A stretch of 64,000 nucleotides of DNA. Origin: Scenedesmus sp. PABB004 (taxonomy: Eukaryota). The DNA is taken from the NCBI GenBank assembly GCA_014905635.1, contig CM026547.1, positions 3,162,001 to 3,226,000 on the forward strand, read 5' to 3'. Each line of letters opens with the position of its first letter. Position 1 is the first letter of the stretch. The notes beneath the pieces were generated by a model. It had not been told where the DNA came from. It ran no database searches and was given only the letters and a program-made list of their open reading frames with translations. The position numbers and the translations under genes were made by a program. Shown piece after piece: positions 1 through 64,000 of this stretch.

Positions 1-1397
1 CCTGGCTACAGTCTGGGTGCCATGCCTGGCTTCCCGGCAGTGTTACCAGGCAGGTAGGCAGCGTGCACTCGATGACGTGCGCGCGCTGGTTGACAGGCTG
101 CCGCCATCCTGGGTGGCGGCGGCGCGAGCTCGGCTGGCGGCGGCGGCGCGCGCGGGCCAGCCCGTGAGCGCCCCGGCGCCGGTGCAGCCAGCAGCGTTGG
201 CGGCGGCGCGTGCGGCGATTGCGGTTGGCCTGGGCTGGCCGCTTGTGGGTCGGCCGGTGCAGCCTGGTTGCCGGCCGGGGGTACGGCTGGGGCAGCTCAC
301 GGTGGCGCTGGCCACGCGGCTGCAGGCGCTGCCGGCGCGCGCTGAGCTGCATGCCCGCCACCACCGCCACTGTCTGACGGTTTCTGAGTTTGATGGTTTG
401 CCGCACATTGGGGGTGATGAGCTTGCGAAGCGCACGCGCCACGCCACGGTGTGCCAAGCCCTGGCGCGCTGGTGGCAGCTCAAGGTGCCCAACACGTACA
501 AGGAGGCGGCCTGGCGGCTCACGCTGCAGGCCTTTCCGACTGCCAGCCGCATGCAGCCGGGGCCGGGCATGGTGGACTATTGTGTCTACTGCTGCCCAGG
601 GCCGCCGGAGGCGCCGGAGCCAGCGGAGGCGTCCGGACTGGGCGGCGCGCTGCACCCGAGCGAGGCGCACCATTTCTGGCGGTGCCCGGTGGCAGGCGAG
701 GTGTGGGGTGAGATCGAGAAGCAGCTGGCTGCTTTTGACTGGTGGCCGGACGGCGCGCGCTTGCACTGCAGGCACATCTGGCTGGGGCGCCGGCCGCGGG
801 AGCAGCTGTCCCAGATGGTCTGGGACATGGTCTGCATCGCTGCAATTCACGCGTGCGAACGCGGCCGGCGCGTGGCCTGGATTTTCCTGCAAGTGCGGGA
901 GCGTGCCTTGCCCTTTGACGTGGCTCGAGACATAGTCAGGCGGGCGGCAGTGAGTGCGTTTTGGGAGGCGCTGGCCGACTTTGCGGCGACCGCTTACGTG
1001 CCCCGCGCTGCCCGTACGCCCGACCTGACGGGCCAGCCCTTTCTGGCTTGGTGCACTCCCCGCGTCGCGGGGAGTGGCTTGGTTGTTATTCGGCGATGAG
1101 GATGGTGGCATTCTCCCAGCACTCCCGCGCGCGCGGGTTGCGCGCTCGCGGGCACGCGCGACCCGCGGTCACCGGCTGCCGCCGACACTGAAATACTGCT
1201 ACTGCCCAGCAGCGAGCGATCGGTCAAGGTGTGTGCGCGGAGACAGCACTGAGTGTGTGCAGGTGACGCTTTTGGGCGTGAGCGTGGCCACGGGCGGCAG
1301 CTGCGCGTGAGTGACTGACTATACCAAAGTGATGGGGTCCGTGTTTGCGCCGTAGGCGCTTGTTCACCCCTGGTAACGCCCTTCTTCTTCCAAAAAA
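1..1397 (+). mobile_element. 3' end of an L1/Tx1-like non-LTR retrotransposon (5' part outside the window)
   Basis: Intronless ORF with a zf-RVT-like C-terminus, visibly lower GC than host genes, a ~300-bp 3' UTR ending GGTAAC...CTTCTTCTTCC plus A6 (1392-1397). The 3' boundary is an inference. Confidence 0.75.
2..1099 (+). CDS. Retrotransposon ORF2 C-terminal region (zinc-binding zf-RVT-like domain), 5'-partial
   Basis: WQLKVPNTYKEAAWRL...FPTASR...CVYC...EAHHFWRCPVAGEVW matches the W..k.p.k.k.f.W...C..C...HlfweCp.a..vW pattern found downstream of RT in L1 elements. The frame is open from the window start. Confidence 0.8.
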   Translation: MATVWVPCLASRQCYQAGRQRALDDVRALVDRLPPSWVAAARARLAAAARAGQPVSAPAPVQPAALAAARAAIAVGLGWPLVGRPVQPGCRPGVRLGQLTVALATRLQALPARAELHARHHRHCLTVSEFDGLPHIGGDELAKRTRHATVCQALARWWQLKVPNTYKEAAWRLTLQAFPTASRMQPGPGMVDYCVYCCPGPPEAPEPAEASGLGGALHPSEAHHFWRCPVAGEVWGEIEKQLAAFDWWPDGARLHCRHIWLGRRPREQLSQMVWDMVCIAAIHACERGRRVAWIFLQVRERALPFDVARDIVRRAAVSAFWEALADFAATAYVPRAARTPDLTGQPFLAWCTPRVAGSGLVVIRR

Positions 1398-1543
1398 GGT
1401 AGCCGCACGCCCCGTTCCACGCCCCCTCACCGTCGCGCGCTCGCGCGCCCCGGGCCTGGTGTTGGTTCCGCGCTGTTGGTTCCGCGCCATCATCCAGGTC
1501 GCTGCCATGCATGGCAATCAAGGAAAACGCACATGAGCTTTTT

Positions 1544-3825
1544 CTAGTACCCGCGCTTGACGAGGCGCTGCGCAGGCATCTCGACCAGGAGGAAGCATGG
1601 CAGCGCCAGCCCGAGGCTGGCGAGCGTGAAGAGGGCGTAGCTGAGCAGGTAAACGGCCCAGCCGGCGAACAGCGAGGTCGTAACGCCGACCAACGTCCAC
1701 GAGGGCAGTCGGTCGAGCGGCAAGTCCTGGAGGAGGTATGCTCCGTAACTCAAGCTCGCGGCTGGCAGCCACAGCCGGCTGCCGACGACAAACTCAATCG
1801 GCCTGCAGCGCCCGAGCAGCGTCGCGCCGAGCACCCAGGCGAGTGCCGCGCCAAAGAGAGGGCGGCCCAGTACTGTAAGGAACAAGTCCAGGTCCAGGCT
1901 CAGCGTCGAGGTGTGGCGGTTGACGCCGACGCCCAGCCACGCCAGCCCGAGGCAGACCAGGAATGCAAACACGTCGGCGCACAGCAGCAGCGCGGCTGTC
2001 CGCCGCAGCCGGCGCCGCGGCTCAGCGGCCGCTGCCTGGGCGGCGGCGCCCGCCGGCTGCTGGCCGGGCAGCGTGGCCGGGACGGAGCTCTCGTCCACCA
2101 CCTGTCTGTCTGTGTCGCCGCCCAGCGCGCCGCTAACTGCCGGCACCTCGATGACCACCGCATCGGAGTCTTTGAGCGCGGCAGGCGCCGCCTGCGCGCG
2201 CCGCTTTCGCTTGGCCAGCTCCACGGCCAGCGCGGCGGCCATGCCGGCCACAAATGGCGACGCCCGCGCGGGCGTTGACGTGTAGGCCAGCGGCAGGTTG
2301 CTGATGCCCCACCTGCGTGGGCAGTGAGGCGGGCGAGTGCGGGCGGCGCGGCGCTCGGACTACGCGCGCGGCGCGCCGCCTGGCGGCACCTCCTGGTGCC
2401 GCTGCTGCCAGGCCCTGGCCAGCCGGCCAGCCAGCCCGCCCGGCCGCCCTGCGCCTCAGCCCGCACCGGTTGAACAGGAACTGCCAGGTCAGCGGGCTCG
2501 TGCCCGCGAGCGCGCCGCGCAGCACCGGCGGGATCGCCCACACGGCGGCGAGGCCCGCCCACCACCAGCGCCGCGGGCGCTGCGCCGCGGGCTGCCACAC
2601 GCCCCACAGCACCAGCGGCGCCACCAGGTAGAGCTGCATTTCCACCGCGACCGACCAGGCCTGCAGCAGGCACGCGTCGTCGGGGCTGCCTCGGGTGTAG
2701 TTGTTGATCATCAGCAGCAGCCGCCACCAGTCGTTCGCGCACTGGCGAGGCGCCGAGGCGGCAGCGGCGGCGGCCGCGAGCAAGTCAGGCGGCCGAAAAG
2801 GAGGGCGGGGGCACACGGCGGCCGGGCGCGCCCGCTGGCGACAGGCGCCGCCGCGCCCACCGCGTTGAGCTTGGCCGGCAGCACGCCGCCGGCCGCCGCG
2901 GCCGCGAGCTGCGCAAGGATGCCTAGGACCAGCATGGGCGCGAGGCGCAGGTAGCGGCGCGCGGCGAAGCGCGCGAAGTTGAACGCGCCGTGCCGCGCCG
3001 CCGTCTCGCGCAGCCACATCCGTGTGATGAGGATGCCCGACACTGCCCGGGGGAGGGGGAGGGGGCGGGAGGGTGGACGGAGGGCGGTGACGGCGGTCAG
3101 CTGAGCGGCCAGCTGCTGGGCGCGCCTCGGACGCGGCCACCCGCCCACCCACGCACCCACCCGCCCGCCCGCCCGCCCACCCACCCCCGCCCCGCCCTCC
3201 TCACGCGTGAAAAAGACATCGACGCCCATGTCGCCGTTGAAGATGGGCTGCGGGCGCGGCGCACGGCAGCCGGGAGCGCGTGGGCAGCAGGCAGAGCAGC
3301 GCGACCGGCAGCAGTGCCGCAGCGGGGCGCGCCAAACCGTTCTACGACCGCGGCAGCTCGCGTGCGCACCTGCGCGAGCCAGGAGCTCAGCCACGCGACG
3401 CCCAGCGGCGGCGATATGGGCATGGATTTGGGGCTGTCGCTCGCAAAGGTCAGGTCGCCGAGACTACCGATGAAGGCTGCATGGAACGCGAGCACCCAGC
3501 TGCGGCAGCAGGCGGCAGCGCGCAGGGCGCGCGCGCGGTCAACGCACGGGCCAGCGGTGTCACCCGAGCGGCGTCGGACCGCGCGGCCTCGCCCGCCCGC
3601 CCGCCCTGACACTCACAGCAGCGCCAGTGCACGCACGCCATTGAGCAGGTCCACACGCCCTGCAGGTGGCGAGTGCAGGGCCCGGAGGTCGGCAAGCGGC
3701 CGCCAGCAAGACGCGACGTGCCGTCCAACGGCCCGCAGCCGTGCCGCCGCGCCGCCTCGACACGACGTCGCTGCCTGTGCCTCGGCAGGCTGCTCTGAGC
3801 GCTGGCGAGGACGGGTCAGCGCCAT
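1544..3825 (-). CDS. Acyltransferase-3 family membrane O-acyltransferase (OafA/NRF-6-like), multi-exon
   Basis: Motifs across exons: RVDLLNGVRALALL/WVLAFH, GDMGVDVFF.VSGILI, RRYLRLAP, WSVAVEMQLYLVAP, SLSYGAYLLQ, LLVEMP; many hydrophobic segments. ATG at 3825 is the likely start. Confidence 0.85.
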
Positions 3826-4459
3826 GGAACAGACCACTGAGCGGGGTGGTGGCGGCGATTTTTTGGCGTCACCGGCGACCGGCGACCGGCGGCTGCTGTT
3901 GCTCTGGCTCTGCTCCCGCCCGGCACCTGCAGGCAGCGGCGGCGGCGTGAGCACATCGCCCCAAGTGTCGCGAGCATGCAGACAAAGATCGCAATGCAGC
4001 ACAGGGCGCGCCACGCCGTGCCGGCGCGGGTGCAATCCCACCGCGAGCGCGCGCCACCGAGCGCCCGGCACTCCCGCCAGCCCGTCAGGCGGTCCCCTGG
4101 TGCGAGCGGGACGCACGCTGCAGGCACGGTCGCCCGGATCGCCCACGCCGCCGTACGGGGAGCCTGGCGCTGAGCTGGCTGGCGCCCCTGCGGACCGTGC
4201 GCCGGGCGGGCAGTGCGCTTGGACGCCCGTGCTCTCTCTCCCAGTCCTCGTGTGCGCGCGCGCGCCGGGTGCAGCCTCACCGGCAGGCAGGCAGCCAGCC
4301 CCCGCGTGTCAAACTGCACAGCTTCGCCGCCGTGCAGGTACGCGCGCTCCAGTTGACCCAGCACCTCGCCGCTCGTGTCTGACAGCGGCCCGAGCTTGCC
4401 CGTCTGCGCCGGCGGCAGCAGGGAGGCAGCTGAGCGAGCGACGCGTGCAGCCTGCCTCA

Positions 4460-7117
4460 CACTATGAGTACGGCGGAGGCGCTGGTAGGCTGTGGTGGCC
4501 CACCGGTGGCTCTGGTAGGCGCTGGTAGGCGCTGGTGGCCACCAGAGGGCTGCGCAGGTGGGCGCGCGCACTGATGGGAGTGCCGCGCGTGGTCTGCCGG
4601 GCGCGAGCGGGGGATTGTTACGCGGGCCGGGCGGCGCCCCGCCAGAAATAGCAGTACTGCTCACGACTGTGCCCCACGCCCAGTCGCGAAATGCACCAAG
4701 CGCGACCTCCCAGACACAGGAACAAACAGCCACGTGCCGTCGTCGGCGTCTTTGCAGCCGTGCAGCGCCGCGGCAATCGCGTCGAGCGGCACAGCGCGCA
4801 ACAGCGGCGCGCCGCTGCCGCGCGCAGCCTCAAACTCGTCATGCGCCACCAGCAGCAGCTCAGCGATGTCGGGGTCGCTGCCCCGTGACTTGAGCTTGAA
4901 CTGACGGATGATAGCGAGCCGCGCCACGGGCTCCGCGGCGCCGCTGCCGCCGCCGCTGCTGCTGCTCGCGCCCGCCCCGCGTGGCCACTGCAGCTCCAGG
5001 AAGCAGTCGACCTCGCATGCTGACGGCTGCTCATTGCCGTGTCTGGTGCACCAATGTATCAGCACTCGGCTGGCGTTGCGGCTCTGCAGCTTGCCGTACC
5101 TGGTGCCGCAAACCAGCGTGCCGCCCGCCAGCGTGGCCTGCTTGAACATCTGCACGCGCGGCCCCAGCGGCGCCGGCTGGTCCCAAACGCGCTCCAGCTC
5201 GGGCGACCACAACTCATGGTTCTGGAGGCACCTGCGAGCGGGCTCCTGCGGGGCGGGGCGCCAGGGGCGCCTCGCCTCGCGCGCAGCCAGCCGCGGGCCC
5301 GCGCGCCGCGGCGCGCCCACCTTGAAGGGTGCCCACTGCTCCGCGCTCAGCGCCTGCGCGGGGCCGAGCATGCTGCTCTCCGCGACAGCGTCCGGCGCAG
5401 CAATCAGCTGCGCCACGCTGTCGCGGTCCAGGATGAGCGGCGGCAGCTGGCCCTGCAGGTTGGCGATGCGCGCCAGCTGCAGCGCCGCTGCTGCTGACGC
5501 CCGTGTGAGGCCTCTGCTGTCCAGCTCCTCGGTCAGGGCCAGCCGGGCCCCATCTCGCGCCACCCGGTCTCGGCTGCGCCGCTTGATCCAGCCCACACAG
5601 CGCTCCACCCACAGCTCCAGCTCGTGCACCGTGAGACCGCGGTACAACGCCTGCATGTGCAAGACGCACGCCAGGTGGTGGAGGTTGAACGTGCACAAGC
5701 TGCTGGTGCGCTGCTCTGCCGGCTTGCTCGGGTCGAGGTCCTGCGCCAGGGGGCGGGGTGCGCGCGGCGGCGGCCGCGGCGCTGGCGTCGGCGCCCTGCG
5801 GGAGCGCTCGGCGCCGCCGCGCCCGCCGCGCCGCGGCGCTGCGTGCCCCCCCCCCCCCGCCGCCGCGCCCGCCGCGCCGCGGCGCTGCGTGCCCCCCCCC
5901 CCCCCGCCGCCGCCGCGCAGCACCGCCGCCCCCGCGGCCGCCGCGAGCGGCCGCCGCGCCCGCGCCCGAGGGCGCCGCGCGCCGCGCGCCGCGCGCCCCC
6001 GCACGCGCACCGCACCTGCTCGACCAGCTTGCCGTACTCGATGATCTCCTGCTGCGCTTTGGCCGCCTCCGCCTCATACTCTGCGCGGCTGCTGAACTCT
6101 CGCGCGGTCAGGTGGAAGCACGCAAAGCGCCGCAGGTGGCCCCACGCCTTCTTCACGACAGGGTCGTGCAGCACCTGCATTTGCCCGCTCGGCCACAGCA
6201 GCGGCGAAAACAGGCCAGTGACGCCGGCAGAGAGCTCGTCCATGTGCAGGCCGGCGCAGTGCTTGACAGGGTTGCGCACGGGGCGGTTGACCTGGGGGTG
6301 CAGCACATACGCCGCGCTGCGTTGCGCGATGACGCGCCGCGCTGCGTGTTTAACGCGCAGGTGTGCCGCGAGCACGCCGTTGTCTGCCGCTGGCTGCTGC
6401 TGCTCCGAAGCGCTGCTGTCCGCGCGCCGCCGCTTCCCGCCCCTGCCGCCTCGCGCAGCAGCTGCCGGCAGGCCCCCTCCGGCCAGGCCGGGGGGCCGCG
6501 GCTGCGGGGACGCGAGCAGCGCCTTGAGCAAATCCTTCAGCACCCCTTGGCAGAAGGCGTGCATGAAGGGGACGACGGTGATGGTGCGCACGTCCAGGTA
6601 GTCCAAGTGCGCGAACAGCCGGGACATGCCATGGAAGCCGCACGTCTTGGCGAGCGACCGGCCAGCCTCGCGCACGTCCTCGGCGTGCTTCATCGCAGCC
6701 GCCATGACGGTGCTGTTGTGGCGCCGGGCGGCATCGTCCACGCCCATCTGAAAGCTGCTGCCCTCGCTCAAGCCAGCGGCGGCGTGCTGTGCCGCGCATT
6801 AGGCCGTGTAACGCATGACGCCGGCGAGCCGCACGCCCGTCAGCCCGCACCAGATGCACGCCAGGAGGGCGGTGAAGCTGCCCACGCAGCTCAGTAGCAT
6901 CGCGCGCGCCGGGGCGTCGGCGTGCAGCGCGGTGATGAAGCCGCGGTGCGTGAAGGGCGGCCCCTCCACGTACTCGCCCTGATCAGCCGCGCCACCAGCC
7001 GGTGGCGACTCGCGCTGGCCGGGCGCCGGGAGGCTCACGTCCGGGAGTGCCTGCAGCCCCGAGCTCAACGCGCACCTGCACGCCCAGATCACGGCCGTGC
7101 CGCTGCCGGTCAAGGCC
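4460..7117 (-). mobile_element. Decayed CACTA/EnSpm (CMC)-like DNA transposon, 5'-truncated
   Basis: Transposase pseudogene inside; CACTA at 4460 followed by clustered short subterminal repeats (CTGGTAGGC x3, TGGTGGCCCACC x2). The opposite terminus was not found. Confidence 0.6.
4661..7117 (-). pseudogene. CMC/CACTA-like transposase with an in-frame stop, three exons (approx. 7117-6016, 5740-5321, 5245-4661)
   Basis: ADAPARA...ACIWC, VPFMHAFCQGVLKDLL and CTFNLHHL...RGL...ELWVERCVGWIK resemble the D.PA, CxxC, MH...GV.K and NxH.L...G....ER..G.lK motifs of CMC transposases. In-frame TAA at 6801-6799; N-terminus not found. Confidence 0.7.
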
Positions 7118-7615
7118 TGAGCGCGCCGCGCGCGCGGGCGGCCAGCCTGCAGGCGGCCAGCGGCGGCGCGCGGGCTGGGACGGGCACGGGAGGGGGGCGG
7201 GAGCACAGGGGGGAGCGCGAGCGTGTGGCCGGCGCGTGGCGCGGCCGGCGCGCCGCGCGCTGCGCCGCCAGCCGGGCGGTGCGCGGCGCGTGGGGCGCGG
7301 GCGGCTGTCGGGAGCTTGGCAACCTGGACCGGGGGCACGGGCGTGGCTGCAACCTGGGTCGCGACGGCTCCCCCGAGCAGCTCGCGCGCGGCGCTGGAAG
7401 CTGACTGGCGCGGCGGCGCGGCGCGATTAGCACGCGTTGAGCAAAGCCGCCGCGCCGCCTCTCCGTGCGCACTTGCATCGCTGGCCCGCCGCGCCCTCGC
7501 CGTCGCCGCGCGCAGCGCTGGGAGCCCCGCACGCGGCCAGACACACACCGACGACGTGCCGCTCAGCCCGCGCGCCTGCTCCCTCCACGCACGCCCGGCC
7601 CGGCCGGCAGCCGCT

Positions 7616-10223
7616 ATGGCCCTCCCGGCAGCCGCGCTGCTCCTGGCTGCGCTGGGCCTGCGCGCGGCCGGCGTGGTGAGCGGCCGCTAGCGCGGGTCCC
7701 TACGCGCCCGCCGGCCACCCGTCGCCGGCGCGCGTGGATGGCACCGGGAGGCCAGCACGGACCCGCCACTGCGCTGCGGCATCCGCCGGGCCGCCGCCGG
7801 GTCGCCCAGGGCAGCGGCGCCGGGAGCAGCGGCACCGTGACGATTACTCACGCCGCCCGCCGCTTCCGCCGCCGCCCGCCGCGTCCCCGCCGCCGCCCGC
7901 CGCGCCGCGAAAAGTTGCTGCTCGTGCTCCTGGCGTACGTGGCGTTCAATCCCGTCAACCGCTGGCGCTATCGCCACATCCCAGGCGCGCCAGGCGGCTC
8001 TCGACGCGCGCGCCGCGCCCCGCGCCCGCTGAGCGCCGCGCGCGCCCCTGTCCCGCGCCGGCTCACCGCCGCTCACCGCCGCTTGCTCACCGCCGCCAGG
8101 CCCGCCGTTCCGCGCCATCTATGGCAACCTGGCGGAGCTTCGCGAGCACGGCGCGCACGCGTTCATGTCCGCGTGCAAGGCGGAGTACGGTCCGGTCTTC
8201 AAGGTGCGCGCAGCGCCCGCGCGCGCGCCGCGCCGCGCCGCCCCGCCCCGCCTCGCCGCCGCCGCCCCGCCGACGCGCGCGGCCGGCCGGCGGGCGCCGC
8301 AGATCTGGTTTGGGCACCGCGTGTGGGTGGTCGTGTGCGACCCCGAGCTCGGGCGGCGCGTCAACTACCGGCTCATAAACCGCCCCGGCAGCCTCGGCGA
8401 CACGCTCGCGCGCGGCCCGCTCGCGGACGAGCGCAACCGCGGCCTCTTCCTCAGCCGCGGCGACGTGTGGCGCGTGCTGCACCGCGTGTGGCAGCCCGCG
8501 TTCTACGCCGACAGCGTGCACGCCTGCCTGCCCCTCATGGGCGCGGCGACGCGCCGCCTGCTGGCGCGGCTCGACGCCATCGCCGCCGCCGGCGACGCGG
8601 TCGACATCTGGCGCGAGGTCGGCAACCTCACCATGGCCATCGTGGGCACCGCCGCGTACGGGTGCGGCGGCGCGCGCCGGCGCGCGCCGCGCCGCCGCCG
8701 CCCGCGCACGCACGCGCGCCCCTCCCTCACCCGCTCACCCGCTCACCCTCCCCCTCCTCCCTCCCGCGCGCCCGCGCCCGCGCAGGGTCGACTTCCACAC
8801 CCTCGGCCCCGCCGAGCAGGGCGAGCAGGCGCAGCCGGCGCCCGGCGCTGCCGAGGCCGCGGCGCCGCGGGGTGCGCAGCACGTGTCGCTGCTCGCGGCC
8901 GCAGGCATCGCGGCGCCGGAGCTGGACCTCGACACCGACGCCGCGGGGCAGCGGCTGGTGGAGAGCGCGCAGACGCTCTTTGCGTCGGCCGGGCCGGCCG
9001 GGTCGCCGTACCAGCTCGCCGCGCTGCTGCTGCCGACGTGGCTCAAGCCCGCGGTCGCGTGGGCGGCGCACACCTGGCCGGACGCGCGGTTCGCCCGCCT
9101 CCTCGCCGCGCGCGGCACGATGTCATCGGCGAGCATGCAGCTGGTGCAGCAGCACCGCGCCAAGCAGGCCGCCGCGGCGGCGGCGGCGGCGGAGCGGCAG
9201 CCGCCCGGCGGCGCGGCGCCCGCGCCCGCGCCCGCGCTGGCGCCCGGCGGCGGCGTGTCGCGGCGGAGCGGCGCGATCGCGCCGGGCTCCTTCCTCAGCA
9301 TGCTCCTCTCGGCGCGCGCGGGCGGCGCCGCCGCGCTCAGCGACCTGTCGGCGATGATGCAGGCCAACACCTTCACGCTCGCGGGTGCGCACCCGCGGCG
9401 GCAGGCCGCGCCGGCCGCGCCCGCCCGCCCGCCCGCCCGCCCGCCCGCCCGCCCGCCACCCGTGCCCGGCCGCGTGCGGCGCCCGACGCCGCCCGCCCGT
9501 CCCGCGCCGCCGTCACACGCGCCGCCCTCACACGCGCCGCCGTCACACGCAGGGTACGAGACCACCGCCAACACGCTCGCCTTCTGCCTCTTCTTGGTCG
9601 CCACGCACCCAGAGGCGGAGGCGCGCGTCGCGGCCGAGGCGGCCGCCGCGGGCGCGGCGCTGCACACGGTGCGTGACCAGGAGGCGGCCTTCCCCTTCAC
9701 CTGCGCCGTGGTGTCCGAGGCGCTGCGCCTGTTCCCGCCGGGCGCGTTCACGGCGCGCGAGGTCGGCGACGCGCCGCTGGAGGTGGGCGGGCACGCGCTG
9801 CCGCCCGGCACCGCCGTGATCGTCGCGAGCTACGTCATGCAGCGCGACGAGGAGTTTTGGCCGCGCGCGGCTGAGTTCCTGCCGGAGCGCTGGCTGCCGG
9901 GCGGCGAGCACCTGTCGGCGCGGCGCCCCGGCGCGTACCTGCCGTTTGGCAGCGGCGCGCGGCAGTGCATCGGCAGCCGCTTTGCGCTGCAGGAGGTGCG
10001 CCTGGGGCTGCTCGAGCTCGTGGCGCGCTTCCGCTTCGCCGTGCAGTGGGAGCTCATGGGCGAGCCCAACAGCCCCCCGCAGCTGCACGGCCGCCGCGCC
10101 AGCGCCGCCGGCGGCGGCAAGGCCGCGCCCGCGGACAGCTGCGGCCGGCTGCGCACGGTCAACCGCTTCACTCTCTCGCCCGACGGCGGCATCTGGGTCA
10201 AGCTGCAGCCCCGCAGCGCCTAG
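7616..10223 (+). CDS. Cytochrome P450 (probably CYP711 clan), multi-exon
   Basis: N-terminal anchor, IPGPP hinge, YGPVFKIWFG, I-helix AGYETT (split by an intron), EALR, PERW and heme motif FGSGARQCIG. The clan assignment is an inference. Confidence 0.93.
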
Positions 10224-10317
10224 TCGCGCGCCGCGGCGCGGGGCGCACGGCGCATGTGGCCCGTGGCGCGTGTGAACCGCGCGCGTGGTGACGTGGCGGC
10301 GCGCGCGCGCGCGCGCC

Positions 10318-10412
10318 TTGGGACTCTCCGTCTTCTCTATCCCAATTGTTGGGACCTTCCCACTTAGCATTGTCCCGATTGGGAAAACCCTCTAGATGTC
10401 ATCCCAATTGGG
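10318..10412. promoter_or_regulatory. AT-richer island with repeated TCCCRATTGGG palindromes
   Basis: TCCCAATTGTTGGGA (10340-10354), TCCCGATTGGGA (10373-10384) and TCCCAATTGGG (10402-10412), about 360-430 bp upstream of the ATG at 10768. Confidence 0.4.
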
Positions 10413-10767
10413 CGAGCGCCGCGCGCCGCGCGCTCCCCCTCTCTGGGAGCCGCGGCGGCTCGGCCGCGGGGCTCCTCATGCCGTTGAAACGAACGAGAGT
10501 TGCTCACGCCCCGCCGCCAAGTCGACCAGCGCGGCGAGGGGCGAGCGAGGGGCGACGGCCGCGCCGCCGCGAGCCGCCCCCCGCGCCAGGGCGCAGCAGC
10601 GGCAGGGCGCCGCCGCAGGGCTCGCGGCGCGCAGGGCGGGGCCGCCGCACCGCGCGCTCCCACACCGCGTGCGCCACACAGACGCGACCCACGCCGCGCC
10701 CGAAGCTGCCAGCCCCCGGCGCGCTGCTCCATCGCCTCTCCGCGGCCTCAGCGCGCGCTCGCCCGAC

Positions 10768-11305
10768 ATGCAGGCCCTCCGCGCGCGCCAGAGCGCAGCA
10801 GCTGGTCCGTCGTCCCGGCCAGCGTGCCGCACGGCGGTGCGCGTGGCGGCCGCAGAGGTGCGGCAGCGGCCGCGCGGCGGCGCTGCTCGCCACGGCGCGG
10901 GCCGCTCACGGACGCGCGCCTTGCCGCAGGGCAACGTGTGCAAGACGTGCGGCATGGACCTGAGCAAGGCGCCGGGCAGGTGCGCCCGACGCACGGCGCC
11001 GGCGCCGGCAGCGCCGCTGCCGTCGGCCGACGCGCGCGCCGCCGCCGCCGGCCGCCGCCCGCCGCAGCTGCGACCGCGAGGGCCGCGTGGTCGGGGGCCT
11101 GGGCGCGGTGCCCGGCTTTGGCTGGTGGCCGATCAAGGCGTACCGGCCCTGCCCGGGGCTGAGCCAGGCGGGCGTGGACTACGTGCGCAAGGGCCAGCCG
11201 ACCAACGAGATGCTCTTCGGGGGCGTCAGCCTGAGCGAGCCGCAGCAGGAGAGCCTGGTCGTGATGAAGCAGACGGCCGACAAGGGCCTCGACATCGAGC
11301 TGTGA
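10768..11305 (+). CDS. Small conserved, probably plastid-targeted protein of unknown function (3 exons)
   Basis: Transit-peptide-like exon 1 (MQALRARQSAAAGPSSRPACRTAVRVAAAE), then CKTC...CDREGRVVGGLGAVPGFGWWPIKAYRPCP, a motif I recall from green-lineage uncharacterised proteins. Confidence 0.75.
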
Positions 11306-11634
11306 CGGCTGCCAGCTGCAGCAACCCCGGCCAGCGACGGGAGCTAGCGCCGCCAGCTCCGCCAGCCTGGCGGTGGATTTCGGTCGCCGCGCGCCGACCT
11401 GGCGCGGCGGCAGGAGGGGCGGCTGAGGGGCCGGCGCGGCGGAGAGCGGCGGGGGCAGAGAGAGGCAGGGCGGGCGAGCGCGCGGGGGCGAGAGCGGCCA
11501 CGGCGCGGCGCGCCCGTGCGCGCCGCGGGGCCGGCCGCTGCGGCGCGAGTGAGCGCGCGGCGAGTGCAAGCGGTCGACAGGCCCAGCATTGCTTGAGCGC
11601 TCCAACGCGCCCCCGGCGCGCAGCAGCTGCCCGG

Positions 11635-13403
11635 CTAGCCCGCCTCGACGCCCGCCGCCGCGACGCCCGCCGCGGCCGCCTCGGGAGCTGCAGCTGCAGC
11701 CACCGCGCGCCGCCACTCGCCGGCGTGCGCGTCCCACAGCTGCCGGACCACCCCGCCTGGCGTGACCTCGGTGCGCAGCACCTCGTGCACGGACGCGACG
11801 CGGACGTCGCACCCGCCGAGCTGCCGCTGCTCGCGGCCCAGACGCAGCTGCTGCGGCGCCTGCGCGCTGTCGGCGGGCTCCGCGCCTCCGCCGCGGGCTG
11901 CCTGCTGCTGCTCGCCGGGTGCCAGCCGCCAGCCGGTGCTGGTGAGGCCGCCGCCTCCGTCGGCGCCGGCGCCGGCGGCGGCGTCTGCCGCTGGTCGCTC
12001 CGCGACCTCGACCCAGACATCGGCAGCGCACTGCGCCCGGCCATCCAGCAGCTCAACAACCAGGAAGTGGTGCCGCGTGGCGTCCACGTCTGCGCCGGCG
12101 GCGCAGGACAAGACTCGGCGCGCGCCCCGCCCGGCGGCGGCGCGGGGCGGGCGCGGGGCGGGCGCGGGGCGGGCGCGGGGCGGGCGCGGGGCGGGCGCAC
12201 GCCCGCAGGCGCCCACCTGGCCGGTGAGTGCTGACCACGCGGGGCACGGTCGCCGCGTTGAGGTAGCAGCAGCCCTCGGCGTCGACGTGCACCATCTGCC
12301 GAAGCCCCCCGCCTGCGCCGCCGCCGGCGGCGCGCGTTGGTGGCGCGCGTTGGCGGCGCGCGCGCACCGCCGCTGTGCGCGGCGGGGCGGCCGCGCGCGC
12401 GGGCTCACCCCGCAGCGCGTGATGCATGTGGCCGTGCACGACGAGCGCTGGCGGCCGCCGCGACGCGCGCAGCGCTTCCAGCACCGCAGCGAGGTCGGGG
12501 TCGCCGTGGTCGCCCGCCTCATCCTTCCAGTCTACGCCCACGATGGCGTGCCGGGCCGCGCCGAGCCCCGCCGGGCCGTTGTGCCCCAAAAGGACCAGCG
12601 CGTCGCCGGGCGGCACGCGGTCGGCGATGACCGCCAGGATCTTGGCCGCCGACTCGGCCATGTCCGACACGCCCCAGCGCGCCGCCATGAACTCGCGCAT
12701 CGAGCGCAGGCTCTTGCCGCCCTGCGCGGCGCGGCGTGCGCGCGCGCCGTGTGCGCGCGGCGCTGCGCGGCGCGGGGCGGCGGCGCGGGGCCGCACCTTG
12801 GAGAACGGCCGCGCGCCGACGAGGCTGAGCGCCGCAACCGGCAGCCGCATGTGGGCGTAGCCCAGGTGGCTGGCCCCGAGCGCGTCGAGCTGCTGCTGCA
12901 CGCGGTCCGGCTGCTGCGGCTGCGGCGCCGCCGCGCCGCCGCCGCCGCCGTCGGTGCCGGCCGGCGGCGAGCGCGCGCGCGCGCGTGCCGTCATGGTGTA
13001 CCACGCATCATGGTTGCCGAGGATCACTGCAAGGGCGTGCTCCGCCCCGAGCGCGGCGATGCGGCGCACCAGCGCGACATCCTCGTTGCCCACGTCGCCG
13101 ACACAGACCACCAGGTCCTGCGGCGGCGGCGGCGGCGGCGGCGGCGGCAGGGCTCCGCGCTGCGGCGGCGGCAGGTCTCGGCGCTGCGCAGCCACGACGG
13201 CGGCGCCGCACCGGGTCGAGGGCCTTGAGGGCAAGCGCGTCGCGAGCGCTCCACTGGCCGTGCGCGTCTCCAATGACAGCCAGGCGGGTGCTGTCCCTGG
13301 CCGCCCCAGCTGCCGCGCACGCGGCCGCGCGGCGGGCCGCGCCGCTGCTGCTGCCGGCGCCGCCGCCGCCGCCGAGCCCCGCCGCGGCGGCGCGGCGCAG
13401 CAT
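11635..13403 (-). CDS. Calcineurin-like metallophosphoesterase, TIGR04168-like, multi-exon
   Basis: VIGDAHG, CVGDVGNE, ILGNHDAW, GHNGPAGLG, GDHGDPDL, HGHMHH, YLNAATVPR. Confidence 0.85.
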
Positions 13404-13681
13404 CGTGCTGGTGAGGGCGGCAGGGAAGCGCCCTGGAGAGCGGGGCAGTAGACGGCGCCGCGCGCGAGCCGGCAGTAGCAGTAGCAGCAGGCGGCGTCGT
13501 CTGGCAGAAGCGCTGAGGTTTTTCTGCCACAACCGGCGGCCTGGTCGCGCGGCCGAGAGAAGCAGACGCGCGTGGACTGGGCGCAGCGGCCTGGGGCGGC
13601 GGCCCGGCGCGACGACCGGGCTTAACGGCGCGCGCTGCTGACCGCCCGGCGCCACACCCAGGTGCTGCAGGTCCGCGCGCA

Positions 13682-14280
13682 ATGGAGCCAGCGGCGGTGG
13701 CCGACAGCGAAGGCCTGCAGCAGGAGGAGCGGCGCCGCGTGTTCCGCAGCCGCGCCGGCTGCCTGCTGCGCGCGGCGAGCGCCGGGTCGAGCGACGACGG
13801 CAGCGCCACCGAGCCCCCGCCGTACTGGCGGCGCCGCGCATCGCTGGCCGGCGGCCGCATGTCGCTCGACGCGCACGCGGCGCGGCTGCGCGAGCGCCAC
13901 CAGGTGCAGACAGAGCTGCGCGCCTGGGTCGACGACGTGCTGGCGCACTCGCGCGGCGAGGCCGGGGCCGGACGCGAGGGCGAGGCCGGACGCGGCGGCG
14001 ACGCCGGTCGGTGGAGCGACCTGCCGGCGGAGCTGCACGGCGCGCTGACCGGCCGGGCGCCGCTGAGCCCCGTCGCCAGCGCGGCGCACCTGGGCGACCG
14101 CCGCGACGCGCACCGGTGCCACCACCGCCACCACCGCCACCGCCACGGCGCGCGCCCAGAGCGCCAGCGCCGCTCTGCCCGCGAGCTCGAGGCGGCCGCC
14201 GGCGGCACGGCGCAGTCTCCGTTTGCCGCGCCGAGCCTGCAGGCGCCGGCGCCGGGCAGCCGCGCGGCCAGCAGCGCAGA

Positions 14281-14311
<31 letters not shown>

Positions 14312-15937
14312 CTGCTCCTCACGCCGCGCACGGCCGAGGGCTGTGAGGCTGTGCTGCGCGCCCAGGTGGAGGTTGAGGTGCAGCAGCGGGTCGCGTTGCA
14401 GTGGCAGGCAGCGCGCCAGGTGGACCAGGCGGCGCTGTCGCAGCTGCGCGAGGAGCAGCAGCGGCTGACGCGGCAGCTGGCAGAAGCACAGCAGCAGCTG
14501 GCGGCGCTGGCAGCGCGGCCTCAGCGCGGCACGCAGAGCGCGGCGCCGCCGCCGGGCAAGCCCAGCGGCGAGCAGCGCGGCGGTGGCGACGTGTGCGACC
14601 CTGGCGCTCGCCAGCGCGAGGTGCTGGCCCGGCCCAGCTCTGGCGTGCAGGTGCTCACAATCCTCCGGCAGAGCAGCGGCAGCGTCGACGGGGCGCCAGC
14701 ATGCCAGGGTGCGGCAGGGCCAGGCGCAGAAGCGCCGCCCCGGCCGCTGCAGGAGTTGGTCGCCCCAGGCCCGCCGCCGCAGCGACGGCGGGGCGCCAGC
14801 GGTGCGGCGCCTGCCGCCAAGGCCCCCGAGCGTGGAGCAGGTCGCAGCGCGGAAGGTGTCGCTGCGACGACCGGCGGTGCCGCCTCGGCGCGACGCCGCA
14901 CGAGCGCGGCGCGTGCAGCTGCCGCTGCGGCCTTTGGCGGCGGCAAGGCGGCGAACGCGCCCTCGACGGCGCGGCGGCGGCGCATGGCGGGCTCGGCGCC
15001 CGCGCAGGGCGCAGATGCTGCGCAGCAGACGCCGGCTGCGCTGGCGGAGCGGCTGCAGCACGCCGAGGCCGGCCTGCGGGCTGCGCTCGCAGCGCAGCAC
15101 GCGCTGGAGGCTCAGCTGCGAGACTGCCAGGGCCAGCTGGCGGACGCGCGCGCGCAGCTGCAGGCCGAGGGGCAGCAGGCGCAGCGCGCCGGGGCGCTGG
15201 CCGCGCAGGTGGCGGCGCTGCAGGAGCAGCTCGCCGCAGCCGGCGCGGCGCAGGCGCAGCTGCAGCGAGAGCGCGGCCAGCTGCTGGCGCGGCAGCAGGA
15301 GCTGGACGCACAGCTGTCGCTCGAGCGGCGGCAGCGGCCGGAGCCGGCCAGCGAGCCTGCCGGCGGCGGTGCGGCGGACGGCTGCGCGTCCGTGCGGCGC
15401 CCGTGTGGGCGGTGCAGGGAGCTGGAGCAGCAGCTGGCCACCTCTCGCTCCATGGAGCTAGACGTGGCGGCGGCCTGCCAGGCGCCGGCGCCCTCCGCGC
15501 CCGGACGGCTGAGCCGGCCGCTGAGCGTGTGGCCGCCCCCGCAGCCGCCCGCGGCAGCGGAGCCCGTCGGCGCACCATGTAGCAGGCCCGCGCCGGCGTG
15601 CGGCGGCTGCGAGGCGGCAGCCGACGCGGCCGCTGCCTGCGCGCGCTTGCGGCCGCTTAGCTACCGGCCGCCGCGGTCGGCGGTGGCCGGGTCGGTCACG
15701 GGCACGGCGGTCGACGGCGGCGGGCCCGCTGGCTGCAGCTCGCCGCTCTCGTGCGCCCCGCTGCGGCTGGCGGCGCGCAGCGCCAGCCCCCGCACCGCCC
15801 GGGGCGCGCGCACGCCGCGCCCCGGGACGGCCGCGCCGGCGTGCGGCTGGCTGGGCGGCGCCGGCAGCCCGCGGCGGCCGGTGACGACGGGGATCCCGGC
15901 GGGCGTGCCGCGGCTCGAGCTCGGCCTTTTACGTTGA
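13682..15937 (+). CDS. Uncharacterised low-complexity coiled-coil protein (751 aa ORF)
   Basis: Long ATG-initiated ORF with host-like codon use and two Q/E/L/A-rich heptad regions; head-to-head with the phosphoesterase gene. Confidence 0.65.
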
Positions 15938-16175
15938 GAGCGCGCGCGCCGTGACAAGGGCTGGGCGTTGAACCGCAGCCGCGATCCCGACTGCTCCAGC
16001 GCGGCGCCCCGACCACGACGGAGCTGTTCGGCGCACGCAGACCCGCCGCCGCCAGCGGCGGGCCGCAGCGGCCGTCCGCCGCGCGCAGCTGTCGACCGCC
16101 GCGAAACGGGCGCAAGCCAGCGCCGTCCGCTGCAGCGCGCTGCCGGCTCCCTGGAGCTGCACGCGAGGCCACACG

Positions 16176-16204
16176 ATGCTGCGGAGCGGCGCACTGGCGG
16201 CGCT

Positions 16205-16237
<33 letters not shown>

Positions 16238-18551
16238 CGAGCCCGCCCGCCGCCGCGGGGGCGCGATGACGCGCCGGTGCCTGGCTCAGGCCTCACCGGC
16301 CGCTGCACCGGTCGCTGCCCTGGCGCCGGCGCCCGACGGCGTGCCGCCACGGCGCAACCTCAAGACGATGCTCCTCACCTGTCCCGCCGGCGCGCTCGTC
16401 GTCCTGGCGGCGGGCGACCGCCGCGTTGACCTGGGTGCCGTGGCCGCGCACCTGGGCGTGCCGCGGCGCCACGTGCGCCTCGCGAGCGCGGCCGAGGCAC
16501 TGGCGGCGACGGGCTTTGAGGTCGGCGCGATACCGCCATTTGGCCACGCTGCGCGGCTGCGCACGCTGGTCGACGCGAGCGTCGCGTCGCCGCCGCCGCC
16601 GGCGCCGCCGTCCTTCTTCGCCGGCAGCGGCGTCGCGGGCATGGTGCAGGAGCTGACCGCGCAGCAGCTGCTGGCAGCGGTGCAGCCGTGCGCGGTGGGC
16701 GACTTTAGCGTCGATGCGGCCGCGGCGCCGCCCGGCGCCGGGGGCGCCCAGCAGCCGCAGGCGCAGCCACAGCAGCCGCGCGACGCGGTGCCGCCGGGCG
16801 CCTGGGCGGCGCGGTTGCCGCTGCCCTGGCCGCCCGGCAGCAGCGAGGTCGCGCTCGTTGGTGTCGTCGCGCAGCGCCGCAGGCTCGCCAAGTTGCTGCT
16901 GTTCGTGAGCCTGGTGCCTGAGGGCGTGCCGCCGCTGCCCGCCGACGGCGCGGCCGTGCACGTGCGCCGGCTGTGGCGGCACCCCGGCGCGGCGCCCGCC
17001 GCGGCGTGCGAGGTGCAGGTTATCTGCGGCAAGACCATCGAGCGCGCCCTGGTGCGTGCGCGCTGCGCCCTGCGCAGCGTGCCGGCCGCAGTCGCGCCGG
17101 CGCTGCGCCGGCGCCGCCGCCCGTGCGCCGCCGTGCGCGCGCCGACGCCGCCGCCTGTGCGCGCCGCGCCGCAGGGCCGCGAGGCGGCCGCGGCGCTGCT
17201 GGATCAGGTCAAGGTCGGCTGCGTGCTGTCCGTGCGAGGCCGCGTCCAGCAAAACCCCGCGGCGGCCAGGGCGGCGGACGACAGCCGACCTCAGGCTGGC
17301 GCGGAGCAGCACTACGTGCTGGACGTGGTTGCGAGCGAGGTCGCCGTGCTGCACAAGAGCCGCGACACGCTGGCGCGAGCGCTGCGCGCCGCGCAGCGCC
17401 GGGGCGCCACGGGCGTCGCGACCGCCACGCAGCTGCTGCAGCTGCAGCAGCCGGCGGGCGGCGCCAGCAGCGACGGCAGCGCGGCGCGCGCGCCTGCACG
17501 CAAGCTGCCGAGCAGGGACGCCGGACCAGGAGCCGCAGCGCAGGCAGTGGGCGCGGCGCCGGCGCCTGCGCCTGCGCCGCGCAGCACAGCGCCTGTGCCC
17601 AGCGGCAGCACCGCGCGGGAGGCCGGGGAGTGCTGGCGCCTGCCGCTGGCGCCGGAGTGCGTGATCTGGGTTGCGGACCTCGCCGGGCTGCAGCTCATGC
17701 GCGCGGCGGTGCTTCCGCACGCCGCCAGCGGCAGCGGCAGCGGTGCGGCGGCGCACGTCGTGGGCATGGACTGTGAGTGGCGGCCCTTTGACCGCGGCCA
17801 GGCGCCGACGCCGGTGGCGCTGCTGCAGGTCGCCACGCGGACTCAGGCCTTCCTCGTCGACCTGTTGGCGATCTGCCACGGCGGCGGGGGCTGCTCGCTG
17901 GCCGAGGCAGCGCTGAGTGACCTGCTTCTGCAGCTGCTCTGCCGGCCGGACGTGGTCAAGGTGGGCTGGGGCCTCGCCGGGGACCTGGCGCGCCTGCAGG
18001 TGCGGCGGCGGCGCCGCGTGCGCGCGCCCAGGCAGGGGCGTGCGCCGACGCGGCGGGCCTGCGTCCCCCCGGCCAGCCCAACGCCCGACGCCGCTCCTGC
18101 CCGCCCGCCGCGCGCGCAGGCATCGTACCCCGCGCTGCCCTGCTGGCAGCCGGGCGCGGCGGCGGCCGTCTCGGGCGCCGCGCCGCCGTCGCCCCGCAGC
18201 GGCGCGGCGCCGCTGGCGGGCCACGTGGACCTGCAGCAGCTCGCGCGCCACGTGCTGCCGCCGGAAACCCGGCATGCGGCCGCCAGCCTGAGCCTCAGCA
18301 AGCTGGCGACCGCGGTGCTGGGCGCGGCGCTCGACAAGGGCCCGCAGCGCAGCGCCTGGGACATCCGGCCGCTGAGTGAGGAGCAGCTGCTTTACGCGGC
18401 GAACGACGCCCACGCGCTGACGGTGCTGCACGACTCGCTCGTCGCGCGCCTGCCGGCGCCGCGGGACGCCGTCGCGCTGCTCGCGGCGCGCCGCGGCGAG
18501 GAGTGGCTGCCAGTGACTGGCACGCGGCGCGAGGGCGGCGAGGCGGCGTGA
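16176..18551 (+). CDS. YbaK/aminoacyl-tRNA deacylase-like domain + OB fold + DEDDy 3'-5' exonuclease (MUT-7/WRN-like) fusion
   Basis: NLKT...GDRRVDL...RLAS...TGFEVGAIPPFGH (YbaK); VALVGVV..RR..KLLLF...QV...KVG..LSVRG (OB); GMDCEW, ALLQVAT, FLVDL, QRSAW..RPLSEEQLLYAANDA (exonuclease). Introns at about 17053-17174 and 18000-18119. Confidence 0.85.
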
Positions 18552-18651
18552 GCGCAGCGGCGGGACGACAGCGGCGGCTGCGCGCGCGTGGCTGTGACGG
18601 ACCGACGTTTTGCACCCGGGCGGCGATCACGCCGCGCGCCACGCGCCGCGC

Positions 18652-19360
18652 TCAGGGCTTGGCCACCACCGTGACCGCCAGCTTGGCGAGGCTCGGCCCC
18701 GCGAGCTCCAGCGTCCAGCCGCGCCCCGGCAGCTGCACCTCGAACGCGGCGCCCTTGAGCGGCACTGTGCTCGGCCGGCCCTCCGGCCCCACCAGCACCA
18801 GGGCGTTGGCCGTCGCGCGCGCCACGATGCCGGCGCGGCCGACGTAGATGGGGTTGGCCGCGCGCGTCACGCGCGCGACAGCGCCGTGCCAGTCCAGGCC
18901 CGGCAGGAGGCGCGCGAGCGCGTCGTCGCCCTTGCCCGCCGCGACGCCGCCGACGTAGCGCCCCCACGCCTCGTGCAGCGGCAGCAGCGCCGCGTGGTCG
19001 AGCGCGGCGGGCAGGCGCGCGAGCTCGCCGCGCCGGCCGCGCGGGAGCAGCCCGCCCGCGAGCCGCGGCCGCCGCGCGCGCGCCGCGCCGCTCGGCCGCG
19101 TGAGCGCGAGCCGCGTCGCCGGGTTGTCCAGCACCACGCTCTTGTCGATCGTGCGCGCCGCGATCGTGCTCGCCGCGACGTGCGGCGGCATGTGGGGCGC
19201 CATGAGCGCGCCCAGCACGTCGGCCACGTCGCCGCGGCACGCGCCCGGCGGCGGCAGCCCCAGCGCCGCGACCGCGGCGGCGCCGCCCGCGTCGGGCAGG
19301 ACCGCGTGCAGCGGCGCGTAGGGGAACGCGCCGCGCTGCGCCGCGTCGCACGCGCCGGCG

Positions 19361-19393
<33 letters not shown>

Positions 19394-19703
19394 GGCGCCG
19401 GCACCGGCGACGGCCGCCGCGCCGCCGGCGCAGCAGCGGGCTGCTGCTGGCCCGGCGCCGCGGCCGCCGGCTGCCGCCGCCGTCCGCTGGGCGGCGGCTG
19501 CGCGGCGGCAGGCTGCTTGCGCGCCGTCACGGGCTGCCGCTGCGCCGCTGGCTGCGCCGCCGCCGCTGCCGGCGCGGCGTACGCGCCGAGCGCCGCGAGC
19601 CTGCGCGTGCGTGCAGCGGCGTGAGCTGGCTGTGCGCGCGCGTCGGACGCCGTGAAGGCGCGCCGGGCACCCACCGGCGCTTCTTGGTGCTCGACGGCTC
19701 CAT
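18652..19703 (-). CDS. POP4: RNase P/MRP subunit POP4/RPP29
   Basis: LLPLHEAWGRYV...LDWHGAVARVTRAANPIYVGRAGIV..TANAL...TVPLKGAAFEV. The start (MEPSSTKKRR) is inferred. Confidence 0.8.
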
Positions 19704-20163
19704 CGGCAGCGGCGGCAGCGCCAGGCGGCAGCGGCGGCGGCGGCGGCGCCCTGGGCTGCGCCGAGTCAGAGCCGCTTGTCCGTGGCGGTCTCCAGGCGGC
19801 GTGGGGCGGGCGGGCGGGCTCCCTCCCGCCCGGCCGGGGCGCAAGGGCTCGGCACTCGAACCAGCTGCGGGCGCCTGCAACTGCCGCCGCGCCGCCCCGC
19901 GCACGCGCTCGTCCCGCTCCATCCCCGCTTGCCGCGCGCGCTCATCGCAGCGCGTCCCGGGGCGCGCGGCGCGCGCGCACCGGCGCCGAGGCCGGCGCCG
20001 CGCCCCCTGGCCCGCGTCGCGCCCTGGCCACCGCGTACACGGCCACGCGAGCTCGGCCTACGGCCATGCGGTCCGGCGCGGCGCCCGGGGCGCCCTGAGC
20101 GCGCGGGCGGCCGAGGTCGTTGCAGTGAAGGAGGCCGCGCCCGCGAGCGGGAGAGCGCCCGGG

Positions 20164-23100
20164 ATGCTGGAGACGCGGCACATGCAGCTGCTGCACGCCG
20201 GCAGGTGCGCTGCGGTCCGGCCGCCGGCCACGCGGCGCGCGCTGCTGCCGCTGCCGGTGCAGCCGGCGCCGCTGGTGCCGCCGGTGCCCGCCGCCCGCCG
20301 ACGCCGCGCCCGTCCGCCCCACCCGCAGTTTCAGCTCCGTGTACTCCGCGGGCGAGGCGGAGGGGCACGGCGCGGCGGGGAAGGTGGTCAAGGCGTACCA
20401 CCGAGCGCCGCTGCAGTCGCGGCACTGGCTCAACATCTCCCGCGAGGTGGCCATCCTCACGCGCCTCAAGCAGCTGGGGTGCGCCGCCCGCGGGCCCGCC
20501 AGCGGCGGCGGCGCAGCGGCGGCGGGCCGGCTGCGCGCGCGCGCGCCAGCGTCCAAACCCACAGCGCGCGCGCGCGCGCCCCCCGCAGCGTGCCGGGCGT
20601 GGTGGAGCTGTGCGGCACGTGGGACGACGCGGCGGCGCTGTACCTCGTGTTTGAGCCCTGCCCCGGCGGCGACCTGTACAAGCGCCTCGCGCACGCGGGG
20701 CTGCTCAGCGAGGCGCAGCTCTGCCGCGAGGCGCGGCGCCGCCCCGCGCGCGCGCGCCCGCGCGCGCGCCCGCGCGCCGCCGTGCCGCGCCGCCGCACGC
20801 GCGCAGCCGCTGACGCCCCCCCCCCCCTCCCCTCCCATTGCTGGCCCGCCAGGTCATCGTCCCGCTGCTGCGCGTGCTGTCGCGCCTGCACAGCCTGGGC
20901 GTCGTGCACCGCGACGTCAAGCCCGAGAACATCTTCTTTGATGCGTCTGGGCGCCTCGTGCTCGGCGACTTTGGGCTCGCGATCTGCCGCGCCACCGACC
21001 GCCCCGTGAGCCGCGTGGGCACGCTGGACTACATGGCGCCAGAGGTGCGGCGCGCCCGAGAGAGGGGGTGTTTTCGGGGGGGGGGGGTGCTTGGCGCGCG
21101 CTCGCGCGCGCACTTGGCGTGTGCTCATGCACCGCACGCACACACACGCGCGCACCGCATCCGCGTGCAGGTGCTCGCGCAGCCGTGCGCCGACGTCGTG
21201 GCGCTGCGGCGGCTGCGCCCGGGGCAGCTGCCGTGCTACGACGCCAAGGTCGACGTGTGGGCGCTGGGCGTGCTGGTCTATGAGGCGCTCATGGGCATCA
21301 CGCCCTTTGGGCACCCAGACCCAGAGACCGCCAGCCTGCAGGCCCAGTTCCGGCGCCCCGCGCCGCTGCGCCCCGGCGTGTCGGCGGCGTGCGCCGACTT
21401 TGTCGGCCGCGCGCTCACCAAGCAGGCGGCCGCGCGGCCGTCGGCGGCGCAGCTGCTCGCGCACCCCTGGGTGCAGGCGCACATGACCGCGGACGACGCC
21501 GCCGAGTGCCGCGCCGCGACGGCAGCCTGGTGCGCGCGCGGCGCCGCATGCGCGCGCGCGCTGCGCCGCGCACGGCTCCGCCGCGCCGCGCCACGCCGGC
21601 GCCGCGCGCCGCGCGCGGCGCCCGCCTCACGCACGCGCGCCGCGCCGCGCCCCGCGCCGCGTGCCGCGCCGACGCCGGCGGCGCCGGTGCGATCGGGCGG
21701 CTCACCTCATGCCCGCCCATCTCTGCCGCGACGTCGCCGCGCGACGCGCCGGGCGGCGCGCCGCGCGGGCCGTCGCCGCCGGCGGGCCTCGAGCCCGCCA
21801 CGCCGGCGGCGGCGGGGCACGAGCGCTTTGTGAGCCTGTCGCACCACCTGCAGCAGAGCCTGGCGCCGCCGAGCGTGGCGGCAGAGGCGGCGGAGCTGCT
21901 GCGCCAGCAGCAGGCTGCCGCGGCGGCGGCGGCGGCGCAGCGCCCCTGGCAGCGCCTGGTGCAGCAGCACCGCCAGCAGCACCCGGGGCGGCCGCCGGCG
22001 GGCGCGGGCGCCTGCCCCGGCGGCGGCGCCCCGCCCTGCCCGCAAGCCTGCGGCGCCTCGCCGTGCGCGCCGGGGCCGGGCCACCACAGCCTGCTGGGCC
22101 GCTCCTGCTCCGCCCTGCTGGACAGCCACCACGCGCTGCTGGACAGCGCGCGCATGGCGTCGGCGGTGACGGGCGACGCGGCGGGGCGGCGGCGCTGCGG
22201 GCAGCAGCACGCACGCGGCGCGCAGGGCGCCGCCGCGCTGCTGGGCGGCTCCGCGAGCGCGCCGGCGCCCGGCGCGCTGTGCAGCTCGGTGCCGGCCTCG
22301 CCCGTCACCGACCGCGCCAACCCCGCGCTGTGGCTGCTGTCGCCGCAGCAGCCCGCGCGGCAGTACGCCGGCGGCGGCGCGCGGCAGCCGGCCATCCTGG
22401 CCGCGCTGTACTCACCGGCCCCGCTGCTGTCTGCGGCGCAGACGCCGCGGCGCCCGGTGCCCGGCGCGCACGCGCTGGCGGCCAGCCCCGGGCAGGCCCC
22501 GGTGCCGGTGCTGCTCGTGGCGCCGCGCGCCGACTGGCAGCCGCTGGCGGTGGCGGCCGGAAGCCCGCTCGTGTCGTCGTTCTGCGCGCCCGGCGTGCAG
22601 CTGGTCAGCCCCTGCCGCGGCGCGGCGCCCGCGCCTGGCGGCAGCCCGGGCCAGCCGCCGCGCTGCGCGCTGGTGCGGCACGCGAGCGCCGGCCTGCTGC
22701 CGATGCGGCAGCAGCCGGGCTGGCCCGCCCCCGGCGGCGGCGGCCGGCAGCCCGCCGGCGTCGTGGCGCGCAGCCTGCTGCAGGACAAGCAGTGGCTGCT
22801 GCGCCCCTCGCGCCAGCCGGGCGCGTCGGGCAGCACCGCGGCGGACAGCGGCTGCACCGCCCCGCTCGGCTGCACGCCCAGCAGCAGTCTGGGCGGCGAC
22901 GAGGGCAGCGGCAGCGCCTGCGGCGGCAGCAGCTGCGGCAGCCCGCGCTCCTGCAGCACCTGCAGCAGCGACCTCGCGGGCGCCGCGCTGCTGGCGCACG
23001 ACTGCTGCGTGTCGCTGGCGGTCGCGCCGCACGCGAGCGCCGACGCAGCGGCGGCGGCGGCGCACGGCGCCAAGGGCGGCGCGGCGGGGCTTGTGGGCGC

Positions 23101-23468
23101 GGAGAGCACCGCGAGCAACGACCTCTCGGGCCTGGGCGTGCTGCTCGACGCCAGCCTGAACGTGCGCGGCCCGGCGGCGGCGTCTCAGGGCCCGGCGGCG
23201 TGCCCCGCGCCGGCGGTCGCGGCGCGGCAGCCGCACGACGGCGCGCCGCCCAGCAAGAGGGCGGCGCACGGCGCCAGCCTCTGGAGCAAGGTCCGCGCGC
23301 TGACCAAGGTGCGGCTCGCTTCCGCGGGGGAGGGGCGCAGAGCTGCGGCGGCGCGCGCCTGTTCGCGCGCCCGAGCGCGCGCGCCTGCCGCCGCCGTGCT
23401 GCCCGCAGGGGCACCTGGCGCGGCAGAAGCAGCTGGCCAAGCAGCAGCAGGCGCAGTCGACCGCGTGA
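20164..23468 (+). CDS. Ser/Thr protein kinase (Aurora-like catalytic domain) with a long low-complexity tail, multi-exon
   Basis: GSFSSVY, VVKAY, REVAIL, HRDVKPEN, DFG, GTLDYMAPE, DVWALG, HPW. The start codon and the junction to the tail are uncertain. Confidence 0.88.
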
Positions 23469-25429
23469 TGCAGACGGCGGGAGCGGTGACGGCAGCTGCG
23501 GGGCAGCTTGCGGTCCGCCAGCGGACCGCATTGGTCACATTGGTCGCACCTTTTGCAGCGCGCGCGCGCGCCCCGCATTGTGAACGCTTGCTGCGGACCT
23601 GGCCCTGGGATTCAGGGGCCGGCCGCTCAGAGAGCGCTGGACGAGCGCTGACCACAGCACTTGAGGTGCGCCGCGCTGCACCGAGCGCGCCGCGCCGCGA
23701 GAGCCTCGGCCTCGGCGATGGCGTGCGCGCGCCCTCTCATCAGCTTGCCTCACTGGGTATGTCAATGCGCGGCGGCTCGCGAACGGCAGCATCTGGGGCC
23801 TTGGCGCCGCGCACGGTGCGGCGCATGCTGCCGGCATGCGAAGGTGGCGCACTAGTAGTAGCTGCTGTATCAGTGGCCGGGGCAGCCAGGCCGGCACCGA
23901 GCGTGGTACTCGCCGTGCGCGTTGGCGCGCACGGCCGCGGGGCGCGAGCGTCCATGGTTTTGGCCAGCGGGGCGTGCGCGGGCGGCCGCCGGCCGCGTCT
24001 GGTGTCGTCGTCGTCGTTGGTGCCGCGCCGCCGCGCTGGAAGAAGATCCCTTGCTCGCGGAGAAGACTGCTGGGCGTTTGTGTTTGTGCGGAGGAGGGCC
24101 CGCGCCGTTGGCGGCGCGCGCCTCGCTCGGTCTCTCGCGGAGCTGTGAGCGTGCGAGCTGGTGCACGGCTGTGTACATACCGCACCACGCTGCTGCTGGG
24201 CGCTGGCGCCGCCCGCAGAGAGCCCGGCGCCGCAGTGTATCACCACCACCTGTCAAGGGCCCCGCTAGGGACGTGGGCGGGCGAGCGCGAGCGCGCGGCT
24301 GGCTCGGAGCGCCGGCCCGCGCGCCGCGCCCCGCAGGGGAGCGCAAGCGCGTGCGGCTGCGGCGCGCGGCCCGGGTGGCCGCTGCGCCACGTGCGCCCCG
24401 CGTCGGGCGGGCGGCGACGGCGGCGGCGTGGAGGGGGCTCGTTGCTCCAGGTGCTGGCGAAGGAGGGGGGAGGCACGCACGTGATGCCTGTTGCGCCGCG
24501 GATTCGGGGCTGCGGCGGGCCACTCGTTAGCCTAGGCTAGTCAATCAAGCCGCCGCCGCGCGCGGCGGCGGCGCAGGCGTGTGCATGGGTTATCGTGCAC
24601 GGGCGCGCCTCGGCACGCCGCCAGGCCCATCCAGCGCCGGGGAAACGCCCCGCTGAGCTCTGAGCTTGCAAGCCTGTGACAGACTGTGTTTGTTTGTTTG
24701 TTGGCGTGCGCGGACCACCACCAGTGTGGGCCAGACCAGGGGCGGTGGGCTTCTGTGTGTGTATGTGTGGGCTTGTGCGCGACGTGCCGGGGGCGCCGCT
24801 CTCACTCGTGTGTGCGCGCGTGTCACCGGCGTGAGATTGGGCGCGCCCCGCGCTCGCCGCCACGGGCAGCGGCGCGCGCGCGCCCCTCGCCACTCATTCC
24901 TGCAGGCACATTACCCTGCGCACTCGACTGAGACTCTGCTTCACTCACACACTCTACTTCACTCACTCGGGCGGCGGTGCGGGGGCGGCTCCGGAGCCTC
25001 CCCCCGCGCGCCGCCGGCGGGCGCGAACGTCGCCGCCGCGCTATTGCGATTCACGGGGGCTATCTATCGCGGGGGGGGGGGGCTGCTTTCAGGCATGCGC
25101 CGACTCGCGGCGCCCACGCCGCGCGACAGGGGATGGACGCCGATGGCGTCAGGGACCGCCAGCGACCCCGCGCAGGCCGGCCCCTGCACTGCTCTTTGCT
25201 GGATCGCCGCTTTCAAAACGCCGGCCAAGCTGCTGCTACTTCTGACGACGACAAAAAGGCGGGGGCTGAAAAGGCGGGGGCTGCGGGAGGGCCTGATCGC
25301 AGGCGCGACGCGGGGCGGCGGGGCGGCAACCCTGGGCAATGGTAACCGCAATGGTAACCGTGAGCGGGCACACCGGTCACACCGGTCCCCCCAACAGGTG
25401 CCCGGGGCCCCGAGCCCGGACGACGCGGG

Positions 25430-26141
25430 TCACTCCGGCATCTCCAGGCCCAGCGCCGCCGCGGCCGCCGCGAAGTCGGGCGGCGGCGGCGCCCGGAATG
25501 TCACGGGCTCGCCCGTGCCCGGGTGCGTCAGCGTCAGCGACCACGCGTGCAGCGCCTGGCGGGCGATCCAGGGGCCCTGCGCGCACGCACGCCCGGGGGG
25601 GCGGGCGGCGGGCGGGCGGGCGCTCAGCGCCACCGCGCGCGCGCGCGCGGGCGGCCACCCGCGGCGCGGAGCGGCGGCTGCCGCACCGTGAGGCCGTACA
25701 CCTCATCACCAACCAGGGGGTGGCCCACGTGGGCCATGTGGAGGCGGATCTGGTGCGTGCGCCCCGTCACGGGCCGGCAGCACACCAGCGCGGCGCCCTC
25801 ACCGACCGCGGCGGGGTCTCCGGCGGCGCAGCCCCACTGCGGCGCGGCCGCGGCGGCGCCATGCTGCGCCGGCTGCTGCGGCTTCAGGCGCGCCGCGGGG
25901 TTGGCGGAGAGCACCTGCGCAGCGCAAGCGGCGGTGGCGGCGGCGGCGGCGGCGGCGCTCAGCCGCGCGCCCCGCGGCGGGGCAGCTCGCCGCGGCCGCC
26001 GCGCACCTCGACGTGCGTCACCGCGGGCAGGCCGGCCGCGTCGCCCGCGGGCGCGACGCGGCGCGCGACCTTAATGCTCGGGTGGGCGCCGATCGGCGCG
26101 TCCACGGAGAAGCGGTGCCGCGCCGGCCGCTGCGCACCCGG

Positions 26142-26176
<35 letters not shown>

Positions 26177-26932
26177 GCACGCCGAGCGCGAGCGCGAGGT
26201 AGGCCTTGGCCACGGCCTTGCGCCTGAACTGCGCGTTGACGTCGCTCGCGGTGGCGCGGTCCTTCGCCGCGAGCAGCACGCCCGAGGTGTGCATGTCCAG
26301 CCTGCGCGGCGCCGCGCCGCGCTCGGCAGCGCGCCCGGCGCCGCCGGCCGGCATGCCGCGGCCGTGGCCAGCGCGCCGCGCCGCGCCGCGCCGCGCCGCT
26401 CTGCGTCGAGCCGCGCCGCGCCCCTCTGCCCCGCGCCGCGCCGCGCCTGTGCAGGAGGAAGGGCTCGTAGCCGAGGTGGGCGATCATGCGGTTGACCGCA
26501 CTGCCGCCCGCCCAGCGGTGGTTGGGCACGCTGCGCAGGCCCGGCGGCTTGGCCACCGCCAGGAACGCGCCGTCCTCGTACACCACGGCCAGCGGCGCGT
26601 CGTCCGCGACCAGACGGATGCTGCGCGGCGCGCGCTGCACGAGCGTGGCCACCCTGCAGCGGCGGCGGCGGCGGCGGAGGCGGTGCCGCGGCTGCGCGGC
26701 TGCGCGGCTGCGCGGCTGCGCGGCTGCGCGGCTGGCGCGCCCGCCCGCCGCGGCACGCCACCCACCGCCGCGGCGGCAGCTGCAGGATGGCAGCGATCTC
26801 CGCCGGCCCGCGCAGCGGCGCGCGCGCGGGCCTGCCGCGCCGCCGGCGCCCCGTGCTGCCCGGCGGCACCTGCTGTGCCTGCTGCGGCTGCTGCTGCCCC
26901 TCCTGCTGCTGTTGCCCCTGATGCTGCTGGCC

Positions 26933-26984
<52 letters not shown>

Positions 26985-27484
26985 CCTGCCGCCGGCGCCG
27001 CGCTGTCGCCGCCGTCCAGGTCCTCCTCCTCCGACTCCTCATCCTGCGACTCCTCGTCTGGCGCCGCCGCGACAGGCGCCACGCCGTCGCCGGGGTCGGC
27101 CACCCACATGAGCCGCAGCACGTGCATGCGACGCGCGTGCTCGCGCGCCGCCGCGCCCTCCAGCAGCGCCTCAGGCGCCGCGCCGCCGCGCTGGTCGCCC
27201 GGCGGCAACAGGTCGGCGCAGCACTTGTCGACGTGCTGCAGCAGCCGCGTGGCGTCCGAAAACTTGTTGGCACAGCTGGGGCACTCCCAGGTCCACTCCG
27301 CGCGCGCCCGCCTGCCTGCCTGCGGGGAGCGCCGGCCATCGCCCGGCGGCGGCAGCGGCGCGCCGTCGCTGCCGGCGGCGGCCGCCGCCATGCGCGCGCG
27401 GGCGCCTGCCGCGGCCGCGGGCGGCGCCCCCAGTCGCTGCGGCTGCCGAGGTGTGAGCAGAAGCTTGGGGCGGCCGCTCAGCAT
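25430..27484 (-). CDS. RluA-family pseudouridine synthase with an N-terminal C2HC zinc-finger-like motif
   Basis: VVYED...[16 protein letters not shown] (catalytic Asp), [27 protein letters not shown]-terminal CPSC-x12-H-x3-C and poly-Q. Confidence 0.92.
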
Positions 27485-28009
27485 GGCATCGGACCGGCGG
27501 CGCGGCCCCGCGTTGCCAGCGGCGGCGCGGGTGGCGTCGGGCGGGTGCGTCGGGCGGCGGCGTCAGGCGGTGGCCTGGGGCGAGCGAGCTTGTTGGTGCC
27601 GACCGGGGCGTCGGTCTGCGGGCGGTGCGCAGTGACCGCCGCCGTGCGCAGCGGGCGGCAGCAGCGGCGGCCCACCGCCGCACTGCGCCGCCGCGGTTCG
27701 GCGGGCTGATCGCGGCCACCCACACCGCCGGGCCGAGCACACACGCCACGACCGACAACGCCAAACCACCGCGGGCTGCCCGTTGCGCGCGGAGAGAGGG
27801 GCATCCGCAGCGGCCGGCCGTCCTGTCCTGCGGCCAGCGGATCGCGGCTCCTCCTGCGGCGCCTCCCACGTCGCACACTCGACGCCGCGCACGCACGCGG
27901 CAGCTGCAGCTGCTGCAGCAGCGCGGCTGCGCCGGCGGCGGCGGGCGGAGCAGCAGCGGCAGGCGTGCGGCCTGCACGGCGGCGTGCCCAGTGCGCGGCG
28001 GGCGCGGCC

Positions 28010-28567
28010 ATGGCGCTCACGTACGAGCCGTTCCTGGTCATCCTGGCGGGCTGCGCGGCGGCGGCGGTGATGGAGGCGATCTCGTGGGCGCTCGTGTATC
28101 GCACGAGCAGCTACATGCGCCTGCGCGGCGAGCTCGACCGCGCGGCGCGCAAGCTCGAGGCGCTCAAGTCGTCCGACGGCGGCGCGGCGCGGCCGCACCG
28201 CAAGGAGAAGCGCCTGGAGGACCTCATGCGCACCGGCGCGCGCGACCTGACCGCGACGCGCATGAAGCTCGGCGCGATCAGCATGGCCGGCATGTTTGTG
28301 ATGTACCAGCTCGTGTCCAAGGCCTGGGACGGCGTCGTCGTCGCACGCCTGCCCTTCCACCCGCCCGGCTTCATCGCCGCCGTCACGCACCGCGGCGTGG
28401 CGGGCGACGACATGACCGAGTGCGGCGCCGCGTTTGTGTACGCGATGTCGCTCGCCTACGCAAAGGCCGTCATCGACAAGGCCGCCGGCTGGAGCCCCAG
28501 CCGCGCGACCAATCGCCTCATGCAGGCCGCAAGCACGATGGCCATGGACCCCGCCAAGATGAAGTAA
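28010..28567 (+). CDS. TMCO1: TMCO1/DUF106 ER membrane protein (single exon)
   Basis: EAISWALVYRTSSY..L..EL....KLE, DGVVVARLPFHP, HRGVAGDDMTEC. Confidence 0.9.
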   Translation: MALTYEPFLVILAGCAAAAVMEAISWALVYRTSSYMRLRGELDRAARKLEALKSSDGGAARPHRKEKRLEDLMRTGARDLTATRMKLGAISMAGMFVMYQLVSKAWDGVVVARLPFHPPGFIAAVTHRGVAGDDMTECGAAFVYAMSLAYAKAVIDKAAGWSPSRATNRLMQAASTMAMDPAKMK

Positions 28568-28814
28568 AGACCGCGCGCGCGTCAGGCGTGTGACCATATC
28601 TGCGGTGGGCCCTCGGACCGGCTGGGGCGGGAGCGGGGCGACGTCTGTTTTGTGCTGCGGCGCCGGGCGCGCTCGGGCGAGTAAAGAGCAACTGCAGGTC
28701 ACCAGCGCGGCGCGGCCCGTCCGAACCCGCCGCCGCCCGGCAACGCGTCCCCAGCCCCAGCGCGCAGCACGCGCGGCCCCCAGGACCCCTGCAGGCCCGG
28801 CCGCCGCGCGAGCG

Positions 28815-31346
28815 CTAGCGCGGCGTCGCGCCGCCCGACTGCCGCGCGCGCCGCTGCCGCGCGGCGGCGGCGCCGCCCGACGCGGGCCGGCCGCTGCTGC
28901 CGCCCGCGCCGCCGCTGCTGCCCGCGCCGCCGAGCCCCGCCCACGCGCTGTCGGGCGCGCCCGGCGGCGGCACGAGCACGCCGTTGCGCAGGTCCGGCGT
29001 GAACCCCGCCGCCAGGAGCTCTGCATACTTGGCCTTGCCGATGGCCACCGCCTTGCCCGTCTGGGGGTTGAGAATCTTGCCCAGCGCCACGAGCGGGCTC
29101 ACCGAGCCCTGCCCGGCCGCCGCGGGCGGGCTCGACTGCGCGGGGCGGCGCGCCACGTCCACGGCGAGCCGCTCCTTGCCAAACGGCGACGCCGCCGCGG
29201 GCGAGCTCGCCGCCGGGGCCGCGGCGCCGCCGCGCGGCGCGCCGCCGGAGGGTGGCCCCGCCGCGGGCGCGGGCGGCGGCGAGGAGCTGGGGAAGCGGTA
29301 CGCCCCTGGCGACGCGCCCGCGCCGTCGCCGGCCACGCTCGTCACGCGCCAGCCGCCCGCCGACGGCGGGCGCGCCGACGCCGGCCGCAGCGCGGGCTGG
29401 TGCTCCAGCAGCGTGGGGCTCGGCGGCGGCGGCTGCGCGAGGTGCAGCGGCGAGCTGCGCTCGCCGCGCGCCGCCCCGCGCTGCGCCGCCGCGGGGCTGG
29501 CCACCCACTCGTCAAAGCTGGGCTGCTTGCCGACGGGCGCCTCCGCCGGCGCGCGGAAGCGGCTGAGCCAGCTGCCGCGGCGGCGCTGCCCGCGCTCGTG
29601 CTCGCGCTCCTCGTCCGACAGCAGCGGGCCGCCCGCGCCTCCGTTGTCGTCGTCGTCGTCCGGCAGCGGCGACTCTGCCGCCGTGCGCAGGCCGCCGACG
29701 TACCGCGCGTGGCTGGGCCGGCTGCCCGGGCCGCTGGCGGGGCTCACCGCGGCGGCCGCGCGGCGCGCGCCGCCGGCCGCCGCGGCCCCGCGCCGCCCGG
29801 GCACGACGCGCCACGCGGCGCGCAGCGCCCAGCCGGCGAGCTGCAGCACGCGCCACACGACCGCCAGGCACAGCAGCAGCAGCCGCCTGCGGCGCGGGGG
29901 CGACGGAGGAGTGCGCGGGTGGGCGCGCGCGCGGGGGACCAGCCCAGGGCGGCGCCGCCGCCTGACGCGCCGCCGCAGCACACGGCCGCCGCGCGCCGCC
30001 GCCGCCTGCCTCCGCGCGCCGCCGGCCGCGCGCCGCCGCCGCACCGCCCGACCGCGAGCAGGCCCCGGCTGCACACGAGCAGCGCGACCGCGGCGAGCGC
30101 GGCGGCCTCGTCGGCGAGCGCGGCGTAGGCCATGGCGAGCCCCGTGAGCAGCAGCGTGGCGGTGATGGTGTTGTTGAGCTTCACGTTGGCCCCGTCGTCC
30201 AGCCAGTACGTCACGCCCAGGCCCAGCAGGCCGCTGACGAGGAGGTATATGACAAAGGGCCGGCTGAGCACCACGTCGCGCGCGTCGGGCAGCCACGTGC
30301 CGTACACCCAGCGCACCGCGGCGAGCAGGCTCGTGCTGCTGAGCGTGAAGAGCGCCGCCAGGGAGCGCTTGTACGGCACCGACCTGCCCCGCGCCGGGCG
30401 CGCGGCGGGTGTGGGCCCGCCGGCGCGGCGCGGCGCAGCGCACGCGCGCGGCGCAGCGCGCGTGCACGGGGCCCCCGGGCGCACCGCATGAGCACGAACG
30501 CCACGACCACGACCGCGCCAGACATGAACACCAGGCTCCCGCTAGTCAGGCGGAACACGGTCGACGTGGCGAGCGCGCGTGCATTGAAAAACAGCACCAC
30601 GCCCAGCACGCTCAGCACGACGCTGCGCGCGCTCGTCACGCGCGTGGCGGCCACCTCGCACGTGACGCTCGGGCCTGCGCGGCGGCGGCGGCGGAAGTCG
30701 GCGGGGTGCGGCGCCCGCGTGTGCGGCGGGGTGCGGCCGGGCAGCAGCGCACCGCTGCGGTGGCGCCGCCCCAGCTGCGTCTGTGCACGCGCGCGCGCGC
30801 GCGCCGCCGGCGCGCTCACCGGCAGCCAGCAGCCCGCGCGGCTCGGGCGCGTCCACGGCGAGCAGGTGGTCTTGCAGCGGCGAGAGCGTGAGGCGGCACA
30901 CGCGCGGGTCGCTCACAATGTTGGCCCAGCCGCACCACTTGACGGGCGTCGCTGCGCCGGGCGTGGTCAGCGCGTCCATGCTGCGCGCAGAGAGCACCGT
31001 GTACTGCGGCGCGCGCGAGGCGCGGAGCGCGGGTCTGGGCCCCGCCGCGCTGCGCTGCGCTGCCCGCTCGCCGCGGAGGCAGCGGCCCCGGCCCGCGCCC
31101 GCCGCGGCGCGGATCGCTCACGGAGCTGGTTGAGCAGTTGAACAGCACCTCCAGCGGCGCCCAGAGCGCGGGAAGCGCCCGCCACCCGCGCACGGCGCCG
31201 CAGACGTGGCCGCACTTGAGCGGCGAGTCGGCGGGCAGCTCGAGGCTGATGCTCTCGCACTGCCCTGCCGCTGGCATCGGCCCACAAGCTGCCACAGCCA
31301 CGATAAGCGCCAGGACCGCGCCGCAGCGCCGCGAACAGCCGTTCAT
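28815..31346 (-). CDS. NEMP/DUF2215-like nuclear envelope membrane protein, multi-exon
   Basis: Signal peptide, LGVVLFFNARALATSTVFRLTSG, YLLVSGLLGLGVTY, further transmembrane helices and an SP-rich tail. Confidence 0.75.
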
Positions 31347-31448
31347 GGCGGCGGCGCGACGAGCAGCGCCCGCCGCAATCAGGCGGCCTGCTGCGAGGCC
31401 ACGCGCCGCCCGCACAGCGAGCCGAGCCACAAAGATGCGCAGTCGCGA

Positions 31449-32107
31449 GGTGCCGCGGCGGTGGGAGCTCCGGGGCGCCGCCTGGCGGGCGGGGAAGCGC
31501 AGTTGCAGCGCTGCAGCGGCGGCGCTGCTTTGAACTGCGGCCGGCCCGGCGCGGCGCCGGCGCGAGCTGCGCGCGTGGGCCGGTGGGCGGTGGCGGCCAG
31601 GTGGCCCGCAGGACGGCAAACGTGCACGCGAGAGAGACCGCGGGGTTTGGCCGCCGCTGCGCCCCGCACGACGCCTGCCGCCGCCAGTCCCCGCACGACG
31701 CCTGCCGCCGCCAGTCGGCCGCTTGCGCGGCCGACGCAGCCGGCACCGCGCCGCGCCGCGCCGAGCGCCGCCACGCGCGCCGCCGCCATAGGCCCCGGCG
31801 AGGGCGTGCCGGCTGCTCGGCCGCCCACCCGCTGACCGCCCGGGCCCCGCGCGCGGGCGAGGCGTGCGCCGCCTACGGCGAGCGAGGATGCGTGCCGCAT
31901 GCCGGGACTGCCGGCGGCGCGGGCGGCCCCCTGCGGGCACGGCGCGGCGCTGGGGCGCATGAAACCGGCGTTCTCAGCCCACCGCGCGCGCACGAGCGGC
32001 TGGCGTGCGAGTGGTAGGGTGGTAGCTGCGCCTTTGCGACGCGCACGCGCCCCAGCGCGGGCGTCCAGCGCTGTGCCGCGGCCCGGCGCCCGCCACTGCG
32101 CACGCCC
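31449..32107 (+). repeat. Left arm of a ~650-bp inverted duplication
   Basis: Near-identical reverse complement of 34556-35187; carries an extra 27-bp tandem copy at about 31662-31715. Confidence 0.95.
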
Positions 32108-32126
32108 CTTCTGCGGTGAGCCTGTG

Positions 32127-32131
32127 TTACA
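32127..32131 (-). terminator. TGTAA polyadenylation signal, probably for the orphan gene
   Basis: TTACA on the + strand, 600 bp downstream of the stop at 32729; TGTAA is the established chlorophyte signal. Confidence 0.5.
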
Positions 32132-32728
32132 CGCTTGCACGCGCTCAGTGAGCCTCGCTCTCGCACCGATCAGGGCTCACGTCACCGAGTAAGAGTTGCT
32201 GCCTGGCAGCAGCCGCGCTGCCGCCGCCCACCGCAAACCAAAACGGGCGGCTCCGACGACTCGATACTCGATACGGCGGCCTAAAGATATGGGCGCACAC
32301 GTCTCCTTCTCCCTTCTTGCGGGGCGCGCGCGCTTTCTCTGCCGCCGCGCTGCTGCGACCGCTACACTCCGCGCGCTCCCCAACCACGACCACCACCACC
32401 GCTGCCATGATGCGAGTTCAGACAAGACAGAAAGGGGAGCGTGAGGCTACTAAGGGCCGGCCAGGAGGAGAGTTTGGGGTACAGGGGGCTCCAACAACAT
32501 GTACACACTGCGGCGGCGCCGCGGGACCAAGGGGATACGTACACACAGCGCGCTGGTCGGCGCCACACCAGGTGCGCAGGAGCCCGAAGCATTTCAGCTG
32601 GCGCTCCCGCCCGCCGCGCGGCCGGGTCGTCGGCTCGTGGAGTGGAGTTCCGCGTTGTTGTATTCTCGACGCTTTTCAAACGAACGCAACACGTGCGCTC
32701 CGCATGCATGGACAGGCAGGCGCCTCGC

Positions 32729-34413
32729 TCACGCGTAGAGGGAGCTCGAGAAGACCATCTCCGCGGACATGCGGGTGCTGGCCGACGAGACGGTGCGCTC
32801 CGGCGCGCGGCCGCGCGTCGCGCCCTTGGCCAGCGGCAGCGGCTGCGCGGCGTCGTCGCCGTCGTCGTCGTCGCCGTCGTCGTGCATCAGCTCCGCCGGG
32901 TCGATGTCCCCGAGCCAGCCCGCGATAACGCCGTCCTCCCAGTCGCACCCCGGCTCCTGGCACCGCCCGGCCGCCGCCGGCCGCCGCGGCGGGCTGGCCA
33001 TGCGCGCGCTGGCCGTCGAGACGGTGCGCTCAGGCGCGCGGCCCCGCGGAGCGGCCTCGGCCGGCGCCAGCGGCTGCGCGTCGTCGTCGTGCATCAGCTC
33101 CGCGGGGTCGATGTCCCCGAGCCAGCCCGCGATAACGCCGTCCTCCCAGTCGCACCCCGGCTCCTCGCACCGCCCGGCCGCCGCCGGCCGCCGCGGCGGG
33201 CTGGCCATGCGCGCGCTGGCCGACGAGCCAGAGCGCTCGGGCGCGCGGCCGCGCGGCGCGGCCTCAGCCCGCGCCAGCGGCTGCACACCGTCGTCGTGCA
33301 TCAGCTCCGCGGGGTCGATGTCCTGCAGCCAGCCTGCGACCACGCCGTCCTCCCAGTCGCAGTGCTCTGACGCGGCCGCCGCGCCGCCCGAGCGCGGGCT
33401 GGCGAGCGGCACGCCGTCGCAGTCGTCGACGAGCACGAGCCCCGCCGCGGCGGCGGCGGCGGCCGCCGCCGCTGCCCCCGACGCGCCCGATGCGCGGCGC
33501 GAGAGCAGCGGCTGCGACGGCGCCGTCACGCTGCCAGTCGCGACCCAGAGCGACACGGGGCACGTGGCCGAGCGCTGGTACGACGGCGGCGCCGGGATGT
33601 GCTGCGCGCCCGGCGCCTCCAGGCGGCCGCTGCTGCCTGCGGCGGGCCAGGCGGGCACGGGCTGCACCGCCTGCTGCTGCGGCTGGGGCTCCAGCACCAT
33701 CAGGCCCATGCTGCTGCTGCCGGCGCTCACGCCCAGCGCGGCGGGCGCCGCGCCGTCCAGGCCGGCCTGGCCGCGCAGCGCGGCCTTGCCGCGCGCGCGC
33801 AGCACGCGCGCCGTCGCGGGCTGCGCGGCCGCCATCGCGGAGCTGCTGGGCAGCGAGCCGGCAACGTGGCCGGCGGCGCGGCCCAGCTGCTGCGCGCGGT
33901 CGGCGGGCGCGCTGGTCCCTGGTCGGCGGGCGGGGCGGGGGCGGCGGTCAGGTCGCGGGGCAGGGCCTGGCAGGCCGCCCGCAGCCACGCGCGCCCCCGG
34001 TCGCCCTCGCCGCACCTGCGTGCATGCCGAACTCGGCGCTCGCCGCGCTGCAGCTCGAGCGGGCGCCGGCGCTGCCGCACGGCGAGCGGCGGCCGGTGGC
34101 GCTGGGCAGCACCTCGGCGATGCAGCAGTCGACGGCCTCGACCTCCATGCTCACCTGCGAGCGGGGCGGCGCCCCCGTCAGCCGGCCCGCGGGGCGCGCG
34201 TGCGCAGACCTCCAACCGGCTGCCCCGGCCGCGCCGGCCCGCCGCAGCCGCCCGCGAGCGCGCGGGAGCGCGATCAAGCATTTGTGCACCCTTTGCGCTG
34301 TGCCGCGTCGCGCCAGCGGCCCGCACCTCGCCGCTGCGGGTCTCGCCGATGCCGGCGGTCCCCCGGCCGCCGTCCTTGGCGCTGAGCTTCCGCACCAGGC
34401 TGCTCAGCGGCAT
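32729..34413 (-). CDS. Orphan protein with three tandem 69-aa C-terminal repeats, multi-exon
   Basis: Exon 1 MPLSSLVRKLSAKDGG...SGE followed by a GT donor; exon VSMEVEAVDCCIAEVLP; last exon with CDWEDGVIAGWLGDIDPAELMHDD x3. Confidence 0.6.
32770..33362 (-). repeat. 207-bp coding tandem repeat, about 3 copies
   Basis: CCGTCCTCCCAGTCGCA recurs at 32931, 33138 and 33345. Confidence 0.92.
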
Positions 34414-34555
34414 GCTCGCCCTAACGCGTCCTGTCGAGCGTGGCGGGGGTCGCTGCGCGCGCGGAGCCGGAGCAGGGATCGCCGGCGAGCGAGCGCGAGC
34501 GTTGGCGCGGTGCGCGCGTCTTCGTGGGCTGGGGCGTGCGGGGTGAGCGCGTGAC

Positions 34556-35187
34556 GGGCGTGCGCAGTGGCGGGCGCCGGGCCGCGGCACAGCGCTGGAC
34601 GCCCGCGCTGGGGCGCGTGCGCGTCGCAAAGGCGCAGCTACCACCCTACCACTCGCACGCCAGCCGCTCGTGCGCGCGCGGTGGGCTGAGAACGCCGGTT
34701 TCATGCGCCCCAGCGCCGCGCCGTGCCCGCAGGGGGCCGCCCGCGCCGCCGGCAGTCCCGGCATGCGGCACGCATCCTCGCTCGCCGTAGGCGGCGCACG
34801 CCTCGCCCGCGCGCGGGGCCCGGGCGGTCAGCGGGTGGGCGGCCGAGCAGCCGGCACGCCCTCGCCGGGGCCTATGGCGGCGGCGCGCGTGGCGGCGCTC
34901 GGCGCGGCGCGGCGCGGTGCCGGCTGCGTCGGCCGCGCAAGCGGCCGCTGGCGGCGGCAGGCGTCGTGCGGGGCGCAGCGGCGGCCAAACCCCGCGGTCT
35001 CTCTCGCATGCACGTTTGCCGTCCTGCGGGCCACCTGGCCGCCACCGCCCACCGGCCCACGCGCGCAGCTCGCGCCGGCGCCGCGCCGGGCCGGCCGCAG
35101 TTCAAAGCAGCGCCGCCGCTGCGCCGCGCCGCCCGCGCTCGCCCCGCCCGCCAGGCGGCGCCCCGGGGCTCCCACCGCCGCGGCACC
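34556..35187 (-). repeat. Right arm of the inverted duplication
   Basis: Reverse complement of 31449-32107; identical translated segments appear on opposite strands in the ORF track. Confidence 0.95.
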
Positions 35188-35227
35188 GCACGCAGCAAGC
35201 GGCCCGCGCCGGGCGCGCAAGCGGCAA

Positions 35228-35275
35228 TTACTGCCGTGGGCTGGGGTCCTCCGCTGGCGGAGGTGCTTGTGCTTC

Positions 35276-35318
<43 letters not shown>

Positions 35319-35338
35319 GGCCCCGTCTGCTCCCCCGC

Positions 35339-35388
<50 letters not shown>

Positions 35389-37148
35389 CGACCTGCTGCT
35401 GCGCAGCCGCCGCCGCCGCCGCCGCGGCCTGCTGCTGCTGCTGCTTGCTGACCGCGAGCAGCTGCACCAGCTCGTTGAGGTCCTGCGGCAGCGCCGCCTC
35501 GGTGCGCTGCATCGTCCAGAACGCCGCCTGGTAAACAGTCTTGTACATCGACCGCACGTTGGCTGCGCGCGGCCGGCGCGGCAGCGGCGGGTCGGGGCGC
35601 GTGGGCACGAGGGAGGCCTGCGCGCCCGCCTCGCCCTGGCGCGGCGGTGCGGTGCGCGGCGCGGCGGTGCGCGGCGGTGCGCGGCGGTGCGCGGCAGTGC
35701 GGTGCGCGGCGCGGCGCTGCGCGGCGCGGCGGCGCGCACCCATGTACGCGGCGTCCACAAACTCGTGGCGCAGCAGGCGGAAACCCATGAGCTCCGCCGC
35801 GGCCTGCACGTCGGCGAGGCAGAGCTCGACGCTGAGCTCGCGCCAGCTGTCGGCCCAGTGCCAGAGCAGCGGGCCGAGGTGCAGCCACACGCCGCCGGGG
35901 CGCAGCACGTGGTGGATGGTCTCCAGGTAGTCGAGCACGTTGTGGGCGGTGTCGATGAAGAAGCAGGTCACGACCGCGTCAAAGGCGCCGGCCATCTCGG
36001 GGCGCGCGTAGACCTCGGCAAAGTCGCCCGCGCACATGGACAGCATGCCCGGCGGCACGAGCGAGGGCGGCAGCACGTCGGGCACGCACACGCCGCGCAG
36101 CTGGTCGTCGGACGTCACGTTGTTGACCGTCACGTGCGCCCACGGGTGCACCGTCCACTGCCCCGCGCACGCCGTGTGGTTGAGCATGAACGCCTGCGGC
36201 GCGCCGGCGCGGCGCGCGTGGCCGCGCGCCGGCCCCACCGCGCGGAGCCCGCCCCCGCCCCCGCCCCGCCCCCGCCGCCGCGCAGCGCCCGCGCCGCCCC
36301 TCCCCGCGGCGGCCCCGCGGCGGCCCCCCGCCCCTCTCCCCGCCCCTCCCCGCGGCGGCCCCGCCTCACCGCGGTGAGGAGCATGAAATAGCTGAACTCG
36401 TTGCCCTGCGCCTCAAACCCCGCGGCCGCGACCTCCACGCACAGCCGCGCGAGGCCCGCGCCGGGGAGCAGCACGCGCGGCGGGCGCGGGCCGGACCAGT
36501 CGGCGAAGCGGGCCCGCAGCTCCGCGACGACGCGGCCGTAGCTCTGCTCCCGCTCCAGCGCGCCCTCGGCGCTCCAGTCGCGCACCAGGTTCTTCAGCAC
36601 GTAGCGCACCTTCTCCGCGTCGCCCGGCGGGCACACAGCGCCCGCGGCCGCGAGCGCGTCGGCCGCCGCGGCCGCGCGCGCCGCGAGGTCGCCCGGCACG
36701 CCGCGCCCGCCGTCGCCGCCGCCCGGCTCGTCGCCCTGCGGGGGCTCGCCGTCGTCGCCGTCGTCCCCCGCAAAGGCCATGAGCAGGGCCTTAATGAAAA
36801 ACTGGTTCTGCGCCGCCGCGCGCCGCGCGGCCGCGGCGCGGGCGGGGAGGTGGCCGAGCAGCATGCGGTGCCGTGGCGGCAGCGCCGCGTAGTTGTGCTC
36901 CCAGCGGGCGACCTCCGCCTCCATGCAGACCGCGTACTGGCGGAACGCAAACACGATCCTGCGGCGGCGCGGGCGCGGCGCGTGGTGCGGGCGCCCTGCA
37001 GCGGCGGCACGCGCGGCGGCGCGGCCCGGCCGCCCCGCGCGCGCACGCACTTGCCCAGCGCCTGCGCCTCCTGCTCCTCCTCGTCTTCGTGGTCGGGACC
37101 ATGGCGGTGCCCGTCGCAGCCGGCGCCGTCGTGCGCGTGGCCGGGCAT
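35228..37148 (-). CDS. CARNMT1: Carnosine N-methyltransferase / N2227-like SAM methyltransferase, multi-exon
   Basis: KVRYVLKNLVRDWSAEG, VLLPGAGLARL, QGNEFSYFML, CAGDFAEVY, TCFFIDTAHN, GPLLWHW; poly-Q tail. Confidence 0.92.
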
Positions 37149-37481
37149 CGCGCTGCTGCCAGCGGCGGAGCGGCGCGCCCGCGGCGACGGCAGACCGGCA
37201 GGCTGTGGCGGCGGCGCACGGACCGCAGACGATCGCGCGGAAGCCGACTGGGGCGACGCAGTGGCGCGCCTCGTTGTTCGCAGGCGGCGCGATTCAGGAG
37301 AGTTCTGCGCGCGGCGCGCCGCCGCCCTTTTCGTGGCGATCGCGGCGCGGCACTCACTTCCTCTCTCCTGCCGCTGATCCTTCGCCGCCTCCCAGCGCTC
37401 CGGGACCCCGCCAGCCGCCCGCCAGCCTGCCGCCGCGCCGAGAGCAGCGCCCATCAGCGCGCCGCCGCCGCCGCCCGACCA

Positions 37482-38283
37482 ATGTCGTCCGACGCCCAGC
37501 GGCCACCTCCCTCCAACAAGCTAGAGGAGCAGGCGCGCGCCAAGGTGGGTCGCCGGTCGGCGGCGGCGCAGCAGACGGCGGCGCTGGCGTGCGCGGAGGG
37601 TGGAGCGGCGCCACCAAGCGCGGCGACGTGCCTGCGCCACGCCCTGCAGCGGTCGCGGCCGCACACGAGCAGCGCCTTGACCTGCTGCCCCGCTGCCCGC
37701 CCAGGGCGACCTGAGCTACAGCTCCTGGGCGAGCACTGACCGGCCAGCCAACGCGCCGGACGTTGTGCCGAGGAAGCTGTCGGCGGGCGAGGCGGCGGCG
37801 ATGCAGCAGCAGCAGCCCCCGGGCGGCGAGCCGGGCGGCGTCCGGGCGTCGAGTTGGAACGCGGCGGGCACGTTTGAGGAGCGCAGCATCACGGAGCCGG
37901 CGAAGCAGCAGCTGCAGCAGGCGCTGCTGGGCGTGGGCGCGGGCGGCGCGCGCGTCACGCGCGTCTCGAGCGTCACTGGCGACGCCCATGTGTGGTTTGT
38001 GCGCGGCACGCCGCGCTGCGGGTTTGACTTCAACATCGAGCTGGCCTGGGCCTGCGGCGGCGGCGCCGAGCCCGGCAGCGCCAGCGGCACGCTGCGCCTC
38101 CCGGTCGCGTCGCCGGACGAGCTCGACGGCGACCTGCTGCTGGAGGACGTGAAGCTCGACGCGCCGAGCGGCGACGCCGCAGCTGACGCGGCCGCGCTCG
38201 CGGCGGCGCGCGGGCTCAAGCCCGCGCTGGAGGAGGCGCTGCGCGAGTTTTATGCGGCGCTGAAACGCTTCGCTTCCGCGTGA
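37482..38283 (+). CDS. Activator of Hsp90 ATPase N-domain protein (Aha1_N-like), 2 exons
   Basis: SSWNAAGTFEERSIT...VSSVTGDAHVWFVRG..R.GFDFNIELAW...GTLRLP. Confidence 0.8.
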
Positions 38284-39148
38284 GGTAAATGCCTTGCCGC
38301 CGCCGCCGCCGCCGTTACCATTCAAGTGCGGCGCGCGCCGCCGCGCCGTCGCTCGCTCGCTCGCGACGACACAACACAACACACACGCGGGCGAGCGCGG
38401 CGCGCGGGAGTTTGATTGTGAGCGCCAAGAGAGAGATGCGCGCCAACCGTGGGGTGCACACACGCCCGCTGTACAAGTGCTGGCGCCGCCGCGCGCGCCC
38501 GGGGGAGCCGGTCTGATGTACATCGCGCGTGGCCGCGTTCAAAATGCGCGGCCTCACAGGAAACAGCAATCGCGGCGGCCCGTGGCCGCGCCGCCTCCGC
38601 CGCGCCGTGGCGCCCGCGGCCCGCCCGCCGCCGCCGTCCCAGGCCGGGCGTGCGCCGCGGCCTCGCCCTCGCCCTTGCTGCTCGAGCCAAAACCGTCGAC
38701 GCCCGCCGGGCCTCGCGGGCCCGGCGACAGCCGCCCATGCTCCCGGCGAGGCGCGCCCGTGCCAAGGCGCACGCAGCCGCCCGCCCCCTGCCCGGCCGCG
38801 GCGCGCCCCGGGGCCTGGCGCCGCGCGGGGCGCGCCGCGCTCGCCGCTCCGCGCTGGACAAAACCACGGGCCTGCACGCGGCCCCGCCGCCGCCCCACGC
38901 GCGCGGCGCTTGTTGCGATGTGCTGGTGGTGCGTGTCTTCTTCTCGTGACTGCCTATGACCTCAGTCCCTGGCCGGTGCCAGGGAGAGGCGGCAGGAGGC
39001 GCAGCGCGGCGTGACGCTCCCCGCCGGCGCGGGCAGACGGGCGCCGCCGCCGCGCCACGCGCGCGCGCTGCCCGTCCTATGGGGCAGCGCTGCGCGCCTG
39101 GCGCTGCAGCGCGCGCTGCTGGCCCGCCGCCTGGCCGCCTGCCGCTCG

Positions 39149-39240
39149 CCTCTGCCGCCTGCCGCCTGCCTCTGCCGCCTGTCTCTGCCGCCTGTCTCTG
39201 TCGCCTGCCTCTGCCGCCTGCCATCCGCTGGCCTCTGCCT
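39149..39240. repeat. Degenerate ~13-bp tandem repeat (CTCTGCCGCCTGY)n
   Basis: Visible directly, downstream of the starch synthase stop. Confidence 0.7.
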
Positions 39241-39422
39241 GGCTGGCGCCGCGCCGCTGCCGCCGCAGCCGCCGGCCCTGCCGCCGCGCCGGTCGCCTAG
39301 GACGAGCCCGCAGGGCGCCTCTCGCTCTCTCGCGCTCGCTCTCTCGCGCTCCCTCGCTCTCGCGCGTGCCGCTCGGGCGTCTCTCGGCGCCGGGCGCGCG
39401 CGGCGCGCCGCGCGTGGGGCGC

Positions 39423-42400
39423 TCACCACTGGAACTTGGCCGCGACCAGCACCTCCTCGTACACCTCCGCCGCGTGGTCCCAGGACAGGTCCTGGCCCAT
39501 GCCGCGCCGCTGCAGCGCGACGAACGAGTCGCGGTAGTTGCGGTACGTCTCGAGCGCGTTGGTGCACGCGCCGCGCATCTGCTCCGCGTCGGCGCGCTCA
39601 AACGTCCACCCCGTGCCGCTGCTCTCAAACGGGTTGAACGGCTTGACCGTGTCGCGCAGCCCCCCGACCGCGTGCACGATCGGCACCGTGCCGTACGCCA
39701 TCGCGTACAGCTGGTTGAGCCCGCACGGCTCAAACCTGCGCGCGCACGCACGGCCGGCGCGGGCGCGGCGCTCAGGGGCGCGCGGCGCGCCGCGCCGCCG
39801 GCGGCGCGCGGCTGGCAGGGGGCGCTCGCGAGCTGGCGCGTGCGCGTGCGCGCGTGTGCGCGTGCGGCGCGCCTGCTGGGCATGAGCAGCATGTCGCAGC
39901 CCGCGGTGATGCGGTGGGCCATCTTGACGCTGAACCCGACCCAGCAGCGCGTCTGCGCCTTGTGCCCCGCCTCCATGCTGCGCAGGTCGTTCTCGAGGTC
40001 CTGCCGCCCGCTGCCGAGCATGACGAGCTGCACGCCCTGGCCCATGAGCCAGCCGTGGCTGTCGCGAATGAGGTCGACGCCCTTCTGGTAGTCGAGGCGG
40101 CCGATGAAGCCAAACAGGGGGATGTCGGGGTCGACCGGCAGGCCCAGCTCCTTCTGCAGCGCCATCTGCGACGCGCGGCGCGACGCGACGCGCGCACAGG
40201 GGACGGGGCGGGCGGGCGGGCGGGCGTGGGCGCACGGGCGCGGGCACGCTGCCGGTGCCCGCGCGCGCGCCAGGGGTGAGGCGCGCTGCGCGGCGGCGCG
40301 GCGCGGCGCGGCGCGCCTTGCACTTCTTCTTGCCCTCCTCGAGGGTGTCGATGTCGTAGTTGACGTAGCCGTCCGTCTCCAGGTGCGGGTCGCACGTGGG
40401 GCTCCACTCCTGCGCCCGCGACGGCGGCGGCGGCGCGCGGGCAGCGCTTGAGCGTCGCCGCCGCACGCTGTGCCGCGCGTCGCAGCCGCGCCACCGTGCC
40501 GCGCGTCGCAGCCGCGCCGCCGCGCGGGCGCCTGCCGCGCGGGCGCGTGCGCGCGTCGCGGCGCGGCGCCGCACCGCGTAGTCGATGCCGTTGACGATGC
40601 CGCGCAGCTTCCAGTTGTTCTCGCGGATGATCGCGTCGAGGCCCCACCCGCCCTCCTGCGTCTGGCACTCCCACGCGTAGCCGTCGCTGACCGCGACGAT
40701 GCGGTGGCTGAACTGCAGCCCCGCCTTCATGATGTTCATGTGCTCACCGCCGATGGGGTCGTACAGCCGGAACACCTGACCGGCAGCGGGGCAGCAGCAG
40801 CGCGGCGCGGCGCGGGGTGTGTCGGGCAGGCGGCGGCGCGGTGGGCCGCGGCGAGAGAGAGAGGGAGGGAGAGAGAGCGAGCGGGGCGCGCGCGGCGCGC
40901 GGACCGCGGGCAGCCAGCCAGCGGAGACGGCCGGCGCGGCGCGGCGCGGCGCGGGCCGCACCTCGCGGTACTTCTCGGGCAGCTCGAGCACCTCCGTCTC
41001 CACAAAGGGCCCGCGGCCCTGGTGGGCCATGTTGTGGATGACAAACACGGCGCGGCTGAACTTCATCTGCTCGTAGTCGCGGTAGTGCGCCTGAGGCAGA
41101 GAGGCGGGGCGGCGCGGGGGCGGGCGGCCGGACGGCGGGCGGGCAGGTGCGGCGGGCGGGCGGTGAGCGCCATGAGCGCGCCGCCGCGGCAGCCCGGGGC
41201 ACGAGCGCGCCCGAGGCCGCCGCCGCGGCGCGCCGGGGCGCACCTGGAGGTAGACGGGCAGCAGCGCGGTGTGCCAGTCGTTGGCGATGAAGACGGTGTT
41301 GTTGTCGCCGTACGCGATGCCGCCGCAGGGGACGTGCCACACGCTCTCCAGCGCCGCCTTGCAGAGCAGCGCGCAGCGGAACTGGATCTCCTGGCGCTCG
41401 CCGCCGTAGATGTCCTTGGCGCGGAAGTGGAAGCTCGGGTGGTCCACGAACACAAAGTCCACGCCGTCGATGAACGCGTGAAAGTAGCCCACCTGGCGGG
41501 AGCACGCGGCGCGCGCGCGCGCAGCCGCGGGGGTCGGCGGCAGCAGCGGCGACTGCACGCGCGCGCCGGCCGGCCGGCCGGCCGGCGCCGCGCGTGCCGC
41601 GCCCGCACGGCTCCCGCGCGGTGTGCCGCGCACCTCGACGTCCTGGTTCATGACGCGGAAGATGCGGCGGATGCCCGTCTCCCACGCGTTGTCGTAGTTC
41701 TCGTACCGCGGCGCGACGACCATGACGCGGTGCCCCCGCCGCGCAAACGCCTTTGGCAGCGCACCCATGACGTCGCCGAGGCCGCCCGTCTTGCTCCACG
41801 GCGCGCACTCGGCGCCGACCATGACGATGTTCATCACGTTCTCCCCCGCCAGCGGCGGCTCCGCGGGCGGCGCGTCCTCGGGCGGCGCCTCGGGCTCGGC
41901 GAGCACCTCCACCGCCGGCGCCGGCCGCGCCGCGGGCGCCGCCGGCGGCGGCGTCATGAGCTGCTGCTGCCGCACCGGCGCGAGCACCTGCTGCGCAAAC
42001 GCGGGCGGCCGCGCCTCGGGCGCGGGCTGCGCCACGGGGCGCATCCGCTCCAGCGCCTTCTGCGCCGGCGGCGGCGGCGGCCGCAGCATGCCGCCCGCGG
42101 GCGCGCTCGGCGCCGCCGGCGCCGGCGGCGGCGGCGGCGCGCGCGCGGCCGGCGGCGCCATGGTGGCCTGCGGGCGGCGGTCACGCATGCGCGCGCGGCG
42201 CGCGTGGGCCGGGGCGCCGCACGCTGATCGCGGCGCCGCCGCCCGGCGGGGGAGCGGCGCGCTGACGCGCCGCTGCCGCGGCGGTCGGCGGCGGCGCGCG
42301 CGCAGCTGCTGCGGCGGCGGCGGTCGGCCGCGCGCGCTCGCGGCCGCGCGCCGCTGGCGCCGCGCAGGCGCGCACGCTGCGCGATCGCGGCTGGGCGCCC

Positions 42401-42961
42401 GCTCACCGTGCGGGAGGGCCCGTTGGCGCCCTGCTGCGCGCCGGGGACCTCGATGCTGTTCAGCTGGTCCAGCAGGCGCGCCTGCTGCTGCTTGCGCTCC
42501 TCAATCTGGCGCGTTGGGCGGGCGGGCGCGGCGGTCGGGGCGTGCGCCGGCCGCGGGCGGCGCGGAGGCCGCGGGGCGGGCGCGAGGGGCGGCAGCAGCG
42601 CCAGGCCAGCGCGCCTCCTAGCCAGCCTGGCGCGCCGCGCCCAGGCCCCGCCGCGCCCCGGGCGGCGCCCCACCTCACGCAGCAGCTCCTCGTGCAGCTC
42701 CCACAGCTCCAGATCGCTGCTCGCGGTCGGCTCGGCGCGGCAGAGGGGGCCTGCGAGGCGGGCGTGGCATCAGGCCCGCCCCCGGCGCCCCCGGCGCGCC
42801 CCCAAGCCCGGCCGCGCGCCCGGCGCAACGGAAGCCCCGCCCGCCGCACCGGTGCGCGACCGCCGGGGCGCGCGCGGCCCGCACGACAGCCGGCTGTCGC
42901 GGAGGCCGGCCGGGCCCGCGCGGCAGCGCGCGCCGGCGCCGCGGCTCGCGGACACAAGCAT
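39423..42961 (-). CDS. SS2: Soluble starch synthase II (GT5), plastid-targeted, multi-exon
   Basis: [54 protein letters not shown]-terminal AAKFQW is typical of SSII. Confidence 0.93.
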
Positions 42962-43344
42962 GGCGGGACAGCGAGGCCGCTGCGGCCAGGCAATTGGGGG
43001 GCGTGTGCTGACCGGGCGGGCGCGAGCGGCGAGGTCGCGCGCGCGGCGTGCTGCCGTGTCGCTCGGAGTCGGCCGCGGCTCGGCGCGCCGGGAGTGCGGG
43101 TGAGGCGCGCGGGCGAGCTCCCAGCGAGCGGGGCCTGCGGGGCGTGCAAACCGCGCAACTTCGACCCGCCCGCTTGCTCGGGCCGCCCGGCCTCCGCCAA
43201 AGACGCGCGGCCGTCGCCTCGGCGGAGCGGGCGCGCGATCGGCCCGCCCGGCCGCGATCGAACGCCGCGCCGCGCGGGCGCCGCCGCTGCAGCTAGCTCT
43301 GCGGCGTGGCAGGCCGGCGCGGCCCCAGCCCGCCCCGGGCGGCC

Positions 43345-46300
43345 ATGGGCCGGGAGGACGCCGGCCGCGGCGGGGAGGAGGGCCGGTGGGAAGGCCGGCG
43401 CTCCCGCAGCGCCAGCCGCTCGCGCAGCCGCAGCCGCTCGCGCCGGCGCCGGCGCAGGTGGGCGGCGACGGCTTGCGCGGGCAGGGCGTTCGGCGCAGCC
43501 GGGCGCGCTGCGGCGCCGCGGCGGCGCTGCCAGCCGGCGCCCACCGCCGCCGCCGCTGCCGCCGGCCGGCGCTGCTGCTGCCGGCCCGCAGGGACCGCAG
43601 CTCGAGCCGGTCGCGCAGCCGCGGCCGCGGCCGCGCGCGGCGCCGCAGCAGCAGGAGCCGCAGCAGGAGCCGCAGCCGCAGCCGCAGCCGCAGCCGCAGC
43701 CGCGAGCGCTCGCCGCGCGACCGGCGGCGGCGGCGCGACGACAGGGAGCAGGGTAACGCGCCGCGCCGCGACGCGGCGCGTGAGCCCAGGGCGCGCCGCG
43801 CGGCCCGTTCACGCGGCGCCCGCCCGTGCAACGCGCACGACGCCCGGCAGGCACCTGGAGGGGCGGCCGCGCCGGCGACGACGCGCGCTGGGGCGACGAC
43901 GGTGCGGGCGGCCGGCGCTGGGGCGCGCGCGCACGCCCCGGCGCACGCGGCGCAGCCCGCCTGAGCGCCCGCCGCGCGCGGCCCGCAGGCAATGCGCGCG
44001 GCGGCGGCTGTCGCAGCCGCAGCCGCGGCAGCGACGGCGAGTGCGACTGGGACGCCGGCGTGGAGGACATGGAGCGCGGCGACTGGCGGCAGCAGCGCCG
44101 GCTCCCGGCGCGCGAGCCCTGCCCCACGCTCTTTGTCAAGGGCCTGCCTGAGGACGCGGAGGAGGCCGACCTGCAGGCAGCGTTCCAGGGTGGGCGGGGC
44201 GCTGCCCCGCGCGCGCCGCCGGCCGCGGGCGCGCTGGCCGCCGCCCCCGCGCCGGGCGCCGACGGCCGCCCGGCTCTCCCTGCCGCCGCCGCCGCCGCCG
44301 CCGCCGCGCAGAGGGCCTGGGGCATGCGTTCCCAGTCGTAGCCGTGCGCGTGCTGCGCGACCACAGCACCGGGCGCGGGCGGGGCCTCGCGTTTGTGGTG
44401 AGCCGCTGCGGCGGCGGCGGCGGCAGCGGCGCGCGGGGCCGCCCGCCCGCGCCGCGCCGCGCCCGCCGCCCCGCCCCCACCGGCGCCGCGCCGCGCCGCG
44501 CCGCGCCGCGCCGCGCCGCGCCGCGCCGCGCCGCGCCGCGCCGCGCAGGACCTCGCGACCACGGACGACGCCGTGCGGCTGATGGCGTCGGAGCAGCGCT
44601 GGTCGCTGTCGGTGCGGGGGCAGCCGGTCACGCTGGACTACAGCATCGGCGGCACCGCGGCGGGCCGCGGCGGCGGCGAGGTCCAACCGCTGCAGCTGGA
44701 CTGGGTCTGCGACATGTGCAGCGCCGTCAACTTTGCGCGGTGCGCCGCCGCGCGCCGTCGCGCGGCTGGACCCCCCCCCCCACACACACACACACGCACA
44801 CACGCACACACACCCACACACCCATGCACGCACACACGCACGCGCAGGCGGCTGGAGTGCTATCACTGCTCCACGGCGCGGCCCGCCAACCCGCGGCGCG
44901 TGACGTCAGAGGCCAACGTGCCCTCGACCGTGGTCAAGATCTCGGGCCTCGGCGCCGACACCAGGCACGGCACCCCGCGCCCTGCGTGCCGCCGCACCCG
45001 TGTGCCCACTCCGCGCCCATGCCGCGCCGCCGCCGCCGCGCCCATGCCGCGCCGACGCCGCACCGCGCCCACGCCGCACCGCCGCCGCGCCGCGTGCGGC
45101 CGCAGCGAGGAGGCGTTGTACACCTTTTGTGCGTCGATCACGCCGACCATCGTGGAGCTCGCGGTCATCCACGACAAGTTCACCGGCATGCCCCGCGGCT
45201 TTGCCTTTGTCACGCTGCCCAGCGTCTCCGCGGCGGCGGCGCTGCTCGCGGGCGCGCAGGGCGCGACGCTGCCCGGCGCGGCGCGCCCGCTGCGCACGTG
45301 CTACGCCAAGCCGCACAACGAGGTGCTCGCCGCGGCGGCGGCGGCGCCCGGCGGCGCGGGCGCGTGGCCCGAGCCGCCCGCGCCCGCGCCCGCGGCGGCG
45401 GCGTGGAAGCCCAAGGAGTTTGACCCGGCCGCCCTGGAGGGCGGCCGCGACGACGCGCCCGCGCAGCAGCAGCCCGCGCAGCAGCCCGCTGCCGGCGCCG
45501 CCGCCGCCGGCGTCGGCGGCGGCGGCGGCGGTGCGGCCGCGGCCGCTGCGGCGGGCGTGGACGCCGCGACGATCGCGGCGATGACGGCGTCTGGCTTTGA
45601 GTACCAGGCGGGCAGCGGCTACTGGTATGACGCGCGCAGCGGGTACCACTACGACACAGCGAGCCAGCTCTACTACCACCACTCCACGGGCTGCTGGTAC
45701 CGCCACGACGCCGCGACGGGGCAGTACAGCGCGGTCGGCGGAGGGGCGGCGCAGCCGGCAGAGGCGGCCCCGCAGCAGGCGGCGGCGGCGCAGCAGCAGC
45801 AGCCCGCGGCGGCGGTCGCGGGGCCGCAGCCGCGGGCGGCGCAGCAGGGGGAGCAGCCCGCGGCGGCCGTCGCGGGGCCGCAGCTGCCGCAGCACTACCA
45901 GGCGCAGGCGCAGTCGGCGGTGGGGCCGCAGCCGCAGCCGCACCAGCAGCAGGCGCAGCCGCAGGCGCAGGCGCAGCCGCAGCCGCAGCCCGCCGTGACG
46001 GCGGAGGACAAGCGCCGCCGCGCCACGCTCGGCGCGGCGCCGCAGTACGACCACGAGGGGCTGCTGGCGGTTGTGGCGCTCGAAAACGTGCGCGCGCCGC
46101 GCGCGCGCGACCGGCTGGCCGGCGCGCCGCCGCGTGGCGCCAGCGCCGCTGAGCACGCCGCGCCGCCCGCGCCGCGCCCGCGCGCAGCACCGCGTGGAGG
46201 AGGCCAAGCGCGCCGCCGCCCTGGCGCGCAAGGCGGCCAAGCCGGCCGCGGCGCCGGGCGGCGCCGCCAAGCCGGGCAAGGTCGGCGGCAAGCCTGGCAT

Positions 46301-46469
46301 CGGCGTGCTGCCTGGCACGGGCGGCGTGCCCGCGCCGCCGCTGCCGGCCGCGCAGTTCAGCACCGACGACGGCGCGGTGCAGGGCGTGGTCTACAGGAGC
46401 TCCTGGGCGGCGCGGCGCGCGGCAGCGGCCGCCGCGGCGCCGCCGGCCGCCCAGCGGCAGCAGCCCTGA
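43345..46469 (+). CDS. RBM5/RBM10/SUA-like splicing factor (RS region, RRM, RanBP2 zinc finger, RRM, OCRE), multi-exon
   Basis: RS dipeptides, TLFVKGL...RGLAFV, DWVCDMCSAVNFARRLECYHC, PRGFAFV, SGYWYDARSGYHYD..SQLYY. Confidence 0.88.
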
Positions 46470-46657
46470 GCGCAGGGCGTGGTCTACAGGAGCTCCTGGG
46501 CGGCGCGGCGCGCGGCAGCGGCCGCCGCGGCGCCGCCGGCCGCCCAGCGGCAGCAGCCCTGAGCGCAGGGCGTGGTCTACAGGAGCTCCTGGGCGGCGCG
46601 GCGCGCGGCAGCGGCCGCCGCGGCGCCGCCGGCCGCCCAGCGGCAGCAGCCCTGAGC
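46379..46657 (+). repeat. 93-bp tandem triplication spanning the stop codon of the RBM5-like gene
   Basis: GCAGGGCGTGGTCTACAGGAGCTCC... starts at 46379, 46472 and 46565. Confidence 0.95.
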
Positions 46658-46968
46658 GCTGCCGGCCAGCTGGCGGCGGCGGGCTCTCGCTGGGGCGTGC
46701 GCGCCAGCGCCGTCGTCTCAGCGCTGCGCCGAGCTCGCCGCTTGAGCTGGGGCGTGCGGCGGGGGCTGGCGGGCGAGAGGGCGGGCACGCTGTCGTGCAC
46801 GCGGCACCGGCGTGGTATTTTTGCCGCATGCGCCCTGCCTCCCCGCGATCCCGGCCCGCGTCCCGCCGATCTCGCGCCCAGTGTTTGCGCCACCGCCGCC
46901 GCCTCTTCGCAGCCCTCCGCGTGCAGAGCAGCCCTCCGCCCATCACGCTCGTGCTGCTGCCCGCGCGA

Positions 46969-49900
46969 ATGCGCTGCGCCGCCGCGCCGTCTCGCTCCCA
47001 CACGCGCGCACACCAGGTCCGGTCCCTCCCAGGGCGCCGGCTGCATTCGGGAGGCCCGATCCAGGGCGCCCCTGACCTCGCCGGCCGCGCGCGCCCCCGC
47101 AGGCGCACGCCCCGGCCCTCAGGCAGGCGCGCAGGCCGCTGAGCACCATGGCCAGCGCGGCAGGTGAGTGTGGCCGGCGCGCGGGGCGCGCGCGGCGCCC
47201 CGGCCGCCGTCCACGCCTCACGATGCAGCACCGCCTGCTGCCGCGCCGCAGCGGCGGGCGGCGATGGCCGGCCGACCGTGCTGGTGGCGGAGAAGCTCGG
47301 TGGCGCGGGTGGGTCCCCGGATCGCGGCGCCGCAGGGCGCCACGCGGCAGGGCGGCGCCGCGGGGCGGCGCGCCGGCGGGACCGGCATGGCGTTCCGGGG
47401 GGCGCGCGCGAGCCCCGTCGCGGCCCGCGCGCAGGCCTGGAGATGCTGCAGCAGCACGCCAACGTGGACTGCGCCTACAACATGACGCCGGAGGAGCTGT
47501 ACGCCAAGGTGGCCGTCTCCGAGGCCCTCATCGTGCGCAGCGCCACCAAGGTGCGCCGCGAGCGCCCGGCAGGGGGCGCGAGTGGCGGCGGCCGCCGTGC
47601 CGCGCGCCGGGAGGTGGCGCTGCGGGCAGCGCGGCGCCGCCGCGGGCGACGCCGGGCGGCGCCGAGCAGCGCGCTGCCCGCCGGCGGCCGCCCGCGCGCC
47701 CGCAGGTCACGCGCCAGGTGTTTGAGGCCTCCAAGGGCCGCCTCAAGGTGGTGGGCCGCGCCGGCGTGGGCGTGGACAACGTGGACCTCGCGGCCGCGAC
47801 TGAGGTGCGGCGGCGGGGCAGAGGGGCGCGCCGGCGGCGCGGCCCGCGGGCCTGCGCAGCGGGCTGCGCGCCAGCCTCCTCACGCCGCCGCGCCGCCGCC
47901 GCCGGCGCCGCCGGCCGCGCGCCGCAGTACGGCTGCCTGGTCGTGAACGCGCCGACCGCCAACACGGTCGCCGCGGCGGAGCACGGCATCGCGCTCATGT
48001 GCTCGCTCTCGCGCAACGTGAGCCAGGCGGACGCGAGCATGAAGGCGGGCAAGTGGGAGCGCAACAAGTACGTGGGCGTGAGCCTCGTCGACAAGACGCT
48101 CGCGATCATGGGCTTCGGCAAGGTGCGGTCACACGCGCGGGCGGCCGGGCGCGCGCTCGAGCGGCGGGCGGCGGGGCCGGGCGGCGGGCGGGTGGCAGCA
48201 GCCGGCAGCAGCTGGCGCGGGCGCAGCGGGCAGCGGGCGCGGCCGGCAGCAGGCACAGCAGGCGCAGCGGCAGGCGGGGCCGGCAAGTGCAGCAGGCGCA
48301 GCGGCAGGCGCGGCGGGGGCGCGCACCGGCGCTGCGCCGCCCGGCGCCGCGCCGCCCGGCGCTGCGCCACCCGGCGCCGCGCCCCCGCCGCGTGCGCTCG
48401 CGCGCGCGCGTCGCGCAGGTCGGCGGCGAGGTCGCGCGGCGCGCGCGCGGGCTTGGCATGACGGTCATCGCCTACGACCCCTACGCGAGCGAGGAGAAGG
48501 CGCGCGCGGTGGGCGTGACGCTGGTCAGCCTCGACGACGCGCTCGCGCAGGGCGACTTCTTCAGCCTCCACATGCCGCTCACGCCCGGGACGAAGAAGAT
48601 GTTCAACGACGCCGCGTTTGCCAAGATGAAGCGCGGCGCGCGCATCATGAACGTCGCGCGCGGCGGCGTGATCGACGACGACGCGCTCGCGCGCGCGCTC
48701 GACGCCGGCATCGTCGCCGCGGCCGCGCTCGACGTGTTTGAGGAGGAGCCGCCCAAGTTCGAGGGCCACCCCCTCATCGGCCGGTGCGGGGGGGGGGGGG
48801 GGGGGGGGGACGGACCCGCGCCGCGCGCGCCGGCCGCGGGGGACCCGCGGCAGCGCAGCCGCCGCGCCGCGCGCCCGGGGGCCGCCGCCGCGCCGCGCGC
48901 CGCCGCGCCGACCACGCGCCGCCCGCGCGCCGCCGCGCCGACCACGCGCCGCCCGCGCGCCGCCGCCCGCCGCAGGCCCAACGTCGTGTGCACGCCGCAC
49001 CTGGGCGCGTCGACGACGGAGGCGCAGGAGGGCGTGTCGACGGAGGTTGCCGAGGCGGTCATCGACGCGCTCGCGGGCAAGCTCTCCACGACCGCCGTCA
49101 ACGCGCCGCTCGTGTCGGCGGAGGTGCTCAAGGAGCTCGCGCCCTACGTCGCCCTCGCGGAGGGCCTCGGCAAGGTGACCGGCCCGGCGGCAGCAAAGGC
49201 GCTGCAGCTCGCCGCGGGGCGAGGCCCAGGGGTGCTGCTGCGGCGGCGCCGCGCACTCGGCCGGCGGGGCGGCAATTGACCGCCCGCTGCGCCGCGTGGT
49301 GCCGCTCCGTGTGCTGCTGCCGCCAGGCGGGCGTGACGCTCGTGTCTGACGCCGGGTTCACCGACATCAGCATCGTGTACAGCAGCCCGCGCGGGGACGA
49401 CCTCGACACGCGCCTGCTGCGCGCGATGGTCATCAAGGGCATCCTCGAGCAGACCACGACCGCCAACGTCAACCTCGTCAACGCCGACCTGCTCGCCAAG
49501 AACCGCGGCCTGCGCATCAGCGAGGTCACCATCCGCACCGACGGCAGGCGCGTGTCGCGGGGCGCGGCCGCGGCGCGGGCCGCCCGCGCACGCGCCGCGC
49601 GCCGCCCGGCGGCGGGGCGGCGCGGGCCCGCCCGCGCGCGCGCCGCGGGTCGGTTGCTGACGCGCCGCGCCGCCCGCGCCCGCGCGCCCGCCGCGCAGCG
49701 ACGTGCTGTCGTCGCTGAGCGTCGCGCTCGGCACGTCCAAGGCGACGTTCAGCGCGGCGGTCGACAAGAGCGGGCGCATCTTCGTCGAGGGCGCGGTCAA
49801 GGCGGGCGTGCCGTACCTCACCAAGGTCGGCGGCTTTGACGTCGAGCTCGCGATGCAGGGCAGCGTGCTGCTCTGCCGCCAGCGCGACCAGCCCGGCATC

Positions 49901-50210
49901 GTCGGCAACGTGGGCATGGCCCTCGCCAAGGGCGGCGTCAACATCAGCTTCATGACCGTCTGCCGCACCAGCCGCAACGAGGAGGCGATCATGGCCATCG
50001 GCATCGACGACGAGCCCTCCGCAGAGGTGCGCCGGCTGGGCGGCCGCGGGCGCGCGGCGCGGCGCGCGGCGGGGCCGCTGCCGCGCGGAAGGCGCGGCGG
50101 GGGCCCACGCGCGCCGCCGCCGCCGCCGCCCGGCCCGGCGCGCGCCGCAGATCATGGGTGACATTAAGAAGGTCAACGGCATCCAGGAGGTCGCGATCTT
50201 CAAGGACTGA
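46969..50210 (+). CDS. PGDH: D-3-phosphoglycerate dehydrogenase with C-terminal ACT domain, plastid-targeted, multi-exon
   Basis: LIVRSATKV, VGRAGVGVDNVD, NAPTANT.AAAEH, GFGKVG, NVARGG, TPHLGAST.EAQ, DQPGIVG; transit exon 46969-47016 splices in frame to MASAA. Confidence 0.95.
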
Positions 50211-50906
50211 GCTGACGCCCCAGGGGGGACAGGACCGGCAGCAGCGGCGGCAGCGGCGCCGGCGGCGGGCGGCGCCGCGGCGCGGCGCGGCCGCGGCGGG
50301 GTTGGTCGTGGCATTGTTCGCGGCGCGGCGCGCCCGCGGCAGCGGGGGGCGCGGGCAGGGGCCGCGACCGCCATAGCGCGCGGGGCGCCAGCGCGCGCCC
50401 GGCGCAGCAGCAGCGGGGGGAGATTGCTGGCTGGCGGCGCGTGGGGCTCGCCTCCCTTGGCATTGTGTTCCTGTCGGCGGGCGGCCGTCTGCGCGGCGCC
50501 TGATCCGGCCGGGCGGCTGCAGTGCGGCCGAGCGGCCCACGCCAGCGCGCTCTGTGACCATTGTGCTCGGACCGACCGCGGGTAACAGGCGAGGCAGCGG
50601 CCGCACGGTTGCGCGCGCGACCGCTCGCGCCGCTGCGGCCCGGCGCGCCCAGCAGCGTCCCTCGGCGGCGCCGCTAAGCGCGCGTTCCTGCATGTGGGCG
50701 AGCCCCTGCGTTTGAGTGGTGGGCCTGTCATCAAAGCGACGCGTCGCAGCTGCGCCCCGACGCGCACGCCGCCGGCGCATGCGACGCGCCTGCCTGCTGC
50801 GCTGCCACAGCGCCCTCCCCGCCCTCCCCGCCCTGCACCCCGCGCCCGGAACAGGCAGAGCTCTCCCCACGGCGCAGCCCGCTCAAGCCCCGCACAGGGC
50901 GCCAGA

Positions 50907-52033
50907 ATGCCGTGCCCGCTCTCGCCGGCCGCCCTGCCGGCGACACTGCGTGCCGCGCTCAACTGGCTCATCATGCGCCTGGCGTGGCTGGCGGGGGACT
51001 GGTTCGGCTGGCGCGCGCCGCTCGCGGTGCTGCCGCCGCAGCTGGTGGGCAGGACTGCGGTCGTGGCCGGTGCCAACGCGGGCCTCGGCTTCGAGACCAC
51101 GCAGGCGCTGCTGCAGCAGGGCGCGACCGTCGTCATGGCCTGCCGCAGCCTGGAGGCCGGCGCGGCGGCGCGGTCTGCGATCCTGGCGCGCCCCGGCGCG
51201 GCCGGCCCCGCGGGTGACGCGGCGTCGCGGCTGATCGTGCTGCACCTCGACCTGGAGGACTTTGCATCCATCAAGGCGTTCGCCGAGGCCTTCCGCGCGC
51301 TGCGCCGCCCGCTGCACCTGCTCGTAAACAACGCAGGCGCGCCGCGCGGCGCGCGCAGCGTGGCACGCGGCGCGGCACGCGGCGCGGCGCGGCGCGGCGC
51401 CGACCACTCAGCCCGATCCCCCAGTGCGCGCGCGTCAGGGGCGAGGCCTCGTCGGCGGCTGCGGCGCGTGAGCGCTGCCGGGCCTCGTTGCGCCGCCGCA
51501 GGCGTGCACCTCAAGCCGCACAAGGTCGTGCCGCCGGGCGTCGAGCGCACGATGGCGAGCAACTTTGTGGGGCCGGTCATGCTGACGCTGGCGCTGCTGC
51601 CGGAGCTCACCGCGTCGGCGCCCGCGCGGTGTGTGCGGCGCCGGCCGGCGGCCGGTCCGCGCGCGCGCTGCGACCGTGCGCGCCGCCGACGCCCCGCGCG
51701 GGCGCCCCGCAGCGTCGTCAACGTCGCGTCGGTGTCTGAGCTTCTCTGGTTCTGGTACACGCTGGCGCTGCCGCTCGACGACCTGCGCGGGCGCCGCCTG
51801 CCGGACAGCGGCGAGCGGGCCTACGTCATCTCCAAGGCGCGCACACGGCGTGCGCGGGCGCACGCGGGCGGCAGCGCGGCGGGCGCGGGCGCGGTGGGCG
51901 ACGCCGCCCGCTCCCGGCCGCGCGCAGGTGATGGTGCTCATGTTCACGCGCGAGCTCGCGCGCTGCCTCGAGGGCACCGGCGTGGACGTGTTTGCTGGTG
52001 CGCGCCGCGCCGCGCGCCCGCCGGCCGGCGTGA

Positions 52034-52081
<48 letters not shown>

Positions 52082-52647
52082 CGCCGCCGCCGCCGCCGCT
52101 CACCGGCTCACCGCCGCGTGCCGCACCGCCGCTGCTGGCCGGGCCGTGGCCAGTCCACCCGGGCATTGCCGACACGACCTGGTACCTCAAGAGCGACGAC
52201 CGGGCCTACCTGTTCAGCTGGCTCATTGCACGCGCGCGCGCGCTGCTGCCCGCGCTGCGCGTGGGCCAGCCCGCCGCGTGCGCCGCGCTGTCGACCATCT
52301 ACGCCTCGCTCGCGCCCGAGCTCGCGGGCGCGACCTCCACGCGCGCCAGCGCGGGCCCGCTCGACGCCGCCGCGCGCGCGCTGTTTGGCGGCCGGCTGCG
52401 CTACTTTGGGCCGAGCTACGCGGCGCTCGTCGCGCTCGGGCCGTTTGCCAACTTCCGCAACACCGGCCGCGTGTGGGCGGTCAACCCGTGGGTCTACAGC
52501 CGCGCTGCGTGCAAGCGCCTCTACGACGCCGCGCTGGCGCTGACCAAGGAGCTCGGCGCGGAGCTGGACGCCGCCAGCGGCGGCGGCGGCGCCGGCGGCG
52601 GCGGCGGCGACGGGGAGCGCGCGGGCGGGCAGAAGAAGCGCAGCTGA
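50907..52647 (+). CDS. Short-chain dehydrogenase/reductase (retinol dehydrogenase-like), multi-exon
   Basis: VAGANAGLG, LDLED, LVNNAG, VVNVAS, YVISK (YxxxK), VHPG; TGTAA at 52686. Confidence 0.9.
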
Positions 52648-52778
52648 CCGGCCCAGCGCGGCGGCGGCGGCGGCGGCGGCGGCGGTGTAAAGAGATGCAG
52701 TTGCCAGGGCGTCGCAGCACCCAGCCGACGCCGGCCGCCCGCGCGCACGCCGCCCGCCCTCGCGCGCGGCCGCCCGCC

Positions 52779-53246
52779 TCAGTCGGCTGGTGGTATGCTG
52801 CGCAGGTGGGCGTCGAGCGTCGCGATGATGCCGGGCGCGAGCTTCTGCGCCACCTCAATCATCTCCTGCGCGGCGCGCCAAGGCAGCCGGGCGCGGTGCT
52901 CGGCGCTGCTCGGCCGCGCGCCCGCGGCGCGCCCGCCGCGCGCCGCCGTCGCGCTGCCCGCCCCCCGGGGGCCCACCTGCGCGAGGCTGGGGTCGAGGCC
53001 GCCGGCGCCCGACTTGGTCACCCCGACCACGCGCGCCGCGCTGTTGACCGCGACGCTCAGCGCCGCGGCGGCGCAGGGCTCCTCCTCGAGGGAGAGGTCC
53101 ACCACGCTGCGCGCGCCCACCTGGCTGACCGTCACGATGACCGGCACGGCGCTCACGTCCAGCGGCGCCGCCTCGCGCTCGCCGCTGAGCTCCACCTCCG
53201 GGTCCTCGCCCTCGTCCATCGTCAGCTCAACCTGCGGCCCCGGCGG

Positions 53247-53282
<36 letters not shown>

Positions 53283-54006
53283 GGCGCAGCGGTCGCACGC
53301 TGGCGCGGCCGCGCGAGCCGCTCCCCTTCACCCTCCCTGTCAGCGGCGCTTTTGCCGCCGCCGCGCGCCTTGTACACGCGCGTGAGGCCGAGCGCGGCGC
53401 GCGCGGCGATGCTGAGGGCGTCGAGCACGTTGCCGCCGTCGTTGAGCACGAGCGCGTCGACGTACACCACCCACGCGACCTTGCCCGGCAGCAGGCAGAG
53501 CGCGGCGAGGTCCAGCCCGCCGCCGCCCGCGGGCGCGCCGACGAGGCTCGCCTCGAGCGCGGACGCGAGCTCGATGCCCCAGCCCTCGCCGCCGCGGCCC
53601 TTGAACTCGGGCGACGCGCACGAGCTGCACTCGACGCTGACCAGCACCTGCCCGTGGTCGGGGCGGGCGCTGTCGGGGCTGCCCAGCTCCACCTGCGTGG
53701 TGGCAGGGAGGCGGCGGCGTGGGCTCCAGCGGCTCGGGCGCGCAGTGGCGCGGCGGCGGCCGCCGGCCGGAGCAGCCTGTGCCAGCACAGCGGCGGCAGC
53801 GGCGGTGGCCGCGCGGCGCGCGCCTTCACGCCCACGAGCACGTCCGTGGAGCCCAGGTGCAGGCGCGCGGAGCCGTCCGCCTGCGCCACGACGTTGGCCT
53901 CCAGCTCCAGCGGCCGAAAGTCGCCTCGGGCGCGGCCATCGTTGCGCACGCCCTGCTCGATGCCGCCCACGATGAAGACGCGCTCGCCCGCGCTGATGTC
54001 GGCCAT
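52779..54006 (-). CDS. RRP42: Exosome complex subunit RRP42 (EXOSC7), multi-exon
   Basis: ISAGERVFI..GI...VRNDGR...DFR, GSARL..G.TDVLVGVK, WVVYVDALVL..GGNVLDA, VVDLS.EEE. Confidence 0.92.
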
Positions 54007-54458
54007 GCCGTCACGCCTGCATCGGAGGCGCGGCCGCGCCCAGCTGCGCCGGCGGGCGCGGCGGCGCGGCGCGGCGGCTGCTGCTGCTGCTCGGCCGCTG
54101 CTGCTGCTGCCCGCTGCTGCTGCTTGCTGGCAGGACGTCGTGAGGGCCGGCCTTGGTTGCGGTGGGCCGATTGGTGGGCGGCGGAAAGCCCGTCGACGGC
54201 GGTCAGTGACGACGACAGCGACGCACGTCAGCCGTCCGTTCGCGCGCGACACAAGGCCGCGCGCCCGCCACCGCGCGCCCACTCCCAGGTGCCACATCAC
54301 GGCTCGCCGGCAGCCTCACACAGTCAGGACCAGCCGCAGCACTGCGCGGCAGCGCCGCCGGCAGCGCCGGCAGCGACCGCGGCAGCGCCGGCAGCGCGGC
54401 AGCGCCGGCAGCGCGGCAGCGCCGGCAGCGGCAGCGGCGCCGGCGCCCGCGCGCGGGC

Positions 54459-54821
54459 ATGGCGGCCGCGCCGCCCGCGCCGGGGCGGCCCGCGCGCCCG
54501 CCGCCGCCGGGGCGGCGCTTTGCCTCGCTGTCCGAGTTCTACGAGCACTACCGCGGCGAGCACCGCCGCACTGGCACGCGCGTACTGCATGTGCTGGGGA
54601 CGGCGTCGTTCATCGGGCAGGCCGCCGCCGCGGCGCACCTGCGCGCGCCGCGCCTCCTCGTGAGCGGCGTGATCAGCGCCTATGCACTCGCCTGGTGCGG
54701 GCACTTTCTGGTCGAGCGCAACCGCCCCGCGACATTTAGGCACCCCCTGATGAGCCTGGTCAGCGACTTTGTCATGTTTTTCAACATCCTCACCCGCCGC
54801 GAGCCGCTGTGCGGCGGCTGA
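54459..54821 (+). CDS. DUF962/Mpo1-like small membrane protein
   Basis: EFYEHY.GEH....R.LHVLGT, YALAWCGHFLVERNRPATFRHP.MSL..DF.MF; TGTAA at 54876. Confidence 0.9.
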   Translation: MAAAPPAPGRPARPPPPGRRFASLSEFYEHYRGEHRRTGTRVLHVLGTASFIGQAAAAAHLRAPRLLVSGVISAYALAWCGHFLVERNRPATFRHPLMSLVSDFVMFFNILTRREPLCGG

Positions 54822-54958
54822 CCGGCGCGGCGCCATCAGCTCGTGTGCCGGGGTTGACGCCGGGGCTCAAGTTGCTGTAACGCGCCTGCGGGGCCGCGTA
54901 CGTGGCCGGGCTCCCTCCCTCCACTCACAGACAGCAGGGGGCCAGCGGCAGCCGGGCG

Positions 54959-56419
54959 ATGGGCGGCGGCGACATGGCAGCGGCAGCGGCGCAGGTCCGC
55001 GCGCTGCTCTCAGCGGCGCGGAGCGTGGTCGTTCTCACGGGCGCGGGCGTGTCGGCCGAGTCCGGCATCCCGACGTTTCGCGGGGAGGGCGGCTGGTGGC
55101 GAAAGTGGGTGGCGCCGCGCGGGGCGAGCAGCAGCAGTGTGCGCTGCCGCCCGCCGCGGAGGGGCCTGGCCTCAAAACACGCGCAGCGGGCGCCCAACGC
55201 AGCAGCCGGCGCCTCTGACCTCCCACGAGAGCAGCGACAGCTGGCGCCGCCCTCACGCGCCGCTGCCGCCGCCGCCCGCCCGCTGCAGGTATGATGCGAC
55301 GACCCTGGCAACGCCCCAGGCCTTCGCCCGCGACCCTTCATCGGTCTGGGAGTTCTATCACTACCGCCGCGAGGTCACGGCGCGCTGCGCGCCCAACCCG
55401 GCGCACGTCGCGCTGGCGGCGTTTGAGCGGCGCGCGGCGGCCGAGGGGCGGCGCTTCACGCTCGTCACGCAAAACATCGACCGCCTGCACCACGACGCCG
55501 GCAGCCGCGCCGTGATCGAGCTCCACGGCAGCCTCTGGGACGTCGTCGCCGCGACGCCGGGCGGCGGGCGCGACCCCGCGACGCCGCCGCGGGAGGACCG
55601 CACGCAGGCGCGCTGCGCGCCACGGCGGCCCGCGCCACGGCGGCCGCAGGCGCCCGGCGCGGGCGGGCTCGGCGCGGGCGCTGCGCGTCGCCCGAGCGCG
55701 CCGCCCGCGCCGCCGCCGCCGCGCCCGCAGCCGCTGGTGCCGGCGCTCGCCGGCACGGGCGACCCCGACGGGCAGGCGGCAGACATCCCGAGTGAGCCGG
55801 CGCGCCACCGCCGCCGCCGCCGGCCACGCCATGCGCCCGCCGCCGGCGCTGCCGCGCACAGCTGACCGGGGAGCGCGCAGCGCGCGCCGCCCGCCGACGC
55901 GGCCGCCGCCGCCGCCGGGCGCGGCCCGCGCGCGTACGCCGCGTCGCGCCGCAGTCGAGGACCTGCCGCACGATGGCGAGGGCCGCCTGCTGCGCCCTGG
56001 CGTCGTGTGGTTTGAGGAGCCGCTCGACGACCGCGTGCTGGACGCGGTCGAGGAGGCGCTGGACGGCGCCGACCTGCTGGTGAGGGCTCGCCCGCCGCGC
56101 GGGGCGCGTTCTTGCAGCACGGCGCGCCAGCTCACCGCCCTCCTCCCTCCCCGCACGCACACCGCCCTTAACGCCTCAGCTGGTGGTGGGCACGAGCTCC
56201 GTCGTGTGGCCCGCAGCGGGCTTCGCGCCGCAGGTCGCCGCGCGCGGCGTGCCGGTCGTGGAGGTCAACCTGGAGCCGACGAACAACTCCGCCGCCTGCA
56301 CGCACAGCCTGCAGGGCCGCGCGGGCGAGCTGCTGCCGGGGCTGCTGGGCGTCGCGGACGAGCCCGACGTGGCCGCAGCGGTCGCGGCGGCTGCGCGGCG
56401 GCGGGCACAGCGCGTGTAG
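54959..56419 (+). CDS. SIRT5: Class III sirtuin (SIRT5/CobB-like NAD-dependent deacylase), multi-exon
   Basis: [24 protein letters not shown] (YxxR), [37 protein letters not shown] at 56576. Confidence 0.92.
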
Positions 56420-56651
56420 CGCGGCGCGTGCGCCGCGGCGGGGCCGACTGGTCTGTCTGTCTGCGCGCGCGGCCGTGCGTGGCGCGCGCTGCGCTCTCTG
56501 CTTGCACCTCATCACGCGCACGCCCTCTCGCTCGCACGCCTCCTGCAGCCTCGCGCGCCGCGCGCGCAGCGGCGCTGTAACACGCGCCCGGCCGCGCCGC
56601 CGCCGCGCCGCCGCTCGCGCCCCGCCGCGCCCCGCCCCGCCGCGCCGCGCG

Positions 56652-61636
<4,985 letters not shown>

Positions 61637-61828
61637 GCGGCCGCAGCGCCTGCCCGCGCAGCGCGCCGCTGGCGCGGCGGCGCGGCAGCAGCGCCCGGCG
61701 GCGGCCGCTCGCTGCCTGCGCGCCCGCGCGCGCGCTGCGGCGCCGGCGGCGGGGGGCGCCGGCGGCCGAGGAGGGCGGCGAATGTGCAGGGCGCGCCCGG
61801 GGTGCGCTGGGCGGGCGCTGGGCGGGCG

Positions 61829-61840
61829 GGCCAATCAGCA
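61829..61840 (+). promoter_or_regulatory. CCAAT box in the PRP43/PDX1 divergent promoter
   Basis: GGCCAATCAG preceded by GGGCGG motifs; a similar CCGATTGG lies at about 54167 between RRP42 and the DUF962 gene. Confidence 0.4.
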
Positions 61841-62126
61841 CCGGCGGTGCTTGCTCCGGCTGCTGGAGTGGCGCGCTGCGGCGCGAGGGTGGTGGCGGCC
61901 GCGAGTGTGTGGGGCCCAGCAGCGGGCCGCAGCAGGTGCAGCGCAGGCGCCGGGGCAGCCCGGCGGGCGCTGTCGCGGCCGGCGCGCCGTCGCGTTTGGC
62001 CCGCGCCGCACTCGTTCCCGCCACAGCCCCGCCGTCCGCGACGCCCCGCCCAGCCCAGCCGCCGCCGTCGCGCAGCGCGAGGCCCGCACTCCCCCGGCGC
62101 GCCGCTTCCCTCCGCAGCTCGCCGCC

Positions 62127-63582
62127 ATGGAGGCGCAGACCGGCACGTTCGCCGTGAAGGTGCGCCGCCGCGCCGCACCGCGGTCGCCGCGCGCCGCGCC
62201 GGCGGCATCGCTGGCGCATCGGCGAGAGTGGCAGCCCTCCCCGCGCGCCTGCGCGCCGGCGCCCCGCCTACGCGCCCGGCCGGCGACGCGAGCAGCCAGC
62301 GCGGCGCCAGCGCGGGCCGCCCGCGCGCGGGCGCGCCGGCGCGGGCGGCGCGGCGCGGCCACACACGCCGCCGCTGCCGGCGGCGGCACGGCCACGCGCG
62401 GCTGCGGCCACGCGCCGCCGCGGCGCGGGCCCGGCCCGGGCGCGCGCCGCACGCCGCGGAGCCGTCGCCTGGCAGCGGCGCGCCGCGCCGGCAGCCGCCG
62501 TGCGGGGCCCGCGCCGCGCCGCCGCTGCGCGGCCCGCGCGCTGACCCTACCACGCCGCCGCCGCGGCGCAGGTGGGCCTGGCCCAGATGCTCAAGGGCGG
62601 CGTCATCATGGACGTGACGACGCCCGAGGAGGCGCGCATCGCGGAGGAGGCGGGCGCGGTCGCGGTCATGGCGCTCGAGCGCGTGCCCGCCGACATCCGC
62701 AAGGACGGCGGCGTCGCGCGAATGAGCGACGCGAGCGTGATCAAGGCCATCAAGGAGGCGGTCACCATCCCCGTCATGGCCAAGGCCCGCATCGGGCACT
62801 TTGTGGAGGCCCAGATCCTCGAGGCGCTCGACGTCGACTACATCGACGAGAGCGAGGTGCAGAGCGCGGCGCGGCGGCGTTCAGCGCGGGGGGCTGTATC
62901 GCGCCCACGCGCCGGCAGCCGGCGCTGCGCCGGCACGGCGCGCGGGGGCCGCCGCGCCGCGCGCTCACCCCTCTCCTCACCGCCCGCTCACCCCGCCGCC
63001 GCGCGCCGCGCGCAGGTGCTGACGCCGGCGGACGAGATCCACCACATCAACAAGCACAACTTCAAGGTGCCCTTTGTCTGCGGCTGCCGCGACCTCGGCG
63101 AGGCGCTGCGCCGCATCGCGGAGGGCGCGGCGATGATCCGCACCAAGGGCGAGGCGGGCACGGGCAACGTCGTCGAGGCGGTGCGCCACGCGCGCGCGGT
63201 CATGGGCGCGATCCGGCAGCTGCAGACGATGGACGACGACGAGCTCTATGTCTACGCCAAGGAGATCCGCGCGCCCGTGGAGCTGCTGCGCCAGACCAAG
63301 ACGCTCGGCCGGCTGCCGGTCGTCAACTTTGCGGCCGGCGGCGTCGCGACGCCCGCCGACGCGGCGCTGATGATGCAGCTGGGCATGGACGGCGTGTTTG
63401 TCGGCAGCGGCATCTTCAAGAGCGGCGACCCCTCCACGCGCGCGCGCGCGATCGTGCAGGCCGTGACGCACTACACCAACGGCAAGGTGCTCGCCGAGGT
63501 ATCGTGCGGCCTCGGCGAGCCCATGGTCGGCATCGACGTGCGGGAGAAGGGCTTTGCCAGCTACGCCAACCGCTCCGAGTGA
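62127..63582 (+). CDS. PDX1: Pyridoxal 5'-phosphate synthase subunit PDX1, 3 exons
   Basis: [62 protein letters not shown]. Confidence 0.98.
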
Positions 63583-64000
63583 GCGGGCGCGGCGCGGCGC
63601 GACGCGCGGCGAGCGGCGCGGCGCAACGCGGTCGCCCACACGCAGCGGCGGCAGGAGCACGGGGCGGGGCGGCACTGACTCGGGGCAGCAGCGCGGCCGC
63701 GCGGCCGCGTGGCGGCGGGTCCGCGGGCGCGCGGCGCACGCGCGGCTGCGGGGCGGCACACATTGTGCGGGCACGGGGCCGCCGCAGCTGCGGCGCGCGC
63801 TAATGAAACCTCTCATGTGCGTGCCGGGCGCCGGTCCGATCCGAGCAGACGCGCGCCGCTCAGTGCCAGTGCGCCCGCCGGCACCAGCGGCGGTGCAGCG
63901 CGGCCGAACCCTGCCCGTCGCAACTCGTCGCTGCGCGCATCCCCAACTCGTCGCCGCCTCCGCTGCCGCCTGGCTCTCGCACGAGCGCGCTCGCGGCGCC

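Follow-up and report, generated by a model that had tools for sequence, protein, structure and literature searches.

We analysed a window of 64,000 nucleotides from the chlorophycean alga Scenedesmus sp. PABB004 (contig CM026547.1, positions 3,162,001 to 3,226,000) and identified on its forward strand a gene whose product joins, from N- to C-terminus, a YbaK/ProX-type editing domain, an OB fold of the kind that binds anticodons in class IIb aminoacyl-tRNA synthetases and a DEDDy 3′-5′ exonuclease domain. The features of the locus are as follows, with positions counted along the window and residues numbered along the unspliced open reading frame (ORF):

16176..18551, forward strand: fusion gene read as one open frame of 791 codons and a stop
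16176-17051, 17175-17999 and 18120-18551, forward strand: true coding sequence in three exons, 710 amino acids
16176..16316, forward strand: N-terminal 47 residues, poly-Q and Arg/Ala-rich, modelled as one long helix at middling confidence (pLDDT 65-83)
16317..16715, forward strand: YbaK/ProX-type aminoacyl-tRNA editing domain (ORF aa ~48-180), from Pfam PF04073 and Foldseek
16362-16364, forward strand: YbaK catalytic lysine K63 in NLKT, aligned with the Lys of IVKSLVF in 2cx5
16512-16547, forward strand: GxxxP loop GFEVGAIPPFGH (aa 113-124)
16803..17450, forward strand: OB fold of the class IIb synthetase anticodon-binding type (ORF aa ~210-395, helical tail to ~aa 425)
16878-16880, forward strand: invariant OB residue R235, from invariance and hhalign
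16902-16904, forward strand: invariant OB residue F243, from invariance and hhalign
17016-17018, forward strand: invariant OB residue Q281, from invariance and hhalign
17052..17174, forward strand: intron 1, in-frame, 123 nt, GTGCGT..CAG, in the OB domain, within the helical part from b3 to b4
17322-17324, forward strand: invariant OB residue D383, from invariance and hhalign
17628..18485, forward strand: DEDDy 3′-5′ exonuclease domain (ORF aa ~485-770), split by intron 2, from PF01612 and Foldseek
17769-17771, forward strand: ExoI D532 (DCE), present
17775-17777, forward strand: ExoI E534 (DCE), present
17982-17984, forward strand: ExoII D603 (GDL), present
18000..18119, forward strand: intron 2, in-frame, 120 nt, GTGCGG..CAG, directly past the ExoII motif
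18393-18395, forward strand: ExoIII Y740 (YAAND), present
18405-18407, forward strand: ExoIII D744 (YAAND), present

The gene had been given in a preliminary description as the whole frame 16176..18551; that ORF exists, but 81 of its codons are intronic and the encoded protein is 710 amino acids long. Once spliced, the frame translates into a sequence that matches the final 710 residues of the deposited protein P0004 exactly. Typed domain segments of the family were aligned, and conservation is given for two alignments (A2, 48 sequences; A4, 46 sequences); in the other 45 sequences of A4 the two intron segments have ~0% occupancy (0.001 for intron 1 and 0.0 for intron 2). The full-length model falls below pLDDT 50 at aa 306-321 and aa 610-647, stretches which overlap introns 1 and 2 respectively, while the three domains are modelled at pLDDT ~85-98; the overall pTM is 0.52 and the linkers are disordered, so that the model gives no ground for placing the two active sites close together. 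The ESM Atlas yielded no usable match for the fusion protein.

Where the gene begins is uncertain, the start codon at 16176 included, so that the organellar targeting peptide first suggested for the N-terminus stays speculative. This ATG is the first past the stop of the upstream ORF; the deposited model P0004 instead splices 15881-16039, joins a 733-aa upstream ORF and gains 778 residues upstream, and it does seem over-merged on its 5′ side. YbaK domains usually carry an N-terminal helix, and no convincing upstream exon for it turned up in any of the three forward frames of 15400-16176; despite this, the domain spans nearly the whole of the ProX structure in the full-length model. At the other end 21 residues complete the protein after the exonuclease domain as modelled, and a convergent gene lies further on. 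The main tblastn match to the locus places aa 97-851 of P0001 on 16284-18518 (E 9.6e-150); the tblastn output was otherwise dominated by low-complexity matches and only the main match was used.

The DNA here is ~79% G+C and 39 ORFs of at least 80 aa lie within 14000-21000, counting all frames. Since long ORFs arise in every frame at this composition, ORF length alone is uninformative, and the reality of the gene rests instead on its domain matches and homologues. The fusion could accordingly be an artefact in which separate adjacent genes are read as one where stops are rare, a view that the long ORFs in all six frames and the apparent over-merging of P0004 would favour. However, the three domains follow one another in a single frame free of stop codons, broken only by the two canonical in-frame introns, and the same three-domain order was found with local HMMs in 67 of 152 collected relatives from lineages as distant as chlorophytes, Euglena, Chromera and dinoflagellates. 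Two of these members are transcript-derived, Euglena EG_transcript_3851 (P0046) and the MMETSP sequence P0173, which is marked complete. We therefore reject the artefact as scarcely credible; a single gene with three domains, as first proposed, is borne out.

Named members of the family come from Tetradesmus, Raphidocelis, Monoraphidium, Gonium, Pleodorina, Chlamydomonas incerta, Parachlorella, Pedinophyceae, Euglena, Chromera, Symbiodinium and Effrenium. PF04073 was present in all 52 relatives scanned with Pfam and PF01612 in 49 of them. A Chlamydomonas eustigma sequence (P0186) was discarded as a relative, its match to Gonium P0170 falling outside the three domains. A second arrangement, exonuclease-YbaK-Mut7-C, occurs in Chlorokybus, Cymbomonas and three further sequences, and its proteins gave no match to our OB HMM at E ≤ 1e-3. 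It differs from the algal YbaK-OB-exonuclease fusion in both order and content of domains: Mut7-C was found in five of eight exonuclease-YbaK relatives and in one of the 52 scanned proteins of the YbaK-OB-exonuclease type (Chromera P0068). Taken together, the two arrangements show that YbaK and MUT-7-type exonuclease domains were fused in two orders. Our literature searches returned no characterised protein with the YbaK-OB-exonuclease architecture and no functional study of the family, in agreement with the preliminary description, although the pairing of a YbaK domain with a Mut7-type exonuclease is already in print for oomycetes. Matelska et al. (2017) note Mut7 proteins of oomycetes in which an aminoacyl-tRNA editing domain and a PF01612 exonuclease occur together, as they do in the fusion; the paper describes them in a single sentence and assigns no function (PMC5499597). 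The YbaK protein of the plant multisynthetase complex was also considered and is unrelated to the fusion.

Pfam identified the editing domain as tRNA_edit (PF04073) on aa 55-140 of the ORF with E 8.9e-18 (65 bits against a cut-off of 25.5), and in the full-length model, where it reaches pLDDT 90-97, it superimposes on ProX (2cx5/2z0k) with E ~6e-10, TMt 0.79-0.81 and rmsd 1.9-2.6 over ~160 columns, 1dbu, 2dxa and 1wdv likewise being matched by Foldseek. Its PDB sequence match is 2cx5 (E 9e-7), and the family member P0092 matches 1wdv (9.7e-12) and 2cx5 (2.9e-10), with ProXp-ala structures absent among the PDB sequence matches of this query at E ≤ 0.01. The nearest solved proteins are thus Thermus thermophilus TTHA1699 (2cx5, 2z0k) and Aeropyrum APE2540 (1wdv), with which the domain has in common both the fold and the motifs, including the lysine of xxKxL and the GxxxP loop. 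These are the catalytic residue and the substrate loop of the YbaK superfamily, whose members act at the aminoacyl-CCA end. Known ProX/YbaK deacylases are free-standing proteins of ~150-160 aa or insertions in ProRS, whereas the present domain shares one chain with an OB fold and an exonuclease. With the NCBIfam equivalog for YbaK_EbsC, the Cys-tRNA(Pro) deacylase (TIGR00011), it scored 38.3 bits against a cut-off of 153.25, so far below it that the amino-acid and tRNA specificity of YbaK_EbsC is not transferable. Across A4 the glycine of the loop is kept in 43 of 46 sequences and its prolines in 45, and the lysine in 37 with asparagine in seven. Among 95 family sequences the lysine column holds 66 K, 17 N, one E and 11 gaps, and as lysine is thus replaced by asparagine in 17 of the 84 sequences having a residue there, deacylation may be dispensable in some members. 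The reading of a YbaK domain from the K in NLKT and the GFEVGAIPPFGH loop nevertheless stands for the window protein.

The exonuclease domain matches PF01612 (DNA_pol_A_exo1) with E 1.2e-16 in the Pfam search of the whole ORF (61.5 bits against a cut-off of 23.6) and its DEDDy set is complete: within A4 the ExoI Asp and Glu and the ExoII Asp are present in 46 of 46 sequences and the ExoIII Tyr and Asp in 43. Its best-ranked fold match lies with the MUT-7/EXD3/Nibbler exonucleases, the Nibbler EXO domains 7jw2 and 7jw6 being the top exonuclease match in Foldseek (E 1.5e-10, TMt 0.76-0.78) and 7jw2 the best exonuclease match by PDB sequence (E 1.3e-6). A MUT-7-like DEDDy nuclease with intact ExoI, ExoII and ExoIII had been anticipated from the motifs alone and agrees with these data, but in the fold ranking WRN (8.6e-9), RRP6, EXD2 and RNase D come close behind Nibbler, so that the data fall short of establishing orthology to MUT-7. 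Mut7-C (PF01927) gave no match in the window ORF, unlike in some relatives, and MUT-7 and Nibbler in turn are without a YbaK or OB module.

The known substrates of MUT-7 and Nibbler are small silencing RNAs, not tRNAs, and the fusion might likewise be a small-RNA 3′-end trimmer or silencing factor in the manner of MUT-7, Nibbler and EXD3, its exonuclease working on siRNA- or miRNA-like RNAs and its YbaK and OB domains serving as accessory binders of RNA ends or single strands with no remaining role on aminoacyl-tRNA. The leading position of the Nibbler EXO domain in both fold and sequence matches suits such an activity, as do the labels 'EXD3' and 'mut-7' given to relatives by their sources, the Mut7-C domain, typical of MUT-7, in Chromera and the exonuclease-YbaK proteins, and the asparagine substitutions in the YbaK domain. 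Nonetheless most members keep the YbaK lysine and the GxxxP loop, the other DEDDy families lie near Nibbler in the ranking, and the OB domain keeps synthetase anticodon-readout residues (see below) for which a generic single-strand binder would have no need; we consider this explanation unlikely.

RNase D has a DEDDy domain of the same Pfam family, and the 3′ end of tRNA is a plausible substrate by this likeness. TIGR01388 (RNase D) was matched with E 1.4e-10 over the ExoIII region but at 41 bits against an equivalog cut-off of 298.95, and no HRDC domain, as found in RNase D, was detected by Pfam at E ≤ 1 in the window ORF; membership of RNase D was rejected on both grounds. The same three domains could still belong to an enzyme of tRNA 3′-end maturation or repair, possibly organellar, that trims trailers or damaged CCA ends and in which YbaK acts as a sensor of the CCA end or its charge, or as a trans-editing factor anchored by the OB fold, with no obligatory coupling of deacylation to degradation. 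RNase D does appear among the sequence and fold matches (TIGR01388; 1yt3), and some orthologues have presequence-like N-termini. The latter were judged from a crude count of acidic and basic residues in 15 proteins, not a predictor, which gave a mixed picture: the first 40 residues are free of acidic residues in Tetradesmus, Pleodorina and Pedinophyceae, and hydrophobic signal-like stretches are found in Euglena and Chromera, but the Gonium, Symbiodinium and Effrenium models are without a presequence. Given these models, the missing HRDC and low TIGR01388 score, and the retention of a deacylase with an intact catalytic lysine, which maturation or repair leaves unexplained, we assign this alternative a low probability.

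The middle segment, modelled alone, is an OB fold (pLDDT 85, pTM 0.76) with the order b1-b2-b3-helix-b4-b5. LysRS, AspRS and AsnRS are the best of its Foldseek matches, 108 of which have E ≤ 0.001, and the N-terminal domains of AsnRS head the VIA-align ranking with Z 9.3 and 9.1, the best 50 VIA-align matches listed all being OB folds. DNA-binding OB folds rank nearly as high, with PolC at Z 8.9 and MCM at ~8.4, where VIA-align rows within 1 Z unit are to be read as ties, and SSB and PriB also appear in Foldseek; PF01336, the family of the class IIb OB domains, itself takes in OB folds that bind DNA, the PolC one among them. Sequence matches are less clear. Pfam on the whole ORF at E ≤ 1 returned no third family besides PF04073 and PF01612, and the window protein compared with PF01336 gave a non-significant E of 0.14 over the second half of the OB segment. 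Among relatives, P0095 reaches 27.2 bits against the PF01336 cut-off of 27, with P0189 (24) and P0188 (19.7) both under it. The A2 profile searched against PDB sequences returned nine weak matches, none significant (E 0.23-1.4), eight of them to SSBs, and the OB segment of P0095 alone returned four irrelevant ones. An SSB label (PF00436) on Monoraphidium P0189 was rejected as the middle OB fold, as it marks a separate C-terminal domain (aa 837-931). Direct comparison by hhalign with the OB domains of E. coli AspRS, AsnRS and LysRS gave E 7.9e-5 and 1.7e-4 at moderate probabilities of 61% and 49%.

R235, F243, Q281 and D383 are four of six invariant OB residues and align with the Arg, Phe, Gln and Glu by which class IIb synthetases read bases 35 and 36. 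Each is present in 48 of 48 sequences of A2, and in A4 the Arg, Phe and Gln are found in 46 of 46 sequences and the Asp in 45. Relative to E. coli AspRS, R28 corresponds to R235, F35 to F243 and E93 to D383, the fourth position being Asp and not Glu in the fusion; Q281 pairs with Q46 only when the b2-b3 loop, long and variable in the fusion with ~28 extra residues, is gapped or trimmed. In human LysRS the residues R136, F144, Q155 and E195 are described as stacking on and bonding to U35/U36 (PMC11643047), and for T. thermophilus AspRS a preprint names Phe33, Gln44 and Glu76 as the core of anticodon readout (10.64898/2026.05.03.722492). The fusion thus has in common with AspRS, AsnRS and LysRS (PF01336) the strand order and the four core readout positions, but is without the synthetase catalytic domain and has a conserved helical tail after the OB fold. 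The structural matches and the four invariant residues strengthen the initial assignment of an anticodon-type OB fold, and the domain may bind and read the tRNA anticodon loop. A DNA-directed 3′-5′ exonuclease like WRN or EXD2, with an OB fold binding single-stranded DNA and a YbaK domain recruited for some unrelated hydrolytic or binding role, would account for the fold and sequence matches to those two enzymes, for the PolC, MCM, SSB and PriB folds within ~1 Z unit of the synthetases and for the non-significant SSB matches of the OB profile. The R/F/Q/D set however fits anticodon readout by synthetases, the exonuclease has an RNA enzyme as its top fold match and we know of no YbaK-superfamily member that acts on DNA, which together leave a DNA-directed role highly unlikely.

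The alignment of the OB readout residues with those of class IIb synthetases therefore indicates tRNA as the substrate, which we hold to be probable. An aminoacylated 3′ end shields a tRNA from 3′ exonucleases, and our favoured, if tentative, reading is that this nuclear gene, from a chlorophycean alga whose DNA is very rich in G+C, encodes a 'decharge and trim' enzyme that acts on selected tRNAs in their quality control, inactivation or turnover. The OB domain would dock on the anticodon loop of U35 tRNAs through its Arg-Phe-Gln-acid residues, the YbaK domain, on its flexible linker, would hydrolyse the aminoacyl ester at the CCA end, and the exonuclease would then shorten or degrade the exposed 3′ end. 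That deacylation is followed by 3′ trimming as one complete sequence of events is possible, with the balance slightly against it, and it is rather doubtful that the fusion is an anticodon-directed 'decharge-and-destroy' enzyme that picks tRNAs by U35, deacylates them via YbaK and then either takes off the CCA end or degrades the tRNA entirely. Because YbaK and a MUT-7-type exonuclease have been joined in two orders, aminoacylated RNA 3′ ends may be an ancestral and overlooked substrate of the MUT-7/EXD3 exonuclease lineage.

To our knowledge, clearance of wrongly charged tRNA always ends with deacylation, and the tRNA decay routes known to us target uncharged or hypomodified tRNA. A single polypeptide that selects a tRNA by its anticodon, uncharges it and disables it would, if confirmed, represent a novel principle of tRNA quality control or regulation, by which algae and many protists could shut down or clear specific charged tRNAs. 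The family is widespread among chlorophytes, Euglena, Chromera and dinoflagellates, and streptophyte and prasinophyte algae, as well as oomycetes by report, have a related arrangement. It is also of relevance to MUT-7/EXD3 exonucleases, whose biology is not yet explained, and the orthologue in Chlamydomonas incerta suggests that the idea is approachable in the Chlamydomonas model.

We identified the ORF at 16176..18551 on the forward strand (791 amino acids, whose numbering is used throughout) as a real gene despite its position in ORF-rich, GC-heavy DNA. G+C content is ~69-85 % across the window and 0.785 over positions 16001-18000, so that stop codons are rare and long ORFs occur in all six frames, 39 ORFs of at least 80 amino acids overlapping positions 14000-21000. 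An antisense ORF (16293-18431, reverse strand, 712 amino acids) and several ORFs of 170-270 amino acids in other frames overlap the fusion gene; these are a by-product of the ~79 % G+C and not genes. The ORF reads through two introns and is preceded by a further long ORF.

Features of the fusion gene and its 5′ side
13682-15937, forward strand: upstream ORF of 751 amino acids, coiled-coil-like, of low complexity, with no Pfam family
17052-17174, forward strand: intron 1, 123 nt, in-frame, GTGCGT..CAG with canonical splice sites, a private insertion relative to homologues
18000-18119, forward strand: intron 2, 120 nt, in-frame, GTGCGG..CAG with canonical splice sites, a private insertion relative to homologues

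In a full-length alignment of 46 sequences (A4) the two intron segments have occupancies of 0.001 and 0.0 in the other 45 sequences, with flanks at 0.82-1.0, and in the full-length structural model they overlap stretches with pLDDT <50 (residues 306-321 and 610-647). Joining the exons 16176-17051, 17175-17999 and 18120-18548 gives a protein of 710 amino acids that agrees at every position with the C-terminal 710 residues of the deposited model for the gene (P0004, 1488 amino acids, named 'EXD3 [Scenedesmus sp. PABB004]' at source). P0004 uses a predicted intron at 15881-16039 to join 733 residues of the upstream ORF, from 13682-15880; the ATG at 16176, a candidate start, is the first past the stop of that ORF. 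The deposited model looks over-merged at its 5′ side, since orthologues from Tetradesmus (872 amino acids), Raphidocelis (817) and Chlamydomonas incerta (712) are without the upstream extension. That the fusion itself is a gene-model artefact, as such merging and the abundance of ORFs might lead one to suspect, we regard as extremely improbable, since the three-domain order recurs in relatives from distant lineages, two of them transcript-derived, and no stop codon or frame change separates the domains.

Convergent with the fusion gene, a neighbour at 18652-19674 on the reverse strand encodes an RNase P/MRP subunit p29 (POP4) domain (PF01868, E 4.3e-10, ORF residues 260-328), placing another tRNA-processing gene ~100 bp from the fusion's 3′ end; such adjacency is probably coincidental in eukaryotes. 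Further along, at 20838-21833 on the forward strand and with ORFs from ~20339, two stretches match a Ser/Thr protein kinase (Pkinase, E 1.6e-30); this gene is evidently split by introns.

The preliminary description had placed three domains in one gene, and this is borne out: Pfam finds tRNA_edit (PF04073, residues 55-140, E 8.9e-18) and DNA_pol_A_exo1 (PF01612, E 1.2e-16) in the ORF, both above the curated cut-offs, and the middle segment is modelled as an OB fold. The motifs it named are likewise present, namely K63 in NLKT, the GFEVGAIPPFGH loop, D532/E534 (DCE), D603 (GDL) and Y740/D744 (YAAND). Sequence matches in the PDB include Thermus thermophilus ProX (2cx5, 9e-7) and Nibbler, a 'mut-7 homolog' (7jw2, 1.3e-6). 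A full-length model of 791 amino acids, built on A4, has a mean pLDDT of 77.2 and a pTM of 0.52, with confident domains at residues ~48-180, 210-425 and 485-770; because low-confidence linkers (184-204 and 430-483) separate them, relative domain placement is not predicted. Foldseek ranked the Nibbler EXO domains first (7jw2/7jw6, E 1.5e-10, TMt 0.76-0.78) and ProX next (2cx5/2z0k, E ~6e-10, TMt 0.79-0.81, rmsd 1.9-2.6), followed at later ranks by WRN exonuclease, Haemophilus influenzae YbaK, E. coli 2dxa, RRP6, APE2540, EXD2 and RNase D. The leading matches would suit a MUT-7/Nibbler-like trimmer of small RNAs carrying accessory domains, a reading we consider unlikely and against which we weigh the invariant residues of the OB domain described below. 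Scores against the NCBIfam equivalogs for RNase D and YbaK/EbsC fall far short of the cut-offs, and those specific functions are not transferable. For the relative P0092, YbaK-type structures rank by sequence as 1wdv (9.7e-12), 2cx5 (2.9e-10) and E. coli YbaK (4.5e-3), with no ProXp-ala structure at E<=0.01 in the PDB sequence search.

Within A4 the ExoI D and E and the ExoII D are present in 46/46 sequences, and the ExoIII Y and D in 43/46 (two gaps, one other residue). The catalytic lysine of the YbaK domain is K in 37/46, with Asn in seven and gaps in two; a wider alignment of 95 sequences has K in 66, N in 17, E in one and a gap in 11. The Asn-for-Lys subgroup, with motif INS[LI]VF, thus comprises 17 of the 84 sequences that are not gapped in this column (examples are P0063, P0072, P0075, P0081, P0101, P0105, P0116, P0123, P0139, P0141, P0142 and P0146), and its deacylase may be altered or inactive.

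To model the middle domain we built an alignment (A2) from the spliced segment of the window protein and 47 homologous ones. Ten of 63 segments had been set aside beforehand: eight were truncated or aligned badly, P0002 was too long and P0004 was a duplicate. Of the remaining 53, 47 were retained, six being omitted for length alone. AlphaFold2 returned a model with pLDDT 85 and pTM 0.76, with strands at 19-33, 36-42 and 72-79, helices at 81-98 and strands at 104-112 and 134-147, which is the order of an OB fold. A Foldseek search of the PDB returned 108 matches at E<=0.001, headed by LysRS (6aqg, 9.8e-5), AspRS and AsnRS and including PriB and SSB. With VIA-align against 48,161 chains, 13 chains reached Z>=8 and all 50 matches listed were OB folds, the best being AsnRS 2xti (Z 9.3, rmsd 3.1, 91 aligned), human AsnRS (9.1) and the PolC OB (8.9), then MCM N-domains (~8.2-8.5) and LysRS and AspRS (~7.1-8.1). 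As rows no more than one Z unit apart are ties, the modelled fold alone says 'OB' and not 'anticodon-binding'. A DNA exonuclease, for which the PriB, SSB and MCM matches would speak, nevertheless seems very unlikely to us when the residues aligned with synthetases are considered. The OB family PF01336 was matched by the relative P0095 (27.2 bits vs a cut-off of 27) and, below threshold, by P0189 (24 bits) and P0188 (19.7 bits); the second half of the window protein reached no better than E 0.14.

Six columns of A2 are invariant (R30, L36, F38, Q76, G80 and D137, each 48/48), and by alignment four of the six fall on anticodon-readout positions of class IIb synthetases. These four are R235, F243, Q281 and D383 of the ORF, conserved in 46/46, 46/46, 46/46 and 45/46 sequences of A4. 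Comparing A2 with the AspRS N-terminus alone gave E 0.012, and hhalign against an alignment of the E. coli aspS, asnS and lysS products (A3) gave a probability of 61% and E 7.9e-5; both pair R235 with R28, F243 with F35 and D383 with E93 of E. coli AspRS. The pairing of Q281 with Q46 (VQV on VQV) came from a pairwise alignment in which extending gaps cost little, and also from hhalign once the variable b2-b3 loop columns were removed (probability 49%, E 1.7e-4). We take R28, F35, Q46 and E93 of AspRS to be the residues that themselves contact the anticodon. In human LysRS, F144 is described in PMC11643047 as stacked on U35 and U36, with R136, Q155 and E195 stabilising the stacking. A second source, preprint 10.64898/2026.05.03.722492, names Phe33, Gln44 and Glu76 as the core residues for anticodon readout in T. 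thermophilus AspRS. The Arg-to-Phe spacing of 8 in the window protein equals that in human LysRS. The earlier guess of an 'anticodon-type' OB is strengthened by these alignments, and we regard the match at readout positions as the strongest single argument for a tRNA substrate, specifically a U35 tRNA.

A profile from the family alignment (A1), searched against 1.84 billion representatives, matched 7909 proteins at E<=1e-3, of which 120 reached E<=1e-30, the weaker matches presumably being mostly single-domain relatives. Three small HMMs from blocks of A1, of three sequences each, were run over 152 stored proteins at E<=1e-3.

Domain orders among 152 stored proteins (local HMMs)
YbaK+OB+exo: 67
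exo only: 27
OB+exo: 25
YbaK+OB: 16
exo+YbaK: 8
OB only: 5
YbaK+exo: 4

Many of the partial orders are fragments. Of the 79 proteins with two or three domains, 52 were scanned with Pfam, which found PF04073 in 52/52 and PF01612 in 49/52. Named members include Tetradesmus obliquus, Raphidocelis subcapitata, Monoraphidium minutum, Gonium pectorale, Pleodorina starrii and Chlamydomonas incerta, together with Parachlorella kessleri, Pedinophyceae sp., Euglena gracilis (transcript), Chromera velia, Symbiodinium (labelled 'mut-7' at source) and Effrenium voratum; the true taxonomic range is wider than these names show, and an MMETSP transcript marked complete (P0173) carries all three domains.

Ankyrin repeats occur in 7/52 and 2/17 relatives in two Pfam scans (P0057, P0062, P0065, P0084, P0091, P0112, P0117, P0127 and P0132), between YbaK and OB or terminally. 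The Chromera protein ends in Mut7-C (PF01927) by Pfam, and five of the eight exo+YbaK proteins (P0093 from Chlorokybus, P0111 from Cymbomonas, P0131, P0135 and P0147) show a second arrangement, exo-YbaK-Mut7-C, with a long N-terminal region and no OB domain detectable by the local OB HMM. Many relatives have an extra conserved C-terminal region past the exonuclease (A4 consensus; P0003; P0079 residues 696-786, with a weak DUF3427 match, E 5e-5, below cut-off), absent from the window and Tetradesmus proteins. The Monoraphidium protein P0189 ends in a separate SSB-family domain (PF00436, residues 837-931, E 6.4e-15), which may be a merged neighbouring gene.

The co-occurrence of an editing domain with a Mut7-type exonuclease is already on record: Matelska et al. 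2017 (PMC5499597) describe oomycete Mut7 proteins with an aminoacyl-tRNA editing domain and assign them no function. This was the sole report combining Mut7 with aminoacyl-tRNA editing in a literature search covering few subscription journals, which returned no publication linking YbaK with mut-7 or PF04073 with PF01612, and none of relevance on a YbaK-exonuclease fusion. Within the reach of that search there is no earlier record of the YbaK-OB-exo order, of the synthetase-type OB with readout residues or of any function.

An amino acid on the 3′ end of a tRNA protects it against exonucleases. In the scheme we propose, the OB domain would pick and hold a tRNA via its anticodon loop, the YbaK domain would take off the amino acid, and the exonuclease would then shorten the CCA end or degrade the tRNA. 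Disordered linkers of this length might bridge the ~70 Å from anticodon to acceptor end, an extrapolation from a model whose pTM of 0.52 gives no geometry. What chiefly counts against this decharge-then-trim scheme is that a subgroup has Asn for the YbaK Lys, that DNA-binding OB folds score almost as high as those of synthetases, and that the hhalign probabilities are moderate. An enzyme of tRNA 3′-end maturation, repair or editing without obligatory coupling would draw on the same domains; we hold it to be an improbable alternative. The earlier interpretation is supported in part, its tRNA point being strengthened and the complete decharge-then-trim scheme being put forward tentatively. Distant lineages have retained, in one protein and with the key residues, three modules that each have a tRNA precedent (YbaK at the aminoacyl-CCA end, OB at the anticodon loop, exonuclease in 3′-end trimming), and tRNA is probably the substrate of the fusion protein.
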